Under the pieces are notes generated by a model, which was not told the DNA's origin, did no database searches, and saw only the letters and a list, made by a program, of their open reading frames with translations. Positions 1-64,000 of a stretch of DNA of 64,000 bases are shown here, in pieces (within the stretch, counting starts at the first letter, position 1; each line of letters starts with the position of its first letter). Location: contig JBAZYY010000002.1 of the NCBI GenBank assembly GCA_041659065.1, positions 24,091-88,090 on the forward strand, given 5' to 3'. The translations under genes were made by a program, and so were the position numbers. The DNA is from Parcubacteria group bacterium (lineage in GTDB: Bacteria > Patescibacteriota > Minisyncoccia > Moranbacterales > UBA11712).

Positions 1-1
1 A

Positions 2-121
2 TTGAATTCTTTCAAATGTATCTTTCAGCTATTTATGGAAATTACTGAAATTGGCCTTGCGGATGCAGGAACAGTCAAGGTCAATCCCAAAATACTAAAG
101 CTTTTCAAGGATAGCAAATGA
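2..121 (+). CDS. 3' end of an unidentified gene running in from upstream (partial)
   Basis: Open frame from the window edge (…EITEIGLADAGTVKVNPKILKLFKDSK*) ending at TGA 119-121; no recognisable family. Confidence 0.2.
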   Translation: MNSFKCIFQLFMEITEIGLADAGTVKVNPKILKLFKDSK

Positions 122-302
122 GACATAAGACTGTCTTATTCGCCAAAATGAGACATATGCTGTCTCGTGTCTCATTTGTCTCATTTTGTTTCAAGATTGC
201 GACCGAAGAGCCTCAAAACCGTCATTTTTCAAAACCATCGAAAACTCCTTGAAAAGTTCCGAAACACAAGGTTCTAGACCGATGACGCCCGCAATATTTT
301 AG

Positions 303-332
303 AGGCTTCCACAGAAGCCTCTTTTTTGCGCG
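303..332 (+). terminator. Rho-independent terminator
   Basis: Perfect hairpin AGAGGCTTC-CACA-GAAGCCTCT followed by T6. Confidence 0.5.
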
Positions 333-420
333 AAAAAAATTAAATTTCTCTGTTTGACTCAGGTGTGGATATTTGCTAATTTGGAAAGTCCCCAAAATAA
401 AGATGGGAGGTAAATGAGAT

Positions 421-699
421 ATGCCAGAGGTGATTGAGGATGGAATCCTCACGCATGCGTTGTTCCCCGATCTGCCCCCGGCAGGGCTAGTCGAAAAATG
501 CCCCAATTGCCTTGCTAAGCTCAAAACTCAGCTTAACGAAAAGGGTGTGAAAAAAGCAGTTTTTTTCGACAAAAGTCAAAACATCAAACTTCCGGCATGG
601 AAAATCGCCTGCCCGCAATGCGGGAGATTGGTAACTTTTGTCTGGGAGAAACCGCCCACGGAACTCTATGCCTTCTTCAATAATCACAAAGATAAGTGA
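421..699 (+). CDS. Hypothetical small zinc-ribbon protein
   Basis: 92-aa ORF with CPNC…(33 aa)…CPQC cysteine pairs; no family recognised. Confidence 0.4.
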   Translation: MPEVIEDGILTHALFPDLPPAGLVEKCPNCLAKLKTQLNEKGVKKAVFFDKSQNIKLPAWKIACPQCGRLVTFVWEKPPTELYAFFNNHKDK

Positions 700-979
700 G
701 TGCCGGGGGCCGCTCACTTTTTTCATATCAATATGCTCTATATTTATGCTATGAAGATCGGTATTAAATTCGGTCCCAACGAAGACATTGAGAGGCTGAT
801 TTGGAAGATTTTTCTCGGAATGTTTTTCCCAGCCGGCAGCAATATGCTAAAATATTAAGAGTATTCAAAGAGTATCCGGATATTTGGTATATCCCGGAGC
901 CGCAGATTGACAAGATGCTTGAAAACCATTTCGAGCTTAAAAAGTTATCGGAAAATTTATAAACATTAGCTTTATTATT

Positions 980-1426
980 ATGCGAGGACTTGAATTAAAA
1001 GTATTCAAAAATGAAAAGCCCCTAACGCCCGACCAAATCAGTCAGAATGAAAGAGTCCTTCAGATTGCCCTTCAAAAGATAATAGATATTCCCACGGAAG
1101 TAAGCGATTGGAAAATTGAAAATCGGGAAAATGATAATACGCTGAGAATGGTATTTTTTGGAGAAATATTAGCAAGCCTCGAGGTTATTTTTGAGCTATG
1201 GAATGATTTGTCACCGAAGCAGAAGAAAGATGTGCTATCCAGAAGAAACGTCATTTCGTTTGAAGCTGAGTGTATGTTCGATCGGCAAACTATTCAAAAA
1301 AACAAAAGAAGAAATTTTAAAGCTGAAATTGATAAGGCATTTAATGGCGCGCTCGAGCAGGATCAGATAAAAGAGAAATCAAAGTTAAGCTTAGTTCGAG
1401 TTAAAAACGTTAAACCACGCTCTTAA
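980..1426 (+). CDS. Hypothetical protein
   Basis: 148-aa ORF, no recognisable motifs. Confidence 0.4.
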   Translation: MRGLELKVFKNEKPLTPDQISQNERVLQIALQKIIDIPTEVSDWKIENRENDNTLRMVFFGEILASLEVIFELWNDLSPKQKKDVLSRRNVISFEAECMFDRQTIQKNKRRNFKAEIDKAFNGALEQDQIKEKSKLSLVRVKNVKPRS

Positions 1427-1542
1427 ATAATAAAAATAAAAACCATGCCCGCGAAAAAGAAAAAGGTTGTAAAAAAGAAAGCTGTCAAAAAAACTGCGAA
1501 GAAAAAAGGCTGTTGCTGCCGCTGCAGCAAATAAGCTCATCG

Positions 1543-1584
1543 AAAAAAACATCCTGAATTCCAGGATGTTTTCGTTATTTTTTC
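1543..1584. terminator. Bidirectional intrinsic terminator between convergent genes
   Basis: A-run, hairpin CATCCTG-AATTC-CAGGATG (1550-1568), then T-run; sits between the + strand 980..1426 gene/micro-ORF and the 3' end of the minus-strand hydrogenase operon. Confidence 0.5.
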
Positions 1585-3338
1585 CTATTCGTGTATTTGG
1601 TGTGAAGCAATTTTTCCGCCTTCTCGCTCCCCGGTTTTTCCAAAAATTCTTTATAAAGTTTCTTAATCACCGGATTATCATGGGATTTTCGAAGAGACAT
1701 CCCTTTATCCCGGGAAAGCACGCCCTTAATTCTTGCATTTCGGATTTCCTGATCTGCCGGCAATGGCTGGCCACCTCCGCCAATGCAGCCATTGGGACAT
1801 GCCATTACTTCCACGAAATGATATTCGCTCTTGCCCTGCTTGATTTCTTCCAAAATTTTCTTGGCATTTCTGATTTCATGCACGACAGCGACTTTGAGAT
1901 TCAGGCCGTCGATATCAATACCGGCGCATCGGATACCCGCTTCTCCGCGCACTATTTCGAAATCCAGCTTGGCCAGCTCCTGTCCTGTTATTCTCTCAAC
2001 CGCGGTCCGAAGCGCTGCTTCCATCACTCCTCCGCTTGCCGCGAACAAAACACCCGCTCCGGTTGAAATTCCAAGCGCCGGATCATATTTTTTTTCTTTG
2101 AGATAACTTGGTAAAATTTTTCTTTCGCGAACCAGACGCGCAAGTTCTCTGACCGTCAGCACAATATCCGTATCCTTCTGCCCGCTGGCATCCATTTCTT
2201 TCCTCTGCGCCTCATATTTTTTTGACGTACAAGGCATAATAGATAAATTTACGATATTTTCGGGATCGAATTTTTCTTTTTCCGCGTAATACGTCTTTAT
2301 GAGAGATGAGAGCATCTGTTGGGGAGACTTGCAGGTCGAAAGATTGGGAATAAATTCAGGATAATATTTTTCAATGTAGAGCACCCAGGAAGGGCAGCAA
2401 CTTGTGAACATTGGAAAAGGCCCGCCTTTTTTAATTCTTTCAATCAATTCGTTAGCCTCTTCCATTATCGTCAAATCCGCGCCCAACACCGTGTCAAATA
2501 CTTTGTCGCAACCCAGTTCCTTCAAGGTCGCAACCAGCTGTTTTTCCCAAAAGGTTCCCGGGTTTTGTCCGAATTCTTCGGAAAAAGTAAAGCGAGTCGA
2601 AGGGGCGGTTTGCGCGATAACCATTTTTTTCGGATCAGCCAGCGCCTGCTCAAGTTTTTCCGTGTCGTCTTTTTCTGTTATGGCCGCTGTCGGGCAAACC
2701 ATGGAACATTGACCGCAAAAAATGCAATCCAAAGGCTTCTCGTACGGCGTGCCGACATTAGATTTCGAACTCCGATGATTAAACCCATACGCTTCCACGG
2801 TCTGAATATCCCGGCAAACTTTTACGCACCGACGACACTCAATGCAATATTCGCTGTCTCGAGAGATACTTGGATTTTCTTCGTCTACGACGACGTGCGA
2901 CCAGTTATCCTTAATAAGATCAATTTCGTCGGGCAATGCAGGCTCCCCTCGCCTTGGGACAAACCGGAACTCGTCAATATTAAACTCCTTAGCCAAGCGC
3001 TGGAGCTCGCAATTCCCGTTTCTTTTGCACTTGGCGCATTTTCCCGCGTGGTCCGCCCAAAGAAGTTCGAGATTGATAGTTCTCGCTTTGTTTGTTTTTT
3101 CGCTTTCGGTTATAACCTCCAAACCCTCGCAAACTTTCGTAGTGCAAGACGAAACCAAACATTTTGCCTGATTGGTTTCCACCAGGCACATCCGGCATGC
3201 CCCTTCGGATGGCAGAAGATCCGGATGCGTGCAAAGAGTCGGCACGCGAATGCCATTTTTTTTGCAGACGGAAAGAATAGTTTCGTCCGGATTGCAATCG
3301 TATGATTTGTTATTTATCTTGATTTGCATAACGCTCAA
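1575..3338 (-). CDS. hydA: [FeFe]-hydrogenase catalytic subunit (HydA/HndD-like) with N-terminal 2Fe-2S and 4Fe-4S ferredoxin domains
   Basis: H-cluster signatures TSCCPSW, MPCTSKKYE, EVMACPNGCIGGGGQP; N-terminal Cys clusters resembling NuoG. Confidence 0.85.
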   Translation of the reverse strand: MSVMQIKINNKSYDCNPDETILSVCKKNGIRVPTLCTHPDLLPSEGACRMCLVETNQAKCLVSSCTTKVCEGLEVITESEKTNKARTINLELLWADHAGKCAKCKRNGNCELQRLAKEFNIDEFRFVPRRGEPALPDEIDLIKDNWSHVVVDEENPSISRDSEYCIECRRCVKVCRDIQTVEAYGFNHRSSKSNVGTPYEKPLDCIFCGQCSMVCPTAAITEKDDTEKLEQALADPKKMVIAQTAPSTRFTFSEEFGQNPGTFWEKQLVATLKELGCDKVFDTVLGADLTIMEEANELIERIKKGGPFPMFTSCCPSWVLYIEKYYPEFIPNLSTCKSPQQMLSSLIKTYYAEKEKFDPENIVNLSIMPCTSKKYEAQRKEMDASGQKDTDIVLTVRELARLVRERKILPSYLKEKKYDPALGISTGAGVLFAASGGVMEAALRTAVERITGQELAKLDFEIVRGEAGIRCAGIDIDGLNLKVAVVHEIRNAKKILEEIKQGKSEYHFVEVMACPNGCIGGGGQPLPADQEIRNARIKGVLSRDKGMSLRKSHDNPVIKKLYKEFLEKPGSEKAEKLLHTKYTNRKK

Positions 3339-4600
3339 GCAGCCTTAAATATTTTATCCCCAAATATTCGGATCGCGTCTTTCCACGCCGTTGCGGCGAA
3401 GTTTCCCAGCGGGCAGAAAGTCGTGTTTCCAAGTGTCCAGAGAATATCCTCGAGCCTTTCTTGATCATCTGGGAGCAAGTCGTTATTTCTTATCCTCTTC
3501 GCGATTTCATGCAAACGGAATGTCCCCTCCCGGCATGGAACGCATTTTCCGCAAGACTCCCGGTGAAAAAAACCACTCCAGGATACAAGAAAATCTTTGA
3601 GATCCATGCTTTTGTCCACAACTAAAATCGAACCGCATCCCAAAGGGTATTCAGCAGGGCCATAAACCAATAGTTGGTCCAAATTTCCGGCTGTCATAAG
3701 CCTTCCGGAAGCTCCGCCGATCTGCGCGAACCAAAATTCTTTCCCCTCCTCTAAGCCGCCGCCATAAATCGAATTATAAATCAATTCTTGAACTGATGTG
3801 CCTAGCGGAGCTTCAAATATACCTTTGCTTTTTACCGCTCCTTCCAGCAGGAACAATTTTGTTCCGGGCGAATTTTTCATTCCAATCCCGGAAAATATTT
3901 TCGCGCCTCTCGATATTATAAAAGGTATGTTTACCAATGTTTCGGTATTATTCACAACCGTAGGCTTCCCAAACAAGCCCGAATTTACAGGATAGGGCGG
4001 TTTTAATCTCGGCTCGCCTCTTTTTCCTTCAATTGTATTGATAAGCGCCGTTTCTTCACCGCAAATATACGCCCCTGACCCTCTAAATATCTCGATTTCA
4101 AAATCAAAAGAGCTTCCCATTATCCCTTTTCCCAAAAATTCTTTTTCAAGTGCCTGTTTAATCGCAACCGTGAGTATCTCGGCTGATTTTTCATAGTGCC
4201 CGTTGATATAGATGAAGCCCTTTTTAGCGCCAATTGCATATGCCCCGATAATCATGCCTTCAATGATCTGATGAGGGCTCTTCTCGGCAATTGTCCGGTC
4301 TTTATAAACCCCCGGCTCCGATTCATCCAAGTTGCAAATGAAATATTTATCTTGAGCTTTCGTTTTCGCCGCGGATTCCCATTTCAAGGCGGTCGGACAG
4401 CCCGCCCCTCCTCTTCCCTGAAGCCCGGATATTTTTATTTCCTTAACAACAGACTCCGGCGTCATTTCACGAATCACTTTTCGCAAAGCTTCGTACCCGC
4501 CCGACCTGGCATAGGTGTCTATGTGAAACGGATCAATCTTGTCCCAATTTTTTGTTAAAATCTGCATGAATCGTTTAGAGATAATCTTTAATAATATCAT
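3335..4600 (-). CDS. hydB: NADH-binding flavoprotein subunit of bifurcating hydrogenase (NuoF/HndC-like)
   Basis: GGAGCPT, FICNLDESEPG (NADH/FMN motifs), ESCGKCVPCREG 4Fe-4S; 4-nt ATGA overlap with hydA. Confidence 0.85.
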   Translation of the reverse strand: MILLKIISKRFMQILTKNWDKIDPFHIDTYARSGGYEALRKVIREMTPESVVKEIKISGLQGRGGAGCPTALKWESAAKTKAQDKYFICNLDESEPGVYKDRTIAEKSPHQIIEGMIIGAYAIGAKKGFIYINGHYEKSAEILTVAIKQALEKEFLGKGIMGSSFDFEIEIFRGSGAYICGEETALINTIEGKRGEPRLKPPYPVNSGLFGKPTVVNNTETLVNIPFIISRGAKIFSGIGMKNSPGTKLFLLEGAVKSKGIFEAPLGTSVQELIYNSIYGGGLEEGKEFWFAQIGGASGRLMTAGNLDQLLVYGPAEYPLGCGSILVVDKSMDLKDFLVSWSGFFHRESCGKCVPCREGTFRLHEIAKRIRNNDLLPDDQERLEDILWTLGNTTFCPLGNFAATAWKDAIRIFGDKIFKAA

Positions 4601-5015
4601 CTATATTCTCCGGATTTACTTTTTCAAAAATTTGATCGCCTATCATAACAATCGGACCGCGGTCGCAAAGACCCTTACAGCTCATCAGTTCAAGCTTATA
4701 CTTTGGGCTGCCGTCATTTTCCGCTTCCAGCTTAAGGAGCATTTCAATCTGCCTTGTGACTGCCTGTGACTTTTCCATCAAACACGGCCCGCCGGAACAT
4801 ACCTTGATAATGATTTTTCTATCTTTTTTAATTCTTATTTCATCAAAAAAACTGGCGAGACTGTAAATTCTCGCGAGCGGCCAGGAAAAATATTTGGCAA
4901 TTTCTTCGCAATCGTTTTCGCTTAGATAACCATTGTGCCTGTTGACATCTTTTACGGCACGCAAAACATTTTCCGGCACTGGTTCATACTGGATAAGAAT
5001 TTTTTGAATAGACAT
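4575..5015 (-). CDS. hydC: NuoE-like thioredoxin-fold 2Fe-2S subunit (HndA/HydC)
   Basis: CSGGPC…C…C motif (VCSGGPCLMEK…MSCKGLCDRGP) typical of NuoE/HoxE. Confidence 0.8.
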   Translation of the reverse strand: MSIQKILIQYEPVPENVLRAVKDVNRHNGYLSENDCEEIAKYFSWPLARIYSLASFFDEIRIKKDRKIIIKVCSGGPCLMEKSQAVTRQIEMLLKLEAENDGSPKYKLELMSCKGLCDRGPIVMIGDQIFEKVNPENIDDIIKDYL

Positions 5016-5039
5016 AGTGGTATTTTACCACAATTGCAA

Positions 5040-5180
5040 AAAATGATAAACTATCTATAGAGAATTAATTATCAATTTCTAATTTTCAATCAATTTTCAA
5101 TGACTCAATTTTCAATTTCATAATATTTCTGGATTGAAAATTGAAAATTCATTGTAAATTGATCATTGAAGATTGAAAAT
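5040..5180. repeat. AT-rich palindromic intergenic element (CAATTTTCAAT / ATTGAAAATTG heptamer arms), family D
   Basis: Arms of degenerate tandem repeats that are reverse complements of each other; related copy at 40500-40590. Confidence 0.6.
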
Positions 5181-5734
5181 TGCCAGAAAACATGCAAAAT
5201 TATCAAGAAAGACTAGTAGCGATAACTTTTCCAGTAGCGACATATAAGACCAAGGATATCGCCTGGACCATCAGCCTCATCATCGCTTCTGTAATTTTTC
5301 CCGCACTCCTGGCTCACAGTCCCCAGAATCAGTGGATTACCGGAACTATCGTGAACGCCATTATATTTATCGCAGTTTGGCGCGTCGGAATTGTGAATGC
5401 CATGCTTGTTGCCGCACTCCCGTCTTCAATCGCGCTTACGCGCGGACTTCTGCCAGCTCCAATGGCGATCATGATCCCTTATATTATTGCATCAAATATA
5501 GTTCTGATTCTGGCTTTTTATGCTATAAAAAAATACCCACTCATGGGAATTATCTCGGCATCGATATTGAAATTTTTATTTCTCTTCGCAATTACTTCCC
5601 TCTTGGTCAAACTAGCCTCGCCCCTCTTAGTGATGATGCAATGGCCGCAGCTCGTGACCGCTCTGGCCGGCGGCCTCATCGCAGTTGGAATTATAAAAAA
5701 CACCCACGTCCTCATTCCTAAAGTCGGACTTTAG
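5180..5734 (+). CDS. Hypothetical polytopic membrane protein
   Basis: About 5 hydrophobic helices; the last codons and the stop lie inside a REP palindrome. Confidence 0.4.
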   Translation: MPENMQNYQERLVAITFPVATYKTKDIAWTISLIIASVIFPALLAHSPQNQWITGTIVNAIIFIAVWRVGIVNAMLVAALPSSIALTRGLLPAPMAIMIPYIIASNIVLILAFYAIKKYPLMGIISASILKFLFLFAITSLLVKLASPLLVMMQWPQLVTALAGGLIAVGIIKNTHVLIPKVGL

Positions 5735-5736
5735 GA
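5716..5736. repeat. REP-like palindrome TCCTAAAGTCGGACTTTAGGA
   Basis: 8-bp inverted repeat CCTAAAGT/ACTTTAGG; one of at least 6 copies in the window. Confidence 0.65.
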
Positions 5737-5742
5737 AAAACT

Positions 5743-6408
5743 TTATTCGAAAACTATTTCTTCGTCTTGTTTTTTCATTTGAAAATCGGTAATATTTTCT
5801 GCAGCATATTCTTCTAATTCTTTGTAATTTCTAAAGTCTCCTCTGAATTCTTCATCTCTTACTAAATCATCTCTGCTTTTTCCAATGTGATGCAGAAAAC
5901 TGCACCAAGGATAGCTTTCCGCTGCACAAACTTTATGCACTTCGCTGTTGCAGCTCACGTACACTGAAAATCTCGAAAGGGACCCCTCGGATTTTATCTG
6001 CGAAGATTTGAACTTGCCCTGAAATAAGGCGCCATTTCGCTTATTCCTCTCATTGAAATATTTCGTATAACTTGTGCCTAGTTTTTGCAAAAATTTTTCA
6101 ATTCCTTTCTCAACTCTTTGTTTCAAGATCATATGGTAGTGATTTGACATGAGGCAATAACTGACAATATCCACGAGATATTCTCTTTTCCTAAAGTTCG
6201 ACTTTAGGAAGTCATCGAAATTGGCATTCTTGACACACTTCTTATAGTCGCGCCATTTTATCATTGCCCCATCCTCCTTATCATTCAAGAGATTCATCGA
6301 GATAAGAAACCGAGAAAAGTCTCCGTTATCCAAAAACACATCGCGCTTGTCCACGCCGCGATTATAAATATGATAATATTCATTTTCCACAAGAGGCGTT
6401 TTTCTCAT
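5743..6408 (-). CDS. IS200/IS605-family Y1 (HUH) transposase, REP-associated tyrosine transposase (RAYT)-like
   Basis: YHIYNRG N-terminus, HUH motif CLMSNHYHMIL, LFQGKF and C-terminal Tyr (VYVSCNS); flanked by REP palindromes. Confidence 0.8.
   Translation of the reverse strand: MRKTPLVENEYYHIYNRGVDKRDVFLDNGDFSRFLISMNLLNDKEDGAMIKWRDYKKCVKNANFDDFLKSNFRKREYLVDIVSYCLMSNHYHMILKQRVEKGIEKFLQKLGTSYTKYFNERNKRNGALFQGKFKSSQIKSEGSLSRFSVYVSCNSEVHKVCAAESYPWCSFLHHIGKSRDDLVRDEEFRGDFRNYKELEEYAAENITDFQMKKQDEEIVFE
6189..6209. repeat. REP-like palindrome inside the RAYT coding sequence
   Basis: TCCTAAAGTTCGACTTTAGGA; translates in frame as …FLKSNFRK… in the RAYT. Confidence 0.6.
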
Positions 6409-6423
6409 CGTATTTCATCTTTT

Positions 6424-6444
6424 TCCTAAAGTTCGACTTTAGGA
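6424..6444. repeat. REP-like palindrome
   Basis: TCCTAAAGTTCGACTTTAGGA immediately upstream of the RAYT start. Confidence 0.65.
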
Positions 6445-6500
6445 TAACAGATCTTACAAAAAGCCACAAAAAAACAAGCTTAACGCCTGTTTTTCGCAAT

Positions 6501-6547
6501 TCCTAAAGTCGAACTTTAGGAAGGGTTAAACTTTAGGAAGGGTTAAG
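6501..6547. repeat. REP-like palindrome plus an extra half-site
   Basis: TCCTAAAGTCGAACTTTAGGA followed by AAACTTTAGGAAGGGTTAAG. Confidence 0.6.
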
Positions 6548-6563
6548 AATGGTTATTTTTTTC

Positions 6564-6610
6564 CTACCAACATTGAATGTTGGTAGGGGTTATTGAATGT
6601 TGGTGAGGGT
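6564..6610. repeat. Second palindrome type (CTACCAACATTGAATGTTGGTAG plus a half copy)
   Basis: Inverted repeat CAACATT/AATGTTG; half repeat TATTGAATGTTGGTGAGGG follows. Confidence 0.5.
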
Positions 6611-6628
6611 TTATGGAAGAGATAACGG

Positions 6629-7339
6629 CTACTGGGAACAGACATACGCCTCGCCAACAGTCAATTCGCCTGTCAATGAAGAATAGCAACCACCACCCGG
6701 TGGACGGAAAGTGGAGACGGCGTCGGAGCGATAGCAAAGACCCCATGAACCAAGGTCATATATTTGTTTAAAACCGGAAGGACAATATCCCTGCGGCAAC
6801 CCGGCATTATTGCATATATTAGTAGTGCCTGGTGAGGTCTTGTCGCTAAAATTACAATAATAAGTAAAACTTGCGCCTCCTGTTGCCGTCGCCGCCACCG
6901 CCGCTTCGATCGCTCTTTGGGTTTCATTCCCTTCCCGGCCCACGGAGCGAACGGCTTGAATGTCAGCAAAGGTAGGGGCATCAGTAGTGGCATTGATTTC
7001 AGCTTGAGTCATGACCGTACCGTCTTCTTTGAGGAAGTAGACTTTGCAGTTTACTCCAATTCCAGAGGGACAGTTTATGCTGCCGTCTGCGTTGGGAGAC
7101 AGGCTGTTTTTGATATCGCCGTTGGTATTGGCGATTTTATTAAGAGCCCATTCCACTCCGGATTCGGCGTCATAGAAAGACGCTACCGAGCTTTTGCCTT
7201 TTTGGCTCATTTTCATCTCCATCACCGTGACGGAAGAAAGCGAGATGATAATGGTGAGAATGGCAAAAAGTAAGATGGTGGCCAGAAGAAGGGCGGAAGC
7301 TTTGTTTTTTTTGAACTTTTTGTTTTTGTTCATAATCAT
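6629..7339 (-). CDS. Membrane-anchored secreted protein with Cys-rich C-terminal domain (pilin-like topology, no canonical prepilin motif)
   Basis: N-terminal Lys-rich stretch plus one hydrophobic helix; 9 Cys in the last ~90 aa (YYCNF…YCPSG…GLCY…GGCY…YVCS), resembling the C-termini of the ORFs at 36934 and 38352. Confidence 0.5.
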   Translation of the reverse strand: MIMNKNKKFKKNKASALLLATILLFAILTIIISLSSVTVMEMKMSQKGKSSVASFYDAESGVEWALNKIANTNGDIKNSLSPNADGSINCPSGIGVNCKVYFLKEDGTVMTQAEINATTDAPTFADIQAVRSVGREGNETQRAIEAAVAATATGGASFTYYCNFSDKTSPGTTNICNNAGLPQGYCPSGFKQIYDLGSWGLCYRSDAVSTFRPPGGGCYSSLTGELTVGEAYVCSQ

Positions 7340-7510
7340 AAAGATTAATTTTTATTTATATTTATTCGCGATACAATTTAAAGTGTAAAGTGCAAAGTTG
7401 AAAATTACAATGAAAAACTGAAAATGAAATAATATCAAACATCTCTTTACTTTTTAATAATTTTTGTATTTTAGATTGTTATTTTGATTTTTGATATTTT
7501 AATTTTACAT

Positions 7511-7939
7511 TTAGCTTATCTCCAACTCTTCTTTGATTTTTTTAACAAGATCTTCCAGCTTCCACTTGGATTTAATAAAATAATAGGCTGGACCACTGGC
7601 GATAATTTCGTTCAGCGTCTTATCATCCGGATTTAGATTCGTGAGAATTATGATTGGAACATCTTTGCCCCACGGATCCTGCCGCAATTTTTCCATCATG
7701 GATTTCCCATCCATGACCGGCATGAACAAATCGAGAATGATAAGATCCGGCTTGGTCTTCAGCGCGATTTCAAGGCCTTCTTCTCCGTTCCTGGCTTCAA
7801 GAATAGAAAATCCCTCAAGCGTGAATTTGTCAGAGAGAACCCTTAACATTGGGAGTTCGTCCTCAATGATCAGTAATTTTTTGCCTGTTACTTGCTCCAT
7901 ACGTTTTTTATGCACTAAATGGAAGTTTTCAGACTTCAA
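7511..7939 (-). CDS. Response regulator, stand-alone receiver domain (CheY-like)
   Basis: LLIIEDE…D…LIILDLFMPVMDG…K receiver-domain Asp/Lys pattern. Confidence 0.8.
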   Translation of the reverse strand: MKSENFHLVHKKRMEQVTGKKLLIIEDELPMLRVLSDKFTLEGFSILEARNGEEGLEIALKTKPDLIILDLFMPVMDGKSMMEKLRQDPWGKDVPIIILTNLNPDDKTLNEIIASGPAYYFIKSKWKLEDLVKKIKEELEIS

Positions 7940-7940
7940 A

Positions 7941-9521
7941 TTAGTGGGATTTTATAGGTAAACTTACGAAAAAAGTTGAGCCTTTGTTTTCAATGGAATC
8001 AAACCAAATCTTGCCCCCGGATTGTTTTATTATGGCCCGAGCGATATAGAGACCCAGCCCCGTTCCGTCAGTATCCTTATTCCTAACATTATCAGCTCTG
8101 AATAGTTTTGTAAATATCTTGGCTTGCTGATGTTTCGGAATGCCATAGCCAGTGTCGGAGATTCCAATGACAATTTCCAGCCCTTTTTTTTGACTCTCAA
8201 CTGTCACGCTGCCTTTTTCCGGGGTATACTTTATGGCATTTGAAAGCAGATTTTGAAAAACAATCCGAATGTGCTCCACATCGGCAAAAATTGGAGGAAT
8301 ATCCGCGTCGTATTTTTTTACGATTTCGATCTGCTTGCTGCTGATGAGAGGGGCGAATTCATTTATCAAACTATCCAAAAGACCGCGCAAATCCAGCCTC
8401 GCCGGCTCGGCGACTAGTGTCCCCATGTCGATTCTCGAAGCATTCAGGAGATCGTCCACCAAATCTATCATTCTCCTGTTGCCGATATAAATTTCATCCA
8501 AATATTGTTTCTGTTTTGGATTTAGAAACCCCGCGTCGCCGCTGATAAGCATTTCAGCGTACCAGGAAACCGAGGTTAACGGAGTTCTTAGCTGATGAGA
8601 AGCTAGTGAAACAAATTCCGTTTTTGCCTTATCGATTTCTTTTATCCGAATAATGTCCCTTTCGGCTCTGGCTAAAATATCCAGCGAACTGAAGGTGGCA
8701 TAAATCAAATAGAGAAAAACGCCAGCAACGATAAAAAGGTGGACAATTGATTCGTAAATATAATCATACAGGCCACTTTTCCCGCCGAGCATGACCAGAA
8801 CTTCGATTACGATTAGCACCAGGAGCGCAAAGATCAAGCGCCTAGCCACCAAGGAACTTATCCCGTGGCTTACAAAAATCCTCATGTAGCCATAATCCGG
8901 CCGCAAAGACAATGTACTCATAAATATCAGCACAAAAGCTACTGCCGTATGAGCAGCCATTCCTTTATAGTGGGAAATGGTGTAAAGATTAGGAAGATTA
9001 TAGATGAATCCAAACAGAGACAACAGCGCCAGAAAGCCCGCTACCATTATAACTGCCTGCCCAAGCATCATGCTGCGCCTTGTGCGAAGATTGCATAAAA
9101 ATAATGAGATTCCAACCGCCAGAAAATTTATTGCGCTTTGAGGTGACATTCTGACAACCGCAGTTCCCATTTTTTGCGAGAAAAGGATACTGTCGATTCC
9201 GAAGTTGATTCCAGCTATATATTCTATTATTGTAGAAAAACTTACCGCGATCAAAAACAAAGAAAAAAACCAGACAACGTAATTCAACCTTGAGCCAACA
9301 TTTTTTTTGGAGAGAATAAAGATGGAAAAACCGGCGGCAACAAAAGAAACCGCTGAATTTGGCGCAATTACAGGAAGACTCGGAAAAACCCGCTTGAAAA
9401 TTTCGATATCCGTCCACCAACCGATTATCGCGAGTAAGCCAATGCAGAATATCAACAGGCTCAAATAAGCTGCTGACTGTCGAAGAACCCGTACGAGGCG
9501 TAAATTGATTTGACTCTTCAT
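7941..9521 (-). CDS. Sensor histidine kinase with multi-pass membrane N-terminus
   Basis: H-box SHQLRTPLTSV, N/G boxes (LLSNAIKYT, DTGYGIP, GTGLGLYIARAI); about 8 TM helices. Confidence 0.8.
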   Translation of the reverse strand: MKSQINLRLVRVLRQSAAYLSLLIFCIGLLAIIGWWTDIEIFKRVFPSLPVIAPNSAVSFVAAGFSIFILSKKNVGSRLNYVVWFFSLFLIAVSFSTIIEYIAGINFGIDSILFSQKMGTAVVRMSPQSAINFLAVGISLFLCNLRTRRSMMLGQAVIMVAGFLALLSLFGFIYNLPNLYTISHYKGMAAHTAVAFVLIFMSTLSLRPDYGYMRIFVSHGISSLVARRLIFALLVLIVIEVLVMLGGKSGLYDYIYESIVHLFIVAGVFLYLIYATFSSLDILARAERDIIRIKEIDKAKTEFVSLASHQLRTPLTSVSWYAEMLISGDAGFLNPKQKQYLDEIYIGNRRMIDLVDDLLNASRIDMGTLVAEPARLDLRGLLDSLINEFAPLISSKQIEIVKKYDADIPPIFADVEHIRIVFQNLLSNAIKYTPEKGSVTVESQKKGLEIVIGISDTGYGIPKHQQAKIFTKLFRADNVRNKDTDGTGLGLYIARAIIKQSGGKIWFDSIENKGSTFFVSLPIKSH

Positions 9522-9526
9522 TTTTT

Positions 9527-10387
9527 CTATTTGTTTTGCAGATTCCTAAATAGCTCTATCTTCTTTTCGACTACTTTTTGGACCGAATCACGAGCTTGAG
9601 CCAAAACTTTTCTAGGATCTATCACATCACATCTGTCTTTCGTAAACTGGCAAAGTACGGTATTAAAGGCAATTCTCAGATCGGTGTCAATATTGAAGCA
9701 AGCTATACCACGTTTGACTGCCTCCTCGACTTTGTGATTCACCCAATCACTGGCGCCATGGAGAACCAAGGGTGTTTCCGGGATTATTTTTCGAATAGTT
9801 TCGAGCCGTTTCCAGTCTGGCTCTGATCTCTCCCGAAAAAATCCGTGCGCATTCCCAATTGCGATTGCCAGGGTATCAACCCCCGTTTCCTCGACCAGCC
9901 ATTTGGCCTCCAGCGGATCCGTCATGAGCTTGTCCCAATCCGGATTTTGATCATATTCCCCCATGGATGGCACAACTCCAATTTCCGCCTGCACTGACAC
10001 TCCCTTCGGGTGTGCGTATTCAACCACGCGTTTGGTTGTTGCGATATTATCTTGAAGTGATTCCCTTGCCGCATCAATCATAACCGATTTTATGCCCAGC
10101 TCAATGGCTCTCACTATAGTATCAAGACTCCGACCATGATCTAAGTGTAACCCAATTGGGAGGGATCCTGATTCTTTATCGATAACCGCTTTTATAACTT
10201 CCACAATAACGGAATCGCCGGCGTAATCCAAAGTTTTTTCGGTGAATTGGACAACTACCGGCGTCTTGAGTTTTACCGCGGCCCGCACAATAGCTTGGGT
10301 CACTTCCATATCCGGCGTGTTAAAAGCACCCACGGCATATCCGTTTTCTTGGGCCTCAACTAAAATATCTTTGGTACTGGCAAGCAT
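9527..10387 (-). CDS. fba: Fructose-bisphosphate aldolase, class II
   Basis: GLHLDHG, MIDAS-like, GNAHG motifs of class II FBA. Confidence 0.85.
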   Translation of the reverse strand: MLASTKDILVEAQENGYAVGAFNTPDMEVTQAIVRAAVKLKTPVVVQFTEKTLDYAGDSVIVEVIKAVIDKESGSLPIGLHLDHGRSLDTIVRAIELGIKSVMIDAARESLQDNIATTKRVVEYAHPKGVSVQAEIGVVPSMGEYDQNPDWDKLMTDPLEAKWLVEETGVDTLAIAIGNAHGFFRERSEPDWKRLETIRKIIPETPLVLHGASDWVNHKVEEAVKRGIACFNIDTDLRIAFNTVLCQFTKDRCDVIDPRKVLAQARDSVQKVVEKKIELFRNLQNK

Positions 10388-10397
10388 AGACTACTAG

Positions 10398-10523
10398 AAT
10401 TTTGAATTTAGAATTGTGAATTAAGAATAGGGATATTACCTGCTAACCGAAAGAAATACAGGATGTAGATCATTTTGTGATTAATATTCTATATTCCATA
10501 TTCCCATTCTCAATTCTTTATTT
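10398..10523. repeat. AT-rich palindromic intergenic element, family A (GAATTGTGAATT … ATTCTATATTCCATATTCCCATTCTCAATTC)
   Basis: Imperfect ~125-bp palindrome; the 31-mer ATTCTATATTCCATATTCCCATTCTCAATTC is identical to the copy at 11860-11890. Confidence 0.6.
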
Positions 10524-10524
10524 A

Positions 10525-11307
10525 TTAGCTTTTTTCAATTATCTCCACTATTTTCACGAGCTCATGCGGCACCAGACTTTCTCGACCGACTAAACCCCCG
10601 TCCATTGCAGGATCAATGCAAACCTGATCCACAGACCGCATACTGATGCTTCCGCCGTATAAAATCCTCGCCTTCTCGGCAATTTTCATTGAATAGAGCT
10701 CAGCCAGAGTTTTTTTAATAATCAACTTGGCTTCCAATATCTCATCCGAAGACGGCACGCTATCCGAACCCACTGCCCAGATAGGCTCATAAACAATATC
10801 TACATATTCGATTTTCCCGGGACCTACCCCCGCCAATGACTCTTTTAATTGTTTTTTCACAACAACAGCGGTCTGATTTTTTTTCCTGTCTTCCAAGCTC
10901 TCTCCGATACAGAGAACGGCTCGCAGGCCGCATTTCAGAATCGCCTTCAGCTTGAGATTTATAATTTCCTCTGTTTCGCCGAAATATCTTCTGCGTTCGC
11001 TATGCCCGACCATTGAATATTTAGCTCCCATATTTTTCACCATACTGGCTGAAATTTCCCCCGTATACGCGCCTTGATATTCCCAAAATATATTCTGGGC
11101 ACCAAGTTCGATATTCTTTATTTTAAGGGCTAGAATTTTTTCAAAATAAATAACCGGAGGACAAATAACCAACTCTGTTTTCTCAAATTCCTTGCCCTTT
11201 AGCTCCTTTTTGAGTGTTTCTAAGTATCGGTCCATTTCAGCGGAACTGACCGGGTTCATTTTCATATTTCCAATCACGATTCTTTTATTCATACTTTTAT
11301 AATCCAA
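10525..11307 (-). CDS. tpiA: Triosephosphate isomerase
   Basis: GNMKMN, VGHSERR, CIGESLEDR, YEPIWAVGS, ILYGGS; true start probably the internal MNKRIVIGN. Confidence 0.9.
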   Translation of the reverse strand: MDYKSMNKRIVIGNMKMNPVSSAEMDRYLETLKKELKGKEFEKTELVICPPVIYFEKILALKIKNIELGAQNIFWEYQGAYTGEISASMVKNMGAKYSMVGHSERRRYFGETEEIINLKLKAILKCGLRAVLCIGESLEDRKKNQTAVVVKKQLKESLAGVGPGKIEYVDIVYEPIWAVGSDSVPSSDEILEAKLIIKKTLAELYSMKIAEKARILYGGSISMRSVDQVCIDPAMDGGLVGRESLVPHELVKIVEIIEKS

Positions 11308-11779
11308 CAGTTAAAACGGTTACAATTAGTCCTGCGATCACGCACCCTAGAATAATCAACGGAATTGATTTCTTAAGTTTTACATTGAACACAAACGCGG
11401 CAAGGGGCCCTGTCCACCCGCCCAGGAGCGGAATAGGAGTCGCCGTCAGGATAAAAACCGCGAAGGCGCCCCATTTTTCAAATTTTTTTTGCCCTCGTTT
11501 TCGAGTGTGCTCAAACAGCCAGTCGAAAAATTTTTTAAATGCACTGACGTTATCAGAGAGAAATTTTGCAATCGGATTAAGAATTAGAACTATCAAGATC
11601 ATCGGGACCAAATTTCCCAAAACCGACCAGAGATAAGCTGACCAAATCGGCAGATGATAGATTTTAATGGCTATCGGAATTGAAGCCCTCAATTCCGAAA
11701 TCGGGACCATGGCGATCAGAAATGTCGCAAGCTCGGGAGGGAAATTCTGAAACCAGGTGGAATAGTCAAAGTGAAACAT
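11297..11779 (-). CDS. COG2426-family small membrane protein (the so-called small multidrug export protein family)
   Basis: SELRASIP … PLLGGWTGP motifs, 4 TM helices. Confidence 0.5.
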   Translation of the reverse strand: MFHFDYSTWFQNFPPELATFLIAMVPISELRASIPIAIKIYHLPIWSAYLWSVLGNLVPMILIVLILNPIAKFLSDNVSAFKKFFDWLFEHTRKRGQKKFEKWGAFAVFILTATPIPLLGGWTGPLAAFVFNVKLKKSIPLIILGCVIAGLIVTVLTVGL

Positions 11780-11793
11780 CCTTAATAGAATCG

Positions 11794-11913
11794 GGAATTG
11801 TGAATTTGGAATTTGGAATGGGGATTAAGGACAAAGAATAAAGGTTTTTAGCATTCCCAGATTCTATATTCCATATTCCCATTCTCAATTCACAATTCTA
11901 AATTCAAAATTCT
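11794..11913. repeat. AT-rich palindromic intergenic element, family A
   Basis: GAATTGTGAATTTGGAATTTGGAATGGGG … CCCAGATTCTATATTCCATATTCCCATTCTCAATTCACAATTC. Confidence 0.6.
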
Positions 11914-11914
11914 T

Positions 11915-12970
11915 CTAAATATTTAATCTCAATGCTTCCGCGGCTCTTTCCGGCTCGATAGTCGATATTTCAATGCCAGTCGATAGCTCGAATCCGGCCC
12001 AAGTCGCGGTATGGGGCAAAATTTCAATATGCCAATGATAATGGGGGTAATCTTTCCCGTCACAGGGAGAAGTATGAATGTAAAAGTTATAAGGCGGATC
12101 AGTGAGTTCCTGAAAGATAGCCCTGATTGATTTTTGGAGCGCTTCCGCCAGATCTATTTTTTCTTCATTATTGATCCGTTCAAAATAGGGTTTGTGTTTT
12201 TTGGGCATTACCCAAACCTCGAAAGCAACCCGGGAAGAAAACGGGCAGAAGGCCAAAAAATTATCATTTTCAAAAATCAACCTTTTTTTATGCTGGAGTT
12301 CCCACTCCACCATTGTACAAAAAACACATTTGCGGTTCGCCTGCCAGTATTCCTCAGCGCCATCGAGTTCCACCTTGATGCCCGGGGAAACAACCGGAAT
12401 CGCCATAAGTTGGGAATGGGGATGCTCAATCGATGCCCCTGCTTCCCGGCCATGATTGTGAAATATCTCAACATAGTTAACGTTTCTTTTGTTCATAAGG
12501 CTGATGAATCGGTCCTGATACGCGTCAATCACTTCCGCCACTTCGAGCGGATCAAGCTGGGCAATCTGCCTCATGTGGTCCCGTGTGACGATAACCTCGT
12601 GATGGCCTACGCCATCCATCATGAAATACGGGCCTTCTTCGACATGCTTCGGCAACCGATGCCTTGAGAAAGCCGGAAATTTATTCGGAAATACGCGCAA
12701 ACTCCAATCCCCGTCTTTTTGGCGGTAGATCAAAACGTCGTCTTCCTGACCGGTTTCTTCCGGAAAACAGAAAGGACACTTATCAGAAAGTGCGGGATAG
12801 GGCTGGCGTTTAACCGCGAATTCCCCCGGCCTTTTCCCCCGACCCAGGGCAATGACGACCCAATCTCCCGTCACCAGGTCCTGGCGCAATTCCGATGTTT
12901 GGGTTTTATTTTTTCCGCCTGCATTGCCATGCAAAGCATTGCGGGCGGGTTCTTTCTTTTTTTCCACCAT
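11915..12970 (-). CDS. galT: Galactose-1-phosphate uridylyltransferase family protein (HIT-like)
   Basis: HPHSQLMAIP (HxHxQ active site), CPFC zinc motif, two half-domains. Confidence 0.7.
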   Translation of the reverse strand: MVEKKKEPARNALHGNAGGKNKTQTSELRQDLVTGDWVVIALGRGKRPGEFAVKRQPYPALSDKCPFCFPEETGQEDDVLIYRQKDGDWSLRVFPNKFPAFSRHRLPKHVEEGPYFMMDGVGHHEVIVTRDHMRQIAQLDPLEVAEVIDAYQDRFISLMNKRNVNYVEIFHNHGREAGASIEHPHSQLMAIPVVSPGIKVELDGAEEYWQANRKCVFCTMVEWELQHKKRLIFENDNFLAFCPFSSRVAFEVWVMPKKHKPYFERINNEEKIDLAEALQKSIRAIFQELTDPPYNFYIHTSPCDGKDYPHYHWHIEILPHTATWAGFELSTGIEISTIEPERAAEALRLNI

Positions 12971-12998
12971 TTCGTATGTCGTATAAAGTACCTCGTAT

Positions 12999-13388
12999 TT
13001 AGGGCATATTTTTGATTCTCTTTAGTCCGCTGATAATTTTTGCAGTCGTTACTGTTTGACTCGCAATTTTACCAAATTCATTTTTACTAATATAACCGAC
13101 ATCTTTAGAAATCAATAATTGATTTTGCAATTCAATAAGCGAGCTACTTGCTATGTAATAAAATTGACATTTTTCTTTGTTCCCATTGCGACCGAAGCCC
13201 TCGGCTATGTTTGAAGATACCGAAACAGATGCTCTCCTCATCTGATTCATTAATCCAAACATTTCTGTTTTCGGAAATTTATCCGTTACTTTATAAACCA
13301 TCAAAACCAACTTATGCGCTTCGCGCCATGCCCGCAGATCGGTAAATGACTTTATTTTATCGCCCTCCATACGAAATACGATATACAA
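12999..13388 (-). CDS. Four-helix-bundle protein (23S rRNA intervening-sequence protein family)
   Basis: FPKTEMFGLMNQMRRASVSVSSNIAEGFGR signature of the TIGR02436 family. Confidence 0.75.
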   Translation of the reverse strand: MYIVFRMEGDKIKSFTDLRAWREAHKLVLMVYKVTDKFPKTEMFGLMNQMRRASVSVSSNIAEGFGRNGNKEKCQFYYIASSSLIELQNQLLISKDVGYISKNEFGKIASQTVTTAKIISGLKRIKNMP

Positions 13389-13393
13389 AATAC

Positions 13394-14143
13394 TTAGTAC
13401 TTATACTGCCTTGTTATCATTCGCCACTTCACCTGAAACAGTTCCATTAGAGTTTTGATATATCCTTTGACGCCCACCAGGCTTTGCCCGGCATCAATCC
13501 AGATTACCGGCACTTGATCGATTTCGTAGCCCTTTTTCCTCGCCAGCATAAGCATCTCAAAATCCCCTCCCCAGCGGTCAACTTTCATTTGAGGCACGAT
13601 GTCCTTCACCGCCTTTTCCGAAACAACCTTAAATCCGCATTGGGTATCCTCAATTCCTCGAAGTCCCATCAGGCACTGGATCAGAATATTTCCCAGATCC
13701 CCGAGCATCTCTTTCCATTTCGGCTGATGTTTTTTTATTTGCGCTTCTTTAAGATCGCGAGATCCGATGATGATGTCCCGGCCTTTCTCCATGAACGGCC
13801 AAAAGCCTTCCATGTTTGTGATGGAGGTCGCGCCATCCGCGTCAGTAAGCAACCTGTACTCGCCGTGCGCCTTCATGAATCCCTCACGTACGGAATACCA
13901 TTTTCCACGATTTTTTTTGCGATCAATAACAATGCACTTTTTGACCAGATGCCCGAGCTCGCGTCCGACATCCGCCGTGTTATCTTTCGATCCATCGCTA
14001 ACGATAATAACCTCGTAGGATATATTTTTCTTCCCGAGATATCGGCCAATTTCTGACATATTATGCCGCATCTCTTTTCCTTTTCGCCCGCCTTCATTAT
14101 AGGCCGGGATAATGATTGACAGATAGGGTTTTGTATTTTGCAT
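13394..14143 (-). CDS. Family 2 glycosyltransferase (dolichyl-phosphate mannosyltransferase-like)
   Basis: LSIIIPAYNE, VSDGSKD, DADG motifs; start moved to the internal MQNTKPY (14143) because the longer ORF start at 14242 would run through the upstream palindromic element. Confidence 0.75.
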   Translation of the reverse strand: MQNTKPYLSIIIPAYNEGGRKGKEMRHNMSEIGRYLGKKNISYEVIIVSDGSKDNTADVGRELGHLVKKCIVIDRKKNRGKWYSVREGFMKAHGEYRLLTDADGATSITNMEGFWPFMEKGRDIIIGSRDLKEAQIKKHQPKWKEMLGDLGNILIQCLMGLRGIEDTQCGFKVVSEKAVKDIVPQMKVDRWGGDFEMLMLARKKGYEIDQVPVIWIDAGQSLVGVKGYIKTLMELFQVKWRMITRQYKY

Positions 14144-14268
14144 AGGATTCTGAATTGTGGATTTTGAATTGTAAATGGGAATGAGAAATAATGAATCTTG
14201 AATAAATTTTCTATATTCTTGATTCCAAGTTCCTATTCTCAATTCTGAATTCTAAATTCACAATTCTT
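14144..14268. repeat. AT-rich palindromic intergenic element, family A (diverged copy)
   Basis: GATTCTGAATTGTGGATTTTGAATTG … TTCTATATTCTTGATTCC…TTCTCAATTCTGAATTC. Confidence 0.5.
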
Positions 14269-14382
14269 TTAACATTTCTGTATTTAACTGCTTGTATTTT
14301 ACCATATATTAAAAAAATGCACCAAATCTTATGAGGGCATCAAACGCATGCTGCTTCGCCATATATTGTTCCATGTTTTATG

Positions 14383-14811
14383 TTATATGTTGCGTGATTT
14401 TCTATCCAACCAGCTCTGCAGTATTATCCTGGCCGCTTCCTGATCGTCATATCTCTTGATTCCTTTCATTCCTTTCTCGATGAGATTCTGATAAGCCTGC
14501 TTGGTGGTGAACATTTCATCCTCATAATCGACATTGATTTTCAATTTATCCGCCAGAAGATTCCCTAGTTTTTCGCCGGGGTAGATAACTTGTTTTTTAT
14601 TGATATGCGAAGCTACCCCGATTATCACTTTTGAAATATTTTCTCGCTCGATAATTTCAGTGATATTTTGAAGCATATTTTTATCATTAGCGAGGGTTTT
14701 TAACGCAAAAGCCATTCGGGTCTCAGAATCAGCTATAGCCAGGCCAACCTTAGACTCGCCATAATCTATCCCCAGAAATTTGCTTATTTTAGCCTCATTT
14801 AGTTCTGCCAT
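14383..14811 (-). CDS. ruvX: Holliday junction resolvase-like protein YqgF/RuvX
   Basis: FLGIDYGESKVGLAIAD N-terminus typical of YqgF. Confidence 0.8.
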   Translation of the reverse strand: MAELNEAKISKFLGIDYGESKVGLAIADSETRMAFALKTLANDKNMLQNITEIIERENISKVIIGVASHINKKQVIYPGEKLGNLLADKLKINVDYEDEMFTTKQAYQNLIEKGMKGIKRYDDQEAARIILQSWLDRKSRNI

Positions 14812-14966
14812 TGACTTTATGTTTTATTTATGCTATTATTCACAATCAGTACCTTAAAAAGGTATTCGTAGCGCATTTGTCGCTCCACGTAAGTATAACA
14901 TTTTACTTTTAGAGTGGTAAATTTAATTGGAGTGACAAAAAAACCATAGCAAGGAGACCAATAGTT

Positions 14967-15515
14967 ATGTTAAAGAATATCTTAAAAAGGGCAGGGCAGA
15001 ATATCCAACTGTTTACTTATCAGCTCTTCACCGAGCATGCGTTTAAGTGGGGATTTGGATTCATCCTCTATTCAGCTATTCTGGCCTTCACGGAAGTCTC
15101 AAGCTCAAGCTCAACCGCAAACCCCGAAATTACCATCGTCCTCATAGTTTTTTTCCTGTTCATCTTCGGCATCTTTTCTATGGTTATAGGTGCCGTGAGA
15201 GATGTCTCCGGGATGACCTACTGGTCATTTCTGAAAGAAATACGCCCAGAGATTGAATTGAAGGTAGAGCCACCGACGATTACGCCGGCAGATAGGGAAG
15301 CCGCTTTTTTAACTCTATCTCCTTTTCTTTTCCTATGGATTCTATGTGGGATGTTTGTTGGAGTCATACTGCATTTCATCTTCATCCCGACTCAGGCGTC
15401 TTGGACTCGAGCCTTGATAATCTATGTCGCCCTGGTTGATTTGTCCATACTAGCCATTTGGGCTGGTACGCAGCAACTTATGCGGTGGGTCAAAAACCTG
15501 CCGGAGGATGGCTGA
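14967..15515 (+). CDS. Hypothetical membrane protein
   Basis: AAGGAG RBS; 4 hydrophobic helices. Confidence 0.45.
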   Translation: MLKNILKRAGQNIQLFTYQLFTEHAFKWGFGFILYSAILAFTEVSSSSSTANPEITIVLIVFFLFIFGIFSMVIGAVRDVSGMTYWSFLKEIRPEIELKVEPPTITPADREAAFLTLSPFLFLWILCGMFVGVILHFIFIPTQASWTRALIIYVALVDLSILAIWAGTQQLMRWVKNLPEDG

Positions 15516-15765
15516 TATGAAATCTTTCTTTTTGCCGGCTTTCTTGGTCGGCACAACTCTGGCGCTGCTGAAATTAGCAGTTTATCGGGGAGACAGTCGA
15601 TTCCTCGACTGGGGACCGCGGATTCCTGAGATGTCTCCCATGTGGCCGCTTCTGGCGGCCGCAACTCTGGCCATCATCAGCTTCCTCGCCGTGTGGAAAT
15701 TCTCCCGACGGGAAGCCAAACTAAAAAACGCTGCAGCTGAACCCACAGCGGCAACATTGAGATAA
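15508..15765 (+). CDS. Hypothetical small membrane protein
   Basis: 8-nt overlap with the upstream ORF, 2 TM helices. Confidence 0.3.
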   Translation: MADMKSFFLPAFLVGTTLALLKLAVYRGDSRFLDWGPRIPEMSPMWPLLAAATLAIISFLAVWKFSRREAKLKNAAAEPTAATLR

Positions 15766-15840
15766 TACGCTGCCAAGCTGCAGACATTGGATAACTATGA
15801 TAAAACCGCCACCAAAGGGTGGTGAGGGGAGAAAATAATT

Positions 15841-16107
15841 ATGTTCTCGTGGATAATCGCTTTGTGGAATTGGAGCCCAATTGCGACAATAGCAATATAT
15901 TTTGTTGGCGGGTTGATCTTCGCAGCGATCTCTGCTCGGGATCAAAATAAAACTGCGCAGAATGACCCGTCTATTAAAGAATGCGACTTAGGGGAATTTG
16001 CCTTCAACATGGGGCTTTGGCTCCCCATAGTCTTTCTCCTAATTGGAATTCCATTGATGGAGAAAGCTAAAAAGATCGCAAGGCGCATTTTCCGTTGCAC
16101 CTCATAA
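15841..16107 (+). CDS. Hypothetical small membrane protein
   Basis: GGGGAG RBS, 2 TM helices. Confidence 0.35.
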   Translation: MFSWIIALWNWSPIATIAIYFVGGLIFAAISARDQNKTAQNDPSIKECDLGEFAFNMGLWLPIVFLLIGIPLMEKAKKIARRIFRCTS

Positions 16108-16189
16108 TCCCTGACAAGAGCCCGGCTCTCGTCAACGCACCCTCGGCCCTCGCCATTAACTTTGGTGGGGGCTGCTTTTTTATTAAAGC

Positions 16190-16300
16190 CCAAATTTCAA
16201 AGCTCAAATATCAAATAAAATCCAAAATCCCAATGTCAAATTTGGATTTTGATCTTTGGGCTTGGTTTGTCATTTGGATTTTGAAATTTGAATTTATAAT
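16190..16300. repeat. AT-rich palindromic intergenic element, family C (AAATCCAAAATCC / GGATTTTGGATTT arms)
   Basis: Shares segments (TTGGGCTTGGTTTGTCAT) in reverse orientation with the element at 18290-18440. Confidence 0.55.
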
Positions 16301-17064
16301 TTCGTGAGTATTTCGCATCCATCGCTCGTCACCACGACCGTATGTTCCCAGTGTCCGTTCAGTTTCCCATCGGCGGTTTTGTAAGTCCATCCATCGTCAG
16401 CAAGAACAATATCATATCCCCCTTCATTCACCATCGGCTCAAGCGCGAGCGTCATTCCCTCTTCAAGAATGATCTTCTTCATCCGCTTGTCGGCATAGTT
16501 AAAAACTTGCGGATCCTCATGAATGGAATGTCCGACTCCGTGCCCGACGAGATCTCTCACTACCGAAAAACCATTTTTCTCGGCGTGTTTTTGGACTGCT
16601 TTTCCATATTTAAAGAGCGTTTTTCCCGGCTTTATTTCAGCTATTCCGGCTCCAAGGCTCTCTTTCGTCACTCGCATCAATTTCTCGGCTGCTGGCGAAA
16701 TTTTTCCGACTCCCGCCATTACTGTCGCGTCGGTATGCATTTTTTTGTATTCAACCCCCAAGTCCAATTTCACGATATCCCCTTCGAAAAAAACTTTGTT
16801 TTCGACAGGCAGCCCATGCACAACTTCATTATTAATAGAAACGCAAACCGCCGCCGGATAGCCCTCGCCGTATCCACCCGGCTGATAATTCAGAAACGAA
16901 GGCTTGGAATCCATAGAAAAAACAAGCTCTCTTGCAAGCTTGTCAATCTCAATTGCTCTAACTCCGGGCAAAACACGCTCGGACAGTTTTTGAAGCACTT
17001 CAGCTAAAATCCGCCCGCTCCGGCGCATTATTTCAATTTCATCTTTTGACTTTATGGTAATCAT
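16294..17064 (-). CDS. map: Methionine aminopeptidase type I
   Basis: Metal-ligand pattern D…D…H…E…E in the pita-bread fold (VCVSINNEVVHG, DIVKLDLG, HGVGHSIHE, LALEPM). Confidence 0.9.
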   Translation of the reverse strand: MITIKSKDEIEIMRRSGRILAEVLQKLSERVLPGVRAIEIDKLARELVFSMDSKPSFLNYQPGGYGEGYPAAVCVSINNEVVHGLPVENKVFFEGDIVKLDLGVEYKKMHTDATVMAGVGKISPAAEKLMRVTKESLGAGIAEIKPGKTLFKYGKAVQKHAEKNGFSVVRDLVGHGVGHSIHEDPQVFNYADKRMKKIILEEGMTLALEPMVNEGGYDIVLADDGWTYKTADGKLNGHWEHTVVVTSDGCEILTKL

Positions 17065-17109
17065 ATTCTAGGATCTCTAAGGAGTGTTTATCTAGGTTAT
17101 AAGGAGGAA

Positions 17110-17565
17110 ATGCTGATGTCTCTCACATTGTTCATTTTTTGCACCTTTCTAGCGCTTACAGCTGATGGCATAGCCTCCTTTTTCAAAAAATGGGAGACAG
17201 GTACCACCGCTTTGCGCATCAAGGATCTGAACCGGGAAGCTAAATTTACTCTCTGGACCGTCACATTAACCTGCGATCCAATTCTGTCATTCTGTTTTAC
17301 AAACTTTCTGGGAAAATTCATGACCAGACAAGGGGCGATTGCATGGTTAGGCCTGGTGCTACCGACTTACATTCTCTATAGGCTGATCATGCTTTTGTCT
17401 GACAAATGCTGGCGCCAGCGCATCCCCCGAAGTGAGAAGAAAATACGAGATGCGAGAATGATTAGAAGGCACTACTCTATTGCGATCTTCTTCCTTTCGG
17501 CCGCAACGGCATGGCATTTGCAACCACTGGTATGTTTCTATCTTCCAGCTATCTTTAGCTACTAG
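17110..17565 (+). CDS. Hypothetical membrane protein
   Basis: AAGGAGG RBS 7 nt upstream; followed by a terminator hairpin. Confidence 0.45.
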   Translation: MLMSLTLFIFCTFLALTADGIASFFKKWETGTTALRIKDLNREAKFTLWTVTLTCDPILSFCFTNFLGKFMTRQGAIAWLGLVLPTYILYRLIMLLSDKCWRQRIPRSEKKIRDARMIRRHYSIAIFFLSAATAWHLQPLVCFYLPAIFSY

Positions 17566-17566
17566 T

Positions 17567-17606
17567 AGGGCTCTGGCGAACGACTTCGCTTGGGCCCTGC
17601 TTTTTA
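17567..17606 (+). terminator. Intrinsic terminator (two-tier hairpin plus T5)
   Basis: AGGGC…GCGAA-CGAC-TTCGC…GCCCT then GCTTTTT. Confidence 0.45.
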
Positions 17607-17608
17607 AT

Positions 17609-18265
17609 CTAGTCTCTTATGCGATTTTCTAGTAAATCCACTACTTCAGCAAAAACCTCTTCAACGCTCTGCTGTCCGTCAATTTCAATCAGTAAATTTT
17701 TGTTTTTATAATAACCAATTACTGGCGTAGTCTCCTCATGATAAACTTTCAGCCTTTTCTTCACGCCTTCCGGCGTATCGTCCGCGCGCTGAAAAATATC
17801 ACTTCCATCAATAGGGCATTTGTCTTTTTCGCTCTGAACATCGACTCCCATAATCAGCGGGTGACCGTTTTTGCATGTCCAGCGGCGGCAAATCCGTCTG
17901 ACTGATTCTTCTTCAGAAATATTTATCAAAATGACCGCGTCAATTTTTCGGCCCGTTTCCTGAAGAGCTGACTCCAGATAATCCATCTGTTCCTGATTTC
18001 GCGGCACACCATCGAAAACTATCCCTTGCTCTCTAGGAAGTTCATTTAGCTTCAGGTGCAGGACTTCTCGCATAATTCTGCTTGGAACCAGGGTCTTGGT
18101 GACATTCTGAATTTGCCATATCTCTTTTCCCAGGGGAGTATCGAGTTTCGCTACCACGCGCAGATATTTCCCCATATCAATGTGCTCCAGATTGTATTTT
18201 TTCGCAAGAAGTTCCGCTTGAGTGCCTTTGCCTGATCCCTGGGGACCTAAAACTATTATATTCAT
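17609..18265 (-). CDS. adk: Adenylate kinase
   Basis: P-loop GPQGSGKGTQA; Cys4 LID (CRRWTC…C). Confidence 0.9.
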   Translation of the reverse strand: MNIIVLGPQGSGKGTQAELLAKKYNLEHIDMGKYLRVVAKLDTPLGKEIWQIQNVTKTLVPSRIMREVLHLKLNELPREQGIVFDGVPRNQEQMDYLESALQETGRKIDAVILINISEEESVRRICRRWTCKNGHPLIMGVDVQSEKDKCPIDGSDIFQRADDTPEGVKKRLKVYHEETTPVIGYYKNKNLLIEIDGQQSVEEVFAEVVDLLENRIRD

Positions 18266-18289
18266 AAAACTTATCTGAGGCTATGCTTT

Positions 18290-18440
18290 TTATAATTATA
18301 CAGTTTTTATTTATAACTATATCTTTAAATCCAAATATCAAATCTCAAATGACAAACCAAGCTCAAAACTCAAAATGAAAAAATGAAATTGGGATTTTGG
18401 ATTTAATTTGAAATTTGGGCTTTGGATTTTGGATTTTCCG
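18290..18440. repeat. AT-rich palindromic intergenic element, family C
   Basis: CAAATATCAAATCTCAAATGACAAACCAAGCTCAAAA … TTTGGGCTTTGGATTTTGGATTTT. Confidence 0.55.
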
Positions 18441-19712
18441 CTAAAATCCTTCGTAATCTCGCATTATAAGCTGGGATTCAATTTGTTTCATTATTTCAAT
18501 CACCACGCTAACCACAATGAGAAGTCCCGTGCCCCCGATTGTGAGAGATTGGATGTGCGTCATTCCCTGAACAGCAAATGGCAAAACGGCTATGGCTCCC
18601 AGAAACAGCGCGCCGGAAAGAGTAATTCGATTAAGCGTGTGACTGAGATATTCCGCAGTAGCCTGTCCCGGCCGAATGCCCGGCACGAATCCACCCTGCT
18701 TTTGCAAATTTTCGGAAATATTTTTGGGGTCAAACGTGACCGCGGTGTAGAAATACGTGAAAAGGACAACCAATAAAAAATAGGCTGAACCGTAGAACCA
18801 TTGGTTCTTAAATATACTGTCCACAACGGTTGCGAAATGTGCCAGTGAGGGATTTGCCGCATTGCTTAGAAAATTCGCTATCATGCCGGGAAAAAGCATA
18901 ATAGACATGGCAAAAATTATCGGAATCACTCCGGCCTGGTTGACTCTCAGGGGCAAATGCGTCGACGTTCCGCCGTAAACCCGATTTCCCCGCACTCTCT
19001 TGGCATACGAGACTGGAATATTGCGCTGGCCCTCCGTCACAAAAACAACTGCGGCGATTACCAGAATCGCGAAAACAAGAAAACCGATGTATGTGAAAAG
19101 TTTAGTTGAATCCCAAACAACGAAAAGCTGAGATATGGAGGTCGGGAGACTGGCTACGATTCCGGCAAAGATTATTATTGATACGCCATTCCCGATATTT
19201 TTTTCCGTAATTAGTTCCCCCAGCCACATAAGAAAAACCGTCCCAGCTGTGGCTGTCACTATTATCGTCGCCATTTGAAGGCTAGTAAGATCCCCTAATA
19301 TATGCTGGGAGCGAAACAGGTTAATCATCGCGAAAGTTTGAAGGGCCGCGAGCGGTACAGTTATCCAACGTGTCCACATATTGAATTTCTGACGGCCGGC
19401 TTCGCCTTCTTCCTTATAGATCTGCTCCAAGCGAGGAACAATCATCGTAAGAAGTTGCATAATGATGGAGGCCGTAATATATGGACCGACTCCAAGCATC
19501 ACGACGGAAATGTTGCGAAGTCCGCCGCCGGAAAACATATTCAGCAGGCCAAAAAACTGATTATTTTCAAAAAAACTTCTCAGTTGATCTATGTTTACAC
19601 CGGGTACCGGAATGTTAGCCGCCACCCTAAATACAACTAAAATCCCCAGTACGAAGAGGATTTTATTTCGCAGTTCCTTTATCTTAAATATTTGGACTAA
19701 CTTTTCCCACAT
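18441..19712 (-). CDS. secY: Preprotein translocase subunit SecY
   Basis: 10-TM topology; conserved position after rplO. Confidence 0.9.
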   Translation of the reverse strand: MWEKLVQIFKIKELRNKILFVLGILVVFRVAANIPVPGVNIDQLRSFFENNQFFGLLNMFSGGGLRNISVVMLGVGPYITASIIMQLLTMIVPRLEQIYKEEGEAGRQKFNMWTRWITVPLAALQTFAMINLFRSQHILGDLTSLQMATIIVTATAGTVFLMWLGELITEKNIGNGVSIIIFAGIVASLPTSISQLFVVWDSTKLFTYIGFLVFAILVIAAVVFVTEGQRNIPVSYAKRVRGNRVYGGTSTHLPLRVNQAGVIPIIFAMSIMLFPGMIANFLSNAANPSLAHFATVVDSIFKNQWFYGSAYFLLVVLFTYFYTAVTFDPKNISENLQKQGGFVPGIRPGQATAEYLSHTLNRITLSGALFLGAIAVLPFAVQGMTHIQSLTIGGTGLLIVVSVVIEIMKQIESQLIMRDYEGF

Positions 19713-19801
19713 AGTTTTAGACTTTTGAATTTTGAATTACGAATTTGGAGAAAGAATATGAAATCTTGAATTTCGAATTCATCATTCTAAATTCCAAATT
19801 C
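19713..19801. repeat. AT-rich palindromic intergenic element (GAATTTTGAATT type)
   Basis: TTTTGAATTTTGAATTACGAATTTGG … GAATTTCGAATTCATCATTCTAAATTCCAAATTC. Confidence 0.5.
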
Positions 19802-20230
19802 TTAATTCTGCACCGCCCCCCCCGCTTTCTCTATTTTCTCTTTGGCGCTTTTCGATACCAAACATTTCTCAATAGTGAGATTCTTTTTGATCTCACCAGT
19901 TGCAAGAATTTTTACGCCTATCCTTATTTTACTAATTAATTTCTTGTCGCACAAAGTCTGAGGATTAACCACATCCGAAGCGCTAAAATATTTATCAAGT
20001 TTTTCCAGGGTGACAACTTGATTTTTAGGATAGTGAGATTTGAAACCCCTCAATTTTGGCAAGTGCTCAATCAAGGTTGAGCGACCACCTTCAAAGATCG
20101 GGTTGATGCTCACTCCGGATCGCGACTTCTGGCCTTTTACGCCCCTTCCGGAGTAAGTTCCTTTTTTTCCGCCACGGCCGATTCTTTTCCTTGATTTGGT
20201 CTTTTTAATTTTAAGTTCGTGAATTTGCAT
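19802..20230 (-). CDS. rplO: 50S ribosomal protein L15
   Basis: KRIGRGG…GRG N-terminus; spc operon position. Confidence 0.9.
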   Translation of the reverse strand: MQIHELKIKKTKSRKRIGRGGKKGTYSGRGVKGQKSRSGVSINPIFEGGRSTLIEHLPKLRGFKSHYPKNQVVTLEKLDKYFSASDVVNPQTLCDKKLISKIRIGVKILATGEIKKNLTIEKCLVSKSAKEKIEKAGGAVQN

Positions 20231-20242
20231 ATGAAAGGAAAA

Positions 20243-20740
20243 TTATATCTTAGCTATTTTTTCTTCAGCGCCTCGACTGCTCAAGGATTTTACTTCCCCG
20301 AGAGCTTTAAGGGTCGCTCTGGCGACACTTAGTTTGTTTGCCGATCCCATGGATTTCGAAACGATGTCGCGTATTCCGGCGAGTTCCACGACAGCCCGCA
20401 CCGCTCCACCAGCCACAATTCCTCGCCCTGGCTTCGCAGGTTTCAGCATGACCACCGCGCTGCCTTCCTTGGCCTTCACTTCGCAGGAAATTGTATTGTT
20501 ATGCCTCTTTATCTGAATCAAACTTTTCGTAGCGCCGTTATAGGACTTTCGGATAGCTTCGCTAACATCATTCCCTTTTGCCACCCCAACTCCGACTTTT
20601 CCATTGCGGTTTCCGATAATTAGAACCGCCCTAAAGCGAAAACGCCGGCCGCCTTTAACGACCCTGGTTACTCTCGCCAGATCCAATAATTTCTGATCAA
20701 ATTCCGGCTTTTCTCTTTTCCCAAATTTTTTCTTCGCCAT
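20243..20740 (-). CDS. rpsE: 30S ribosomal protein S5
   Basis: S5 signature (RVTRVVKGGRRFRFRA); directly upstream of rplO with no L30 gene between them. Confidence 0.9.
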   Translation of the reverse strand: MAKKKFGKREKPEFDQKLLDLARVTRVVKGGRRFRFRAVLIIGNRNGKVGVGVAKGNDVSEAIRKSYNGATKSLIQIKRHNNTISCEVKAKEGSAVVMLKPAKPGRGIVAGGAVRAVVELAGIRDIVSKSMGSANKLSVARATLKALGEVKSLSSRGAEEKIAKI

Positions 20741-20868
20741 AGTAATAAATCAAAATTCAAAAATCAAAATGCAAAATTGAGATACTCGCTTCGCTTGTTC
20801 ATTATTTAGATATTTTATCTTTCGCGAAGCGACACAATAATTTTTAACTTTTCACTTTGAACTTTTAA
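20741..20868. repeat. Intercistronic palindromic element of the r-protein operon (family B, core CGCTTCGC…GCGAAGCG)
   Basis: A-rich left arm (AAAATCAAAATGCAAAATTG), core inverted repeat, T-rich right arm (TTTTCACTTTGAACTTTT). Confidence 0.6.
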
Positions 20869-21210
20869 TTAAAGGATAAGTCCGCCTTTCCGGGCGCCAT
20901 CTGCGAGCGCCTTGACCGCTCCATGATATTTTCTTCCGCGCCTATCGAAAACTACCTCTTTTATTCCTTTAGCCAAAGCTATTTTAGCGATTTCCTCTCC
21001 TAAAACCCCGGCTATGACTTGAGCACCCTCAGCTTTCTTAATCTTTCGGCTATCCAAGGAAAGTAAGGTTTTATTGCTCGCATCATCAATTATTTGGGCA
21101 TAAATAATCCTGAGGCTTTTTGTCACAGCCAATCTTGGGCGAACATCGGTTCCTGCGACCTTAGCCCTTACCCTTTTTATTCTTCTTTTCCTTAAAATAT
21201 TCTTATTCAT
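20869..21210 (-). CDS. rplR: 50S ribosomal protein L18
   Basis: L18 family features; operon position. Confidence 0.85.
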   Translation of the reverse strand: MNKNILRKRRIKRVRAKVAGTDVRPRLAVTKSLRIIYAQIIDDASNKTLLSLDSRKIKKAEGAQVIAGVLGEEIAKIALAKGIKEVVFDRRGRKYHGAVKALADGARKGGLIL

Positions 21211-21232
21211 AAAATCTCCCTTTTATTTACGC

Positions 21233-21781
21233 TTATTTATCTGCGCCAACTGCTTTCTTTCCCGCTTTTTTTCTAACTATTTCTCCTACATAGCGAAAGC
21301 CTTTGCCTTTATACGGTTCTACTTTTTTAAGGGCGCGCACAACCGCTGCGAATTGCCCGACCTTTTGCTTGTCTATTCCGGAGACAGTTAAAATATTTTT
21401 TTCTATAGCCGCTTCCAGACCTTCCGGGATATCCATTTTGACCGGGTGTGAAAATCCGAGCGCCAGATCTATCGTTTTTCCCTGAATTGCCATTCGATAT
21501 CCTACCCCCTGGAGTTCCAGTTTCTTCTCAAACCCTTGAGTGACGCCGGTAATCATATTTGCAATCAGCATTCTGGTAAGTCCCCACAAAGCTCTTGATT
21601 GCTTATCAGTCCTTTTGCCTATGTTGACTTTAATCTCCTTATCCTCCTGGCCTACTGATACTTCACGGCGTGCTTCAAAATCCAGCGATCCTTTCGGCCC
21701 TTTAACGGTTATTTTTTGTCCGGCGATGGAGATTTCCACACCATCCGGAACTGCGATTGGTTTTTTCCCGATTCTACTCAT
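21233..21781 (-). CDS. rplF: 50S ribosomal protein L6
   Basis: SRIGKKPI…VEI…KGPKG L6 start. Confidence 0.9.
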   Translation of the reverse strand: MSRIGKKPIAVPDGVEISIAGQKITVKGPKGSLDFEARREVSVGQEDKEIKVNIGKRTDKQSRALWGLTRMLIANMITGVTQGFEKKLELQGVGYRMAIQGKTIDLALGFSHPVKMDIPEGLEAAIEKNILTVSGIDKQKVGQFAAVVRALKKVEPYKGKGFRYVGEIVRKKAGKKAVGADK

Positions 21782-21785
21782 ACTA

Positions 21786-22190
21786 TTACCAAATTTGACA
21801 AATTAATTCACCGCCGAGTCCTGATTTTCTGGCTTCATCGTCCGTCATGAGCCCTTTCGAAGTCGAGATTATTGAAAATCCATACCCGCTTTTTACCCGA
21901 GGGATCTTGTTTTTTTTGACATAAATCCGCTGTCCTTCGCGGCTTACTCGCTGCAGATCGTTAATAAACGGATTAGCAGTTCCGTTCGCTGAACTTGAAA
22001 ATTTCAAGACAATCTTGATGTTCCTGCGCTCACTGGATTCGTCAGTAGAAATATTTTGGATAAAACCCCTATTTCTCAAGATTTCGCCGATTTGCATCTT
22101 TAATTTGGAATGCGGAATAAGCACCTCCGGGTGGCCTGCCCTTGAAGCGTTTCTAACTCTTGTCAACATGTCGCTAATTGGATCCAACAT
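21786..22190 (-). CDS. rpsH: 30S ribosomal protein S8
   Basis: DPISDMLTRVRNA S8 start. Confidence 0.9.
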   Translation of the reverse strand: MLDPISDMLTRVRNASRAGHPEVLIPHSKLKMQIGEILRNRGFIQNISTDESSERRNIKIVLKFSSSANGTANPFINDLQRVSREGQRIYVKKNKIPRVKSGYGFSIISTSKGLMTDDEARKSGLGGELICQIW

Positions 22191-22326
22191 ATCTATTGTA
22201 ATTGAAAAATGTAAAATGAAAATTGAAAAGTTTTGGTGTCACTTCGCGACTTTTTTAAAAAATAGTTACGAGCGAAGCGAGTTCCTTAATTTTTACTTTT
22301 TCATTTTTAACTTTTAATTTTTATGA
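22191..22326. repeat. Intercistronic palindromic element (family B)
   Basis: AAAATGTAAAATGAAAATTG…CACTTCGCGAC…GAGCGAAGCGAG…TTTTTCATTTTTAACTTTT. Confidence 0.6.
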
Positions 22327-22512
22327 TCACCAGCTTGATTTTCTAACCCCCGGGATCTCACCCTGGCTGGCAAGTTCCCTGAAGCAAATTCGGCAAAGCT
22401 TGAAATCTCTCATATACGACCTTTTTCTTCCGCAACGCCAACAACGCCGAACTATTCGGCTTGAAAACTTTGGTTTTTTTCTGGCTCTTGCCTCAACTGA
22501 AGTCTTTGCCAT
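22327..22512 (-). CDS. rpsN: 30S ribosomal protein S14, type Z (zinc-binding)
   Basis: 61 aa; CWRCGR…CRIC Cys4. Confidence 0.9.
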
Positions 22513-22593
22513 TTCTAAATATTATTATGACTTATGAGTTGCGGATTGATCGAACTTCTAAATTCCATTAATCCGCAGCCCCTACTCCATATC

Positions 22594-23148
22594 TTACTTT
22601 TCCGAAAGTGCGAGAGGAAATCCCAACAGTCTATAGAGTTCCGTTCCTTCTTCTTTGGTCTTTCCGCTGTTTACGATATTGATTTGCAGACTGAAAATAT
22701 TTTTTACGTTTTCCGGCACAATCTCGGGAAAAACCGTATGTTCCTTAACGACTACGCAGATATTACCTTGATTATCAAAGCACTTTTCATCAATTCCTCG
22801 GAAGTCTCTCACCCTAGGAAGGGCGGAAAAAACCAGTCTTTCCATAAATTGCCACATTCTGATTCCTCTCAAAGTTACTGCCACTCCGACCTCTTGTCCC
22901 TGCCTGATCTTAAAACCGGCAATTGATTTTTTGGCTTTTGTTTGAACCGGCTTCTGCCCGGAAATTGTTCTCAGGTTTTCAACTATTTCATCAACCGCTT
23001 CTTTTTCCTTTAGAAATTTCCCAACTCCAATATTTATCGAGATTTTCGATATCCTGGGAATTGCCATAACATTCTTATAGCCGAACTTTTCTTTCAGCTT
23101 TGGCAAGACCTCTTTATCGTATTTTTCCATTAATATGCTTTTTTTCAT
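22594..23148 (-). CDS. rplE: 50S ribosomal protein L5
   Basis: L5 family N-terminus and length. Confidence 0.9.
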   Translation of the reverse strand: MKKSILMEKYDKEVLPKLKEKFGYKNVMAIPRISKISINIGVGKFLKEKEAVDEIVENLRTISGQKPVQTKAKKSIAGFKIRQGQEVGVAVTLRGIRMWQFMERLVFSALPRVRDFRGIDEKCFDNQGNICVVVKEHTVFPEIVPENVKNIFSLQINIVNSGKTKEEGTELYRLLGFPLALSEK

Positions 23149-23498
23149 AATTCTTTATTGCATTTTTTGCAAACTCTATGCTTCTTTTCTCCAATTAATT
23201 TATATCTGGTCCTTGACGGCTTGGAACATTTGGGGCACACCAGCATCACGTTTGAAGCATCAACCGGCGCTGGAACTGAAACACGTTGCCCCTTTTCCCC
23301 TTGCCTTCTCGGCTTCACATGCTTTTTGACAAGGTTCAGCCCTTCGATAAGGACTTTCCCTTCTTTTGGAATAACGCGCAGGACTTTTCCAGTCTTTCCT
23401 CGATCCTTTCCGCTCAATATTTTTACATTGTCTCCCTTTATTATTTTCACAACTTTAAAATATTTTTTAATAACCTGATCCGCGAAGCGGAACGCCAA
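23145..23498 (-). CDS. rplX: 50S ribosomal protein L24 with C-terminal Cys4 zinc-ribbon tail
   Basis: KOW motif KILSGKDRGKTGKV; C-terminal CPKC…CKKC. Confidence 0.85.
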   Translation of the reverse strand: MAFRFADQVIKKYFKVVKIIKGDNVKILSGKDRGKTGKVLRVIPKEGKVLIEGLNLVKKHVKPRRQGEKGQRVSVPAPVDASNVMLVCPKCSKPSRTRYKLIGEKKHRVCKKCNKEL

Positions 23499-23536
23499 AA
23501 CTTTTCATTTTTCACTTTAAACTCTTAACTTCTTTT

Positions 23537-23902
23537 CTACCAGACCTCCGGTGCCAACGATACTATTTTCATATAACCCTTCTCACGAATTTCTCGCGCA
23601 ATCGGTCCGAATATACGCGTTCCTTTGGGGTCTTTCCCTTCCAGAATCACCGCTGCGTTTTCATCAAATTTAATATATGAACCATCTTTGCGCCTCAAGG
23701 CTTTCTTTTGCCTCACAATGACAGCTTTTACCACCGCTTTCTTCTTTACCATTCCTCTGGGCTCTGCTTCCTTAACAGAAGCTACCACTACATCGCCAAT
23801 CTTTGCGTATCTCCTGCGCGTGCCGCCCAGCACCTTGAAACATTCTATGATTTTGGCACCAGAGTTATCGGCTACTTTTAATTTAGTTTCAGCTTGGATC
23901 AT
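23537..23902 (-). CDS. rplN: 50S ribosomal protein L14
   Basis: [18 protein letters not shown]14 start. Confidence 0.9.
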
Positions 23903-24027
23903 GAAATCAACTCAAAACTCAAATGTAAAATGTCAAATCTTTGGTGTTCGCTTCGCTCATTTATTTTTTTAAAATTAATCGCGAAGCGATACCCTACTTT
24001 TGAGCTTTGACTTTTGAATTTTAATAT
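23903..24027. repeat. Intercistronic palindromic element (family B), near-identical to 24913-25038
   Basis: AAAACTCAAATGTAAAATGTCAAATC…TTCGCTTCGCTCAT…ATCGCGAAGCGATACC…TTTTGAGCTTTGACTTTTGAATTTT. Confidence 0.65.
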
Positions 24028-24285
24028 TTACTCGTATATTACTTTCCACTTCTTATCCTTACTAATCGGTTTCGTTTCGGTAATCGCCACTTTGTCTCCA
24101 ACTTTAAAGGTATTCTCCGGATCGTGCGCCTTATACCGTTTCGTTGAAATATATCTTTTCAGGTATTTTGGATGCACCTTCATCTCACTGACGTCAACCA
24201 CTACGGTCTTATCCATCTTGTCGCTCGACACGATACCCTCGATAAGCCTTTTCTTCTTTGAATTGTTTTCTTTAATCTGTTTCAT
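24028..24285 (-). CDS. rpsQ: 30S ribosomal protein S17
   Basis: S17 OB-fold signature; operon position. Confidence 0.9.
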   Translation of the reverse strand: MKQIKENNSKKKRLIEGIVSSDKMDKTVVVDVSEMKVHPKYLKRYISTKRYKAHDPENTFKVGDKVAITETKPISKDKKWKVIYE

Positions 24286-24293
24286 AATAAATA

Positions 24294-24494
24294 TTATTTA
24301 TCCGGATTTCTTTGCTTCTCTCCGAGTATCGTTAAAATTTGCGCTACTTCCTTTTTCATCTTTCTGATATCGCGATGATTTTTTACTTGTTTAGCGGAAA
24401 TATCAAACCTCATCTTGGTCAACTTATTTCGAAGATCCAATAAATCTTTTTTGAGCTCATTATCACCCTTTGTCTTCAGTTCTTTCGTCTTCAT
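24294..24494 (-). CDS. rpmC: 50S ribosomal protein L29
   Basis: 66-aa helical protein; operon position. Confidence 0.85.
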   Translation of the reverse strand: MKTKELKTKGDNELKKDLLDLRNKLTKMRFDISAKQVKNHRDIRKMKKEVAQILTILGEKQRNPDK

Positions 24495-24504
24495 AATGTT
24501 ATCC

Positions 24505-24912
24505 TTATCTTTCTTCTACTTTAGTCTTGACACTTAATTTAGCCGCGGCCAGTTTTAAGGCCTGGCGCGCAATAGTCGGCGTTACTCCATCCATTTCAAA
24601 CATAATCCTTCCCGGCTTCACAACTGCCACAAAATGATCGACCGATCCCTTGCCTTTACCCATAGGAGTTTCATCTCCCTTTTTCGTCATAGGTTTATCG
24701 GGAAAAATTCTTATCCATATCTTTCCGCCCCGCTGGACATACCGAGTAATCGCGCGGCGCGCAGCTTCAATTTGCCTTGCGGAAATGAGACCGCATTCCA
24801 TAGCCTTCAATCCAAAGCTTCCAAAACTCAACTCGCCTCCTCTTTTGGAATTGCCGGTCAGCTTTCCGCCCCGCTGGTGCTTTCTGAATTTTACCTTTTT
24901 TGGCATCAACAT
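24505..24912 (-). CDS. rplP: 50S ribosomal protein L16
   Basis: [11 protein letters not shown]…GG L16 start. Confidence 0.9.
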
Positions 24913-25038
24913 AAAATCAACTTAAAACTCAAATGTAAAATGTAAAATCTTTTGAGTTCGCTTCGCTCATAAAAAATTTATTAAATAAATCGCGAAGCGA
25001 TACCTTACTTTTGAGCTTTGACTTTTGAATTTTTACAT
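24913..25038. repeat. Intercistronic palindromic element (family B), ~90% identical to 23903-24027
   Basis: AAAACTCAAATGTAAAATGTAAAATC…TTCGCTTCGCTCAT…ATCGCGAAGCGATACC…TTTTGAGCTTTGACTTTTGAATTTTT. Confidence 0.65.
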
Positions 25039-25680
25039 TTATTCGAATCTGTCTCCCCGATATATCCAAACCTTAACTCCAATTACTCCATGAGTAGTTT
25101 TGGCAATAACTTTTGAAAAATCTATATCCGCCCTGAGAGTGTGGAGAGGCAGGGTTCCTTTCGAAACCCACTCTGTCCTCGACATATCCGCCCCGCCCAA
25201 TCGTCCGGAAATTTCTATCTTAATACCTTTTATTCTCTTGCCCTCCATTGCTTGGTCTGTTACGCCCTTGAGTATCCGCCTGAACGGAACTCTTTTTTCA
25301 AGCTGTTCCGCTACGCTTCGCCCGACAACTTCAGCATTTTCTTCCATATTTTTTATCTCTTCAACCTCTACTTTGAGATCTATTTTTCTGCTAGGAAGAA
25401 ATTTTTGCCTGATTTCCCTCTTTATATCTTCCGCGCCGGATCCGCCTCGGCCGATAATTACACCCGGTCGGGCTGATTTTATTATCACGCGTATTTTCCC
25501 GGCAGACCTTTCGATTTCAACCTCGCCGATAGCCGCATTCTTAAGCTTTTCTTTGATATATTTTCTTAAATTGACATCCTCTCTCAGCTGATTAGCATAT
25601 TCTTTCTTGCTAAACCAGCGGGATTTCCATCCCTTAATAACTGCTATTCTGAAAGCTTGTGGATTAACTTTTTGTCCCAT
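25039..25680 (-). CDS. rpsC: 30S ribosomal protein S3
   Basis: MGQKVNP start, KH domain. Confidence 0.9.
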   Translation of the reverse strand: MGQKVNPQAFRIAVIKGWKSRWFSKKEYANQLREDVNLRKYIKEKLKNAAIGEVEIERSAGKIRVIIKSARPGVIIGRGGSGAEDIKREIRQKFLPSRKIDLKVEVEEIKNMEENAEVVGRSVAEQLEKRVPFRRILKGVTDQAMEGKRIKGIKIEISGRLGGADMSRTEWVSKGTLPLHTLRADIDFSKVIAKTTHGVIGVKVWIYRGDRFE

Positions 25681-25752
25681 TTATTTCTCTGAGAATTATG
25701 AATCAATTAATAATATACCAATATCATACGGAATCCTTAGCTCACAAAGACT

Positions 25753-26349
25753 TTACATACTCTTCCTTCTGAATACCTTTTTCAGAAATCCCTTCTGTTC
25801 TCCGGCTTTTTTCTTTTCGTCTAAAAATTCTTTTTCTTCTCGCTCTTTAACAATCTCCCCGCCAGCAACGCTTCGCGTAGCGATGCGGGCAGGTTTTCTC
25901 TCTTCCTTTGCCGCTTCTTTTTCGCTTTCTTTCTTTGTCGATTCTATCTTAACTTTATCTTCCGCTTTAATTTCCTTAATCTCTTGCTTCTTTACTTGTT
26001 TTCTATCTTTTCCCTCAACTCTTTCCGCCAAAATCATTTCTACACGACTCGTCCTTTTGAGAAGAAGACTCGCTCTGCCGTAGGCTCGGGGGAGCCATCT
26101 TTTGAGTCGCGCTCCCTCGTTTACGATAACCTCTTTGACATACAGGTTATCCTTATTCAATCCGAAATTATTTTCCGCGTTGGCTACCGCGCTTTTTAGG
26201 AGTTTTTCAAAACTCGATGCGGACCCCTTGATCAAATATTTCAATTGATCTTCGGCTTTTTTCACATCCAATCCCTTTAACATATCGGCTACTAACCGAA
26301 CTTTACGCGGAGACTTCCTATAATTATTTAACTTTGCTGATACTTGCAT
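25753..26349 (-). CDS. rplV: 50S ribosomal protein L22 with ~85-aa Lys/Glu-rich C-terminal extension
   Basis: L22 core aa 1-110; tail KEERKPARIATRSVAGGEIVKEREEKE…. Confidence 0.85.
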   Translation of the reverse strand: MQVSAKLNNYRKSPRKVRLVADMLKGLDVKKAEDQLKYLIKGSASSFEKLLKSAVANAENNFGLNKDNLYVKEVIVNEGARLKRWLPRAYGRASLLLKRTSRVEMILAERVEGKDRKQVKKQEIKEIKAEDKVKIESTKKESEKEAAKEERKPARIATRSVAGGEIVKEREEKEFLDEKKKAGEQKGFLKKVFRRKSM

Positions 26350-26376
26350 AATAGTTGACCGTGAGTTTCGTGGATT

Positions 26377-26700
26377 TTACTTTTTTCCTTCCTTATTGAC
26401 AGCTGAATCTTTCTGTTTTGCCGAACTCTCAAGCTCTTTCTGCATCTTTCCGCCGTGTCGCGTAAACTTTCGAGTTGGAGAAAATTCGCCCAGTTTGTGT
26501 CCAATCATCTCTTCCGTAATAAACACCGGCGTGAATTCTCTGCCGTTGTGGACTCCAAAGGTAAAACCGACCATTTCCGGAACAATCGTAGACGGGCGTG
26601 ACCAAGTCTTAATGATAGCTTTATCACCAGGCTTCTTATCGCCAATCTTTTTTAATAATTTTTCATCCACGAATGGACCTTTCTTTAAACTTCTTGCCAT
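26377..26700 (-). CDS. rpsS: 30S ribosomal protein S19
   Basis: [12 protein letters not shown] start. Confidence 0.9.
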
Positions 26701-27536
26701 TATTTTTTTCGTTTGATAATAAACTTGCTGCTGTATTTATGCTTCTTTCTCGTTTTCTTTCCAAGAGCCGGCTTGCCCCACGGTGTTTTCGGATGTTTCA
26801 ATCCAATCCCTTGCTTTCCTTCCCCTCCGCCATGCGGGTGATCAACCGGATTCATTACGGTCCCTCTGACTGTAGGTCTAATACCCATCCAGCGCGAACG
26901 ACCAGCTTTACCAATAATGACTGTGTTATGCTGGGCATTCCCCACCTGACCAATCGTAGCAAAACAACTGCCACTTATCAACCGAATTTCGCCAGAGGCC
27001 AATTTTACCTGTGCTTTTCCTGCATCCACGGCCATAAGCGTAACTGACGAACCTGCGCTTCTTGCCAATTGCGCCCCTTTACTCGGGAACATTTCCACAA
27101 GGCAAATTTGGGTTCCCACCGGAATATTCTGAACTTCCATTCGGTTGCCTATTTTTATGGCTGCTTTGTGATCATTTAAAAACAGTGAGCCCGCCTTCAT
27201 GCCCTCAGACGCGATTATATACCTCTTTTCTCCATCCTTAAAATTGAGAAGGGCGATGTTGGCACTGCGATTCGGATCCCGCTCGACTCTTTCTATCGTC
27301 GCCGGAATTCCAAACTTATCCATCTTAAAATCGATTATTCGATATTTTTTCTTGTGGCCGCCGCCCTTGTGACGAACGGAAATTTTACCTTTCGACCGGC
27401 CCCCACGGCTTTTGAGGCTGCTAGTCAGGCTCCTTTCTGGTCCAGAAAAACTTTCTTCCAGTTTGTTCACTGACATTTGCCTTCTCCCAGGTGTAGTTTT
27501 TCTGTATACTTTTATCGGCATCTGAATTTCATTCAA
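26700..27536 (-). CDS. rplB: 50S ribosomal protein L2
   Basis: L2 C-terminal signature (…[29 protein letters not shown]…). Confidence 0.9.
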
Positions 27537-27575
27537 AAATCAAATTATTGACGCGCAAAATGTTTGCAATTTATG

Positions 27576-28040
27576 TTATACCCCTTCGGCTAAAGCAATT
27601 GTTTCTCCCTGAGCCAGCTTTACAACCGCTTTTTTATAACCCTTTTTCCATCCGACCGTCTTTCCCTGAACTCTTTTTTTCCGGTGAATCTTGATCGTGT
27701 TCACCTCCAAAACGTTTACTCCGTAGTATCCTTCAATTGCCTGCTTTATCTGATGCTTATTGGCGTCAGGCTTCACTTTAAACACATACATATTTAGCTG
27801 GCCAAGTCCCGTGGACTTTTCGGATATAATCGGCTCCAGCAGAAATTTATAGCCCAAGTTTCCTTCTTTCTTGGCAACCTTTTTTTTAGGCGCGGCTTTC
27901 TTTTCCGGACTTTTAGCAGTTTCCTTGGGCGCGACTTCCTTCTTCATCTTTGGAGCTATCTCCTTCTTCTTGACCTCCTTGGATTCAGGCGCCGCCGGCT
28001 GCTGTTCCTTTTTTCCTAAAAATTTATTTATTATACTCAT
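27576..28040 (-). CDS. rplW: 50S ribosomal protein L23 with ~60-aa Lys/Pro-rich N-terminal extension
   Basis: L23 core from YKFLLEPIISEKS; N-terminal KKEIAPKMKKEVAPKETAKSPEKKAAPKKK. Confidence 0.85.
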   Translation of the reverse strand: MSIINKFLGKKEQQPAAPESKEVKKKEIAPKMKKEVAPKETAKSPEKKAAPKKKVAKKEGNLGYKFLLEPIISEKSTGLGQLNMYVFKVKPDANKHQIKQAIEGYYGVNVLEVNTIKIHRKKRVQGKTVGWKKGYKKAVVKLAQGETIALAEGV

Positions 28041-28074
28041 CTTTTCAAAATTTCCTAACTATATTATTTCAAAA

Positions 28075-28743
28075 TTACTTTTCTCCAGCCTCTTCTGCGG
28101 GTTTTCCAAGCTTTTCACTCAATTTTTTTTCGATGACCTTTATGCCTTCTTCACTTGCGACCAAATATTTATGGTTCAATATTTCAAAAACATTCAAATT
28201 TTCAACATCCTGGGAGCTTACGTGGGGAATATTCCTACTTGCCCTGCGTGATTCCCTCTCATTCTTTGAAAAACCAAACAGGATTGTTCCCTTCAATTTG
28301 AGCATTTCAATAGCCTGCTGAATAGCTTTGGTTTTAACATCGCTTAGTTTGAGAGTATCGATTATAACCAATTCTTTGTCAGAAACCTTCCCACTAAGCG
28401 CCACAGCCAGAGCCTTCCTGCCCATCTTTTTTGGAACATCTTTTTTAAAATTTCTTTCTTTGGTTGGCCCGAAAACGATACCGCCCTTTCTCCAAATCGG
28501 AGTCCTGACGGATCCTACTCGCGCCCGGCCAGTTCCCTTTTGCCGCCATGGTTTTTTGCCAGAACCCGCCCGTTCCGCCCGATCCTTTGTGTGCGCCAAT
28601 ACCTGGCGCTGATTCGAGAATTGAGATACGTAAACCTGGTGCAAAAGAATATCGTTTCTCTCCAGACCAAAAACCGTTTCGGACAGATCCACATCCTTAA
28701 TTTTTTCTCCTTTTAAATTTTTTACTGGTAATTTCAACATCAC
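28075..28743 (-). CDS. rplD: 50S ribosomal protein L4
   Basis: L4 family; operon position. Confidence 0.9.
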   Translation of the reverse strand: MMLKLPVKNLKGEKIKDVDLSETVFGLERNDILLHQVYVSQFSNQRQVLAHTKDRAERAGSGKKPWRQKGTGRARVGSVRTPIWRKGGIVFGPTKERNFKKDVPKKMGRKALAVALSGKVSDKELVIIDTLKLSDVKTKAIQQAIEMLKLKGTILFGFSKNERESRRASRNIPHVSSQDVENLNVFEILNHKYLVASEEGIKVIEKKLSEKLGKPAEEAGEK

Positions 28744-28765
28744 TTATATTTCTAATTTTGTCCTT

Positions 28766-29356
28766 TTAGCGGCTGATCTCCACGATTCTTCCTCTTACTC
28801 CCGGCACCGCTCCCCTTAAAAATAAAATATTATTTTCTTTGTCTATTTCAACAATTACGAGATTTTTTACTGATGACCTTGTTCCGCCCATCCGACCCGC
28901 CATTCTCTTTCCTTTTATTACGTGCTCCGGATATGTCGCTCCGATAGAACCTGGCGCCCGAAGATCATGCTTGTGCCCATGAGTTTTTGGCGAACCCTTG
29001 AATCCGTGCCTTTTTACGACTCCCTGAAAACCTTTCGCCTTGGAAATTCCCGAAATTTTAATTTTTTCTCCAATCTCAAACTGGTTGATATCAACAATAT
29101 CTCCAACTTTCAAATCTTTCGTCTCTACTTTAAATTCCTTGATTCGCAAAAAATTTTTTCCTGGCTTTTCGCTTTTCGCTTTTCGCTTTGCGCTTTTTAG
29201 CCCGATTTGAATTGCCGCATACCCGTCCTGGTTGGTATTTCTGATTTGAGTAACCACGTTTGGCAAACATTCAACGAGAGTCACGTTTAAAGCGCCCTTT
29301 TCTTCGTCATATATAGTGCTCATTCCAAGCTTTTTTCCGAGAATAAACTTTGCCAT
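28766..29356 (-). CDS. rplC: 50S ribosomal protein L3
   Basis: MAKFILGKKLGMS start. Confidence 0.9.
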   Translation of the reverse strand: MAKFILGKKLGMSTIYDEEKGALNVTLVECLPNVVTQIRNTNQDGYAAIQIGLKSAKRKAKSEKPGKNFLRIKEFKVETKDLKVGDIVDINQFEIGEKIKISGISKAKGFQGVVKRHGFKGSPKTHGHKHDLRAPGSIGATYPEHVIKGKRMAGRMGGTRSSVKNLVIVEIDKENNILFLRGAVPGVRGRIVEISR

Positions 29357-29504
29357 ATCTATCTTTCAAATAAAAAACTGGACTAAATCCAGTCAAAACT
29401 ATCGCGATTTTAGTTTATGACTAGTTCAGTATCCGCCTAAATTTTCGGAGAAGACTTGGGCGGACTTAAATTAGTTATCAGTTATAATTTTTATTGGCTC
29501 CGAA

Positions 29505-29843
29505 TTACATTTTTATCTCCACATCCACGCCAGCCGGAAGGTCAAGATTCGTCAGATTATCTATCGTTTTTGGAGTGGGGCTAAAAATATCGATCAGGCG
29601 CTTATGAATCCTCATTTCGTATTGGTCACGGCTGTCTTTATGAACAAATGTTGATTTGTTTACCGTGTATTTACGGATTTGAGTCGGTAAAGGAACCGGC
29701 CCTGCGATTTCCGCACCCGTCCTCTCGGCTGTTTCAACTATCTGCCTGGCTGAGCGATCAATTACCTTGTGATCGTAAGCTTTGATTTTTATCCTGATTC
29801 TTTGCTTGGCCTCTGCTTCTGCCGGTTTCTTAGCTGATGACAT
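29505..29843 (-). CDS. rpsJ: 30S ribosomal protein S10
   Basis: [16 protein letters not shown]10 motif. Confidence 0.9.
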
Positions 29844-29972
29844 TTAGCTTTAAACTCCCCACGCCGATCCTAACCACTGATTCCTACCAAGCTTGAAAGT
29901 TCGGAACATCTTCTTCTCATCTTGGAAAGAATTGGCCAAGATTGGTGTGGGGAGTGAATATTAAATAACTAG

Positions 29973-31166
29973 TTATTTGATAATTTTTGTTACTACGCCT
30001 GCTCCAACGGTTTTCCCACCCTCTCGAATGGCAAATCTCATTCCCTCTTCCATAGCGACTGGAGCCACTAGTTTGACACCGAGATTGACGGTATCGCCTG
30101 GCATGACCATCTCAGTTCCCTCTGGAAGGGTGACCTCGCCCGTCACATCAGTAGTCCTGATATAAAATTGCGGCTTGTAACCCTTAAAGAATGGAGTGTG
30201 TCTTCCGCCCTCGTCTTTATTCAAGATATATACTTCACAGTCAAATTCGGTGTGAGGAGTAATAGAACCTGGTTTTGCCAAAACCTGTCCCCTTTCCACT
30301 TCTTCTTTTTTGGTTCCGCGCAGCAAGACTCCCGCGTTATCGCCAGCCTGTCCCTTATCAAGAGTTTTATTGAACATTTCGATCCCGGTAACGGTTGTTT
30401 TTGCAGTAGGCTTAATTCCCACTATTTCCACTTCTTCATTAACATTGATAATTCCCCTTTCAATTCTTCCGGTAACCACTGTACCGCGTCCTTCGATTGA
30501 GAAAATGTCTTCAATCGGCATCAAATACGGTTTATCGATATCCCGCACCGGATCAGGAATTTTTTCATCAAGAGCCGCAATAAGATCAAGAATCGGCTTG
30601 GCTGCCTCATCGTCTTTACTTTTTGATTCAAGCGCTTTAAGGGCTGAACCGCGAATAATAGAAGCATTGTCGCCATCGAACTCATATTTGGTTAATAGCT
30701 CTCTTACCTCAGCTTCAACCAGATCGATCAGTTCTGGATCATCAACCATGTCAACCTTATTGAGGAATACAACTACGGCCGGCACTCCCACCTGGCGAGC
30801 AAGCAAAATGTGCTCTCTGGTTTGAGGCATAGGACCGTCAGTGGCACTGACAACCAAAATTGCGCCATCCATTTGCGCGGCACCCGTAATCATGTTTTTG
30901 ATGTAGTCGGCATGCCCTGGGCAGTCGACGTGAGCGTAGTGCCGCTTTTCTGATTCATATTCACAATGAGCAGTAGCAATGGTAATTCCACGTTCTCTTT
31001 CCTCAGGAGCTTTATCGATTTCGTCAACGCCTTTTTCTTTGGCTTGACCAAGAAAGCTCAAGACATGCAAAATAGCGGCCGTAAGGGTTGTCTTGCCATG
31101 ATCAACATGTCCTATTGTACCAACATTTACGTGTGGTTTGGTTCTTTCAAATACTGCTGCTGCCAT
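29973..31166 (-). CDS. tuf: Elongation factor Tu
   Basis: [23 protein letters not shown]-motifs. Confidence 0.95.
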
Positions 31167-31234
31167 ATTTTTTTATCGCGAATTGACATAAATCCAATTC
31201 GAATCCATGCCGATTCGTTATTATTAACTATTTA

Positions 31235-31444
31235 TTAAGTTTTAGCATTAAAATGTCTGCCTGCCCGAAATGCTTTATCATTTAAGCAAATAACACATTT
31301 ACCATAATGCATAAAGCCTATATTTGCAATGCTTTTTGCTGCATCGCATTTAAAGCAGGCGGGTGAAATTATTCTAAACAATTTTTTAAAACTTGGCAAG
31401 TCCCTCCTACACATACTCCACATCTTCCAGCTTCTCAATTTCAT
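31235..31444 (-). CDS. Possible small zinc-ribbon protein (69 aa)
   Basis: CFKC…(17 aa)…CVIC; overlaps the 3' end of the upstream small ORF; coding status uncertain in an AT-rich region. Confidence 0.3.
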   Translation of the reverse strand: MKLRSWKMWSMCRRDLPSFKKLFRIISPACFKCDAAKSIANIGFMHYGKCVICLNDKAFRAGRHFNAKT

Positions 31445-31676
31445 CCGTCAGCAATTCTTTGGAATTATCAGTCTGATTTTCACGCCAAGCGGCAATATCA
31501 GAATTTATTCTATCAACTAATTCTTCCTCTGTCAAAGATTTGACATTTGGATAATTTTCAAGGCTTTTCTTGTATTCTTCCCAGCCCATAACAATGTAGC
31601 GAGGTTTATCCTTTTCAATAAAAATATATTTGCCACCCGCTTTTTCCATTAGCTCTTTCAGCTCCTGGGAGATCAT
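31407..31676 (-). CDS. Small protein with Phd/YefM-antitoxin-like N-terminal pattern
   Basis: ISQELKELMEKAGGKYIFIEKDKPRYIVMGWEEYKKSLEN mirrors the helix-strand-strand-EEY pattern of YefM; acidic C-terminus; sits between fusA and tuf. Confidence 0.4.
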   Translation of the reverse strand: MISQELKELMEKAGGKYIFIEKDKPRYIVMGWEEYKKSLENYPNVKSLTEEELVDRINSDIAAWRENQTDNSKELLTDEIEKLEDVEYV

Positions 31677-31717
31677 AAGATTAAAATTCGATTTATAATT
31701 TAGGCCCGAATCGCTAA

Positions 31718-33805
31718 TTATTTCCTTTCTCCTGATTTTATTTCTTCAGCAACATTTCTCGGAACTTCTTCGTAGTGATCAAATTCCATACTATAGCTGG
31801 CTCTGCCTTGCGACATCGAACGCAGTTGCGTCGCATACCCAAACATCGAAGCAAGCGGAACAAGAGTTTTTATTTCCTTGACCCTCGCGTTTCCTTCTCC
31901 ACGATCCTCAATTTCCTGAATTTGACCGCGTTTTGAATTGATATCGCCTACTACATCTCCCATAAATTGTTCCGGAGTTGTAATGTCAACTTTCATAATT
32001 GGCTCCAAAAGTATCGGATTTGCCCTCTTTACGGCTTCCTGCACCGCCAAAGATCCGGCGATTTTAAATGCCGCTTCCGAGGAATCAACATCATGAAATG
32101 ATCCGTCGTAAACTATCGCTTTTACGTCAACCATCGGGTAACCCGCGATTACTCCGTTATCCAAAGCTTCTTTAACACCTTTTTGAATCGGTGGAATATA
32201 TTCTTGCGGAATAATTCCCCCTTTGATTTCGTTCGCGAATTCGAATCCTTTTCCAGCTTCAAGCGGCTCAACCCTGATCCAACAGTGCCCGTACTGGCCG
32301 CGTCCTCCGGATTGGCGGATATATTTTCCTTCGGCTTCCGCAGTCTTCTTGATTGTTTCCCGGTAAGCAACTTGGGGACGGCCCACATTGGCTTCAACCT
32401 TAAATTCCCTCTTCATTCTGTCAACAATAATATCGAGATGGAGCTCTCCCATTCCTTCAATAATTGTCTGGCCGGAATCCTCGTCCGTGTGAACCCGAAA
32501 AGTCGGATCTTCTTCACTAAGTTTTTTGAGGGCAATTCCCATTTTTTCTTGATCCGCCTTTGTTTTCGGTTCAATCGCAATCGAAATGACCGGTTCCGGA
32601 AAGGTTATCGATTCAAGTAAAACCGGACTGCTAGGATCACAAAGAGTATCGCCGGTTGTTGTGTATTTCATGCCCACTAACGCCCCGATTCCACCTGAGT
32701 ATATTTCCTCTATTTCCTCGCGATGATTCGCGTGCATGCGCAAAATTCGACCGATTCTTTCTTTTTCTTCCTTGGAAGCATTGAGTGCGTAAGAACCGGC
32801 TTTGACCGTTCCCGTGTATACCCTGAAAAATGTCAGCTGGCCGACAAATGGGTCTGTAGCTACCTTGAATGCCAAAGCGGCAAAGGGCGCCGAATCATCC
32901 GGCTTTATTTCCAATTCTTCGTTATTTTTCGGATTGATTGCCTTGACCGGAGGTACATCAGCAGGCGACGGCAGATAATCAACAACTGCGTCAAGAACAG
33001 GCTGAACCCCTTTGTTCCTTAAAGCCGTCCCGCAAAAAACCGGGAATAATCTCACTTCAATGGTCGCTTTTCTTAAGGCGGATTTTAGCTCCTCAACGGA
33101 TATTTCTTCTCCGCCCAAAAATTTTTCCGTAAGCGTATCATCCGTTTCGGCTATTTTTTCAATCATCTTCTCGCGCCATTCCTTCGCCTGATCCGCAAGT
33201 TCGGCCGGCACGTCCTTCTCAACGACTTTTTCCCCTTTATCACCCTCGAAATAAACCGCTTTCATTTTCATTAAGTCGACCACCCCCGAAAAATCTCCTC
33301 TTTGGCCAATTGGAATTTGAACCGCGATTGCATTCGGATTAAGCCGGTTAATGATACTGGAAAGGGAATAAAAAAAATCCGCGCCTTCCTTGTCTACTTT
33401 GTTGATAAAGCACAGTCGCGGGACATTATACTTATCCGCCTGTCTCCAGACCGTTTCAGATTGGGGCTCTACCCCTTCTTTTCCATCAAAGACAACCACG
33501 CCACCGTCAAGAACCCGGAGACTTCTTTCGACTTCGACCGTAAAATCAACATGACCGGGAGTGTCAATTATGTTTATTTGGCAATCCTGCCAATAGCAAG
33601 TCGTGGCAGCACTGGTGATTGTGATACCTCTTTCTTTTTCCTGCTCCATCCAGTCCATGGTTGCCTCACCTTCATGAACCTCTCCGATCTTATGAGAAAT
33701 TCCAGTGTAAAACAAAACACGCTCGGTAGTCGTGGTTTTACCGGCGTCGATGTGGGCAATGATGCCTATGTTTCTGTATTTTTCTATGGGATACTTTCTT
33801 GCCAT
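31718..33805 (-). CDS. fusA: Elongation factor G
   Basis: [21 protein letters not shown]; 695 aa. Confidence 0.95.
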
Positions 33806-33812
33806 ACTTTTT

Positions 33813-34280
33813 CTATGCGAAATGTGCGAACGCCTTATTGGCCTCCGCCATGCGATGGGTGTCTTCCCTTTTCTTCATGGCCGTGCCGCCTTTTTCTGCA
33901 GCTTCGATTAACTCTTGTGCCAGTTTTTCAGCCATTTTACTGCCTTTTTTGGCCCGGATAGCATCTCTTATCCAACGCATCGCCAGAGTCACTCTCCGAT
34001 CTCCTAAAACCTGAACCGGCACTTGATAGTTAGCTCCCCCGATACGCCGAGATTTGAGCTCGACTAGGGGTGAAACATTTTTGATTGCCTGTTCAAATAC
34101 GTTAAGGCCTCCTTTTTTAGTCTTTTCATGAATTATGTCAAAAGAATCGTAGATTACTTTTTGAGCGGTACTACGCTTTCCTCTTTCCATTAGCTGGCCA
34201 ATAAACCTTCCTACAGTCATGCTGTTGAACTTGGGATCTGGCCGCCATGATTTTCGATATACTCTTTTTCTTCGTGGCAC
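33813..34280 (-). CDS. rpsG: 30S ribosomal protein S7
   Basis: MPRRKRV…PDPKF S7 start. Confidence 0.9.
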
Positions 34281-34427
34281 GTTCGTTTCACTCGACTTAA
34301 AAATTAAAAGTGAAAAGTTTAAAATTAAGGTGCTCGCTACGCTCGAATATTATTATTTATAAAGTAACTATCGCGAAGCGACACCAAAATTTTTAATTTT
34401 TCATTTTTGACTTCTAACTTTCGAAAC
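34281..34427. repeat. Intercistronic palindromic element (family B)
   Basis: AAAATTAAAAGTGAAAAGTTTAAAATTAAGG…CGCTACGCTCG…ATCGCGAAGCGACACC…TTTTCATTTTTGACTTCTAACTTTCG. Confidence 0.6.
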
Positions 34428-34844
34428 CTAAGCCTGCTTAGGTTTCTTCGATCCATATTTCGATCGACCTCGTTTGCGATCATTAACGCCGGCGGAATCC
34501 AAAACACCCCTCACTACGTGATAACGGACACCCGGAAGATCCGGAACCCGTCCTCCGCGAATCATAACGATTGAGTGCTCTTGAAGATTATGCCCAATAC
34601 CCGGAATATAAGCCGTCACTTCCATGCCGTTAGTAAGACGAACTCTAGCGATTTTTCGAAGGGCGGAATTAGGCTTCTTTGGAGTGGTGGTGGAAACCTT
34701 CACGCAAACGCCACGTTTAAACGGACTATCGGTATTAATCGGCTTATTTTTGAGTGTATTAAAAATCCTCGTCATTGCTGGCGATTTAGGCTTTCTTTTT
34801 TGGACCTTGCGCGGCCGTTTTTTGAGCTGATTGATAGTTGGCAT
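34428..34844 (-). CDS. rpsL: 30S ribosomal protein S12
   Basis: MPTINQL…[11 protein letters not shown]12 signature. Confidence 0.95.
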
Positions 34845-35069
34845 GAGCGCTTCGCTGAATGCAAAATTTAAAATGCAAAACTTAAAATTTCGGTGTTCGC
34901 TTTGCTCACATATTCTGTTTTAATGCAAATAAAACTGCTAGTGAGCTAGCACCCGTAATATTAGATAAATATTAATAAAATGTCAACCCTCCTTTCGGGA
35001 TAGCTTATATTTTTAATTTCTCGATGTCGCAATGCTTGAAAATTGTGAATTGAAAATCAAAAATTTCCA

Positions 35070-35759
35070 TTATATCCCCAGTACGAGCCTGAAAAATGAA
35101 AGTTCAATAAACCGAATAATCGTAAATATCGGACCGGATAGAATTATAACCAAGGGTATTATGAAAATTAAGCCAAATTGTTCAAGATACAGCTTGCGTT
35201 CTTCGCTGATCGGTAGAATAGCGAATAGAAGTTTCGATCCATCCAGAGGCGGAATGGGCACCAAGTTGAAGAAAGCCAGTAGGATATTGACGTAGATTAT
35301 CATAATAAACAGGATCGCCACGCCGCTCAGGCCAGATCCGAGCAATCCCTGGCCCGTAAACAGATTATTGAGCAACTTGATACTATCCGAGATAGGCACT
35401 AAGCCACTTATGATAAAAATTTTCAAAAAAATACCAAAAACAATTGCTATCACGATATTAGAAATCGGGCCAGCCGCTCCGACTACCGCCGGACCATACT
35501 TCTGATTTTTAAGATTGTATGGGTTATAGGGAACTGGTTTTGCGGAGGCAAAAAAGAACGCTCCGCCGGAAAGCACCCAGAGAAGGACTGGCATCAAAAA
35601 AGACCCCCAGAGATCGAGATGCTTGATGGGGTTAAGCGTTAGTCGGCCCGCGTATTTAGCCGTTGGGTCTCCCAACCAAAAAGCCGCGAGACCGTGAGAC
35701 ACCTCATGGACAACAGCCGACATCACTAAAATTATCAAAAGCAGTACAAAATCAGGCAT
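35070..35759 (-). CDS. Site-2 protease (peptidase M50) family membrane metalloprotease
   Basis: HEVSH zinc motif in a TM helix, downstream NLVPIPPLDG motif. Confidence 0.75.
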   Translation of the reverse strand: MPDFVLLLIILVMSAVVHEVSHGLAAFWLGDPTAKYAGRLTLNPIKHLDLWGSFLMPVLLWVLSGGAFFFASAKPVPYNPYNLKNQKYGPAVVGAAGPISNIVIAIVFGIFLKIFIISGLVPISDSIKLLNNLFTGQGLLGSGLSGVAILFIMIIYVNILLAFFNLVPIPPLDGSKLLFAILPISEERKLYLEQFGLIFIIPLVIILSGPIFTIIRFIELSFFRLVLGI

Positions 35760-35934
35760 ATTATTGAGAAACAGTAAATTGATTTTTCCTTATTTAATAC
35801 GGATCTTGCCAGTATTTCTTTTTTATGTTAACTTGAACCAGTTAATTAAGCAACCTTTTCATGTAACACAAAACATGAAACATGAAACATGAGTTTATTC
35901 GACCTCGTGTTACGTGTTACATGTTACATGCCCT

Positions 35935-36108
35935 ATGTCACGAGTCTGCCAAATTTGCGGCCGCGGACCAAAATCCTCCCAAAGCCGCTCCCACTCCAAT
36001 ATCGCCACCAAAAGAACGATGGCCATCAATCTTCAAACCAAAAAAACCGGCGGAAAGAATCTGAAGATCTGTACCAAGTGCCTCAAGACCGCCGCCAAAG
36101 AAAAATAG
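35935..36108 (+). CDS. rpmB: 50S ribosomal protein L28
   Basis: MSRVCQICGRGPKS…RSHSNIATKRT…NLQ matches the L28 consensus; 57 aa (the track ORF starts 7 codons earlier). Confidence 0.8.
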   Translation: MSRVCQICGRGPKSSQSRSHSNIATKRTMAINLQTKKTGGKNLKICTKCLKTAAKEK

Positions 36109-36135
36109 CTCCGAAAGGAGCTATTTCTTGTTCTC
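36103..36135 (+). terminator. Intrinsic terminator after rpmB
   Basis: Hairpin ATAGCTCC-GAAA-GGAGCTAT (contains the stop codon) then TTCTTGTTCTCC. Confidence 0.5.
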
Positions 36136-36409
36136 CAATTTTTACTCCGACATTCAATATTGTGTCAGTTTAATTAATGAATAATCTGTTTTTTTATTCT
36201 TTGGTTCACAAAAAAAGATTAGTAACTAACTTTCCTCTCTTAAAATTTAGTGCTTAGTTTTAGCGAGGCTTTTTTATAATTCGGCAATTCACGGCAATTC
36301 ATTTTACCCACAGCCACCATATCTACCCAAAAAAATATTTGTCCATGAAAATGCCGCTGTGTTTCAATCTCAAATCAGAGATCAATTACATTTGATTTTC
36401 TGAAAATAT

Positions 36410-36943
36410 TTACTGTTGCTGTACGGCAATCACTGATGCTGTCATTTCGTCATTGCTGATTACTACCTTATCCGAGATAATCCTGGCTACATCATCCTTT
36501 TGAATCTCGGCAAGATTCTTGGTGGGAAATAGCGTCTTACTGTTGAAATTGACCTTGACATCCTTCATCTTTTTTTCAAAAGCGCTAAACGGCATCGCCT
36601 TGCCTGGTTCAAAACCAGCGGATTCTTTCGGCCGCGTAAAATCGGGAATTTCAACTTGCGCGACGATATAGCCGTCTCCGATTTCAGAAATCCTGCCCAT
36701 GAAATCATTGTCCAGTCCCTTATCTTGGTCTTCGGCGCGGATAGTGGCATTGTCCGGCCTCGTATTTGCGCCAGCCATCGGCTGGCTGGCTGCAATCGGC
36801 ACACTCAAAACTCTTGTTCGATTGAAAATGATTACCAAGAAGACGATGATAATTACGAATAAAAAACCATACGCAGCTATCACAATTTTTAATATTTTTT
36901 CGTTCATTTTATTTTTAATTAGCTTATGACTGTTTAGGTGCAA
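36410..36943 (-). CDS. Membrane-anchored exported protein, paralog of the C-terminal half of 37518..38333
   Basis: One N-terminal TM helix; ISEIGDGYIVAQVEIPDF compared with IKEIGNNYFVVEAQWIEPS in the upstream paralog. Confidence 0.5.
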   Translation of the reverse strand: MHLNSHKLIKNKMNEKILKIVIAAYGFLFVIIIVFLVIIFNRTRVLSVPIAASQPMAGANTRPDNATIRAEDQDKGLDNDFMGRISEIGDGYIVAQVEIPDFTRPKESAGFEPGKAMPFSAFEKKMKDVKVNFNSKTLFPTKNLAEIQKDDVARIISDKVVISNDEMTASVIAVQQQ

Positions 36944-37428
36944 AGCCCGGGGTTAATTTCAGGTGTTCTGGTACAATAATAAGATCCTGTTCCACCAGCA
37001 GAGCACACATAGTAGCACGTCGTACAAGAACTTGTATCGGGGTCTGAGGCCTCCTGCCCACAGCTCAATACGCGACCGCTAACATTGCACTGACAAAGAG
37101 GTTCTGCAATTGTCGTTGTCGTAGTCGTAGTCGTACTTCCACTTGGCCACTCTGTCTTGCACACTCCCCGGATACAAACTTGGTCGGCATTGATTGTTCC
37201 CGCTCCCTTGTTGCCGCCGGTTGTCGAACTGCCAATCAGCATCCCGCCGTTGATGTTCAAATTTCCCGCTTTCGTCTGCGCCGTCCCGCTCGTATTGATC
37301 GGCGCGCCGAGATTTCCTCCCGGAGGATCCGAAGCGGGTTCGGTCCAAGCCCGGACGAACTGAAGCGCTAAACCCAGAGCGATGCCAACCGCAGCGATTG
37401 AGAGCCAGTAGCTAATTCTATTTTTCAT
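36934..37428 (-). CDS. Secreted Cys-rich protein (Sec signal peptide with AxA site), paralog of 38352..38975
   Basis: Signal peptide …LQFVRA|WTEP; conserved mature N-terminus WTEPxxxPPGGNLGAPINT; poly-Thr; 10+ Cys. Confidence 0.55.
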   Translation of the reverse strand: MKNRISYWLSIAAVGIALGLALQFVRAWTEPASDPPGGNLGAPINTSGTAQTKAGNLNINGGMLIGSSTTGGNKGAGTINADQVCIRGVCKTEWPSGSTTTTTTTTIAEPLCQCNVSGRVLSCGQEASDPDTSSCTTCYYVCSAGGTGSYYCTRTPEINPGLCT

Positions 37429-37517
37429 TTATTTGTTTTATTAAAATTTTTATAGTTAGTTATATCTAAAAGTCACTATGCAATATTTGTCTGAATCTCT
37501 CCTAACTTTAAATCAAC

Positions 37518-38333
37518 TTAAAGGGGTCCCTCAATTTTTGTCGCCGTAAACTCCGCAAGAGAAAAGACGGGCGCATTGGAATACGCATCGATATTATCAC
37601 CAACCCTAAGGTCGTTTTTTCCACTTTTTGAGAAAACAGTTTTGCTATCGATAAGCACTTTGTATGTTTTTGATATTTTAGGAGCTGTTGCCGGATCAAC
37701 ATTTTGTGGATCGCCAGCTTTGGATGGCTCTATCCATTGTGCCTCAACAACAAAGTAATTGTTGCCAATTTCTTTTATGGCTCCGCCTATATATTTTACA
37801 CTATTCGAAAAGTCGGCGCTCGGAATAAAATTAGCATTTAATCCTGGATTAGGAATAACCCAAACTTTTTTCGCAGTCAGTTTTTCGTCTCTATAAATTA
37901 GGTTATCAGTAAAAACGTGAACATTGTCGCCAATTTTGATATTTTCCCATTTTAATGGAAATTCAGTATCAGCAGTAATCGCTATCGCAAGCTTCTTTTT
38001 TATTTTAGGAAAAGAGTCTGCTTGTTTGAGAGCAGCGTCTGACAAACCAGAAAGTTTGGGAAAATTTACCATATCAGCTTCAACTATCATTGAGCCTCGG
38101 TCTTTTGAGACAACTGATCCCTTCAGCTCTTTCGTGTTTTCCTTGATTGTCTTCTGAACGGCCTCTAATAAATACGGGTCATTAACGGCTGCTTGCTGAT
38201 TTTTACTACCAGCTTTGACCAAATTATCAACCTTGCCATTTAGATTCATTATCGTTTTTTGCTGATACGCGAATACCACTGCGATTAGAATAAGGGTGAC
38301 GACTATTAGACTGTATTTTGTTTTATTTTCCAT
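37518..38333 (-). CDS. Membrane-anchored exported protein
   Basis: N-terminal TM helix; C-terminal domain homologous to 36410..36943. Confidence 0.5.
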   Translation of the reverse strand: MENKTKYSLIVVTLILIAVVFAYQQKTIMNLNGKVDNLVKAGSKNQQAAVNDPYLLEAVQKTIKENTKELKGSVVSKDRGSMIVEADMVNFPKLSGLSDAALKQADSFPKIKKKLAIAITADTEFPLKWENIKIGDNVHVFTDNLIYRDEKLTAKKVWVIPNPGLNANFIPSADFSNSVKYIGGAIKEIGNNYFVVEAQWIEPSKAGDPQNVDPATAPKISKTYKVLIDSKTVFSKSGKNDLRVGDNIDAYSNAPVFSLAEFTATKIEGPL

Positions 38334-38351
38334 AAATAGATATTAAATTTA

Positions 38352-38975
38352 TTAGCTTGGCGTACAACCAATGAATCTTACGGTCGAGCTGCAATACCCC
38401 GTTGTCGTACTGGTGCAACCGACACACTCTGCAGGACCTTCGCACCAACTGCCATGCCACCATCCTGGGGGACAAGACACTGTGGTATAACAACAAGGGT
38501 CATAATAGGAAAGAACGGTATAGGTCACTACCTCTGTTGCTGGATCAATATTGTCAAATAAGTGCGAACCGCTGGTTACGCCTGAGCAGGATTCGGCTGA
38601 AGTTTCGGTATATTTTAAATATGACTTCCAGCCTAAAGGACAAGAAGCTCCTGGAAATTTACACAATGTTATGCCGCCCACCATCGTAGGTACACCACCC
38701 GCAAGGGTGCATGCAGGAAAATTCACAAGATCGCCAAGGCACTTCTTGTCTCCTGTACCCTTTGTATCAACGCAGATATCTGCTTTATTTGAAGCTGTTC
38801 CAACTTTTGTTTGTATACCTGCTCCTGTATTGATCGGAGCGCCAAGGTTGCCGCCCGGAGGAGCTTCAGTTGGTTCGGTCCAGGCTCGCGCAAATTGGAG
38901 CAGAAGACCGAGTGCAATTCCAATAATGGCAACTTTCAGCCAGAAAAACTGCTTCTTTTGTTTTTTTTGTTTCAT
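38352..38975 (-). CDS. Secreted Cys-rich protein, paralog of 36934..37428
   Basis: …LQFARA|WTEPTEAPPGGNLGAPINTG; 16 Cys including the CC pair in YYDPCCYTT. Confidence 0.55.
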   Translation of the reverse strand: MKQKKQKKQFFWLKVAIIGIALGLLLQFARAWTEPTEAPPGGNLGAPINTGAGIQTKVGTASNKADICVDTKGTGDKKCLGDLVNFPACTLAGGVPTMVGGITLCKFPGASCPLGWKSYLKYTETSAESCSGVTSGSHLFDNIDPATEVVTYTVLSYYDPCCYTTVSCPPGWWHGSWCEGPAECVGCTSTTTGYCSSTVRFIGCTPS

Positions 38976-39028
38976 AGGTAGTAATTTAAATTATATATTT
39001 TCTCTGAAATAGCTCTCACAGCCCTTAT

Positions 39029-40339
39029 CTATTGAGTTGGATTAGTTTCCACCCACCCCGGAGCTTTGACATAGACCTTGGTTGAGCAAGAATCGTCTCC
39101 CGCGACAGCATCTGAGGTTGCCGAACCATAGTTTGATGAACTGTCCGCCGTCACTTTGCATTGCGTTCCGTCTTTGGATACGTCGGTAATATTTGTTGAT
39201 CCCCCTACTTTTTTTATGCATGTTTCAAGAGCACAACCAGCCTCTCCGGTCACAGACACGTCGTAGCTCGCAGTGCTCCCAGACCTAACCTCAAAGCTAT
39301 CCGGACAGCTGACCTCACAGTCCAAGGTTTTGATAAGATTTACGTTTGCCGTGGCCGCGCCACAATCACCCGTAACATTCACAGGCACGGTGTCATTAGA
39401 GGAGAAGTCGATCCCCTTCACATAGACTGTGCATTCGCCCCCGCTAATCGCACAAGAAGTACTATCCGCGGCTCCCGAACAGGTTGAGTTAGAAGAGATG
39501 TCTATTTTAGCTGAACCATTGTCGCTGAAATTAACAACCTGTCCATCTGTTGAATCCTCCGTTGTTACAACTAGTGGGCGGCAATTTTGGATATGATCCA
39601 ATGTCGGCCCAGAAGCGCTATGAATCGCACAGACATTTTCAATCTTTGCCTGACCAAAATCAATCCAACCTAGCTCACCAGCTATAGCACTGTTGGTTCC
39701 TGACCAACCATATCCAGACAGAGTGTTATCATTATTAATGGTGATTCCATAAGGAGTTCCGTTCGCATTTCCTTCAAGACTTATCCATCCTTGCCACCCC
39801 CCTGAATTTGGCGTAGCTTTCTCAAATTCTTTTTTTATTTCTAAAAATCTCGCCCAGCCTTTTATCCGATTGCCAGTTCGCCATGCTTTGCAAGGGTTAC
39901 TCGGGCACCCACCTAGTTCTGAAGAATTAAAACTTATATACCCCAAACCTGGACTCCAAGCGTAACCAGACAACTCACCTCCGCTCGTTGGACTAGGAAT
40001 GTTAACCCTATAGAGTTTTACTGCCCCCGAAGTTGGACATCCTGCAGGCGCTCCTTCTGAAGATCCTTCATATGTTCCATTTTCGTTAACATCACAATTT
40101 TTGCTATTCATGCTCACCCAGTATACACCAGTTTCGTTGCCATTTATACTGCCGTCACTCGATTCCTCAGTTCCTCCCCACAGCCAGCCAGTTATAATGC
40201 CCGCTGCTTGGACTTTAACAATACTGGCCACAGCAGCAATGGAAAAAACCAGAATCAGTGAAAGCATAATCCTGCGGCTGCGCGATATGATGGCTTTTTT
40301 CATTTTTCTTTTTTTATATTTTATGCGAGAGAAGACCAA
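39029..40339 (-). CDS. Large secreted protein with aromatic GW/GWIS repeats and Cys-rich C-terminal region
   Basis: Signal peptide; repeats GWLWGG, GYAWSPGLGYISFNS, GWQGWISLEG, GYGWSG…LGWIDFG; Ser/Thr/Cys-rich tail. Confidence 0.5.
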   Translation of the reverse strand: MVFSRIKYKKRKMKKAIISRSRRIMLSLILVFSIAAVASIVKVQAAGIITGWLWGGTEESSDGSINGNETGVYWVSMNSKNCDVNENGTYEGSSEGAPAGCPTSGAVKLYRVNIPSPTSGGELSGYAWSPGLGYISFNSSELGGCPSNPCKAWRTGNRIKGWARFLEIKKEFEKATPNSGGWQGWISLEGNANGTPYGITINNDNTLSGYGWSGTNSAIAGELGWIDFGQAKIENVCAIHSASGPTLDHIQNCRPLVVTTEDSTDGQVVNFSDNGSAKIDISSNSTCSGAADSTSCAISGGECTVYVKGIDFSSNDTVPVNVTGDCGAATANVNLIKTLDCEVSCPDSFEVRSGSTASYDVSVTGEAGCALETCIKKVGGSTNITDVSKDGTQCKVTADSSSNYGSATSDAVAGDDSCSTKVYVKAPGWVETNPTQ

Positions 40340-40499
40340 TAATTTATTTGATTATAGCATAATTTTGATATTGCGACAAAATACCTTCTTATCCACAGGC
40401 AGTATTCATGCCGCATATAAAACGGTTTGAATAAAATGCACAGCTATTTCAAAAAGTAGAAAAATAAGATACAATGTTAATGATAATTTTCGATGTCCA

Positions 40500-40590
40500 A
40501 TTCACAATTTTCAATCAATGATCAATTTTTAAAATTTTTAAACATTGAAAATTTATTGTAAATTGAAAATTAGTAATTGAAAATTTGAGA
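40500..40590. repeat. AT-rich palindromic intergenic element (family D, CAATTTTCAAT / ATTGAAAATTG)
   Basis: Same heptamer arms as 5040-5180. Confidence 0.55.
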
Positions 40591-41099
40591 TGAAAATTGC
40601 CATGAAAAAAATACTTCTATCAATCATTTTAAGCTTGTTTGCGGCTGTACCGATGGCTCATGCCATCTGTCCCGTCTGCACCGTAGCTGTGGGAGCGGGG
40701 CTGGGACTGGCTGAATATCTTGGAATTGATGATTCCATCTCGGGACTATGGATCGGAGCGCTGATCGTCTCAATGTCGCTTTGGACCATAAATTGGTTAA
40801 GCCAGAGAGAAATAAAATTTAAAGGCAGAAAAATCCTTATTTTTATTGCCTATTATCTGATTGTGGTCGGACCGCTTTTTTGGAGAGGTATCATCGGCCA
40901 TCCCTTTAATAAGCTCTGCGGGATTGATAAATTATTATTTGGAATTATACTCGGCAGCGTCCTTTTCGCAGCCGGAGCCATCTTCCATGTTTACGTGAGA
41001 GAACGAAACGGAAGCAAATCATATTTTAAGGGGCAGAAAATAGTTTTCGCCATCACGCCACTCATAGTCGCAAGCGTAATTTTATATTTTACTTGCTAA
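40590..41099 (+). CDS. Hypothetical membrane protein
   Basis: 4-5 TM helices; N-terminal CPVC. Confidence 0.45.
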   Translation: MKIAMKKILLSIILSLFAAVPMAHAICPVCTVAVGAGLGLAEYLGIDDSISGLWIGALIVSMSLWTINWLSQREIKFKGRKILIFIAYYLIVVGPLFWRGIIGHPFNKLCGIDKLLFGIILGSVLFAAGAIFHVYVRERNGSKSYFKGQKIVFAITPLIVASVILYFTC

Positions 41100-41100
41100 T

Positions 41101-41144
41101 TCCTAAAGTCCGGCTTTAGGAGCGCCTAAAGCCGGACTTTAGGA
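41101..41144. repeat. Pair of REP-like palindromes (BIME-like)
   Basis: TCCTAAAGTCCGGCTTTAGGA then GCGCCTAAAGCCGGACTTTAGGA; same CCTAAAG…CTTTAGG arms as the REPs around the RAYT. Confidence 0.6.
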
Positions 41145-41153
41145 AAAAATTTC

Positions 41154-41756
41154 ATGCCTGATCAAAACAAGCTCCAAAAAATCAACGAACTCATTGAGAA
41201 AGTGGATGAGATGAAAAAGCAAGACAAGATGGATCTCTCATCCGACCAGGATCTCTCGATCGCTATCATGAACCTCGTTTCGATCGAAGAACATTTCTTT
41301 TTCACGGGCGCCAAAACCGGAAAGCCGGAATACTATGGCCTCTTGCAGGAAGTTCGCAAGATGCGCGGTGACCTGCTCCGCAAAATTATCAAGGAATACG
41401 AAGGAGAAGTATGGTGCATCTCAAAACATCTTCTTGCTGCTTCAATGCGTCTGATGGAAGTTGGAACCAAGCAGCAAGGCATGGGAAACAAAAAAGAAGC
41501 GCAGGAACTGTTTGAAAAATCATACGACCTTTATTCCCTTTTCTGGGGACTTAATATGAAATTGATCAATACGAACGACATTAAAAAGATTGACGAAACA
41601 TCCATCAATGTCCACGATCAGGGAAAAGTGTCTTCCCAAAATATTTCGAGTTCTGCCGAAAAAACTGATAATAGCAGTTCAAAAAATGTGAGCAAAAGCT
41701 TCATGGGAAAACTCGGCGAACTCGTCCGAAAAGCCGTGGACTGCTGCCTCGAGTAA
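41154..41756 (+). CDS. Hypothetical protein
   Basis: 200-aa ORF; no motif recognised. Confidence 0.4.
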   Translation: MPDQNKLQKINELIEKVDEMKKQDKMDLSSDQDLSIAIMNLVSIEEHFFFTGAKTGKPEYYGLLQEVRKMRGDLLRKIIKEYEGEVWCISKHLLAASMRLMEVGTKQQGMGNKKEAQELFEKSYDLYSLFWGLNMKLINTNDIKKIDETSINVHDQGKVSSQNISSSAEKTDNSSSKNVSKSFMGKLGELVRKAVDCCLE

Positions 41757-41834
41757 AAGGATGAATTTGAGGAAAAGAAAAAAGACTTAGCGTAAACCTC
41801 TTGGAATACGTTATCCTGAGAAGCGAACCCTAAT

Positions 41835-41866
41835 AAAACGCCTTTTGAAGGCGTTTTATCTTATTA
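41835..41866 (+). terminator. Intrinsic terminator
   Basis: AAAACGCC-TTTTGAA-GGCGTTTT then ATCTTATT. Confidence 0.55.
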
Positions 41867-41894
41867 ATTATTATTTATAAAAATATTTTACGAA

Positions 41895-42314
41895 TTACAT
41901 ATTTTTTCGGACATAATTGCAATTCCCGTCTTTGTTTATATTCCTCCAGACTCTATTTCCCTGTTGCGCTCCCCCGCCTGTCTGATTGGAATTTACTTGT
42001 CTTAAACCCAGATCTTCTCGGATCTTATTTGCTTCGTCATATTTTCCTTCCAGCATCAGCCTATGCATTTCAGAAAATCGGCCAAAATTATTTTCGTTTA
42101 TTAACTGAGCTGCCCTTCCCTGCCCGCTCATCAATTTCTTCCAAGCATTATAATCATTATTCTCGAAGGCCTTCTGCGTTGCTTCATATCTTTGGGCTGA
42201 AAAGTTCGGTGTACGCTGTTTCAGATCGCCCTGATACGCATAAGCGGCGTACGCGACGCCTGAGGCGGTAATTAGAGCTATCACGCCCACAGGAAACACT
42301 ATCTTTTTTTTCAT
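41895..42314 (-). CDS. Hypothetical secreted protein
   Basis: Signal peptide MKKKIVFPVGVIALITASGVAYA. Confidence 0.45.
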   Translation of the reverse strand: MKKKIVFPVGVIALITASGVAYAAYAYQGDLKQRTPNFSAQRYEATQKAFENNDYNAWKKLMSGQGRAAQLINENNFGRFSEMHRLMLEGKYDEANKIREDLGLRQVNSNQTGGGAQQGNRVWRNINKDGNCNYVRKNM

Positions 42315-42606
42315 AGAATTATCCTAAAAATAATTTTAATGAGATATTCAGTTTTAAGTTTAAGCAAAGCGGCCAGCTCCACTTTTTTATTACGGAGTTC
42401 CAAATTCCAAACTTTCATCTCTCAAAACGTAAGGTCATGCAGGTAAGTTTTCGCTTAAAAGTTAAAAAATTCTAAAAATTTACACACCAAGCTGCCGCAA
42501 CTTAAAAAGGCCTTAACGCAGGATTCGCAAAAGCTTATTAGAAAGAAAACCGCTATTTAACAATAAAATAGCGGCGCTGCCAGGCTTAAACTGCGATTTG
42601 ACCCAA

Positions 42607-43353
42607 TTAATCATCACTGTCCCATCTCATTTTTGCTTTTTGCATCAAACCTTTATTTTGCCAAGGCCGGATTTCCCTCGCCCAGAAAACATTCTCTTGT
42701 TCTTTTTCACCGATTACTTTTATCTCTTCTCCGGGCACTATTCTGATCGGTTCGTATTCAAGCGTGTCATCGTCTTCCCGCACCTGCCACAGGACTCCGT
42801 GGAAATCTTTTAATTCGAACACTTTGGGGTCAACAATTTTAATTATTTTTCCCCCCAGTAAACCATTTCCCGGCTGGTCCCAGATATCCGTGCGGTTATG
42901 GCAGCAGGTGAGGCTTTCATAAATTGGAATACTCGAAGCCACAACATCCTCCACTTCCTGGCCCGCGCCCAAAGTATTCAGAAAAGTCCCTAAAATTATA
43001 CTCCCAATAACGCTTAGGCCGAGAATCACATACGCTTCATGGCGATATCCCTCTTTAGTGTGCTTAAAGTTGTAATACGCCACGCTGATGAACAGAATCA
43101 GTAAAATTATCCAGATATACGGAATAGAGATTAAAATGTGTCCGGCCAGACTTCGATGCAGATATTGGTACAAGTCCCAATCATTTTCGAATAAAATATG
43201 GAGCGAGACGCAAAAAGCAACCGCGCCAATTATGAGCGAAATCAGGAACAGCAGCCAGACAAAATAGTCCTTGAGTAGAAATCTCCAGCGCGGCTTTGGA
43301 GCTATTTTTTCTTCCTTGATTTTTTCAAGCACTTTTTTCCCAAGTTCACTCAT
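42607..43353 (-). CDS. Membrane protein, putative anti-sigma factor (by position)
   Basis: Cytoplasmic N-terminus, 4 TM helices; directly downstream of the ECF sigma gene. Confidence 0.35.
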   Translation of the reverse strand: MSELGKKVLEKIKEEKIAPKPRWRFLLKDYFVWLLFLISLIIGAVAFCVSLHILFENDWDLYQYLHRSLAGHILISIPYIWIILLILFISVAYYNFKHTKEGYRHEAYVILGLSVIGSIILGTFLNTLGAGQEVEDVVASSIPIYESLTCCHNRTDIWDQPGNGLLGGKIIKIVDPKVFELKDFHGVLWQVREDDDTLEYEPIRIVPGEEIKVIGEKEQENVFWAREIRPWQNKGLMQKAKMRWDSDD

Positions 43354-43361
43354 ATATTTAG

Positions 43362-43946
43362 TTAGTAAGTTAAGTCTTTGCCAGCGCCAATTTTCTTAAA
43401 TTGCTTTTTCGCGCGATTAATCAAAGTGGCCACGGTGCCCAGAGGCTTGTGCAATATATCCGAGATTTCCTTATAATCCTTCCCTTCGAGAAACTTAAGC
43501 ACCAGGACTTCCCTGTATTTATCGTCCAGTTTATCCAATATTTCTCTCACCTCTTCTCCGGTAAACTTTCTTTCGGTGTCGCTGGCCAAATCTTCATCAG
43601 TCGAAATGAACTTTAGAAAGTCTTCATCGGCCTCGAATTTTAGTACTTTAGGCCGAGCTGATGTCTTTCGCCAGTGGCTGATAACCTGGTTATGGGCAAT
43701 GCGATAAACCCAGGAAGAGAACTTTAGGCTTTGGTCGAAATCGTTAAGATTGCGATAGACTTTAACAAAAATATCCTGCAGAAGATCTTCCGCGTCTTCG
43801 CGAGTCACGGCCGAAATGCGCATGATATAGCGCATTAGTTTTTCTTCATAACGGTCGACAAGGCACGCAAAAAAATCCTGATTCTTGAGAGCTAGGGCGA
43901 CCAATTCTTCATCAGTTTTATCGGGACAACTGTTTTTGTCGAGCAT
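43362..43946 (-). CDS. ECF-type RNA polymerase sigma factor (sigma-70 family)
   Basis: Region 2 (DIFVKVYRNL…WVYRIAHNQVISHWRK) and region 4 HTH (YKEISDILHKPLGTVATLINRAKKQ). Confidence 0.8.
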   Translation of the reverse strand: MLDKNSCPDKTDEELVALALKNQDFFACLVDRYEEKLMRYIMRISAVTREDAEDLLQDIFVKVYRNLNDFDQSLKFSSWVYRIAHNQVISHWRKTSARPKVLKFEADEDFLKFISTDEDLASDTERKFTGEEVREILDKLDDKYREVLVLKFLEGKDYKEISDILHKPLGTVATLINRAKKQFKKIGAGKDLTY

Positions 43947-43958
43947 TAATTAGTAGTT

Positions 43959-44537
43959 TTATTGATGAGCAGGCGGCCTTACACTGCCGTAGCTTGCTAC
44001 TGCCTGCTCCTTTTGAGCTATTTTGCTGTAAGCATCGCGAAACACTTTACCAAACCATGCGGATAATTTTGCCGGATCGAGCTTTTCTAATCCTTGAGTG
44101 TCCTTACTTCTCCTTGTAAACGCGGCAACCGCAACTTCCCTTAGATCCTCGAGTTTTCCTGCCTTTCCTACCTGATTAAACTTATCAAATCCTTCTTTTA
44201 GTGATCCTCTGAGATGCTCCAGACTTTTAGGATCCTCCCGTACCTGCGAAGATATTGCCTTAAAATCAAGAATTTGAAGCGCAGCGTCAAAAGAAATCGT
44301 CAATGAAGCTGATTCAGCTGCCTTTATCCTCTCTGGTGTTATAGCCTCGCCTTCTTTGACAGGTTTAAGTTCAGCGATAGCATCACTGGGGAATTTCCCC
44401 GGGTCGATAAACTCCGCCAGATTCCGCTCTTTCCTATAGCTAGCATTCCGAACAATTCCACGGCCTAATCCCGCTTCTTTTTCATATTGAGCCTTAAGCA
44501 ATTCAGCTGAATTTTCTGGTTCTTGCGTATACTCCAT
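43959..44537 (-). CDS. Hypothetical protein
   Basis: 192 aa; no motif recognised. Confidence 0.4.
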   Translation of the reverse strand: MEYTQEPENSAELLKAQYEKEAGLGRGIVRNASYRKERNLAEFIDPGKFPSDAIAELKPVKEGEAITPERIKAAESASLTISFDAALQILDFKAISSQVREDPKSLEHLRGSLKEGFDKFNQVGKAGKLEDLREVAVAAFTRRSKDTQGLEKLDPAKLSAWFGKVFRDAYSKIAQKEQAVASYGSVRPPAHQ

Positions 44538-44612
44538 AAAGACGAAGATTAAATTATTCTTTACTCACGGATTCGTATGCTAGCATAAAATTCTTAATTT
44601 GCAAAGCCTCCA

Positions 44613-46679
44613 TTACAATCCCAGTTCCCCTTCTCTCTCCCAATTGTTTTCGTTCAATACGATCATTTGATTGTCCCCAATGGCATAAAGAAAATCATCC
44701 ATATAGATAGCCCTTTTAGCTTGAATTTCCGCTACTGTTTTTTCCAGCTTCAGATTATCACCCGCATAGGAGAATATATACCCGCCTTTTGACCCCGGCA
44801 GGAAAAAGATTTGATGCTTGGAATCCAGTAGAAATGCGTGATGGGTTTGCGCCACTTCCGAATAATATTCATCCAAATTATATTTTGAAATTTCCCGCGG
44901 ATTTTGCGGCGAGCTCACGTCAAAAAGGCTGATTTTGACTTGATTATTCTCTTCGCCGATTCCCAGAACTTTGTCTTTCGTTATCGGATGCAAATATGAC
45001 GAATAGCCCGGTATTTTCAGCTCTCCTGCTTTTTTCGGCTCCAGGGGATTTGAAAGATCCAGCACATAAAATGGATCCGTTTGTTTGAATGTTACCAGAT
45101 ACCCTTTGTCTTCGACGAATCTTGCGGCGTAAATTTTCTCCTGCTCTCCAAGATCCGTGATTGAGCTCACGGTCCGGAGTTCCTTATCGAGGATATAGAC
45201 ATCATTCGCGCTGTCACGCGCGCCACCGAAGCCAAACCCCCACCAGCCCGAACCAACCGTAGTGGCAATTCGCAAATAATTTTGATACTCATCCAGAGAA
45301 AATTGATTAAGCGGTTTTCCAGGAACGGCGCCGCTTGCAGTGACGCTGAGGTCTGAAACTGAAATTTTTACAATCCCTGTCCGTTCCAGATCCCTTTTAT
45401 GCTCTTTGAAATAATTTTCCATGCGGTTTCGCATTTCATTTTCCAGTTTCATGCGGTCGTCGGAACTCAGGAAATTCTGGTACTTTTGCAGTATATCCCC
45501 GTACTCCGTCATTTTCGCGTTAGCGCCTATATCATAACCTTCGAGTTTTCTTATCTTTTCCGTCACCGAGTCGGGAACGAGATCGCTATTTTTTCCAAAA
45601 AAACCAATTGTGAATTTGATAAAGTCCCCCGGATAATAATAAGTGGCATAGATAGAATCCGGCGACATGTAGATGACCGAGTCGCTGGACGAACCGACAA
45701 AGGTTGCTGTTTCCTTAGTGTCTCCAGTTGAAATATCCATTTTTGTCACTGTGTAGGTTGTATCTGACGATATGGGCGCCACTGGATGGTTGATTTCCTG
45801 ACAGCTGATGGAAAAGTTTTTCCCATTCACTAAATATGGTTCGAATGGGCAGGGATGGTCGGAATTAATGGTACTTTTTGTCACCAGGAAGATCCTGTCC
45901 CCATAGAGGCGCGCTGCCTCTACTTGGGTATTGTTTTTTAGTTCAATGCTCCACTTTTCTTTTGGGTCCTTTGGGTCGGAGACATCATAGCCCGTTATCT
46001 TACCTTGGCTGCCGCCGAAGTAATTGCCATCTGGCAGCACAACCAAAATATTATTTTTCAAGAGCATGTTTCCGCTTTGACGGATTTTGCTATCGATTGC
46101 CAGATCGGTTGGCGGATATGCTTTAATAGCTTTTATACCCCCGGTCTGGCCAAGCGGCCATAGTTCCTTCGACTCATCGGATCTTCCCGCAGTATCATCA
46201 AGGGGCATGACAGTTGGCTGGGCAACTGAAAAATAGATATCCTTCCCGTCTGTCTTAACAACATCCGGCTCATCAATTCCCGCAACTTGCACATTTGTTT
46301 CCGAAACCCTCTCGGGTCCGCTGCCGAGGCCTGCCGTAGTTGGGGGTATCGCAGCTTTTGAGCTGTCGGCACTTTGTTCCATCACGTTTGCCATTCCACT
46401 TCTCATTCCTCCTCCAAGCATCTGAGCGCCTCCGGAAAAACTCGATATTTCTTTACTTTTTTCCAGATATTTCTTGAAATCCGCCTCTGAACTGAAATGC
46501 TTTATGGTATTCAAATCCGTTGGGGCTTGATATATCTCTCCGGATTCCGTCTGGCTGGATTGGCTATTCGAGTTATCGAGATACCGAGAATTATTAAATC
46601 CAATGATAACAAGTGCGGCAATCAAGCTGACCGCCAAAATCACCGCCAGAGCGTAGCTAAGTTTTATTTCTTTTGACAT
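44613..46679 (-). CDS. Large membrane-anchored extracytoplasmic protein (beta-propeller-like repeats likely)
   Basis: N-terminal TM anchor; 688 aa rich in Gly/Tyr/Asp repeat segments; no enzymatic motif identified. Confidence 0.4.
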   Translation of the reverse strand: MSKEIKLSYALAVILAVSLIAALVIIGFNNSRYLDNSNSQSSQTESGEIYQAPTDLNTIKHFSSEADFKKYLEKSKEISSFSGGAQMLGGGMRSGMANVMEQSADSSKAAIPPTTAGLGSGPERVSETNVQVAGIDEPDVVKTDGKDIYFSVAQPTVMPLDDTAGRSDESKELWPLGQTGGIKAIKAYPPTDLAIDSKIRQSGNMLLKNNILVVLPDGNYFGGSQGKITGYDVSDPKDPKEKWSIELKNNTQVEAARLYGDRIFLVTKSTINSDHPCPFEPYLVNGKNFSISCQEINHPVAPISSDTTYTVTKMDISTGDTKETATFVGSSSDSVIYMSPDSIYATYYYPGDFIKFTIGFFGKNSDLVPDSVTEKIRKLEGYDIGANAKMTEYGDILQKYQNFLSSDDRMKLENEMRNRMENYFKEHKRDLERTGIVKISVSDLSVTASGAVPGKPLNQFSLDEYQNYLRIATTVGSGWWGFGFGGARDSANDVYILDKELRTVSSITDLGEQEKIYAARFVEDKGYLVTFKQTDPFYVLDLSNPLEPKKAGELKIPGYSSYLHPITKDKVLGIGEENNQVKISLFDVSSPQNPREISKYNLDEYYSEVAQTHHAFLLDSKHQIFFLPGSKGGYIFSYAGDNLKLEKTVAEIQAKRAIYMDDFLYAIGDNQMIVLNENNWEREGELGL

Positions 46680-46720
46680 ATTTGCATTTTAATTTATAAG
46701 AAAGATTAATTTACGGAAAA

Positions 46721-46993
46721 CTATCTTCCTTCCCAAAATTTTTCCGCTTCCTTTTCCATTGCGGAAAGTCGGGTATAATAATCAGGGAATTCATTGAGAT
46801 GGGCAAGGGCTATCTTCCCGGTCATGAGAGGATCATCACTCGTAACATTAGTTTCCACGTTTCGGCTGCCGTGTTCGAGTTCTATATTCAGTCCCGCCTT
46901 AAATTGTTCCGCATCAAATCGGGACCAGTCAACTCCCAATTGCTCTCCGATTTCTTTGGCTTGTTCCGCGGTAAAAATTTTTTTATCCGACAT
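46721..46993 (-). CDS. Hypothetical small protein
   Basis: 90 aa, acidic, ELEHG motif. Confidence 0.4.
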   Translation of the reverse strand: MSDKKIFTAEQAKEIGEQLGVDWSRFDAEQFKAGLNIELEHGSRNVETNVTSDDPLMTGKIALAHLNEFPDYYTRLSAMEKEAEKFWEGR

Positions 46994-47090
46994 ATAATCC
47001 TATCAGTCTTTTGAATGAATAAAAATAAACCCGATTCCTTGGGTTTATTATAGCATAAATATGATTAATTTTTGAAATAAAAACAAAACA

Positions 47091-47783
47091 CTAATCGCAA
47101 ACATAAAGGCAGGGATTGATCCAGCCAGAAAGTTCCGATTGTTTCTGGACATAACCTCGGATATCGACTGCAGAACCTTTGTGAATACTCAGGTGCAAGT
47201 GTTTGCGCTCACCATTGGTCTCCGTAGAAAAAGCTTTCCCTAAAAACCCGACTTGCTCTCCTTTCGAAAGCGAGTCTCCAGTCTTTCCCGAAATGCTGGC
47301 TAGCTTTAGATGCCCATAAACAACTGTAATCGGCTGGTTATCAAGCTCGCAGCTCTCAACCAACACTCCTCCATAACCACTCGCGTACTTCTTGAGTGCG
47401 ATTTTGCCGTCACAAATAGCTTGAACCGGAACGTCGGCGGTCAGCTCCTCAGGGAATATCTCAAAATCGGAACCGGTGTGGTATCCAGTGAATTTTTCGG
47501 GCTGAACTGGTGAAGTTTTGGGAGTAATGTATAATCCAAAAGTTTTTTTAGTCACTCTTTCGCCAGGCCTGTCGAGCGGGGGCTCGAATATTTTTACCGG
47601 TTCTGGCGCTGCTTGGCTTGTTTCTTGCACGGCAGACTGGTTTTGAACCTTTTCGATAATCTGCGGAAGATTGGTTTGCACTACCATAGTCTTCTTAGCG
47701 GTATTTATGGAATAGATATTATAAATAACAACTCCGGCAAATATGGCTATGGTTGCGGCTAAAATGATTATTGGTTTTTTCAT
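47091..47783 (-). CDS. M23 family peptidase (LytM-like)
   Basis: HTGSDF…D and HLHLSIH zinc motifs; N-terminal TM anchor. Confidence 0.8.
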   Translation of the reverse strand: MKKPIIILAATIAIFAGVVIYNIYSINTAKKTMVVQTNLPQIIEKVQNQSAVQETSQAAPEPVKIFEPPLDRPGERVTKKTFGLYITPKTSPVQPEKFTGYHTGSDFEIFPEELTADVPVQAICDGKIALKKYASGYGGVLVESCELDNQPITVVYGHLKLASISGKTGDSLSKGEQVGFLGKAFSTETNGERKHLHLSIHKGSAVDIRGYVQKQSELSGWINPCLYVCD

Positions 47784-47837
47784 ATTTCCTAAAAAAGTTT
47801 ATACTCAAAAAAATATTGTGCTGAAATTATACATCAC

Positions 47838-47875
47838 AAAAGGAAAAGCTCATAAGCTCCAAGGAGCTTATGAGC
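47838..47875 (-). terminator. Intrinsic terminator (minus strand)
   Basis: Perfect 11-bp stem GCTCATAAGCT-CCAAGG-AGCTTATGAGC followed, on the minus strand, by TTTTCCTTTT. Confidence 0.5.
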
Positions 47876-47922
47876 AAAAAGAATAGAGCAAGAACCGCGG
47901 CCTGGCTGCATCCGGACTTTGC

Positions 47923-48126
47923 TTAACAGCTACCCTTCGGCGCAAGACATGAGGTAATTGAGAGATGGAGCGGGTTTGGATCGACCTGGAATACCATAAA
48001 ATTCTCATCATCTCTTACGACTATTATCTTTTTCTCTTCTTGTAATCTTCTCGCTGTTTTATCGAAGTTCGCGATATCTTCAGGTTTTGCGCCTTTAGTG
48101 GTTTCAATTCTAATCATCTCACTCAT
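47923..48126 (-). CDS. Hypothetical small protein
   Basis: 67-aa ORF. Confidence 0.3.
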   Translation of the reverse strand: MSEMIRIETTKGAKPEDIANFDKTARRLQEEKKIIVVRDDENFMVFQVDPNPLHLSITSCLAPKGSC

Positions 48127-48380
48127 CCTTTTTTCGATTTATTTATTTGTGGTTAATGTTTTAACCAAACTAAGATTATTTCCCCCTATAATCTTTCTTA
48201 TTATTACGAGAGGCAGCTTTGAATATTTTCAGAAATATATTTATTTTTATTAATGTTTTATATAAACCAACAGCATTTGCCGTCTTTTTCCATATAACGG
48301 ATATACATGCAAAAGTTTCATCGTGAAGATGAAACTTTATCATAAATATCCGATTTAATTGTCTTTCCAAAACTTTGAGC

Positions 48381-48794
48381 TTAAAACGGCTCCGGGTATA
48401 ATTTCCCCAGAGTTGTTTTTTGGAAATTTTCTTCTCCGGTCGGCCAAACATACATCGGCAGCTTCAAGTTTTTTCCGCCTAGCTGATACAGTGCGTTCAG
48501 GCACACTCCGCATGTGCCTCCGATTTTTTTGAGATCCCGAAAAGTTCCCTGATATGAAACGAGAATGGCTTCAATTTTTTTCTCCCCTTCCGAAAGAGCC
48601 TTGAGAAGCGCTACTCTTTCTGCGCAATAATCCATCGGACACCCATCGAAACTGCATCCACCGTATACTTTGCCGGATCCGCCCAGGATCGCCGCTCCAA
48701 AGGCTGATTTAGCGGGCTTAACATTAGAAAACTTCATTGCCTTTTCCGCCGTCTCGAACATTTCCCAAATTTTTTCCTTGGTAATATTTTTCAT
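48381..48794 (-). CDS. cdd: Cytidine deaminase
   Basis: CAERVAL and TCGVC zinc-binding motifs align with homotetrameric CDD (CAERTA…PCGAC). Confidence 0.75.
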   Translation of the reverse strand: MKNITKEKIWEMFETAEKAMKFSNVKPAKSAFGAAILGGSGKVYGGCSFDGCPMDYCAERVALLKALSEGEKKIEAILVSYQGTFRDLKKIGGTCGVCLNALYQLGGKNLKLPMYVWPTGEENFQKTTLGKLYPEPF

Positions 48795-48803
48795 AAAATC
48801 ACT

Positions 48804-49283
48804 CTAAAACTGCGGCCTATTTCTAAAAAGCGACCCTGAGCCCTGCGGGCTTTTTTTTGATCCACCGCCCCCTGGCGAGCTTGCGCTAATACCTCTCGCA
48901 CCGTTTCTGTTGAGATCAGCTCTCCTGTCTTTTAGTCGATAAGCCGCTCTTGGACGAATTGCGCTTGGTTGCCCAGCGTTCGGTTCGTCCGAGGAAAATG
49001 ATCGACTGCTGACAAAATAGCCGGATTTCTTAGCCTCATCCATAATCTGCCTGACATCGCTGTTAGCAAAATATTTGTTTTCCCTCAACCCTCTTTGCAC
49101 CCGAGACATGGCCTCGCCCTCGTCTCCGCCTGATTTTTCAATAGCGCTTTGAAATATCTTCAAAAGCTCATTCTTCTTATTGCCCCTATCTACAATTTCC
49201 CCAACTTTTTCGTCACCAATAAACTTGCGGAAACCCGCACTTTTTTTGTGGCTAAAATCCCTTAAATAAATTTTTCGAGCCAT
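48804..49283 (-). CDS. Hypothetical protein with Gly/Ser/Arg-rich C-terminus
   Basis: 159-aa ORF. Confidence 0.4.
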   Translation of the reverse strand: MARKIYLRDFSHKKSAGFRKFIGDEKVGEIVDRGNKKNELLKIFQSAIEKSGGDEGEAMSRVQRGLRENKYFANSDVRQIMDEAKKSGYFVSSRSFSSDEPNAGQPSAIRPRAAYRLKDRRADLNRNGARGISASSPGGGGSKKSPQGSGSLFRNRPQF

Positions 49284-49313
49284 ATTTTATTCGGTTAATT
49301 TTTTCCATTATTT

Positions 49314-49383
49314 CGGAGTGGGGAGAATCGAACTCCCGATACAAGACCCCCAGCCTTGCGTACTACCACTATACTACACTCCG
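49314..49383 (-). tRNA. tRNA-Pro (anticodon GGG)
   Basis: 70-nt cloverleaf folded by hand: acceptor CGGAGTG/CACTCCG, D-arm GTAT…GTAC, anticodon loop CTGGGGG (U33, G37), T-arm GGGAG-TTCGATT-CTCCC; no encoded CCA. Confidence 0.85.
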
Positions 49384-49511
49384 ATCTTTTTCTTTAAATA
49401 ATTTTCTAGCTTGCCTTTCAAAGCCTCTCTTCTATAGCCACTTTTAAGAAATGTTTCCGCCACTAAAACATCTTTTTTCTCCCCACATGCTTCGAAAAAC
49501 ACCAGTTTGAA

Positions 49512-49796
49512 TTATTTTTGCGCGCTTTTCAGCGAATCTTCCAGTCTAACATTTTCTTTGGCAAGATCGTCATTCGCCCGCATTAAATCGTCCTGCGCAT
49601 CTTTCATTTTCTCCATTTCAGATTCCATGCTCTTTACCGCATCGGCAAGCCCGCCTAATTTTCTTCTTAAACCATCTAAATTGCCGCTTACGTTTTCTAT
49701 CTCCCTGCTCTTAAGCTCGTAGTTTATCGTATCCAGCTGTTTTTTAATACTTTCTGAATCTCTTGCCGCATCGTTAATTTGGTCGTAAAGCGCCAT
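49512..49796 (-). CDS. Hypothetical coiled-coil protein
   Basis: 94 aa, heptad-like charged pattern. Confidence 0.4.
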   Translation of the reverse strand: MALYDQINDAARDSESIKKQLDTINYELKSREIENVSGNLDGLRRKLGGLADAVKSMESEMEKMKDAQDDLMRANDDLAKENVRLEDSLKSAQK

Positions 49797-50024
49797 GTTT
49801 TTGTCTAAATTATTAATTTAAAACTAACAAAAATTTAGCACAAAAAATAAAAAAGGGGAAGTATCTTTTAAGATGTTGCCCCGATGATATTTTATCGACG
49901 AAATTTTTAAAAACAAACTAATGGCTTATCTCTAAAAATGGAATTGGGGAGCTCCTCGTAATTAAGTAAGCTCCCCTTTCGAATTTCGAGAACGCATCGA
50001 AAATAATCAACTATTTATCCCATT

Positions 50025-50198
50025 TCAGTTGTCTGCGAACAGCCCTCCATAAAACACGAAATCATGTATTCGCAGTTTTTTAATAGCCGCGGCTGACCCC
50101 TTTCTTTCTATCAGCTTTTTAACCCGCTTAATTCTCGCATAACCTGCTGGCCGCTTATTGCCTTTGCCATCCTCCCCAGAAACTTTTCCCTCGACCAT
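50025..50198 (-). CDS. Small basic protein (57 aa), unannotated by the ORF track
   Basis: ATG at 50198 preceded by AAGGAGGT RBS (7-nt spacer); MVEGKVSGEDGKGNKRPAGYARIKRVKKLIERKGSAAAIKKLRIHDFVFYGGLFADN. Confidence 0.45.
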   Translation of the reverse strand: MVEGKVSGEDGKGNKRPAGYARIKRVKKLIERKGSAAAIKKLRIHDFVFYGGLFADN

Positions 50199-50305
50199 AA
50201 GCCCTACCTCCTTGAGGTTAATACCATCCGCTGATGGTAAAAAATATCCACCGGGGGTTTCCCGCTGGGTTTAGTATTTTATCTTCTGATTTGGGTTGAT
50301 TTTTT

Positions 50306-50398
50306 CTAAAACACTTTACTCAGCGAAAAACCGAAGTTTTGAATAAACTTCTTCTTGAGAATTACCGTATAAATATTTTTCGCTGAATTTCGATTCAT
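50306..50398 (-). CDS. Candidate 30-aa peptide, paralog of 50512..50622
   Basis: MNRNSAKNIYTVILKKKFIQNFGFSLSKVF; shares the GFSLS(K/R)VF C-terminus with the upstream peptide. Confidence 0.2.
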   Translation of the reverse strand: MNRNSAKNIYTVILKKKFIQNFGFSLSKVF

Positions 50399-50454
50399 GT
50401 TAATTTAACTTTATCTCATCTTCGAAAATACGTCAAATAAATTTCGCTCTTTCT

Positions 50455-50485
50455 TTGAAAAAAAGAGCCGGGTTTTTCGCCCGGC
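50455..50485 (-). terminator. Intrinsic terminator (minus strand) between the two candidate peptide genes
   Basis: GCCGGG-TTTTTCG-CCCGGC stem with the U-run on the minus strand (plus-strand A-run 50457-50464). Confidence 0.45.
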
Positions 50486-50511
50486 GGAGTGTTTTACGTG
50501 CTATAAGAAAT

Positions 50512-50622
50512 TTAGTTTGTAATCTTATGAAATACTCTGCTCAGTGAAAAACCAGTACTCACTAGCAGTAGCATGAGAACCAACATTGTCTGGGTCATAA
50601 TATTCGCCAAGTAGATTTTCAT
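50512..50622 (-). CDS. Candidate 36-aa hydrophobic peptide
   Basis: MKIYLANIMTQTMLVLMLLLVSTGFSLSRVFHKITN; followed by a terminator hairpin. Confidence 0.25.
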   Translation of the reverse strand: MKIYLANIMTQTMLVLMLLLVSTGFSLSRVFHKITN

Positions 50623-50738
50623 AACAACCTTTATTTTATTAAAATGGCTTACTGCAGTCAAGCCGCTTATCCACAATTATCTATTGCTTTTTTGTCTTTT
50701 CTATTACCTCGTTATAATCAATATTTATCAGAAATTTA

Positions 50739-51728
50739 CTACCATACTTTGTAGGATGGAAGTATTCGCATTTCTTCACTCGTAAAACGATCTTCATTAT
50801 AAAATACTGAGGCAGCAGCCCCTAGAAGCGGAGCGTCCTCTCCCAATATAGAAACTTTAATCTTGGGCTGACGCAAAAATTTGTCAACATTTTTTAGCGC
50901 TGGCTTCAATATTAATTGTTTATTATTCAAAACGACTGATCCACCTAAAACAATTAATTCCGGGTCATAAGCTGCGATAACGTTTGAAATTCCCCTGCCG
51001 TTGATTTTACCCAGATCTTCAATAAACCAAAGGCAGATTTTATCGCCTGATTTTGCCTCTTCAAAAATATCTTTTGCCGAATTTAGCTTTCGGAAATCCA
51101 AATTTTTTCCTTTTGTCCAAGCTTTAAAAAATTTTGGAATATTTCTTCCAGAAGCATATGCTTCCCAATGACCTCGTCCCTTTTTGCATGTGCAGGTTAG
51201 GTTATATTGAGTATCGACAGTTATATGCCCAACTTCTGCTGCATTACCATCTTTCCCTAAAAGCAATCTGCCATCCATAAAAACTCCTCCACCGACACCT
51301 GTAGACATAGTGATGTAAACTACATTGGAAATTTTTTTCCCCTCTCCAAAAAATTTTTCCGCCAGCACTCCCACGTTGCAATCATTATATAAAACCACCG
51401 GGAAAGAAAAAACTTTCTTGAGCGGATCGACAATCGGGATACAATTAAAATATAGATTCGGCGGGTTAATACTACCGCCTCTTTTAAAATCAATTGGTCC
51501 CGCTATACTTACCCCTAATCCCAGTATATTGGCTTTTGATTGATCCTTAAGTAGAAGATTAGTCTCTCTGGTAATCTGCTTGGAAATTGCAAAATTATTT
51601 CCTTGGCGGACAGTTTTAGTTAATATTTTTTTTATAATCCTACCTTTATCATCCACGATAGCAGTTCGAAAATTTGTCGCGCCAATATCCACCGCGATTG
51701 CAAGATTTTTTTGGTTTCTTTTTTTCAT
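50739..51728 (-). CDS. ROK-family sugar kinase (glucokinase-like)
   Basis: AIAVDIGATNFR, GVGGGV, zinc motif H…CTCKKGRGHWEAYASG. Confidence 0.8.
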   Translation of the reverse strand: MKKRNQKNLAIAVDIGATNFRTAIVDDKGRIIKKILTKTVRQGNNFAISKQITRETNLLLKDQSKANILGLGVSIAGPIDFKRGGSINPPNLYFNCIPIVDPLKKVFSFPVVLYNDCNVGVLAEKFFGEGKKISNVVYITMSTGVGGGVFMDGRLLLGKDGNAAEVGHITVDTQYNLTCTCKKGRGHWEAYASGRNIPKFFKAWTKGKNLDFRKLNSAKDIFEEAKSGDKICLWFIEDLGKINGRGISNVIAAYDPELIVLGGSVVLNNKQLILKPALKNVDKFLRQPKIKVSILGEDAPLLGAAASVFYNEDRFTSEEMRILPSYKVW

Positions 51729-51854
51729 AAATAATTCAGGCTCTTATAACTAATATTTTAGCACAAAAAAGAAAAACTTTGGTTTGATGATTATGCGTTT
51801 TACTTCGCCATTTTAACAGCTTGAAATTTTACGTCAAACAGCTATCATAAATGC

Positions 51855-52961
51855 ATGCTCAGACTAATTTACGCAAACACATTGGACAGCGATGCTCATT
51901 ACGCGGTCAAAACCGCTAATATTTCTTCTTTTTTTTATCTCGAGAAAAATAAACAAAAGTTGGCATTTCTGGACAGAAGAGAATTCGGCTTGATTCCAAA
52001 GGGAACCGGCGTGAAATCCATATTGGTGGAAAAATTTCTGGCATCAGCAAAAAAATTAAAGTTTCAAACGAGCGGCCGCAATAAACTCGCTTATGTGATT
52101 TTCAAAGAATACAGGCTCTTTGGAAAAAAAGTAGAGGTACCAGCTCACTTTCCGCTGGATATGGCGGATTTTTTGAGAAAAAACGGCGCGAAGTTAGTGC
52201 CAACCTATCCATTTTTCCCCGAAAGAGCCATTAAGTCCAAGCCAGAAATTGGATTCATCAAGGAAAGCCTGAAGCACACTCGAGGCGCTTTCGGAATTAT
52301 CGAAAAGATTCTCGCAAATTCCAAAATTAAGGGAAGTAGAATTTATTATGAGAATAAAATGCTCACTAGCGAATATCTAAAACAGGAAGCGGAAAAGGCG
52401 CTTATTGAAAAAGGAATGTTTGATCTTCTTGGCATGATTATTTCAACCGGAGAGCAGACTACCACTCCCCACCATGACGGCACTGGCCCGATTTTACCCC
52501 ATCGCCCGATCGTCTGTGATATTTTCCCGCGCCACCGAAAATCCGGGTACTATGCCGACATGACCCGAACCTATGTCAAAGGCAAACCCGACTCAAAACT
52601 TGAAAAAATGCACGTCGCGGTTTTTAAAGCCCAACGAGCGGCCACTAGTAAAATCCGCGCAGGAATTTCAGCCGCTGAAGTTTATCAAGCTGCGGCTGAT
52701 TCAATATTAAGATCTGGCTTCGATGTTGGCGAAACAGGCTTTTTACATGGGCTGGGGCACGGAGTCGGCCTTGATATCCACGAAGCGCCCAGTCTAAAAG
52801 CAACTTCCAAAGATATTTTAGAAGCTGGAAATATTATTACGGTTGAGCCAGGGTTATATTATCCCGAAATTGGGGGTATACGTATCGAAGATATGGTTTT
52901 AGTGACAAAAAAGAGCTGCCAAAACCTTACAAATTATCCAAAAAAGCTAGTCATCCCTTAA
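51855..52961 (+). CDS. M24 family Xaa-Pro aminopeptidase-like metallopeptidase
   Basis: Pita-bread C-terminal domain with H…D…D…HGLGHGVGLDIHE…E…E ligands. Confidence 0.8.
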   Translation: MLRLIYANTLDSDAHYAVKTANISSFFYLEKNKQKLAFLDRREFGLIPKGTGVKSILVEKFLASAKKLKFQTSGRNKLAYVIFKEYRLFGKKVEVPAHFPLDMADFLRKNGAKLVPTYPFFPERAIKSKPEIGFIKESLKHTRGAFGIIEKILANSKIKGSRIYYENKMLTSEYLKQEAEKALIEKGMFDLLGMIISTGEQTTTPHHDGTGPILPHRPIVCDIFPRHRKSGYYADMTRTYVKGKPDSKLEKMHVAVFKAQRAATSKIRAGISAAEVYQAAADSILRSGFDVGETGFLHGLGHGVGLDIHEAPSLKATSKDILEAGNIITVEPGLYYPEIGGIRIEDMVLVTKKSCQNLTNYPKKLVIP

Positions 52962-52992
52962 ACTTGGAACCCTGGGTTCCAAGTCAATAACT

Positions 52993-53667
52993 TTATGTCT
53001 TCTGGTCTTTTCTTGCAACCAGCATAATCATTTCATAATTTTCGTCTTCCTTATCGTCATATTTTAAAGGAAATTCTTTTTGCTCTATTGTAAATTCATT
53101 TGCTTCTAAAAGCTTGCAAAGCTTTTTGTTATTTTCAACTCCCTTTTTAGAAAGTAAACTTCTAGTAGATTCAAATGTTCTTCCTGGCTCATTTAAAATT
53201 ATGAATCTTCCGCCTGGTTTTAAGAACCTCGCAAATGCGCCCAACACTTCCTTGCAATCAACGTAATTTAATATTTCCGAAAATATCATAGTATCCACCC
53301 GTTCTCTATCCTTCTCGACACGCGGATCTATATTTAAGAAACTGCATATTTTCATAACTGCTTTTTTGAATCTAAAAGAAGATTCTTCTTTAGCTTTTTC
53401 AATATCAGCTCTTATATGTTGACGCCACTCGTTTCTCGTTTCATTACCAAATAAATCAATAGTTATAATTTTTTTATCTTTTTGTAAATATTCCGCCATT
53501 GGAAAGCTGCCGCTTCCAACATCTATGACGATTTCTCCTATTTTTCCCTCCTGTTCAAGCCCACGCAGAAAAGGAATAAAATGCTGCTTTCGTAATTTTT
53601 CCTGATATCCAACTCCCCAAGCTTTTTGCCAAAATTTTATTTTTTCACCTTTTTCCATAAAAGACAT
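52993..53667 (-). CDS. Class I SAM-dependent methyltransferase
   Basis: Motif I IDVGSGSG-like (VIDVGSGSFP), motif post-II LKPGGRFIIL. Confidence 0.7.
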   Translation of the reverse strand: MSFMEKGEKIKFWQKAWGVGYQEKLRKQHFIPFLRGLEQEGKIGEIVIDVGSGSFPMAEYLQKDKKIITIDLFGNETRNEWRQHIRADIEKAKEESSFRFKKAVMKICSFLNIDPRVEKDRERVDTMIFSEILNYVDCKEVLGAFARFLKPGGRFIILNEPGRTFESTRSLLSKKGVENNKKLCKLLEANEFTIEQKEFPLKYDDKEDENYEMIMLVARKDQKT

Positions 53668-53712
53668 AATTTTGTGAATACCCTACTCTCAGTTAATTAT
53701 AAAATATTTATA

Positions 53713-54246
53713 CTATATTTGGGCGGTTTTTTGTTGGCTGAATTTTTGCACTAAAAATGGAAAGGACTCATAGATGCCAAAGAAAATTCCAGTATAAGCC
53801 AGATCTCCGATAAAACTGTTTCGAAAAAAAGGAAGAGCCAAAGTAAAACAGGATAGCAATCCTGGTAAGGTATGCGGGTACCAATTAAAAAAAGTCCAGA
53901 CCGCAAAATTCGTAATAACAAAAAAAATTACGGAAGACAGGATTGAAGCCAGCGCTATATTAAGCCACCGCTTTCGTTTCTTTAGCCGCCAACCGATGCC
54001 AAACGCAAGTGCGATGCTCAAATAGACCGAGACCATGACTTGCCAGTTGTAAAAGCCGATAAAATAATCACTCACAAGCATCGCCCCTAGCGGTAAAACT
54101 AGTCCCCAGCGTTTCCTGAGATAGCATCCCGAAAAAATACTCATTGCAACAACTGGGGTGAAATTGAAAGGATGCTTAACGAGCCTTGAAGCAGCGGCAA
54201 GCAAAATTATCGCCCCCGCGAAAATGATTTTACCTTTTTTTGACAT
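53713..54246 (-). CDS. Small polytopic membrane protein (possible ECF-type S-component-like transporter; function unknown)
   Basis: 177 aa, 5-6 TM helices, Trp/Phe-rich; lies immediately downstream of the MtrA/ThyA-like gene. Confidence 0.35.
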   Translation of the reverse strand: MSKKGKIIFAGAIILLAAASRLVKHPFNFTPVVAMSIFSGCYLRKRWGLVLPLGAMLVSDYFIGFYNWQVMVSVYLSIALAFGIGWRLKKRKRWLNIALASILSSVIFFVITNFAVWTFFNWYPHTLPGLLSCFTLALPFFRNSFIGDLAYTGIFFGIYESFPFLVQKFSQQKTAQI

Positions 54247-54256
54247 ATGCTTATTT

Positions 54257-55681
54257 TTATTTCGGGAGTTTTAAGGGTTCGTCCTGGATATAATCCAAAT
54301 CCAGTTTTATCGCCGTTTCCGCTTTCTGCAGCTCTGCGCCCAGATCGAGCGCGTGAGCAATAAGTGAAATTCCCAAATTCTGATCGATTTTTTTGGCGAT
54401 CTCAATAGACGCTTTTCTCGCCAGACCATCTTGCTTTATCGTTTCAAGAAGCGACCCCTCCGGACTGAAATGGGAAACGATAATCTCCTTATTTTTTCTA
54501 TTGATTTCGATTTTAAAATATCCTCGCGGATCTTCTTCGAATTGGTATCCCTTATCTTGAGCCGCGGTAATTTTCTGTGCTTCATCCCAATTGAAGTCGT
54601 AAACATGCGCGCTCGCCGAAATTATCGTAAGCGGCCCCATCAACAGTTTCGTTTCGTCGCAGATATTTTTTTGCAGCCTTCTGAGGCCGAAAGCGTTAAG
54701 CGGCCAACCACCAAAAAGGTCATGGGATCTCACATACGCGTTCAAGTGAAGCTTTTCCTGATTATAAAGCGCTTGGATTAGCACAATACAGGGCCGATGC
54801 TCCGCGTCATGATCAATCGTGGGATCAAACAACGTTCCCACGGCTTCGCGGGTATTCCTGTCTTTTTTGAGTTTGGCAATGATTTTTTTGAGTTGGTTCA
54901 CCTTAAAATGAGCCTGAAGCCGGTTGCCATACGTATAGTGCAGTCCTGGATTTTTTTCTTTACCGACTATTTGCGGCAGATATTCTTCAATTTTTTCCCG
55001 ACTAAACCCCAGCCAGTCCGGCACAAAAAAATTTTCGGGATCCTCATCAGTGACTACCGCCGCGAGGTTCGCAATTTCCTTTATCTTCATCGCGTCAGTT
55101 TCTTTGACATCGCCGAACCGCAAAACAGTTTTTAGCAGTTTAAGCCAAGTATCCGCAATGGTTTTTCCCCGCACCTTGAAAACCGAGCTATCGGTGGGGA
55201 AATGGCATTCAAGCCCCCCGGAACCCATTGCTTCCGGCTCCGGAAAATTTTCCGCCTCTCCATATGATCCCAGGCTCAAATCAAGCTTCCCGATTTCCAC
55301 TTCTATTTTTTTGCCATCTTCTTCGCCAACCAGATTGATTAGCTTTACGTTTTCAATCAAGTTTCCGACAGATTCAGTCTTAATTTCTTTTTGAAGACTT
55401 GCGCTTTTTCCCGTTTTCCACAATTTCATGAGTTCCGCTCCGGACCCCGAACGGTCCTGTCCACAAACGACAATGTAACGAATATTCTTATTCGCCAGAA
55501 GGTTTCGCACGAGATAGTTTATCCCATTTTTCGTATAGAGCTGGCCCGCTACCGAATATCCTTTCTTATCAATATTTTTCGTGATCTGGTCGCAAATCGT
55601 CCATAGCGTAACGATCCCCACCGGCGCTTTGGGATCTCCAAGTTTTAGCAAGTCTTTATAATAAGTGAGATTTTTAGACAT
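54257..55681 (-). CDS. Three-part protein: MtrA-like N-domain + thymidylate-synthase-like fold + DUF4346-like C-domain
   Basis: N-terminus PVGIVTLWT…NKNIRYIVVCGQD parallels MtrA (CVAVLTLGS…NPNIRFLILCGSE); centre aligns along ThyA (…REAVGTLFDP, RPCIVLIQALY with Cys, YVRSHDLFGGWPLN, SAHVYDFNW). Confidence 0.6.
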   Translation of the reverse strand: MSKNLTYYKDLLKLGDPKAPVGIVTLWTICDQITKNIDKKGYSVAGQLYTKNGINYLVRNLLANKNIRYIVVCGQDRSGSGAELMKLWKTGKSASLQKEIKTESVGNLIENVKLINLVGEEDGKKIEVEIGKLDLSLGSYGEAENFPEPEAMGSGGLECHFPTDSSVFKVRGKTIADTWLKLLKTVLRFGDVKETDAMKIKEIANLAAVVTDEDPENFFVPDWLGFSREKIEEYLPQIVGKEKNPGLHYTYGNRLQAHFKVNQLKKIIAKLKKDRNTREAVGTLFDPTIDHDAEHRPCIVLIQALYNQEKLHLNAYVRSHDLFGGWPLNAFGLRRLQKNICDETKLLMGPLTIISASAHVYDFNWDEAQKITAAQDKGYQFEEDPRGYFKIEINRKNKEIIVSHFSPEGSLLETIKQDGLARKASIEIAKKIDQNLGISLIAHALDLGAELQKAETAIKLDLDYIQDEPLKLPK

Positions 55682-55685
55682 CGCT

Positions 55686-56186
55686 TTAGTATAACACTTT
55701 ATACTTTAGCATTACCGAGTCATCGTTAATTTTTTCGACATTCAAAAGTTTTAGATTTACGTCAAAATCTCCGCCGAGGATTCCCAGCCCATCCCCGAAA
55801 ATTTTCGGTTCGATCGTAAGATAGATTTCATCCACTAGTTTATTTTTCAAAAATTGGGTGTTGAGAAATGATCCCCCGCCTAAAATCGCCGACTTATAGC
55901 CCATTCCTTCCAGTTCTTCCAAGACTTTTTGCGGTTCACCCGAAACCCATTTCACGTTTTCAATTTCAGGCGGATTTTTTTCAAGCGTAAAAACAACATT
56001 GAGCCGGTCAGGTAATGGCTTTGGGAATGTGAAAAAGGTCTTGTCGCCCATTATCACAACCCCATGCTCTTTTGAGATTTTCGCGAACATTTTTTTGTCT
56101 TCTTTTGACGTCCAATCCGGAAAATGATCGCTGGATTTCGCGATCTTGCCATCAGCCGTCACCGCCATCATGAGAATTATTTTCAT
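55686..56186 (-). CDS. folA: Dihydrofolate reductase family protein (DHFR/RibD_C-like)
   Basis: MKIILMMAVTADGKIA…VIMGDKTF…LPDR…GGGSF pattern of the DHFR-like fold. Confidence 0.7.
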   Translation of the reverse strand: MKIILMMAVTADGKIAKSSDHFPDWTSKEDKKMFAKISKEHGVVIMGDKTFFTFPKPLPDRLNVVFTLEKNPPEIENVKWVSGEPQKVLEELEGMGYKSAILGGGSFLNTQFLKNKLVDEIYLTIEPKIFGDGLGILGGDFDVNLKLLNVEKINDDSVMLKYKVLY

Positions 56187-56257
56187 AATCTTTCAAAAAA
56201 AATAAATTCGCGAAGCGACACCCCCACTTTTCACTTTAAACTTTACACTTTTAACTT
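56187..56257. repeat. Half-copy of the family B palindromic element between folA and thyA
   Basis: AAATTCGCGAAGCGACACCCCCACTTTTCACTTTAAACTTTACACTTTTAACTTTTACG. Confidence 0.5.
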
Positions 56258-57262
56258 TTACGAGCCTCCCACATTCACGATTTCCGCTTTGATTGCCGGG
56301 TGTGGATCATAGCCTTCCAGAGAAAAATCTTCATAAACGAAGTCATCGATATCCTTTTTATCTGGATTTAATTTCAATGTCGGAAATGGTTTTGGCTCTC
56401 GCGATAGCTGTTCCTTTACTTGTTCAAAATGATTCGAGTAAACATGCACGTCTCCGAAAAAGTGAACAAATTCGCCGGCGGGGATCCCCACAACTTGCGA
56501 GACCATTTGAAGAAGCAGCGCGTAGCTCGCGATATTAAACGGCACGCCAAGAAACAAATCGGCGCTCCTCTGGTACATGCCAAGATTCAGCTTATCGTTA
56601 ACAACCGCGAATTGAAAAGTCGTATGGCAAAACGGCGGCACTTCGTTTCGGTTTTCGGGTGATGCCATGGCGTAAATGAAATCCGGATTCCAAGCTGAAA
56701 CAACATATGATTTTCGATAAGGCTTGTCTTTGAGTCCGTTTATGCAATACCCCAGCTGATCAATGAGATGCCCGTCGCTTCCCGGCCATTTACGCCACAT
56801 CCGGCCGTAAATCGTCACGAGATCCCCCCATTTTTTCACAAATTCACTATCCGCCGATTCGGATTTTAGTTTGGCGATAAAATCTTTTTGTTCCAGATCT
56901 TTCTCCGGATAATTCTCAAGACAATATTTGTGATATTTTTTCCAAGCCCACTCATCCCAAATATGGACATCCCGGTCAACTAAATATTTAATGTTTGAGT
57001 CCCCAGTCAAAAACCAAAGAAGTTCTTCGAATATTCCCCGATAAAAAACTTTCTTCGTCGTAAGCAGCGGAAAGCCCTGCGCAAGATCAAAACGAATAAC
57101 CCGTCCAAAAACGGATCGGATAAAAGGCAGCTCCTCACCTTTTTTCCTGTATTGCGCCTGAACCTCCGGCGTCAGAAAAAGCGGCTTGTCCGCGCCGTTA
57201 TCAAGAATATCTTGGATTAAATTTAGATATTGATATTCGGGATGTTTTTGATTTTTTTCCAT
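56258..57262 (-). CDS. thyA: Thymidylate synthase (ThyA, long form)
   Basis: RFDLAQGFPLLTTKK, ELLWFLTG, PPFCHTTFQF (catalytic Cys), YQRSADLFLGVPFNIASYALL, GDVHVYSNH. Confidence 0.9.
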   Translation of the reverse strand: MEKNQKHPEYQYLNLIQDILDNGADKPLFLTPEVQAQYRKKGEELPFIRSVFGRVIRFDLAQGFPLLTTKKVFYRGIFEELLWFLTGDSNIKYLVDRDVHIWDEWAWKKYHKYCLENYPEKDLEQKDFIAKLKSESADSEFVKKWGDLVTIYGRMWRKWPGSDGHLIDQLGYCINGLKDKPYRKSYVVSAWNPDFIYAMASPENRNEVPPFCHTTFQFAVVNDKLNLGMYQRSADLFLGVPFNIASYALLLQMVSQVVGIPAGEFVHFFGDVHVYSNHFEQVKEQLSREPKPFPTLKLNPDKKDIDDFVYEDFSLEGYDPHPAIKAEIVNVGGS

Positions 57263-57301
57263 TATTCTTTTGACTAAAGCTTAGCTTTAGTCAGGATTTT
57301 A

Positions 57302-57910
57302 TTATTCTAAAATTCCGTCCAGATTTACGTCGTAAAGGATGCTTTCCTGAATCAAGCGATAGTTTAGAATCTCATCTTCCGAAAACCAATGCTTGATTTC
57401 CATCTCGGCTTCTTCAACGGATCCGGAAGCATGCAAAAGATTTCGCACCGCCCGGTCATCCACATCCGCCATACTGTAGGAATCAACCGTAAGATCCCCC
57501 CGAATAGTTCCAACATCGGATGTTAACGGCTCCGTTCCTCCCATCACTTTTCGAACGATTCCAACCGCCTGGTTTCCCTGCCAAATCATTCCAATTACCG
57601 GTCCGGCCGTTAGATATTTTTCTAAGCGGTCTAGAACTTGGTTTCCAATCGCCATCGGGTCCCTAGTCGGCGGCTCAAGCCCTTTTTTATCGTAAGCTTC
57701 GATAGATTTCACTCCCACGTTCTCAAGCCATTTTGGATCCAGGGTATAATGCTCCCTGACTTTTCCCGCGCTGGGAATAAACATTTTTAGTCCCACTAGC
57801 TTCAGTCCAGTCCGCTCAAATCTTTTAATAATTTCCCCGATCAAAGACCTTTGCACGCCATCCGGCTTGATGATTACGAATGTTCGCTCCTTGCTTGCGT
57901 CACTTTTCAT
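57302..57910 (-). CDS. ndk: Nucleoside diphosphate kinase (long form with insertions)
   Basis: ERTFVIIKPDGVQR, active-site His in NLLHASGS; 202 aa where ~140-150 is typical. Confidence 0.8.
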   Translation of the reverse strand: MKSDASKERTFVIIKPDGVQRSLIGEIIKRFERTGLKLVGLKMFIPSAGKVREHYTLDPKWLENVGVKSIEAYDKKGLEPPTRDPMAIGNQVLDRLEKYLTAGPVIGMIWQGNQAVGIVRKVMGGTEPLTSDVGTIRGDLTVDSYSMADVDDRAVRNLLHASGSVEEAEMEIKHWFSEDEILNYRLIQESILYDVNLDGILE

Positions 57911-58005
57911 GCTTTTGAATATTAATTTTAAGTTATTTTAAGATAAAATAAGCCATTTAGCTTATCTTGAGCAAGTAAATTTTAGCAAATAAGAAACTTT
58001 TGGGC

Positions 58006-58034
58006 AAGAAAAAACCCGAATCCGTAGATTCGGG
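58006..58034 (-). terminator. Intrinsic terminator (minus strand)
   Basis: CCCGAATC-CGTA-GATTCGGG stem, with TTTTTT on the minus strand. Confidence 0.5.
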
Positions 58035-58123
58035 CCCGGGCTGTGAGAAACCCGCTTGGGAAATAGTTCTTTTCGTCCTTCATAGGCATCCTCCTTTCCG
58101 GGCTTGGCCCGGATGTGGAACGG

Positions 58124-58594
58124 CTATCTTTTCTGCTTCTCCACTTCGGAAAGCCTCCAGGTTTGACCATCGCCGTAAAAGGCTAGAGCCTCGAGCCAGA
58201 GCCCACTCGCATCATGGTGCAATACAGCCAATACTTCACAGCCTTTTTCGGTATAGATTGATTGCTGGGCATAGACTTTAATAAATGGATCGCCCGAAAC
58301 ATGAAGGCGGGAGTCATAGAAATCATACGGGAGAAGTTGTCCATGTTTATTCATGTCAAGGATGAGACCGGTGGGTTCTGCGAAGCCTTTTACCATGACT
58401 ATTAAACCGTCACTAAAGCCTTCACTATGCAATGCGAGCTGCTTAACTGTAACGTGGTGGGCAGAAAGTTCCGTCCAATTTATGCGTTTCTGAATCGAAG
58501 ATGCAACCCAGATAGCAACGATGAGGCCGAAGACAATACCTGCTCTCCCCACCCAAAGAAGTCTCTCGCTCTGCTGTAGCTGTAATTCCTTCAT
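58124..58594 (-). CDS. Hypothetical membrane-anchored protein
   Basis: One TM helix after an N-terminal cytoplasmic segment. Confidence 0.4.
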   Translation of the reverse strand: MKELQLQQSERLLWVGRAGIVFGLIVAIWVASSIQKRINWTELSAHHVTVKQLALHSEGFSDGLIVMVKGFAEPTGLILDMNKHGQLLPYDFYDSRLHVSGDPFIKVYAQQSIYTEKGCEVLAVLHHDASGLWLEALAFYGDGQTWRLSEVEKQKR

Positions 58595-58843
58595 TCTCGC
58601 TTCCCCCTTGATGTGATTGAGCTAATTTTCAAAAAATTGTAAAATCTGCCGCAGTTGCGACATTGTGTTATTTTATCATAAAATAAGCTTTATGTCAATC
58701 ATGATCCAGTCATTTAATACACTTCCATTTTTTATCTTTATTTAAAGCAAAAATAACCCCCGAAAAAAGGAGGAAAATATGCGAAAACCGGAGCGGTACA
58801 AGCGCTTCCCTTTTTGTTCCTACGCTAGTAGTTTACTGATGTT

Positions 58844-59398
58844 TTACTTACCAACAAGGTACGCGGTGACATAAGCTTCAATAAAAGCTGCTAAAAGCAG
58901 GAGCGGAAGAATAATTTTGAAGTATTTTTTGACCGAATATCTAAATGCTTCCTTGAATGGCTCCCCGTAACGAATCTTCCGGTAGAACTTCACGCCGAGC
59001 CACAGACCGTAACCCGAAGCCATGAGCACCGCCGGAATTTCAAAGATCCCATGCGGGAGAAGGCTTAAGACCACTCTCAAAAATCCCTCACGCGGACCGA
59101 AGACCGCGAGCACCAGCCCGATCAGATTGGCATTCGTGAAAACAAAAAAAATCGGAATGATCCCGAAAAAAAATCCTGTAAGCAATACGAATAGCGCCTT
59201 AAGCGAATTATTAAGAAAAATGAAAGCAAAAAGCTGGAAAGTATTCAAATTTTTGGCAAAGCTAAAGCTGGAAAACAGCTGATTCACTGAGTCCCGGCTG
59301 GCCACCGGATCTTGCATTGCCATCAAATACCCACTCACTGCCGAAAGGATGAAAATGACCCAGATAATGAAAATATAATTCCCTGCTCTCTTCTTCAT
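58844..59398 (-). CDS. SpoIIM/DUF95-family membrane protein
   Basis: LLPHGIFEIPAVLMASG signature of the stage II sporulation protein M family. Confidence 0.55.
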   Translation of the reverse strand: MKKRAGNYIFIIWVIFILSAVSGYLMAMQDPVASRDSVNQLFSSFSFAKNLNTFQLFAFIFLNNSLKALFVLLTGFFFGIIPIFFVFTNANLIGLVLAVFGPREGFLRVVLSLLPHGIFEIPAVLMASGYGLWLGVKFYRKIRYGEPFKEAFRYSVKKYFKIILPLLLLAAFIEAYVTAYLVGK

Positions 59399-59544
59399 AT
59401 GGGCATTTAGATAAATTCTAGTTTGCTAAAAAATAACAACATAGTAATTAAATTACAATCTTCATTTTGTAATTACTACCACGCTACCAAGGATGGTAGC
59501 AATTACATTTTTTTTGTTTTAAGCTTACTGGGAGGTTTGATATG

Positions 59545-60549
59545 CTATTTAACTTTCGTCTGGCCGTTGGTTTGAAGCGCAATAGGAATGTCGCGAAAGT
59601 CCAGGGAGTGATCTTTTGGATTCACCGTTACCTCCACAGTCAGCCCTTCTTTCGTTTCTTTCTGAAAATACTGGTCAAATATGAAGTTGCCCAGCGAATA
59701 ATATATCTTTTTGCCTTTATAAATTTCCGAATCCTGCACCACGTGCGGATGGGTTCCGATGATAAAATCCGCGCCGGCATCTATAAATTGATACGCCAGA
59801 TTTCGAATGTTATTACCCGGATCCCCCACCTTATATTCTGTTCCCCAGTGGGGACAAATAATGACGATGTTGGATTGAGTCTTAGCCGCCTTGATATTTT
59901 CTAGCGCCGTTTCAATAGAATCCGGAATGGAATAATTATAGCTGACAAAAGAGATCTTTATTCCATTTATGTTTTTGGAGACTAAAGCCCCAATTGGGGC
60001 TTTAGTCTCCAAATCGCCGAAATATTGCACTCCAGCTTCGTCCAGATATTTTTTTGTCTGTTGTACCCCTGCTTCTCCTTGATTAAGAATATGGTTATTG
60101 CCGAGATTTACGAGCTTGATATTATTTTTCGTCAGGACACCTGCCACGCTGGGAGCAAAAGTAAAGTTAAAGTTTTTACTCTCCCCCAGTTTAGTATTAA
60201 TGCTTACCGAATTTTTATCCGTTATCGGCCCTTCCAGATTTCCAATCACTAAATCTTCGCTCGCGAGCAAATCTTTTACTTGGCCGAACATATAATCATA
60301 GTCCCCTCCGCGCTTATCCGCAGTCTCTCGAATATACCGGTCAAACATCATGTCTCCGACAAAGAGCAGTTTCATGGACTTTCTATCTTCGACGGATGTT
60401 TCTGGATATTTCGATATTTCTTTTCCCAAATTATTAGCATTATCATTAATAACGCCTATTTTTCCGCAACCGGAAAAAAATATAATGATGGCAACCAAAA
60501 AAATTATTTTTACATTTTTCATTGTCATTTTGAGCTTTGAACTTTGCAC
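59545..60549 (-). CDS. CapA/PgsA-family metallophosphoesterase (poly-gamma-glutamate capsule synthesis protein-like)
   Basis: LLFVGDMMFDR, GNLEGPIT, NLGNNHILN, CPHWGTEY, GTHPHVVQ. Confidence 0.8.
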   Translation of the reverse strand: MQSSKLKMTMKNVKIIFLVAIIIFFSGCGKIGVINDNANNLGKEISKYPETSVEDRKSMKLLFVGDMMFDRYIRETADKRGGDYDYMFGQVKDLLASEDLVIGNLEGPITDKNSVSINTKLGESKNFNFTFAPSVAGVLTKNNIKLVNLGNNHILNQGEAGVQQTKKYLDEAGVQYFGDLETKAPIGALVSKNINGIKISFVSYNYSIPDSIETALENIKAAKTQSNIVIICPHWGTEYKVGDPGNNIRNLAYQFIDAGADFIIGTHPHVVQDSEIYKGKKIYYSLGNFIFDQYFQKETKEGLTVEVTVNPKDHSLDFRDIPIALQTNGQTKVK

Positions 60550-61427
60550 TTTTCAGCCAGAGGCTGATCCGCCTTTGGCGGAGAATTTTCGGCTTCGCAA
60601 ATGAATTCTATGTCCCCGCTCTCGTCCGTCCTGAGAATCCGAATATTTTTCTCCCTGAGAGCCTCCAAAACTGCTTCTGTCGGGTGCCCGTAGGAATTAT
60701 TCGCACCGACCGAGATGATTGCTTCTTTGGGACTGGCCGCGTTAAGGAATTCCTCAGACGAGGAATATTTCGATCCGTGATGGGCAATCTTCAAGAAATC
60801 GATATCGACATTTTCTCCCCTCTCGAGAATTTCTCTTTCGGCGGGAGATTCGATATCACCTGTAAAAAGAAAACTGCTCCCTCCATAATCCAGCCGGCTG
60901 ACTATGGATTTATTATTTGCGTCCCCGGACGAGGAATCGACTTTGCTCTGAGGATATATTATTTTTAGACTTGCATCGGAAAATTTTATTTCATCGCCGC
61001 TTGTCGCATCCAATTTTCCAACTTTGTTAAAATCTAGCACTTCTTGCCATTCTTTGAAAATCGCCGTATCTTTTTCCGCTGCTGTTTCCAAGACTTTTCC
61101 GATCTTATAATTCCTCGCCACGTCAATAAGACCTCCAATATGATCCCTATCTGGATGTGTGACAATTACGATTTCTATTTCACGGTCAAAATAGGGCAGA
61201 TATTCTCCAAGTTCCGCGAGCTCCACTTTTCCACTGGACCCACCGTCAATGAGAATTTGCTTGACTCCCTTTTGGATGAGAATTGAATCGCCCTGTCCGA
61301 CATTCAGGAAGATTACCTGAAGCGGACGGGATAAACTATAGATTTGGTATACGTAAAACAAGCATACTACGGCTAAAGCCGCTACTGCCATATACTTTAT
61401 TTTATATCTCGTATTTGACCACGGCAT
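60525..61427 (-). CDS. ComEC/Rec2-type metallo-beta-lactamase domain protein (C-terminal part of ComEC)
   Basis: TM anchor; THPDRDHIGG and KIAHHGSKYSS MBL motifs. Confidence 0.7.
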   Translation of the reverse strand: MPWSNTRYKIKYMAVAALAVVCLFYVYQIYSLSRPLQVIFLNVGQGDSILIQKGVKQILIDGGSSGKVELAELGEYLPYFDREIEIVIVTHPDRDHIGGLIDVARNYKIGKVLETAAEKDTAIFKEWQEVLDFNKVGKLDATSGDEIKFSDASLKIIYPQSKVDSSSGDANNKSIVSRLDYGGSSFLFTGDIESPAEREILERGENVDIDFLKIAHHGSKYSSSEEFLNAASPKEAIISVGANNSYGHPTEAVLEALREKNIRILRTDESGDIEFICEAENSPPKADQPLAEKCKVQSSK

Positions 61428-61469
61428 TGGAATTGTTTATTTTGTCTATAAGTTTAATTTCTAACCGAC

Positions 61470-62939
61470 TTAGGCTCCCGCCGGCATCAGACGATCCCGG
61501 CTTTTTTTATTATGGATAAAAACTACTATCAGCAGAACAGCATAATAAACAAACATTAATTTCCAGCCAAAATTTTTGACTTCGACCGATGCCCAAGGCA
61601 AATTCGCCATCCACCCAACCGCGAATAATTCCGCTTTGAGTAAAATATAGGGTACGAATCCGACGAGCCTCCCAAGTGGCAATAATATAAAACCCGCTAT
61701 CCCCGCCGCGAACCCTATTCCCATTATAGCTGGAATCGCCGGCAAAATAACAAAATTGGCGAATGGCGAGACCAAAGAAAGTTTTTCAAAGGAGTTTAAA
61801 ATTATAGGCAAGACGAAAATTGTCGCGGCCATAGTAAGTATAACGGTTTCTCGAATAAGTTTCGGAGCTCTCCCTCCTCGCCAAAAAAAATTTTCTAAAA
61901 TAGGAGAGAGCTGCACAATTCCAATTGTTGCGAGGAAAGAAAGTTGGAATCCAGCGTCGTAACGAAGAAGGAGTGGATTAATTGCGAGCATCGCGCCAGC
62001 CGCAAGCATTATCGCGTTCGTGGAATTGGCCAGTCTCCCCTCTTTCATCGCCCAGATGACGAGACTTCCCATGATCCCCGCCCGCACCGCCGACGCTGGC
62101 GCGCCAGTCATTAAAACAAACAAAACTATCCCGATCAGCGCAAAAGAAAAAACCTGTTGGCGCCAAAGCCCCAAAAATATGCCAAGCCACATTAAAAACG
62201 CAGCAACAATCGTAACATTATATCCCGAAACCGCAACTGTGTGCGTAGTCCCCGTCCGTTGAAAAGCATCGCTTAAATTTTGGGTCATTCTTTTGCTTCC
62301 GCCAAGAAGCAAGCCTTTGAGATACGCCCCCTCGGGATCAGGAAAAATTTGAGAGAGTTTTTTTTCGAATTTATTTTTTATCGTCAGGACGGCTGCATAA
62401 AACATGCTTCCTTTATTCCTGGCAACTACGGATATTTGCGTTTTATTGCAAACTCGATAAATCCCATCCTTCGCCAGATACATTTGGTAATCGAAGGCAG
62501 AATCTTCGAAATTTTTGGGTTCTTGCAAGATGCAACTCACTTTAAGCTCATCGCCGTAATTATATGCCGGGTATATATCTGCATTTATGAGTATCCTGTT
62601 CTTATCAATATCTTTGACAATAATTTTTTGATATTTTTCGTCTATTTCCGGCTCTTTGGCAACCTTAACTAATAGCTCGGTTGGACCAAGTTTGCTGCCG
62701 GCTAAATTGCTTCTTGCGCCATCAAGGGAAATATTCGCCCGCCAGGCTCCTAAGGCAAAAATTAAAACAGCCGCGCTCGCGACTGCCATTTTTCTGTCTT
62801 TACAATTAATGACAAGGATCGCAATTCCCGAAGCAATAATAATCAAAATTAAATATTCTTCTATTCGCAAAAATGATGCTATAAAAACACCGAACAAGAA
62901 CGCCAGAGATAGGATAAAAAAAACCTTAGCCTTAGTCAT
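61470..62939 (-). CDS. comEC: ComEC/Rec2 competence channel, N-terminal membrane portion (DUF4131 + competence domain)
   Basis: About 10 TM helices; order and orientation match the MBL part immediately downstream. Confidence 0.65.
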   Translation of the reverse strand: MTKAKVFFILSLAFLFGVFIASFLRIEEYLILIIIASGIAILVINCKDRKMAVASAAVLIFALGAWRANISLDGARSNLAGSKLGPTELLVKVAKEPEIDEKYQKIIVKDIDKNRILINADIYPAYNYGDELKVSCILQEPKNFEDSAFDYQMYLAKDGIYRVCNKTQISVVARNKGSMFYAAVLTIKNKFEKKLSQIFPDPEGAYLKGLLLGGSKRMTQNLSDAFQRTGTTHTVAVSGYNVTIVAAFLMWLGIFLGLWRQQVFSFALIGIVLFVLMTGAPASAVRAGIMGSLVIWAMKEGRLANSTNAIMLAAGAMLAINPLLLRYDAGFQLSFLATIGIVQLSPILENFFWRGGRAPKLIRETVILTMAATIFVLPIILNSFEKLSLVSPFANFVILPAIPAIMGIGFAAGIAGFILLPLGRLVGFVPYILLKAELFAVGWMANLPWASVEVKNFGWKLMFVYYAVLLIVVFIHNKKSRDRLMPAGA

Positions 62940-63051
62940 GCAATCATTATATCAGAAAAAACGGGCTGAAACCCGCTTTTTTATTCCCATCCATGTTCCT
63001 ATTTCGGACTTTAGAAAAGCATAATCCTGAAAGATAAGACTTCGGGCTTAG

Positions 63052-63270
63052 CTAACTTATTTCAATTAGCTTTGTCCGAGCAGATTTTCCGCCGATAATA
63101 TTCACGGAGCTTTTTGAAACGCTAAAATAATCCGCCAATAAATTTACGACGGCACCATTTGCTTTTCCTTTTTCCGGCGCGGCCGTGACTTTGATTTTAT
63201 ATTCGGCGTCGGAAATCTTCACGACTTCGTTTTTGCCCGCCCGCGGCGTCACCTTCGCGTATATTCGCAT
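63052..63270 (-). CDS. YggU/DUF167 family protein
   Basis: KVTPRAGKN…GKANGAVVNLLADYFSVSKSSVNIIGGKSARTK consensus of COG1872. Confidence 0.7.
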   Translation of the reverse strand: MRIYAKVTPRAGKNEVVKISDAEYKIKVTAAPEKGKANGAVVNLLADYFSVSKSSVNIIGGKSARTKLIEIS

Positions 63271-63847
63271 CGCATTGGGGAATATTAATTACTTGCCTCG
63301 CTGTTCTCCCTTTTATCCGAAAGTAGACATTCAGCGCCAAAATTAGAATCAATAGAACATTAAAATAAATGAAAATATTCCTGACCAAATCATTTTTCAT
63401 GTCTGTTCCCAGCGACAGGGCATGAACGATAGAAAAGCCATACAAAACCAGATTGAGGGTATGCGCAATTCTCCAGGACTTTCGAGATATATATTTTCGA
63501 GCATAGGATGTCAGGACAAGAATCAGGATGAGATAGAAGGATATGGTCCCCAGCGCGACGAGAGTTGTTTCATAGCTTGAATGAAAAGGAACAAAGACAT
63601 CCAGCCAGCTGAAAGTCAACAAATTATCGAAAATAAGCGCGACGCCGTGAATGAGGGCAAATATGAGCGCCTGTACAGAGAGCCAGCAATGAATATTCAG
63701 GGCGCAAATTTTAGCCGAAAACCTCCGGAAAATTGGAATACGCCCGATTGATCCAAAAAGAATCGAAATATACAGAAGAAAGAAACCAACCAGGGCGCTT
63801 GCGCGCGTAATGTACCACGCCCAGGAAACAACGTCTGCGTTATCCAT
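63197..63847 (-). CDS. Polytopic membrane protein with conserved His residues (ferric-reductase-like/MsrQ-like?)
   Basis: 6 TM helices; His in TM helices (IHCW, IHGV, HTLNLVLYGFSIVHAL); 74-nt overlap with the downstream gene. Confidence 0.35.
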   Translation of the reverse strand: MDNADVVSWAWYITRASALVGFFLLYISILFGSIGRIPIFRRFSAKICALNIHCWLSVQALIFALIHGVALIFDNLLTFSWLDVFVPFHSSYETTLVALGTISFYLILILVLTSYARKYISRKSWRIAHTLNLVLYGFSIVHALSLGTDMKNDLVRNIFIYFNVLLILILALNVYFRIKGRTARQVINIPQCDANIREGDAAGGQKRSREDFRRRI

Positions 63848-64000
63848 AAGAAAATATTTTCAATTATTTTCATTCACCATTCTAACACAACGGATGATTT
63901 TTTGCTTACTTTTAGCCGGTTGGCCCATGAGTAGGGATATATTTCTTCGCTTCAGAAGTCACAAAAACATTTCCCAGATAATCCAGGAAAACTGCGGCAA

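What the first reader, a model, noticed from the sequence alone, without database searches (positions are those of the whole stretch)
54257..55681. Three-part MtrA-like / thymidylate-synthase-like / DUF4346-like protein encoded beside canonical thyA-folA-ndk
- The 474-aa ORF holds a complete ThyA-fold segment (about aa 160-365) that aligns motif by motif with the canonical ThyA 1.4 kb away, including a retained nucleophile-position Cys (RPCIVLIQALY), the Arg motif YVRSHD and the AHVY motif.
- Its N-terminal ~120 aa parallel tetrahydromethanopterin S-methyltransferase subunit A (MtrA), and its C-terminal ~100 aa look like the domain that follows MtrA-like modules in non-methanogens (from memory).
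- It lies in the same orientation directly downstream of ndk-thyA-dfrA and upstream of a small membrane protein and a SAM methyltransferase.
- A pterin-binding module wrapped around a second ThyA paralog suggests an undescribed C1/pterin-dependent pyrimidine (nucleotide or nucleic-acid base) modification enzyme.
Basis: partly seen in the sequence, partly recalled or inferred. Interest (0 to 1): 0.8.

Follow-up and report, generated by a model that had tools for sequence, protein, structure and literature searches.

The report
Three-domain thymidylate-synthase-like enzyme of CPR/DPANN
The gene encodes a real, widespread but unstudied enzyme of ultra-small bacteria and archaea: a stripped-down thymidylate synthase core inserted between a domain borrowed from a methanogen vitamin-B12 protein (which has lost its B12-binding histidine) and a small domain of unknown function; it most likely makes the DNA building block dTMP, not an exotic modified base.

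Summary
ORF 54257-55681 (-) encodes a 474-aa protein with three domains, all above Pfam cut-offs. They are MtrA-like (aa 4-140), a methanogen-type minimal ThyA core (aa 166-375) and DUF4346 (aa 376-474).

It is not unique. The window protein is 100% identical to a Parcubacteria MAG protein already named 'thymidylate synthase'. At least 406 species genomes of CPR bacteria, DPANN archaea and some Chloroflexota carry the same architecture.

The ThyA catalytic set is essentially invariant in 115 homologs: Cys298, Arg318/Ser319, Asn329, His359/Tyr361 and Tyr251.

Genome context points to dUMP-to-dTMP conversion. dCMP deaminase, dUTPase or thymidylate kinase lie nearby in 41 of 86 loci. Natural fusions exist to both thymidylate kinase and dCMP deaminase.

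The MtrA-like domain is a true MtrA homolog but lacks the cobalt-ligand His in all 115 homologs. MtrA binds corrinoid, not pterin. DUF4346 has no informative structural relative.

One puzzle remains. In this clade and in some DPANN genomes the gene shares an operon with a canonical ThyA-DHFR pair, and DHFR tracks canonical ThyA rather than this gene.

Verdict: a new variant of a known kind. The one-carbon donor and the role of the two accessory domains are unknown.

The parts
54257..55681 (-). Complete ORF, 474 aa: MtrA-like / minimal ThyA core / DUF4346 three-part protein.
   Evidence: 100% identical to a Parcubacteria MAG protein that NCBI and JGI name 'thymidylate synthase'.
55262..55672 (-). 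N-terminal MtrA-like Rossmann-type domain (aa 4-140). The His84 (cobalt ligand) position is Ser80 (55442-55444). The Glu54 position is Lys51 (55529-55531).
55187..55261 (-). Inter-domain linker (aa 141-165).
   Evidence: This is the only low-confidence stretch of the AF2 model: the block mean pLDDT falls to 60, and aa 153-155 are below 50.
54557..55186 (-). Minimal (methanogen-type) thymidylate-synthase-fold core (aa 166-375). Key codons: nucleophile Cys298 (54788-54790), Arg318/Ser319 (54725-54730), Asp321 (54719-54721), Asn329 (54695-54697), His359 (54605-54607), Tyr361 (54599-54601), Tyr251 (54929-54931), Arg278 (54848-54850).
54260..54556 (-). C-terminal DUF4346 domain (aa 376-474): three beta-strands followed by two helices, with invariant or near-invariant polar residues D384, R386, G387, H443, E450, K453, E455, Y464, Q466 and D467.
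55686..56186 (-). DHFR-like reductase (RibD_C/DHFR_1). Its stop codon lies 4 nt upstream of the three-part start codon.
   Evidence: The same DHFR-to-three-part adjacency, with a 4-nt overlap, occurs in L089. A DHFR-SHMT gene overlaps the three-part gene by 14 nt in L035.
56258..57262 (-). Canonical thymidylate synthase ThyA (334 aa).
   Evidence: PF00303 312.5 bits. NCBIfam TIGR03284 351 bits and NF002496 340.8 bits, both above their cut-offs.
57302..57910 (-). Nucleoside-diphosphate kinase, first gene of the apparent operon. A terminator-like site (58037-58012) and a promoter-like site (58007-57979) lie just upstream.
   Evidence: consensus scans only.
53713..54246 (-). DUF6580 membrane protein ('putative transport protein'). 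Its start codon lies 10 nt after the three-part stop codon.
   Evidence: PF20221 165 bits. Junction read. Also adjacent in L089. Found near the three-part gene in only 6 of 86 loci. Substrate unknown.
52993..53667 (-). Class I SAM-dependent methyltransferase, last gene of the co-oriented run. Probably not part of the system.
   Evidence: Weak generic methyltransferase Pfam hits. phmmer with this protein as query found no homolog in any of the 81 surveyed loci (it is absent from the hit list).

Best explanation
The ORF encodes a member of a large CPR/DPANN family of thymidylate-synthase-type enzymes.

Shown by sequence and model: a minimal, methanogen-type ThyA core is flanked by an MtrA-derived Rossmann domain and a DUF4346 domain.

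Inferred from conserved residues:
- The core binds dUMP. Arg318/Ser319, with Arg278 probably contributed by the partner subunit of a dimer, hold the phosphate.
- Asn329 reads the uracil.
- His359/Tyr361 hold the 3'-OH.
- Cys298 attacks C6, so that C5 can accept a one-carbon unit.

Inferred from context: the product is dTMP, which is handed to thymidylate kinase. dUMP comes from dCMP deaminase or dUTPase.

The one-carbon donor is most likely a methylene-tetrahydropterin. Asp321, the equivalent of ThyA's pterin-contacting Asp169, is kept in 89 of 115 homologs.

The canonical folate-contacting elements (helix B with Glu58, and Trp80) are replaced by a shorter segment. The two accessory domains have conserved polar surfaces and appear in no stand-alone minimal ThyA seen here. 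I therefore infer that they bind or position the donor or cofactor, or regulate the core. This last step is hypothesis only.
For: - Architecture and fold.
- Catalytic residues in 115 homologs: C298 115, R318 115, S319 115, H359 115, Y251 115, Y361 114, N329 112, R278 110 (+5 Lys).
- hhalign mapping to E. coli ThyA.
- Context: dCMP deaminase lies within 3 genes in 30 of 81 loci, and Tmk in 23.
- Context: the most frequent families among 150 immediate neighbours are Tmk (16), dCMP deaminase (14) and DCD/dUTPase (10/9). SHMT scores 3.
- Context: at least one of these genes lies within 10 kb in 41 of 86 loci.
- Rosetta-stone fusions: P0108 is the three-part protein plus thymidylate kinase, and sits two genes from a dCMP deaminase gene. 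P0240 is the three-part protein plus a dCMP deaminase domain.
- Stand-alone minimal cores (viral loci, L007) have the same catalytic constellation. Their nearest solved relatives by sequence are real thymidylate synthases.
- The fused cores form one clade, sister to the stand-alone minimal cores (rough NJ tree).
- NCBI and JGI already name the protein thymidylate synthase.
Against: - The score to the methanogen-type ThyA equivalog model (155.3 bits) is below its curated cut-off of 174.55.
- No member of the minimal ThyA clade has, to my knowledge, a demonstrated one-carbon donor, and no activity data exist for this family.
- In six loci, including the window, an intact canonical ThyA plus DHFR sit in the same cluster. 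That is odd for tiny genomes if the two enzymes are redundant.
- DHFR occurs near the gene only where canonical ThyA does. A DHF-producing mechanism is therefore not supported by context.
- ThyA Arg127 is variable, and the Arg21/Glu58/Trp80 equivalents are not identifiable.
Confidence: 0.6

Rival explanations
1. It is a DHFR-independent thymidylate synthase that uses a new cofactor. The MtrA-derived domain (with DUF4346) would carry the one-carbon unit or the reducing equivalents. One option is a corrinoid bound base-off/His-off that delivers a methyl group to the Cys-activated dUMP. Another is a different redox cofactor. Either way no dihydrofolate is made.
For: - The N-terminal domain is a true homolog of the cobalamin-binding MtrA domain over its full length. 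Its most conserved segments are the loops after strands beta2 and beta3, which in MtrA sit under the corrin ring.
- DHFR is found near the gene only where a canonical ThyA is also present, and in 0 of the other 80 loci.
- The adjacent DUF6580 putative transporter (window, L089 and 4 other loci) lies next to a B12-binding radical-SAM gene, with a DUF4430 gene close by, in other CPR genomes.
- A distinct cofactor would explain why both enzymes are kept in one operon.
Against: - The cobalt ligand His84 is absent in 115 of 115 homologs. Glu54 is Lys or Asn in 99 of 115.
- The profile alignment places His84 in a two-residue insertion that this family lacks.
- No corrinoid methyltransferase or reactivation partner was seen in the neighbourhoods.
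- There is no cobalamin riboswitch in the operon.
- DUF6580 accompanies the gene in only 6 of 86 loci, and in another genome it sits beside a nucleoside phosphorylase.
- Absence of DHFR within 10 kb says nothing about the rest of the genome.
Confidence: 0.15
2. It is a pyrimidine-nucleotide modification enzyme that is not a thymidylate synthase. Examples would be a dUMP hydroxymethylase or hydroxylase that feeds a modified base into DNA.
For: - Coexistence with an intact canonical ThyA-DHFR pair in one operon is conserved in the window's clade and seen in DPANN.
- Sequence alone cannot separate methyl transfer from hydroxymethyl transfer.
Against: - In most loci (80 of 86) no other thymidylate synthase lies nearby. 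There the gene sits between or beside dCMP deaminase and thymidylate kinase, where a thymidylate synthase is expected.
- It is fused to thymidylate kinase and to dCMP deaminase.
- Asn329 specifies uracil, not cytosine.
- The hydroxylase AfhB is not detectable by sequence, whereas real thymidylate synthases are.
- No glycosyltransferase, dedicated dNMP kinase or other hypermodification gene recurs nearby.
- There is no link to defence systems.
Confidence: 0.12
3. In this particular genome it is a redundant second thymidylate synthase, comparable to ThyA/ThyB in Bacillus subtilis (from general knowledge). The accessory domains would serve only in oligomerisation or stability.
For: - Both genes look intact.
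- Stand-alone minimal cores exist without the accessory domains, so those domains are not needed for basic catalysis.
Against: - The polar residues of DUF4346 (D384, H443, Q466, D467, E450, K453, E455) and the MtrA-like loop residues (Y49, G53, R59, D76, S80) are invariant or nearly so. That looks like a ligand site rather than a scaffold.
- Variants with a decayed ThyA core keep both accessory domains, which implies those domains have a function of their own.
- Redundancy is unexpected in CPR genomes, yet the pairing is conserved at 65% protein identity.
Confidence: 0.1

Closest known systems
Methanogen-type (minimal) thymidylate synthase, NCBIfam TIGR03283 (MJ0757-like)
   Same: - The central domain covers positions 3-200 of the 201-position model (E 1.4e-45).
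- It has the same ~200-aa ThyA core without the canonical helix-B/Trp80 folate-contacting region.
- Stand-alone relatives have the same catalytic residues.
   Different: - The score is below the curated equivalog cut-off (155.3 against 174.55 bits).
- The core is embedded between an MtrA-like domain and a DUF4346 domain, which the stand-alone minimal cores examined here lack.
- Glu213 is conserved only in the fused family.
- The family is found mainly in CPR bacteria and DPANN archaea rather than methanogens.
Canonical ThyA (Pfam PF00303; E. coli and L. casei enzymes)
   Same: - Conserved equivalents of Cys146, Arg166, Ser167, Asp169, Asn177, His207, Tyr209, Tyr94 and Arg126.
- Genomic link to the dUMP and dTMP enzymes.
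   Different: - Only about 20% identity.
- Arg127 is variable, and the Arg21/Glu58/Trp80 equivalents are not identifiable. The alignment ends at E. coli residue 224 of 264, so the canonical C-terminal region has no counterpart.
- It has two extra domains.
- It is not linked to DHFR except where a canonical ThyA is also present.
MtrA, the corrinoid-binding subunit of N5-methyl-H4MPT:CoM methyltransferase (PDB 5laa, 5l8x; PMC4915002)
   Different: - The cobalt ligand His84 and its partner Glu54 are missing throughout the family.
- There is no membrane anchor.
- No other Mtr subunits lie nearby.
- It is fused to a nucleotide enzyme.
Small ThyA-fold flavin-dependent dCMP hydroxylase (phage HY126 AfhB, PDB 9iqu/9iqc) and CMP/dCMP hydroxymethylases (MilA, T4 dCH)
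   Different: - The named hydroxylases and hydroxymethylases act on cytosine nucleotides (entry titles), whereas this family keeps the uracil-type Asn (the Asn/Asp specificity rule is from general knowledge).
- AfhB is not detectable by sequence.
- The genomic context here is dTMP synthesis.
Proteins of ~380-415 aa with MtrA-like and DUF4346 domains (possibly NCBIfam NF002128, a 390-aa 'MtrA' model)
   Same: They have the same N- and C-terminal domains in the same order.
   Different: Their middle region is a decayed ThyA core without the PC, RSxD or AHxY motifs. The two loci examined are in DPANN genomes and have no nucleotide-metabolism context.

Membership tests
Thymidylate synthase ThyA superfamily (PF00303 fold) | Significant match to the family profile, and the ThyA fold. 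| tested here: met
   [not shown]
Thymidylate synthase ThyA superfamily (PF00303 fold) | Catalytic nucleophile Cys (E. coli C146) and the dUMP-binding residues R166, S167, N177, H207, Y209 and Y94. | tested here: met
   All are present in the window protein. They are conserved in 112-115 of 115 homologs.
Thymidylate synthase ThyA superfamily (PF00303 fold) | Canonical folate-binding elements: helix B with E58, W80/W83, the C-terminal tail, and the R21/R127 phosphate ligands. | tested here: not met
   The region is replaced by a shorter segment (aa 211-250). R127 is Glu in the window protein and variable in the family. No R21 or E58 equivalent can be identified.
Thymidylate synthase ThyA superfamily (PF00303 fold) | Catalysis of dUMP + CH2-THF -> dTMP + DHF. 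| not testable with these tools
   Only contextual support is available: neighbours and fusions with dCMP deaminase, dUTPase and Tmk.
Methanogen-type thymidylate synthase (NCBIfam TIGR03283 equivalog) | Score at or above the curated equivalog cut-off (174.55 bits), with full-length coverage. | tested here: not met
   Coverage is full (3-200 of 201), but the score is 155.3 bits, below the cut-off.
Methanogen-type thymidylate synthase (NCBIfam TIGR03283 equivalog) | Single-domain protein of about 200 aa. | tested here: not met
   The protein has 474 aa and two additional domains.
MtrA (corrinoid subunit of the Mtr complex, PF04208) | Homology to the MtrA soluble Rossmann-type domain. | tested here: met
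   [not shown]
MtrA (corrinoid subunit of the Mtr complex, PF04208) | Cobalt-coordinating His84 and its H-bond partner Glu54 (PMC4915002). | tested here: not met
   The window protein has Ser80 and Lys51 at these positions. No His occurs at this position in 115 homologs.
MtrA (corrinoid subunit of the Mtr complex, PF04208) | C-terminal membrane anchor and co-occurrence with the mtrB-H genes. | tested here: not met
   The MtrA-like domain is followed by the ThyA core and DUF4346, with no membrane anchor, and only three Pfam domains are detected. No Mtr subunit family appears among the 25 most frequent families of the 150 immediate neighbours.
MtrA (corrinoid subunit of the Mtr complex, PF04208) | Binds a corrinoid. 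| not testable with these tools
   Loss of the His ligand argues against His-on binding. Base-off/His-off binding cannot be excluded in silico.
DUF4346 (PF14251, 'PterinBD-DUF4346') | Match to the family profile. | tested here: met
   59.1 bits (cut-off 29.6). All 16 sub-sequences tested match.
DUF4346 (PF14251, 'PterinBD-DUF4346') | Pterin binding, as the Pfam name might suggest. | not testable with these tools
   [not shown]

The most novel reading that the evidence does not exclude
The three-part protein is a third mechanistic type of thymidylate synthase. A ThyA-fold core would receive its one-carbon unit or its reducing equivalents through an MtrA-derived cofactor domain that has lost the His ligand, assisted by DUF4346. 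It would not produce dihydrofolate and so would not need DHFR. This would explain why tiny CPR and DPANN genomes keep it alongside, or instead of, the canonical ThyA-DHFR pair. It could also show how the minimal archaeal ThyA enzymes obtain their one-carbon unit.
Probability: 0.15. Interest if true: 0.85.

Novelty: new variant of a known kind. Interest (0 to 1): 0.55.

Why it matters
- Thymidylate synthesis is essential, and only two enzyme classes (ThyA and ThyX) are established. This family is present in at least 406 species-level genomes of CPR bacteria, DPANN archaea and some Chloroflexota. Its MtrA-like domain type has 662 representative clusters at E <= 1e-10. It is probably the thymidylate synthase, or one of them, for a large part of the uncultured tree of life. 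No text search of the held literature found a description of it.
- Its accessory domains may show which one-carbon carrier the minimal archaeal-type ThyA uses. To my knowledge that question is still open.
- There is a practical annotation issue. The MtrA-like domain passes the Pfam MtrA threshold, so these proteins can be scored as 'tetrahydromethanopterin S-methyltransferase subunit A'. That could create false methanogenesis-marker calls in DPANN and CPR genomes and in ancestral reconstructions that count MtrA families. PMC13473441 uses arCOG03221 this way. Whether that arCOG includes these proteins was not tested.

Tried and rejected
- Literature: ten full-text searches found nothing on this architecture. 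Terms included DUF4346, PterinBD, MtrA with thymidylate synthase, MtrA-like, DUF6580, MJ0757, AfhB/dCMP hydroxylase, and CPR/DPANN with mtrA. Only the MtrA structure paper was useful.
- His-on corrinoid protein: rejected, because the ligand is absent family-wide.
- Flavin-dependent hydroxylase (AfhB-like): considered because of the fold matches. Judged unlikely because AfhB is not detectable by sequence, the specificity Asn is conserved, and the context is dTMP synthesis.
- Phage or defence origin: viral contigs carry only stand-alone minimal cores. PADLOC gives nothing meaningful. PHROGs hits are all 'thymidylate synthase'.
- Riboswitch clue to the cofactor: none in the operon or the window.
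- DUF4346 function from structure: no informative match. The afdb50 library was unavailable.
- DUF6580 as a cofactor clue: the contexts are mixed. They include DUF4430 and a B12-binding radical-SAM gene in one lineage, and a nucleoside phosphorylase in another.
- SAM methyltransferase neighbour: phmmer with it as query hit none of the 81 surveyed loci, so it was dropped from the model.
- My first neighbourhood count wrongly discarded canonical ThyA genes because they also hit the query weakly. This was corrected.
- Context of the decayed-core variants gave no functional hint.
Inter-domain contacts and pocket geometry could not be examined.
Full report
**1. The observation**

The ORF at 54257-55681 lies on the minus strand and encodes 474 aa. 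Pfam finds three non-overlapping domains, each above its gathering score:
- MtrA (aa 13-131, 46.5 bits).
- Thymidylat_synt (aa 247-373, 56.5 bits).
- PterinBD-DUF4346 (aa 383-467, 59.1 bits).

NCBIfam shows that the central domain is best described by the methanogen-type ThyA model TIGR03283. Residues 170-367 cover positions 3-200 of its 201 positions (E 1.4e-45). The score of 155.3 bits is below the curated equivalog cut-off of 174.55.

- ndk, canonical thyA (312 bits to PF00303, and above the NCBIfam equivalog cut-offs), and a DHFR-like gene lie upstream.
- The DHFR-like stop codon is 4 nt before the ORF's ATG.
- The DUF6580 membrane protein starts 10 nt after the ORF's stop codon.
- A SAM methyltransferase follows.

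A terminator-like site and a promoter-like site precede ndk. These are consensus matches only.

**2. It is a member of a large family**

The protein is 100% identical to a Parcubacteria MAG protein that NCBI and JGI already call 'thymidylate synthase'. More than 110 of the 120 best database hits (36-65% identity) have the same three Pfam domains.

A scan of one genome per GTDB species found at least 406 genomes encoding a relative. The 80 best come from many CPR lineages, from Woese-, Nano- and Aenigmatarchaeota, and from several Chloroflexota MAGs.

An exhaustive HMMER search with the N-terminal domain profile found 662 representative clusters at E <= 1e-10. Among 147 of the listed top hits screened with local HMMs, 95 carry all three domains. 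Most of the others are metagenomic fragments.

In a rough NJ tree the fused cores form one clade. That clade is sister to stand-alone minimal ThyA cores, and canonical ThyAs lie outside. This suggests a single origin of the fusion.

Viral contigs carry only the stand-alone core.

**3. The ThyA-like core looks catalytically competent and uracil-specific**

Profile alignment to E. coli ThyA (probability 99.1) gives these equivalences:
- Y94 = Y251
- R126 = R278
- C146 = C298
- R166/S167 = R318/S319
- D169 = D321
- N177 = N329
- H207/Y209 = H359/Y361

The E. coli sequence and numbering were supplied from my memory.

Conservation in 115 full-length homologs:

| Residue | Count |
|---|---|
| C298, R318, S319, H359, Y251 | 115 of 115 |
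| Y361 | 114 |
| N329 | 112 |
| R278 | 110 (+5 Lys) |
| D321 | 89 |

The canonical N-terminal folate-contacting region (helix B with E58, and W80) has no recognisable counterpart. It is replaced by a shorter segment carrying E213, Y234 and Y249, which are invariant or nearly so. R127 is variable.

Stand-alone minimal cores (four viral loci and L007) have the same constellation, including the Asn, but not E213. Their nearest solved relatives by sequence are genuine thymidylate synthases. AfhB is not detectable.

**4. Genome context says dUMP in, dTMP out**

- Among 81 loci, dCMP deaminase lies within three genes in 30, and thymidylate kinase in 23. Most are on the same strand.
- A Pfam census of 150 immediate neighbours is led by Tmk (16), dCMP deaminase (14) and dCTP deaminase/dUTPase (10/9). 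SHMT (3) and DHFR (2) also appear.
- In a final count, 41 of 86 loci have at least one of these dUMP-supplying or dTMP-consuming genes within 10 kb.
- Two natural fusions join the neighbouring pathway steps to the three-part protein. P0108 (738 aa, DPANN) adds a thymidylate kinase domain and sits two genes from a dCMP deaminase gene. P0240 (733 aa) adds a dCMP deaminase domain.

This is the strongest argument that the family carries out the thymidylate synthase step.

**5. The accessory domains**

The N-terminal domain is a true MtrA homolog over the whole soluble domain (profile E 7.6e-24). MtrA binds cobalamin, not pterin. Its cobalt ligand is His84, which is H-bonded to Glu54 (PMC4915002).

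The window protein has Ser80 and Lys51 at those positions. Across 115 homologs the His position is Ser 103, Ala 7, Thr 3, Cys 2 and never His. The profile alignment puts His84 in a two-residue insertion that this family lacks. His-on corrinoid binding is therefore excluded. Other modes of ligand binding at the same conserved loops (Y49, G53, D76, S80) are not excluded.

The same domain ends the archaeal DHPS-like model TIGR00284 and a 390-aa 'MtrA' model, NF002128.

A subfamily of 380-415-aa proteins keeps both accessory domains around a decayed ThyA core that lacks the catalytic motifs. This implies that the accessory domains have a role of their own. The context of two such genes was uninformative.

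**6. The unresolved puzzle**

In the window's closest relatives (65% identity) the gene again shares an operon with canonical thyA and folA:
- L089: dCMP deaminase, thyA, folA, three-part gene, DUF6580, dUTPase. The DHFR and three-part genes overlap by 4 nt.
- L090 has a similar gene set.

DPANN loci L032, L035 and L062 also combine canonical ThyA with the three-part gene. L035 and L062 carry a DHFR-SHMT fusion and Tmk in the same cluster. L032 has a DHFR hit within 10 kb.

Across 86 loci, canonical ThyA and DHFR occur in exactly the same six and in none of the other 80. DHFR therefore tracks canonical ThyA, not the three-part gene.

Two readings are possible:
- The three-part enzyme is a second, differently regulated or differently supplied thymidylate synthase.
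- It uses a donor or cofactor that does not generate dihydrofolate.

Whole-genome presence or absence of DHFR, ThyX and thymidine kinase would decide this. That test could not be run here.

The DUF6580 neighbour (6 of 86 loci) is a CPR-wide putative transporter of unknown substrate. Elsewhere it sits near DUF4430 and a B12-binding radical-SAM gene, or beside a nucleoside phosphorylase. This is suggestive but not decisive. No riboswitch is present. phmmer with the methyltransferase neighbour as query hit none of the 81 surveyed loci.

**7. Verdict**

The interpretation needs correcting in two ways:
- MtrA is a corrinoid module, not a pterin module, and here it has lost its cobalt ligand.
- The family-wide evidence favours ordinary thymidylate synthesis over a new base modification.

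The protein is best filed as a new variant of the ThyA kind. It has a minimal archaeal-type core with two conserved accessory domains of unknown role. It is widespread in CPR and DPANN, is named thymidylate synthase in databases, and was not found described in the held literature.

Confidence that it makes dTMP from dUMP is about 0.6. The donor and the function of the accessory domains remain open. I put about 0.15 on a genuinely new, DHFR-independent cofactor mechanism.

Noticed in passing
P0146, P0172, P0198, P0207, P0262, P0263, P0264 (loci L096 6001-7188, L097 6001-7203): A subfamily of 380-415-aa DPANN proteins keeps the MtrA-like and DUF4346 domains. Their middle ThyA core has decayed and has no PC, RSxD or AHxY motif. 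They are probably catalytically dead derivatives, and may correspond to the NCBIfam NF002128 'MtrA' model.
   Followed up: partly
L007 5370-9223 (Woesearchaeota CG10_44_13): Several genes lie just upstream of the Tmk and three-part gene pair: a stand-alone minimal ThyA core (215 aa), a CooC/CbiA-type ATPase and a 735-aa ACS/CODH beta-subunit (CdhC-like) gene. An acetyl-CoA synthase component is unexpected in a DPANN archaeon.
   Followed up: partly
L035 8167-9984 and L062 5290-7011: Woesearchaeota encode a single DHFR-SHMT fusion protein (573-605 aa). It sits next to canonical ThyA, Tmk and the three-part gene, so two steps of the thymidylate cycle are in one polypeptide.
   Followed up: no
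L029 11814-12767: A divergent 317-aa ThyA-like protein (only 37 bits to PF00303, with catalytic Cys/Arg/Ser/Asn retained) lies next to dCMP deaminase, two genes from the three-part gene, in a Patescibacteria genome. This may be a third ThyA-family lineage.
   Followed up: no
window 53713-54246; L092 4001-4531; L004 3991-4996: DUF6580, a very conserved CPR membrane protein, recurs next to DUF4430 and a B12-binding radical-SAM gene in some lineages. In another it sits next to a nucleoside phosphorylase. It is a candidate vitamin or nucleoside uptake component with unknown substrate.
   Followed up: partly
window 55686-56186: The 'folA' of this operon scores higher to RibD_C (74.7 bits) than to DHFR_1 (50.4 bits). 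It is a RibD_C-type reductase rather than a textbook FolA. The same type recurs in L089 and L090.
   Followed up: no
window 57302-57910: The nucleoside-diphosphate kinase is long (202 aa) and matches the NDK profile in two stretches. This implies an insertion of roughly 35-40 residues inside the domain.
   Followed up: no
window 48381-48794: A small cytidine/deoxycytidylate deaminase-like ORF (137 aa, with CAE and CxxC motifs read by eye) lies about 5.5 kb from the operon, beside a tRNA gene at 49313-49383. It was not hit by the dCMP deaminase references used.
   Followed up: no
PMC13473441: An ancestral reconstruction counts MtrA (arCOG03221) as a methanogenesis marker. MtrA-like domains fused to ThyA in DPANN could inflate such counts if they fall into that arCOG. 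This was not checked.
   Followed up: no
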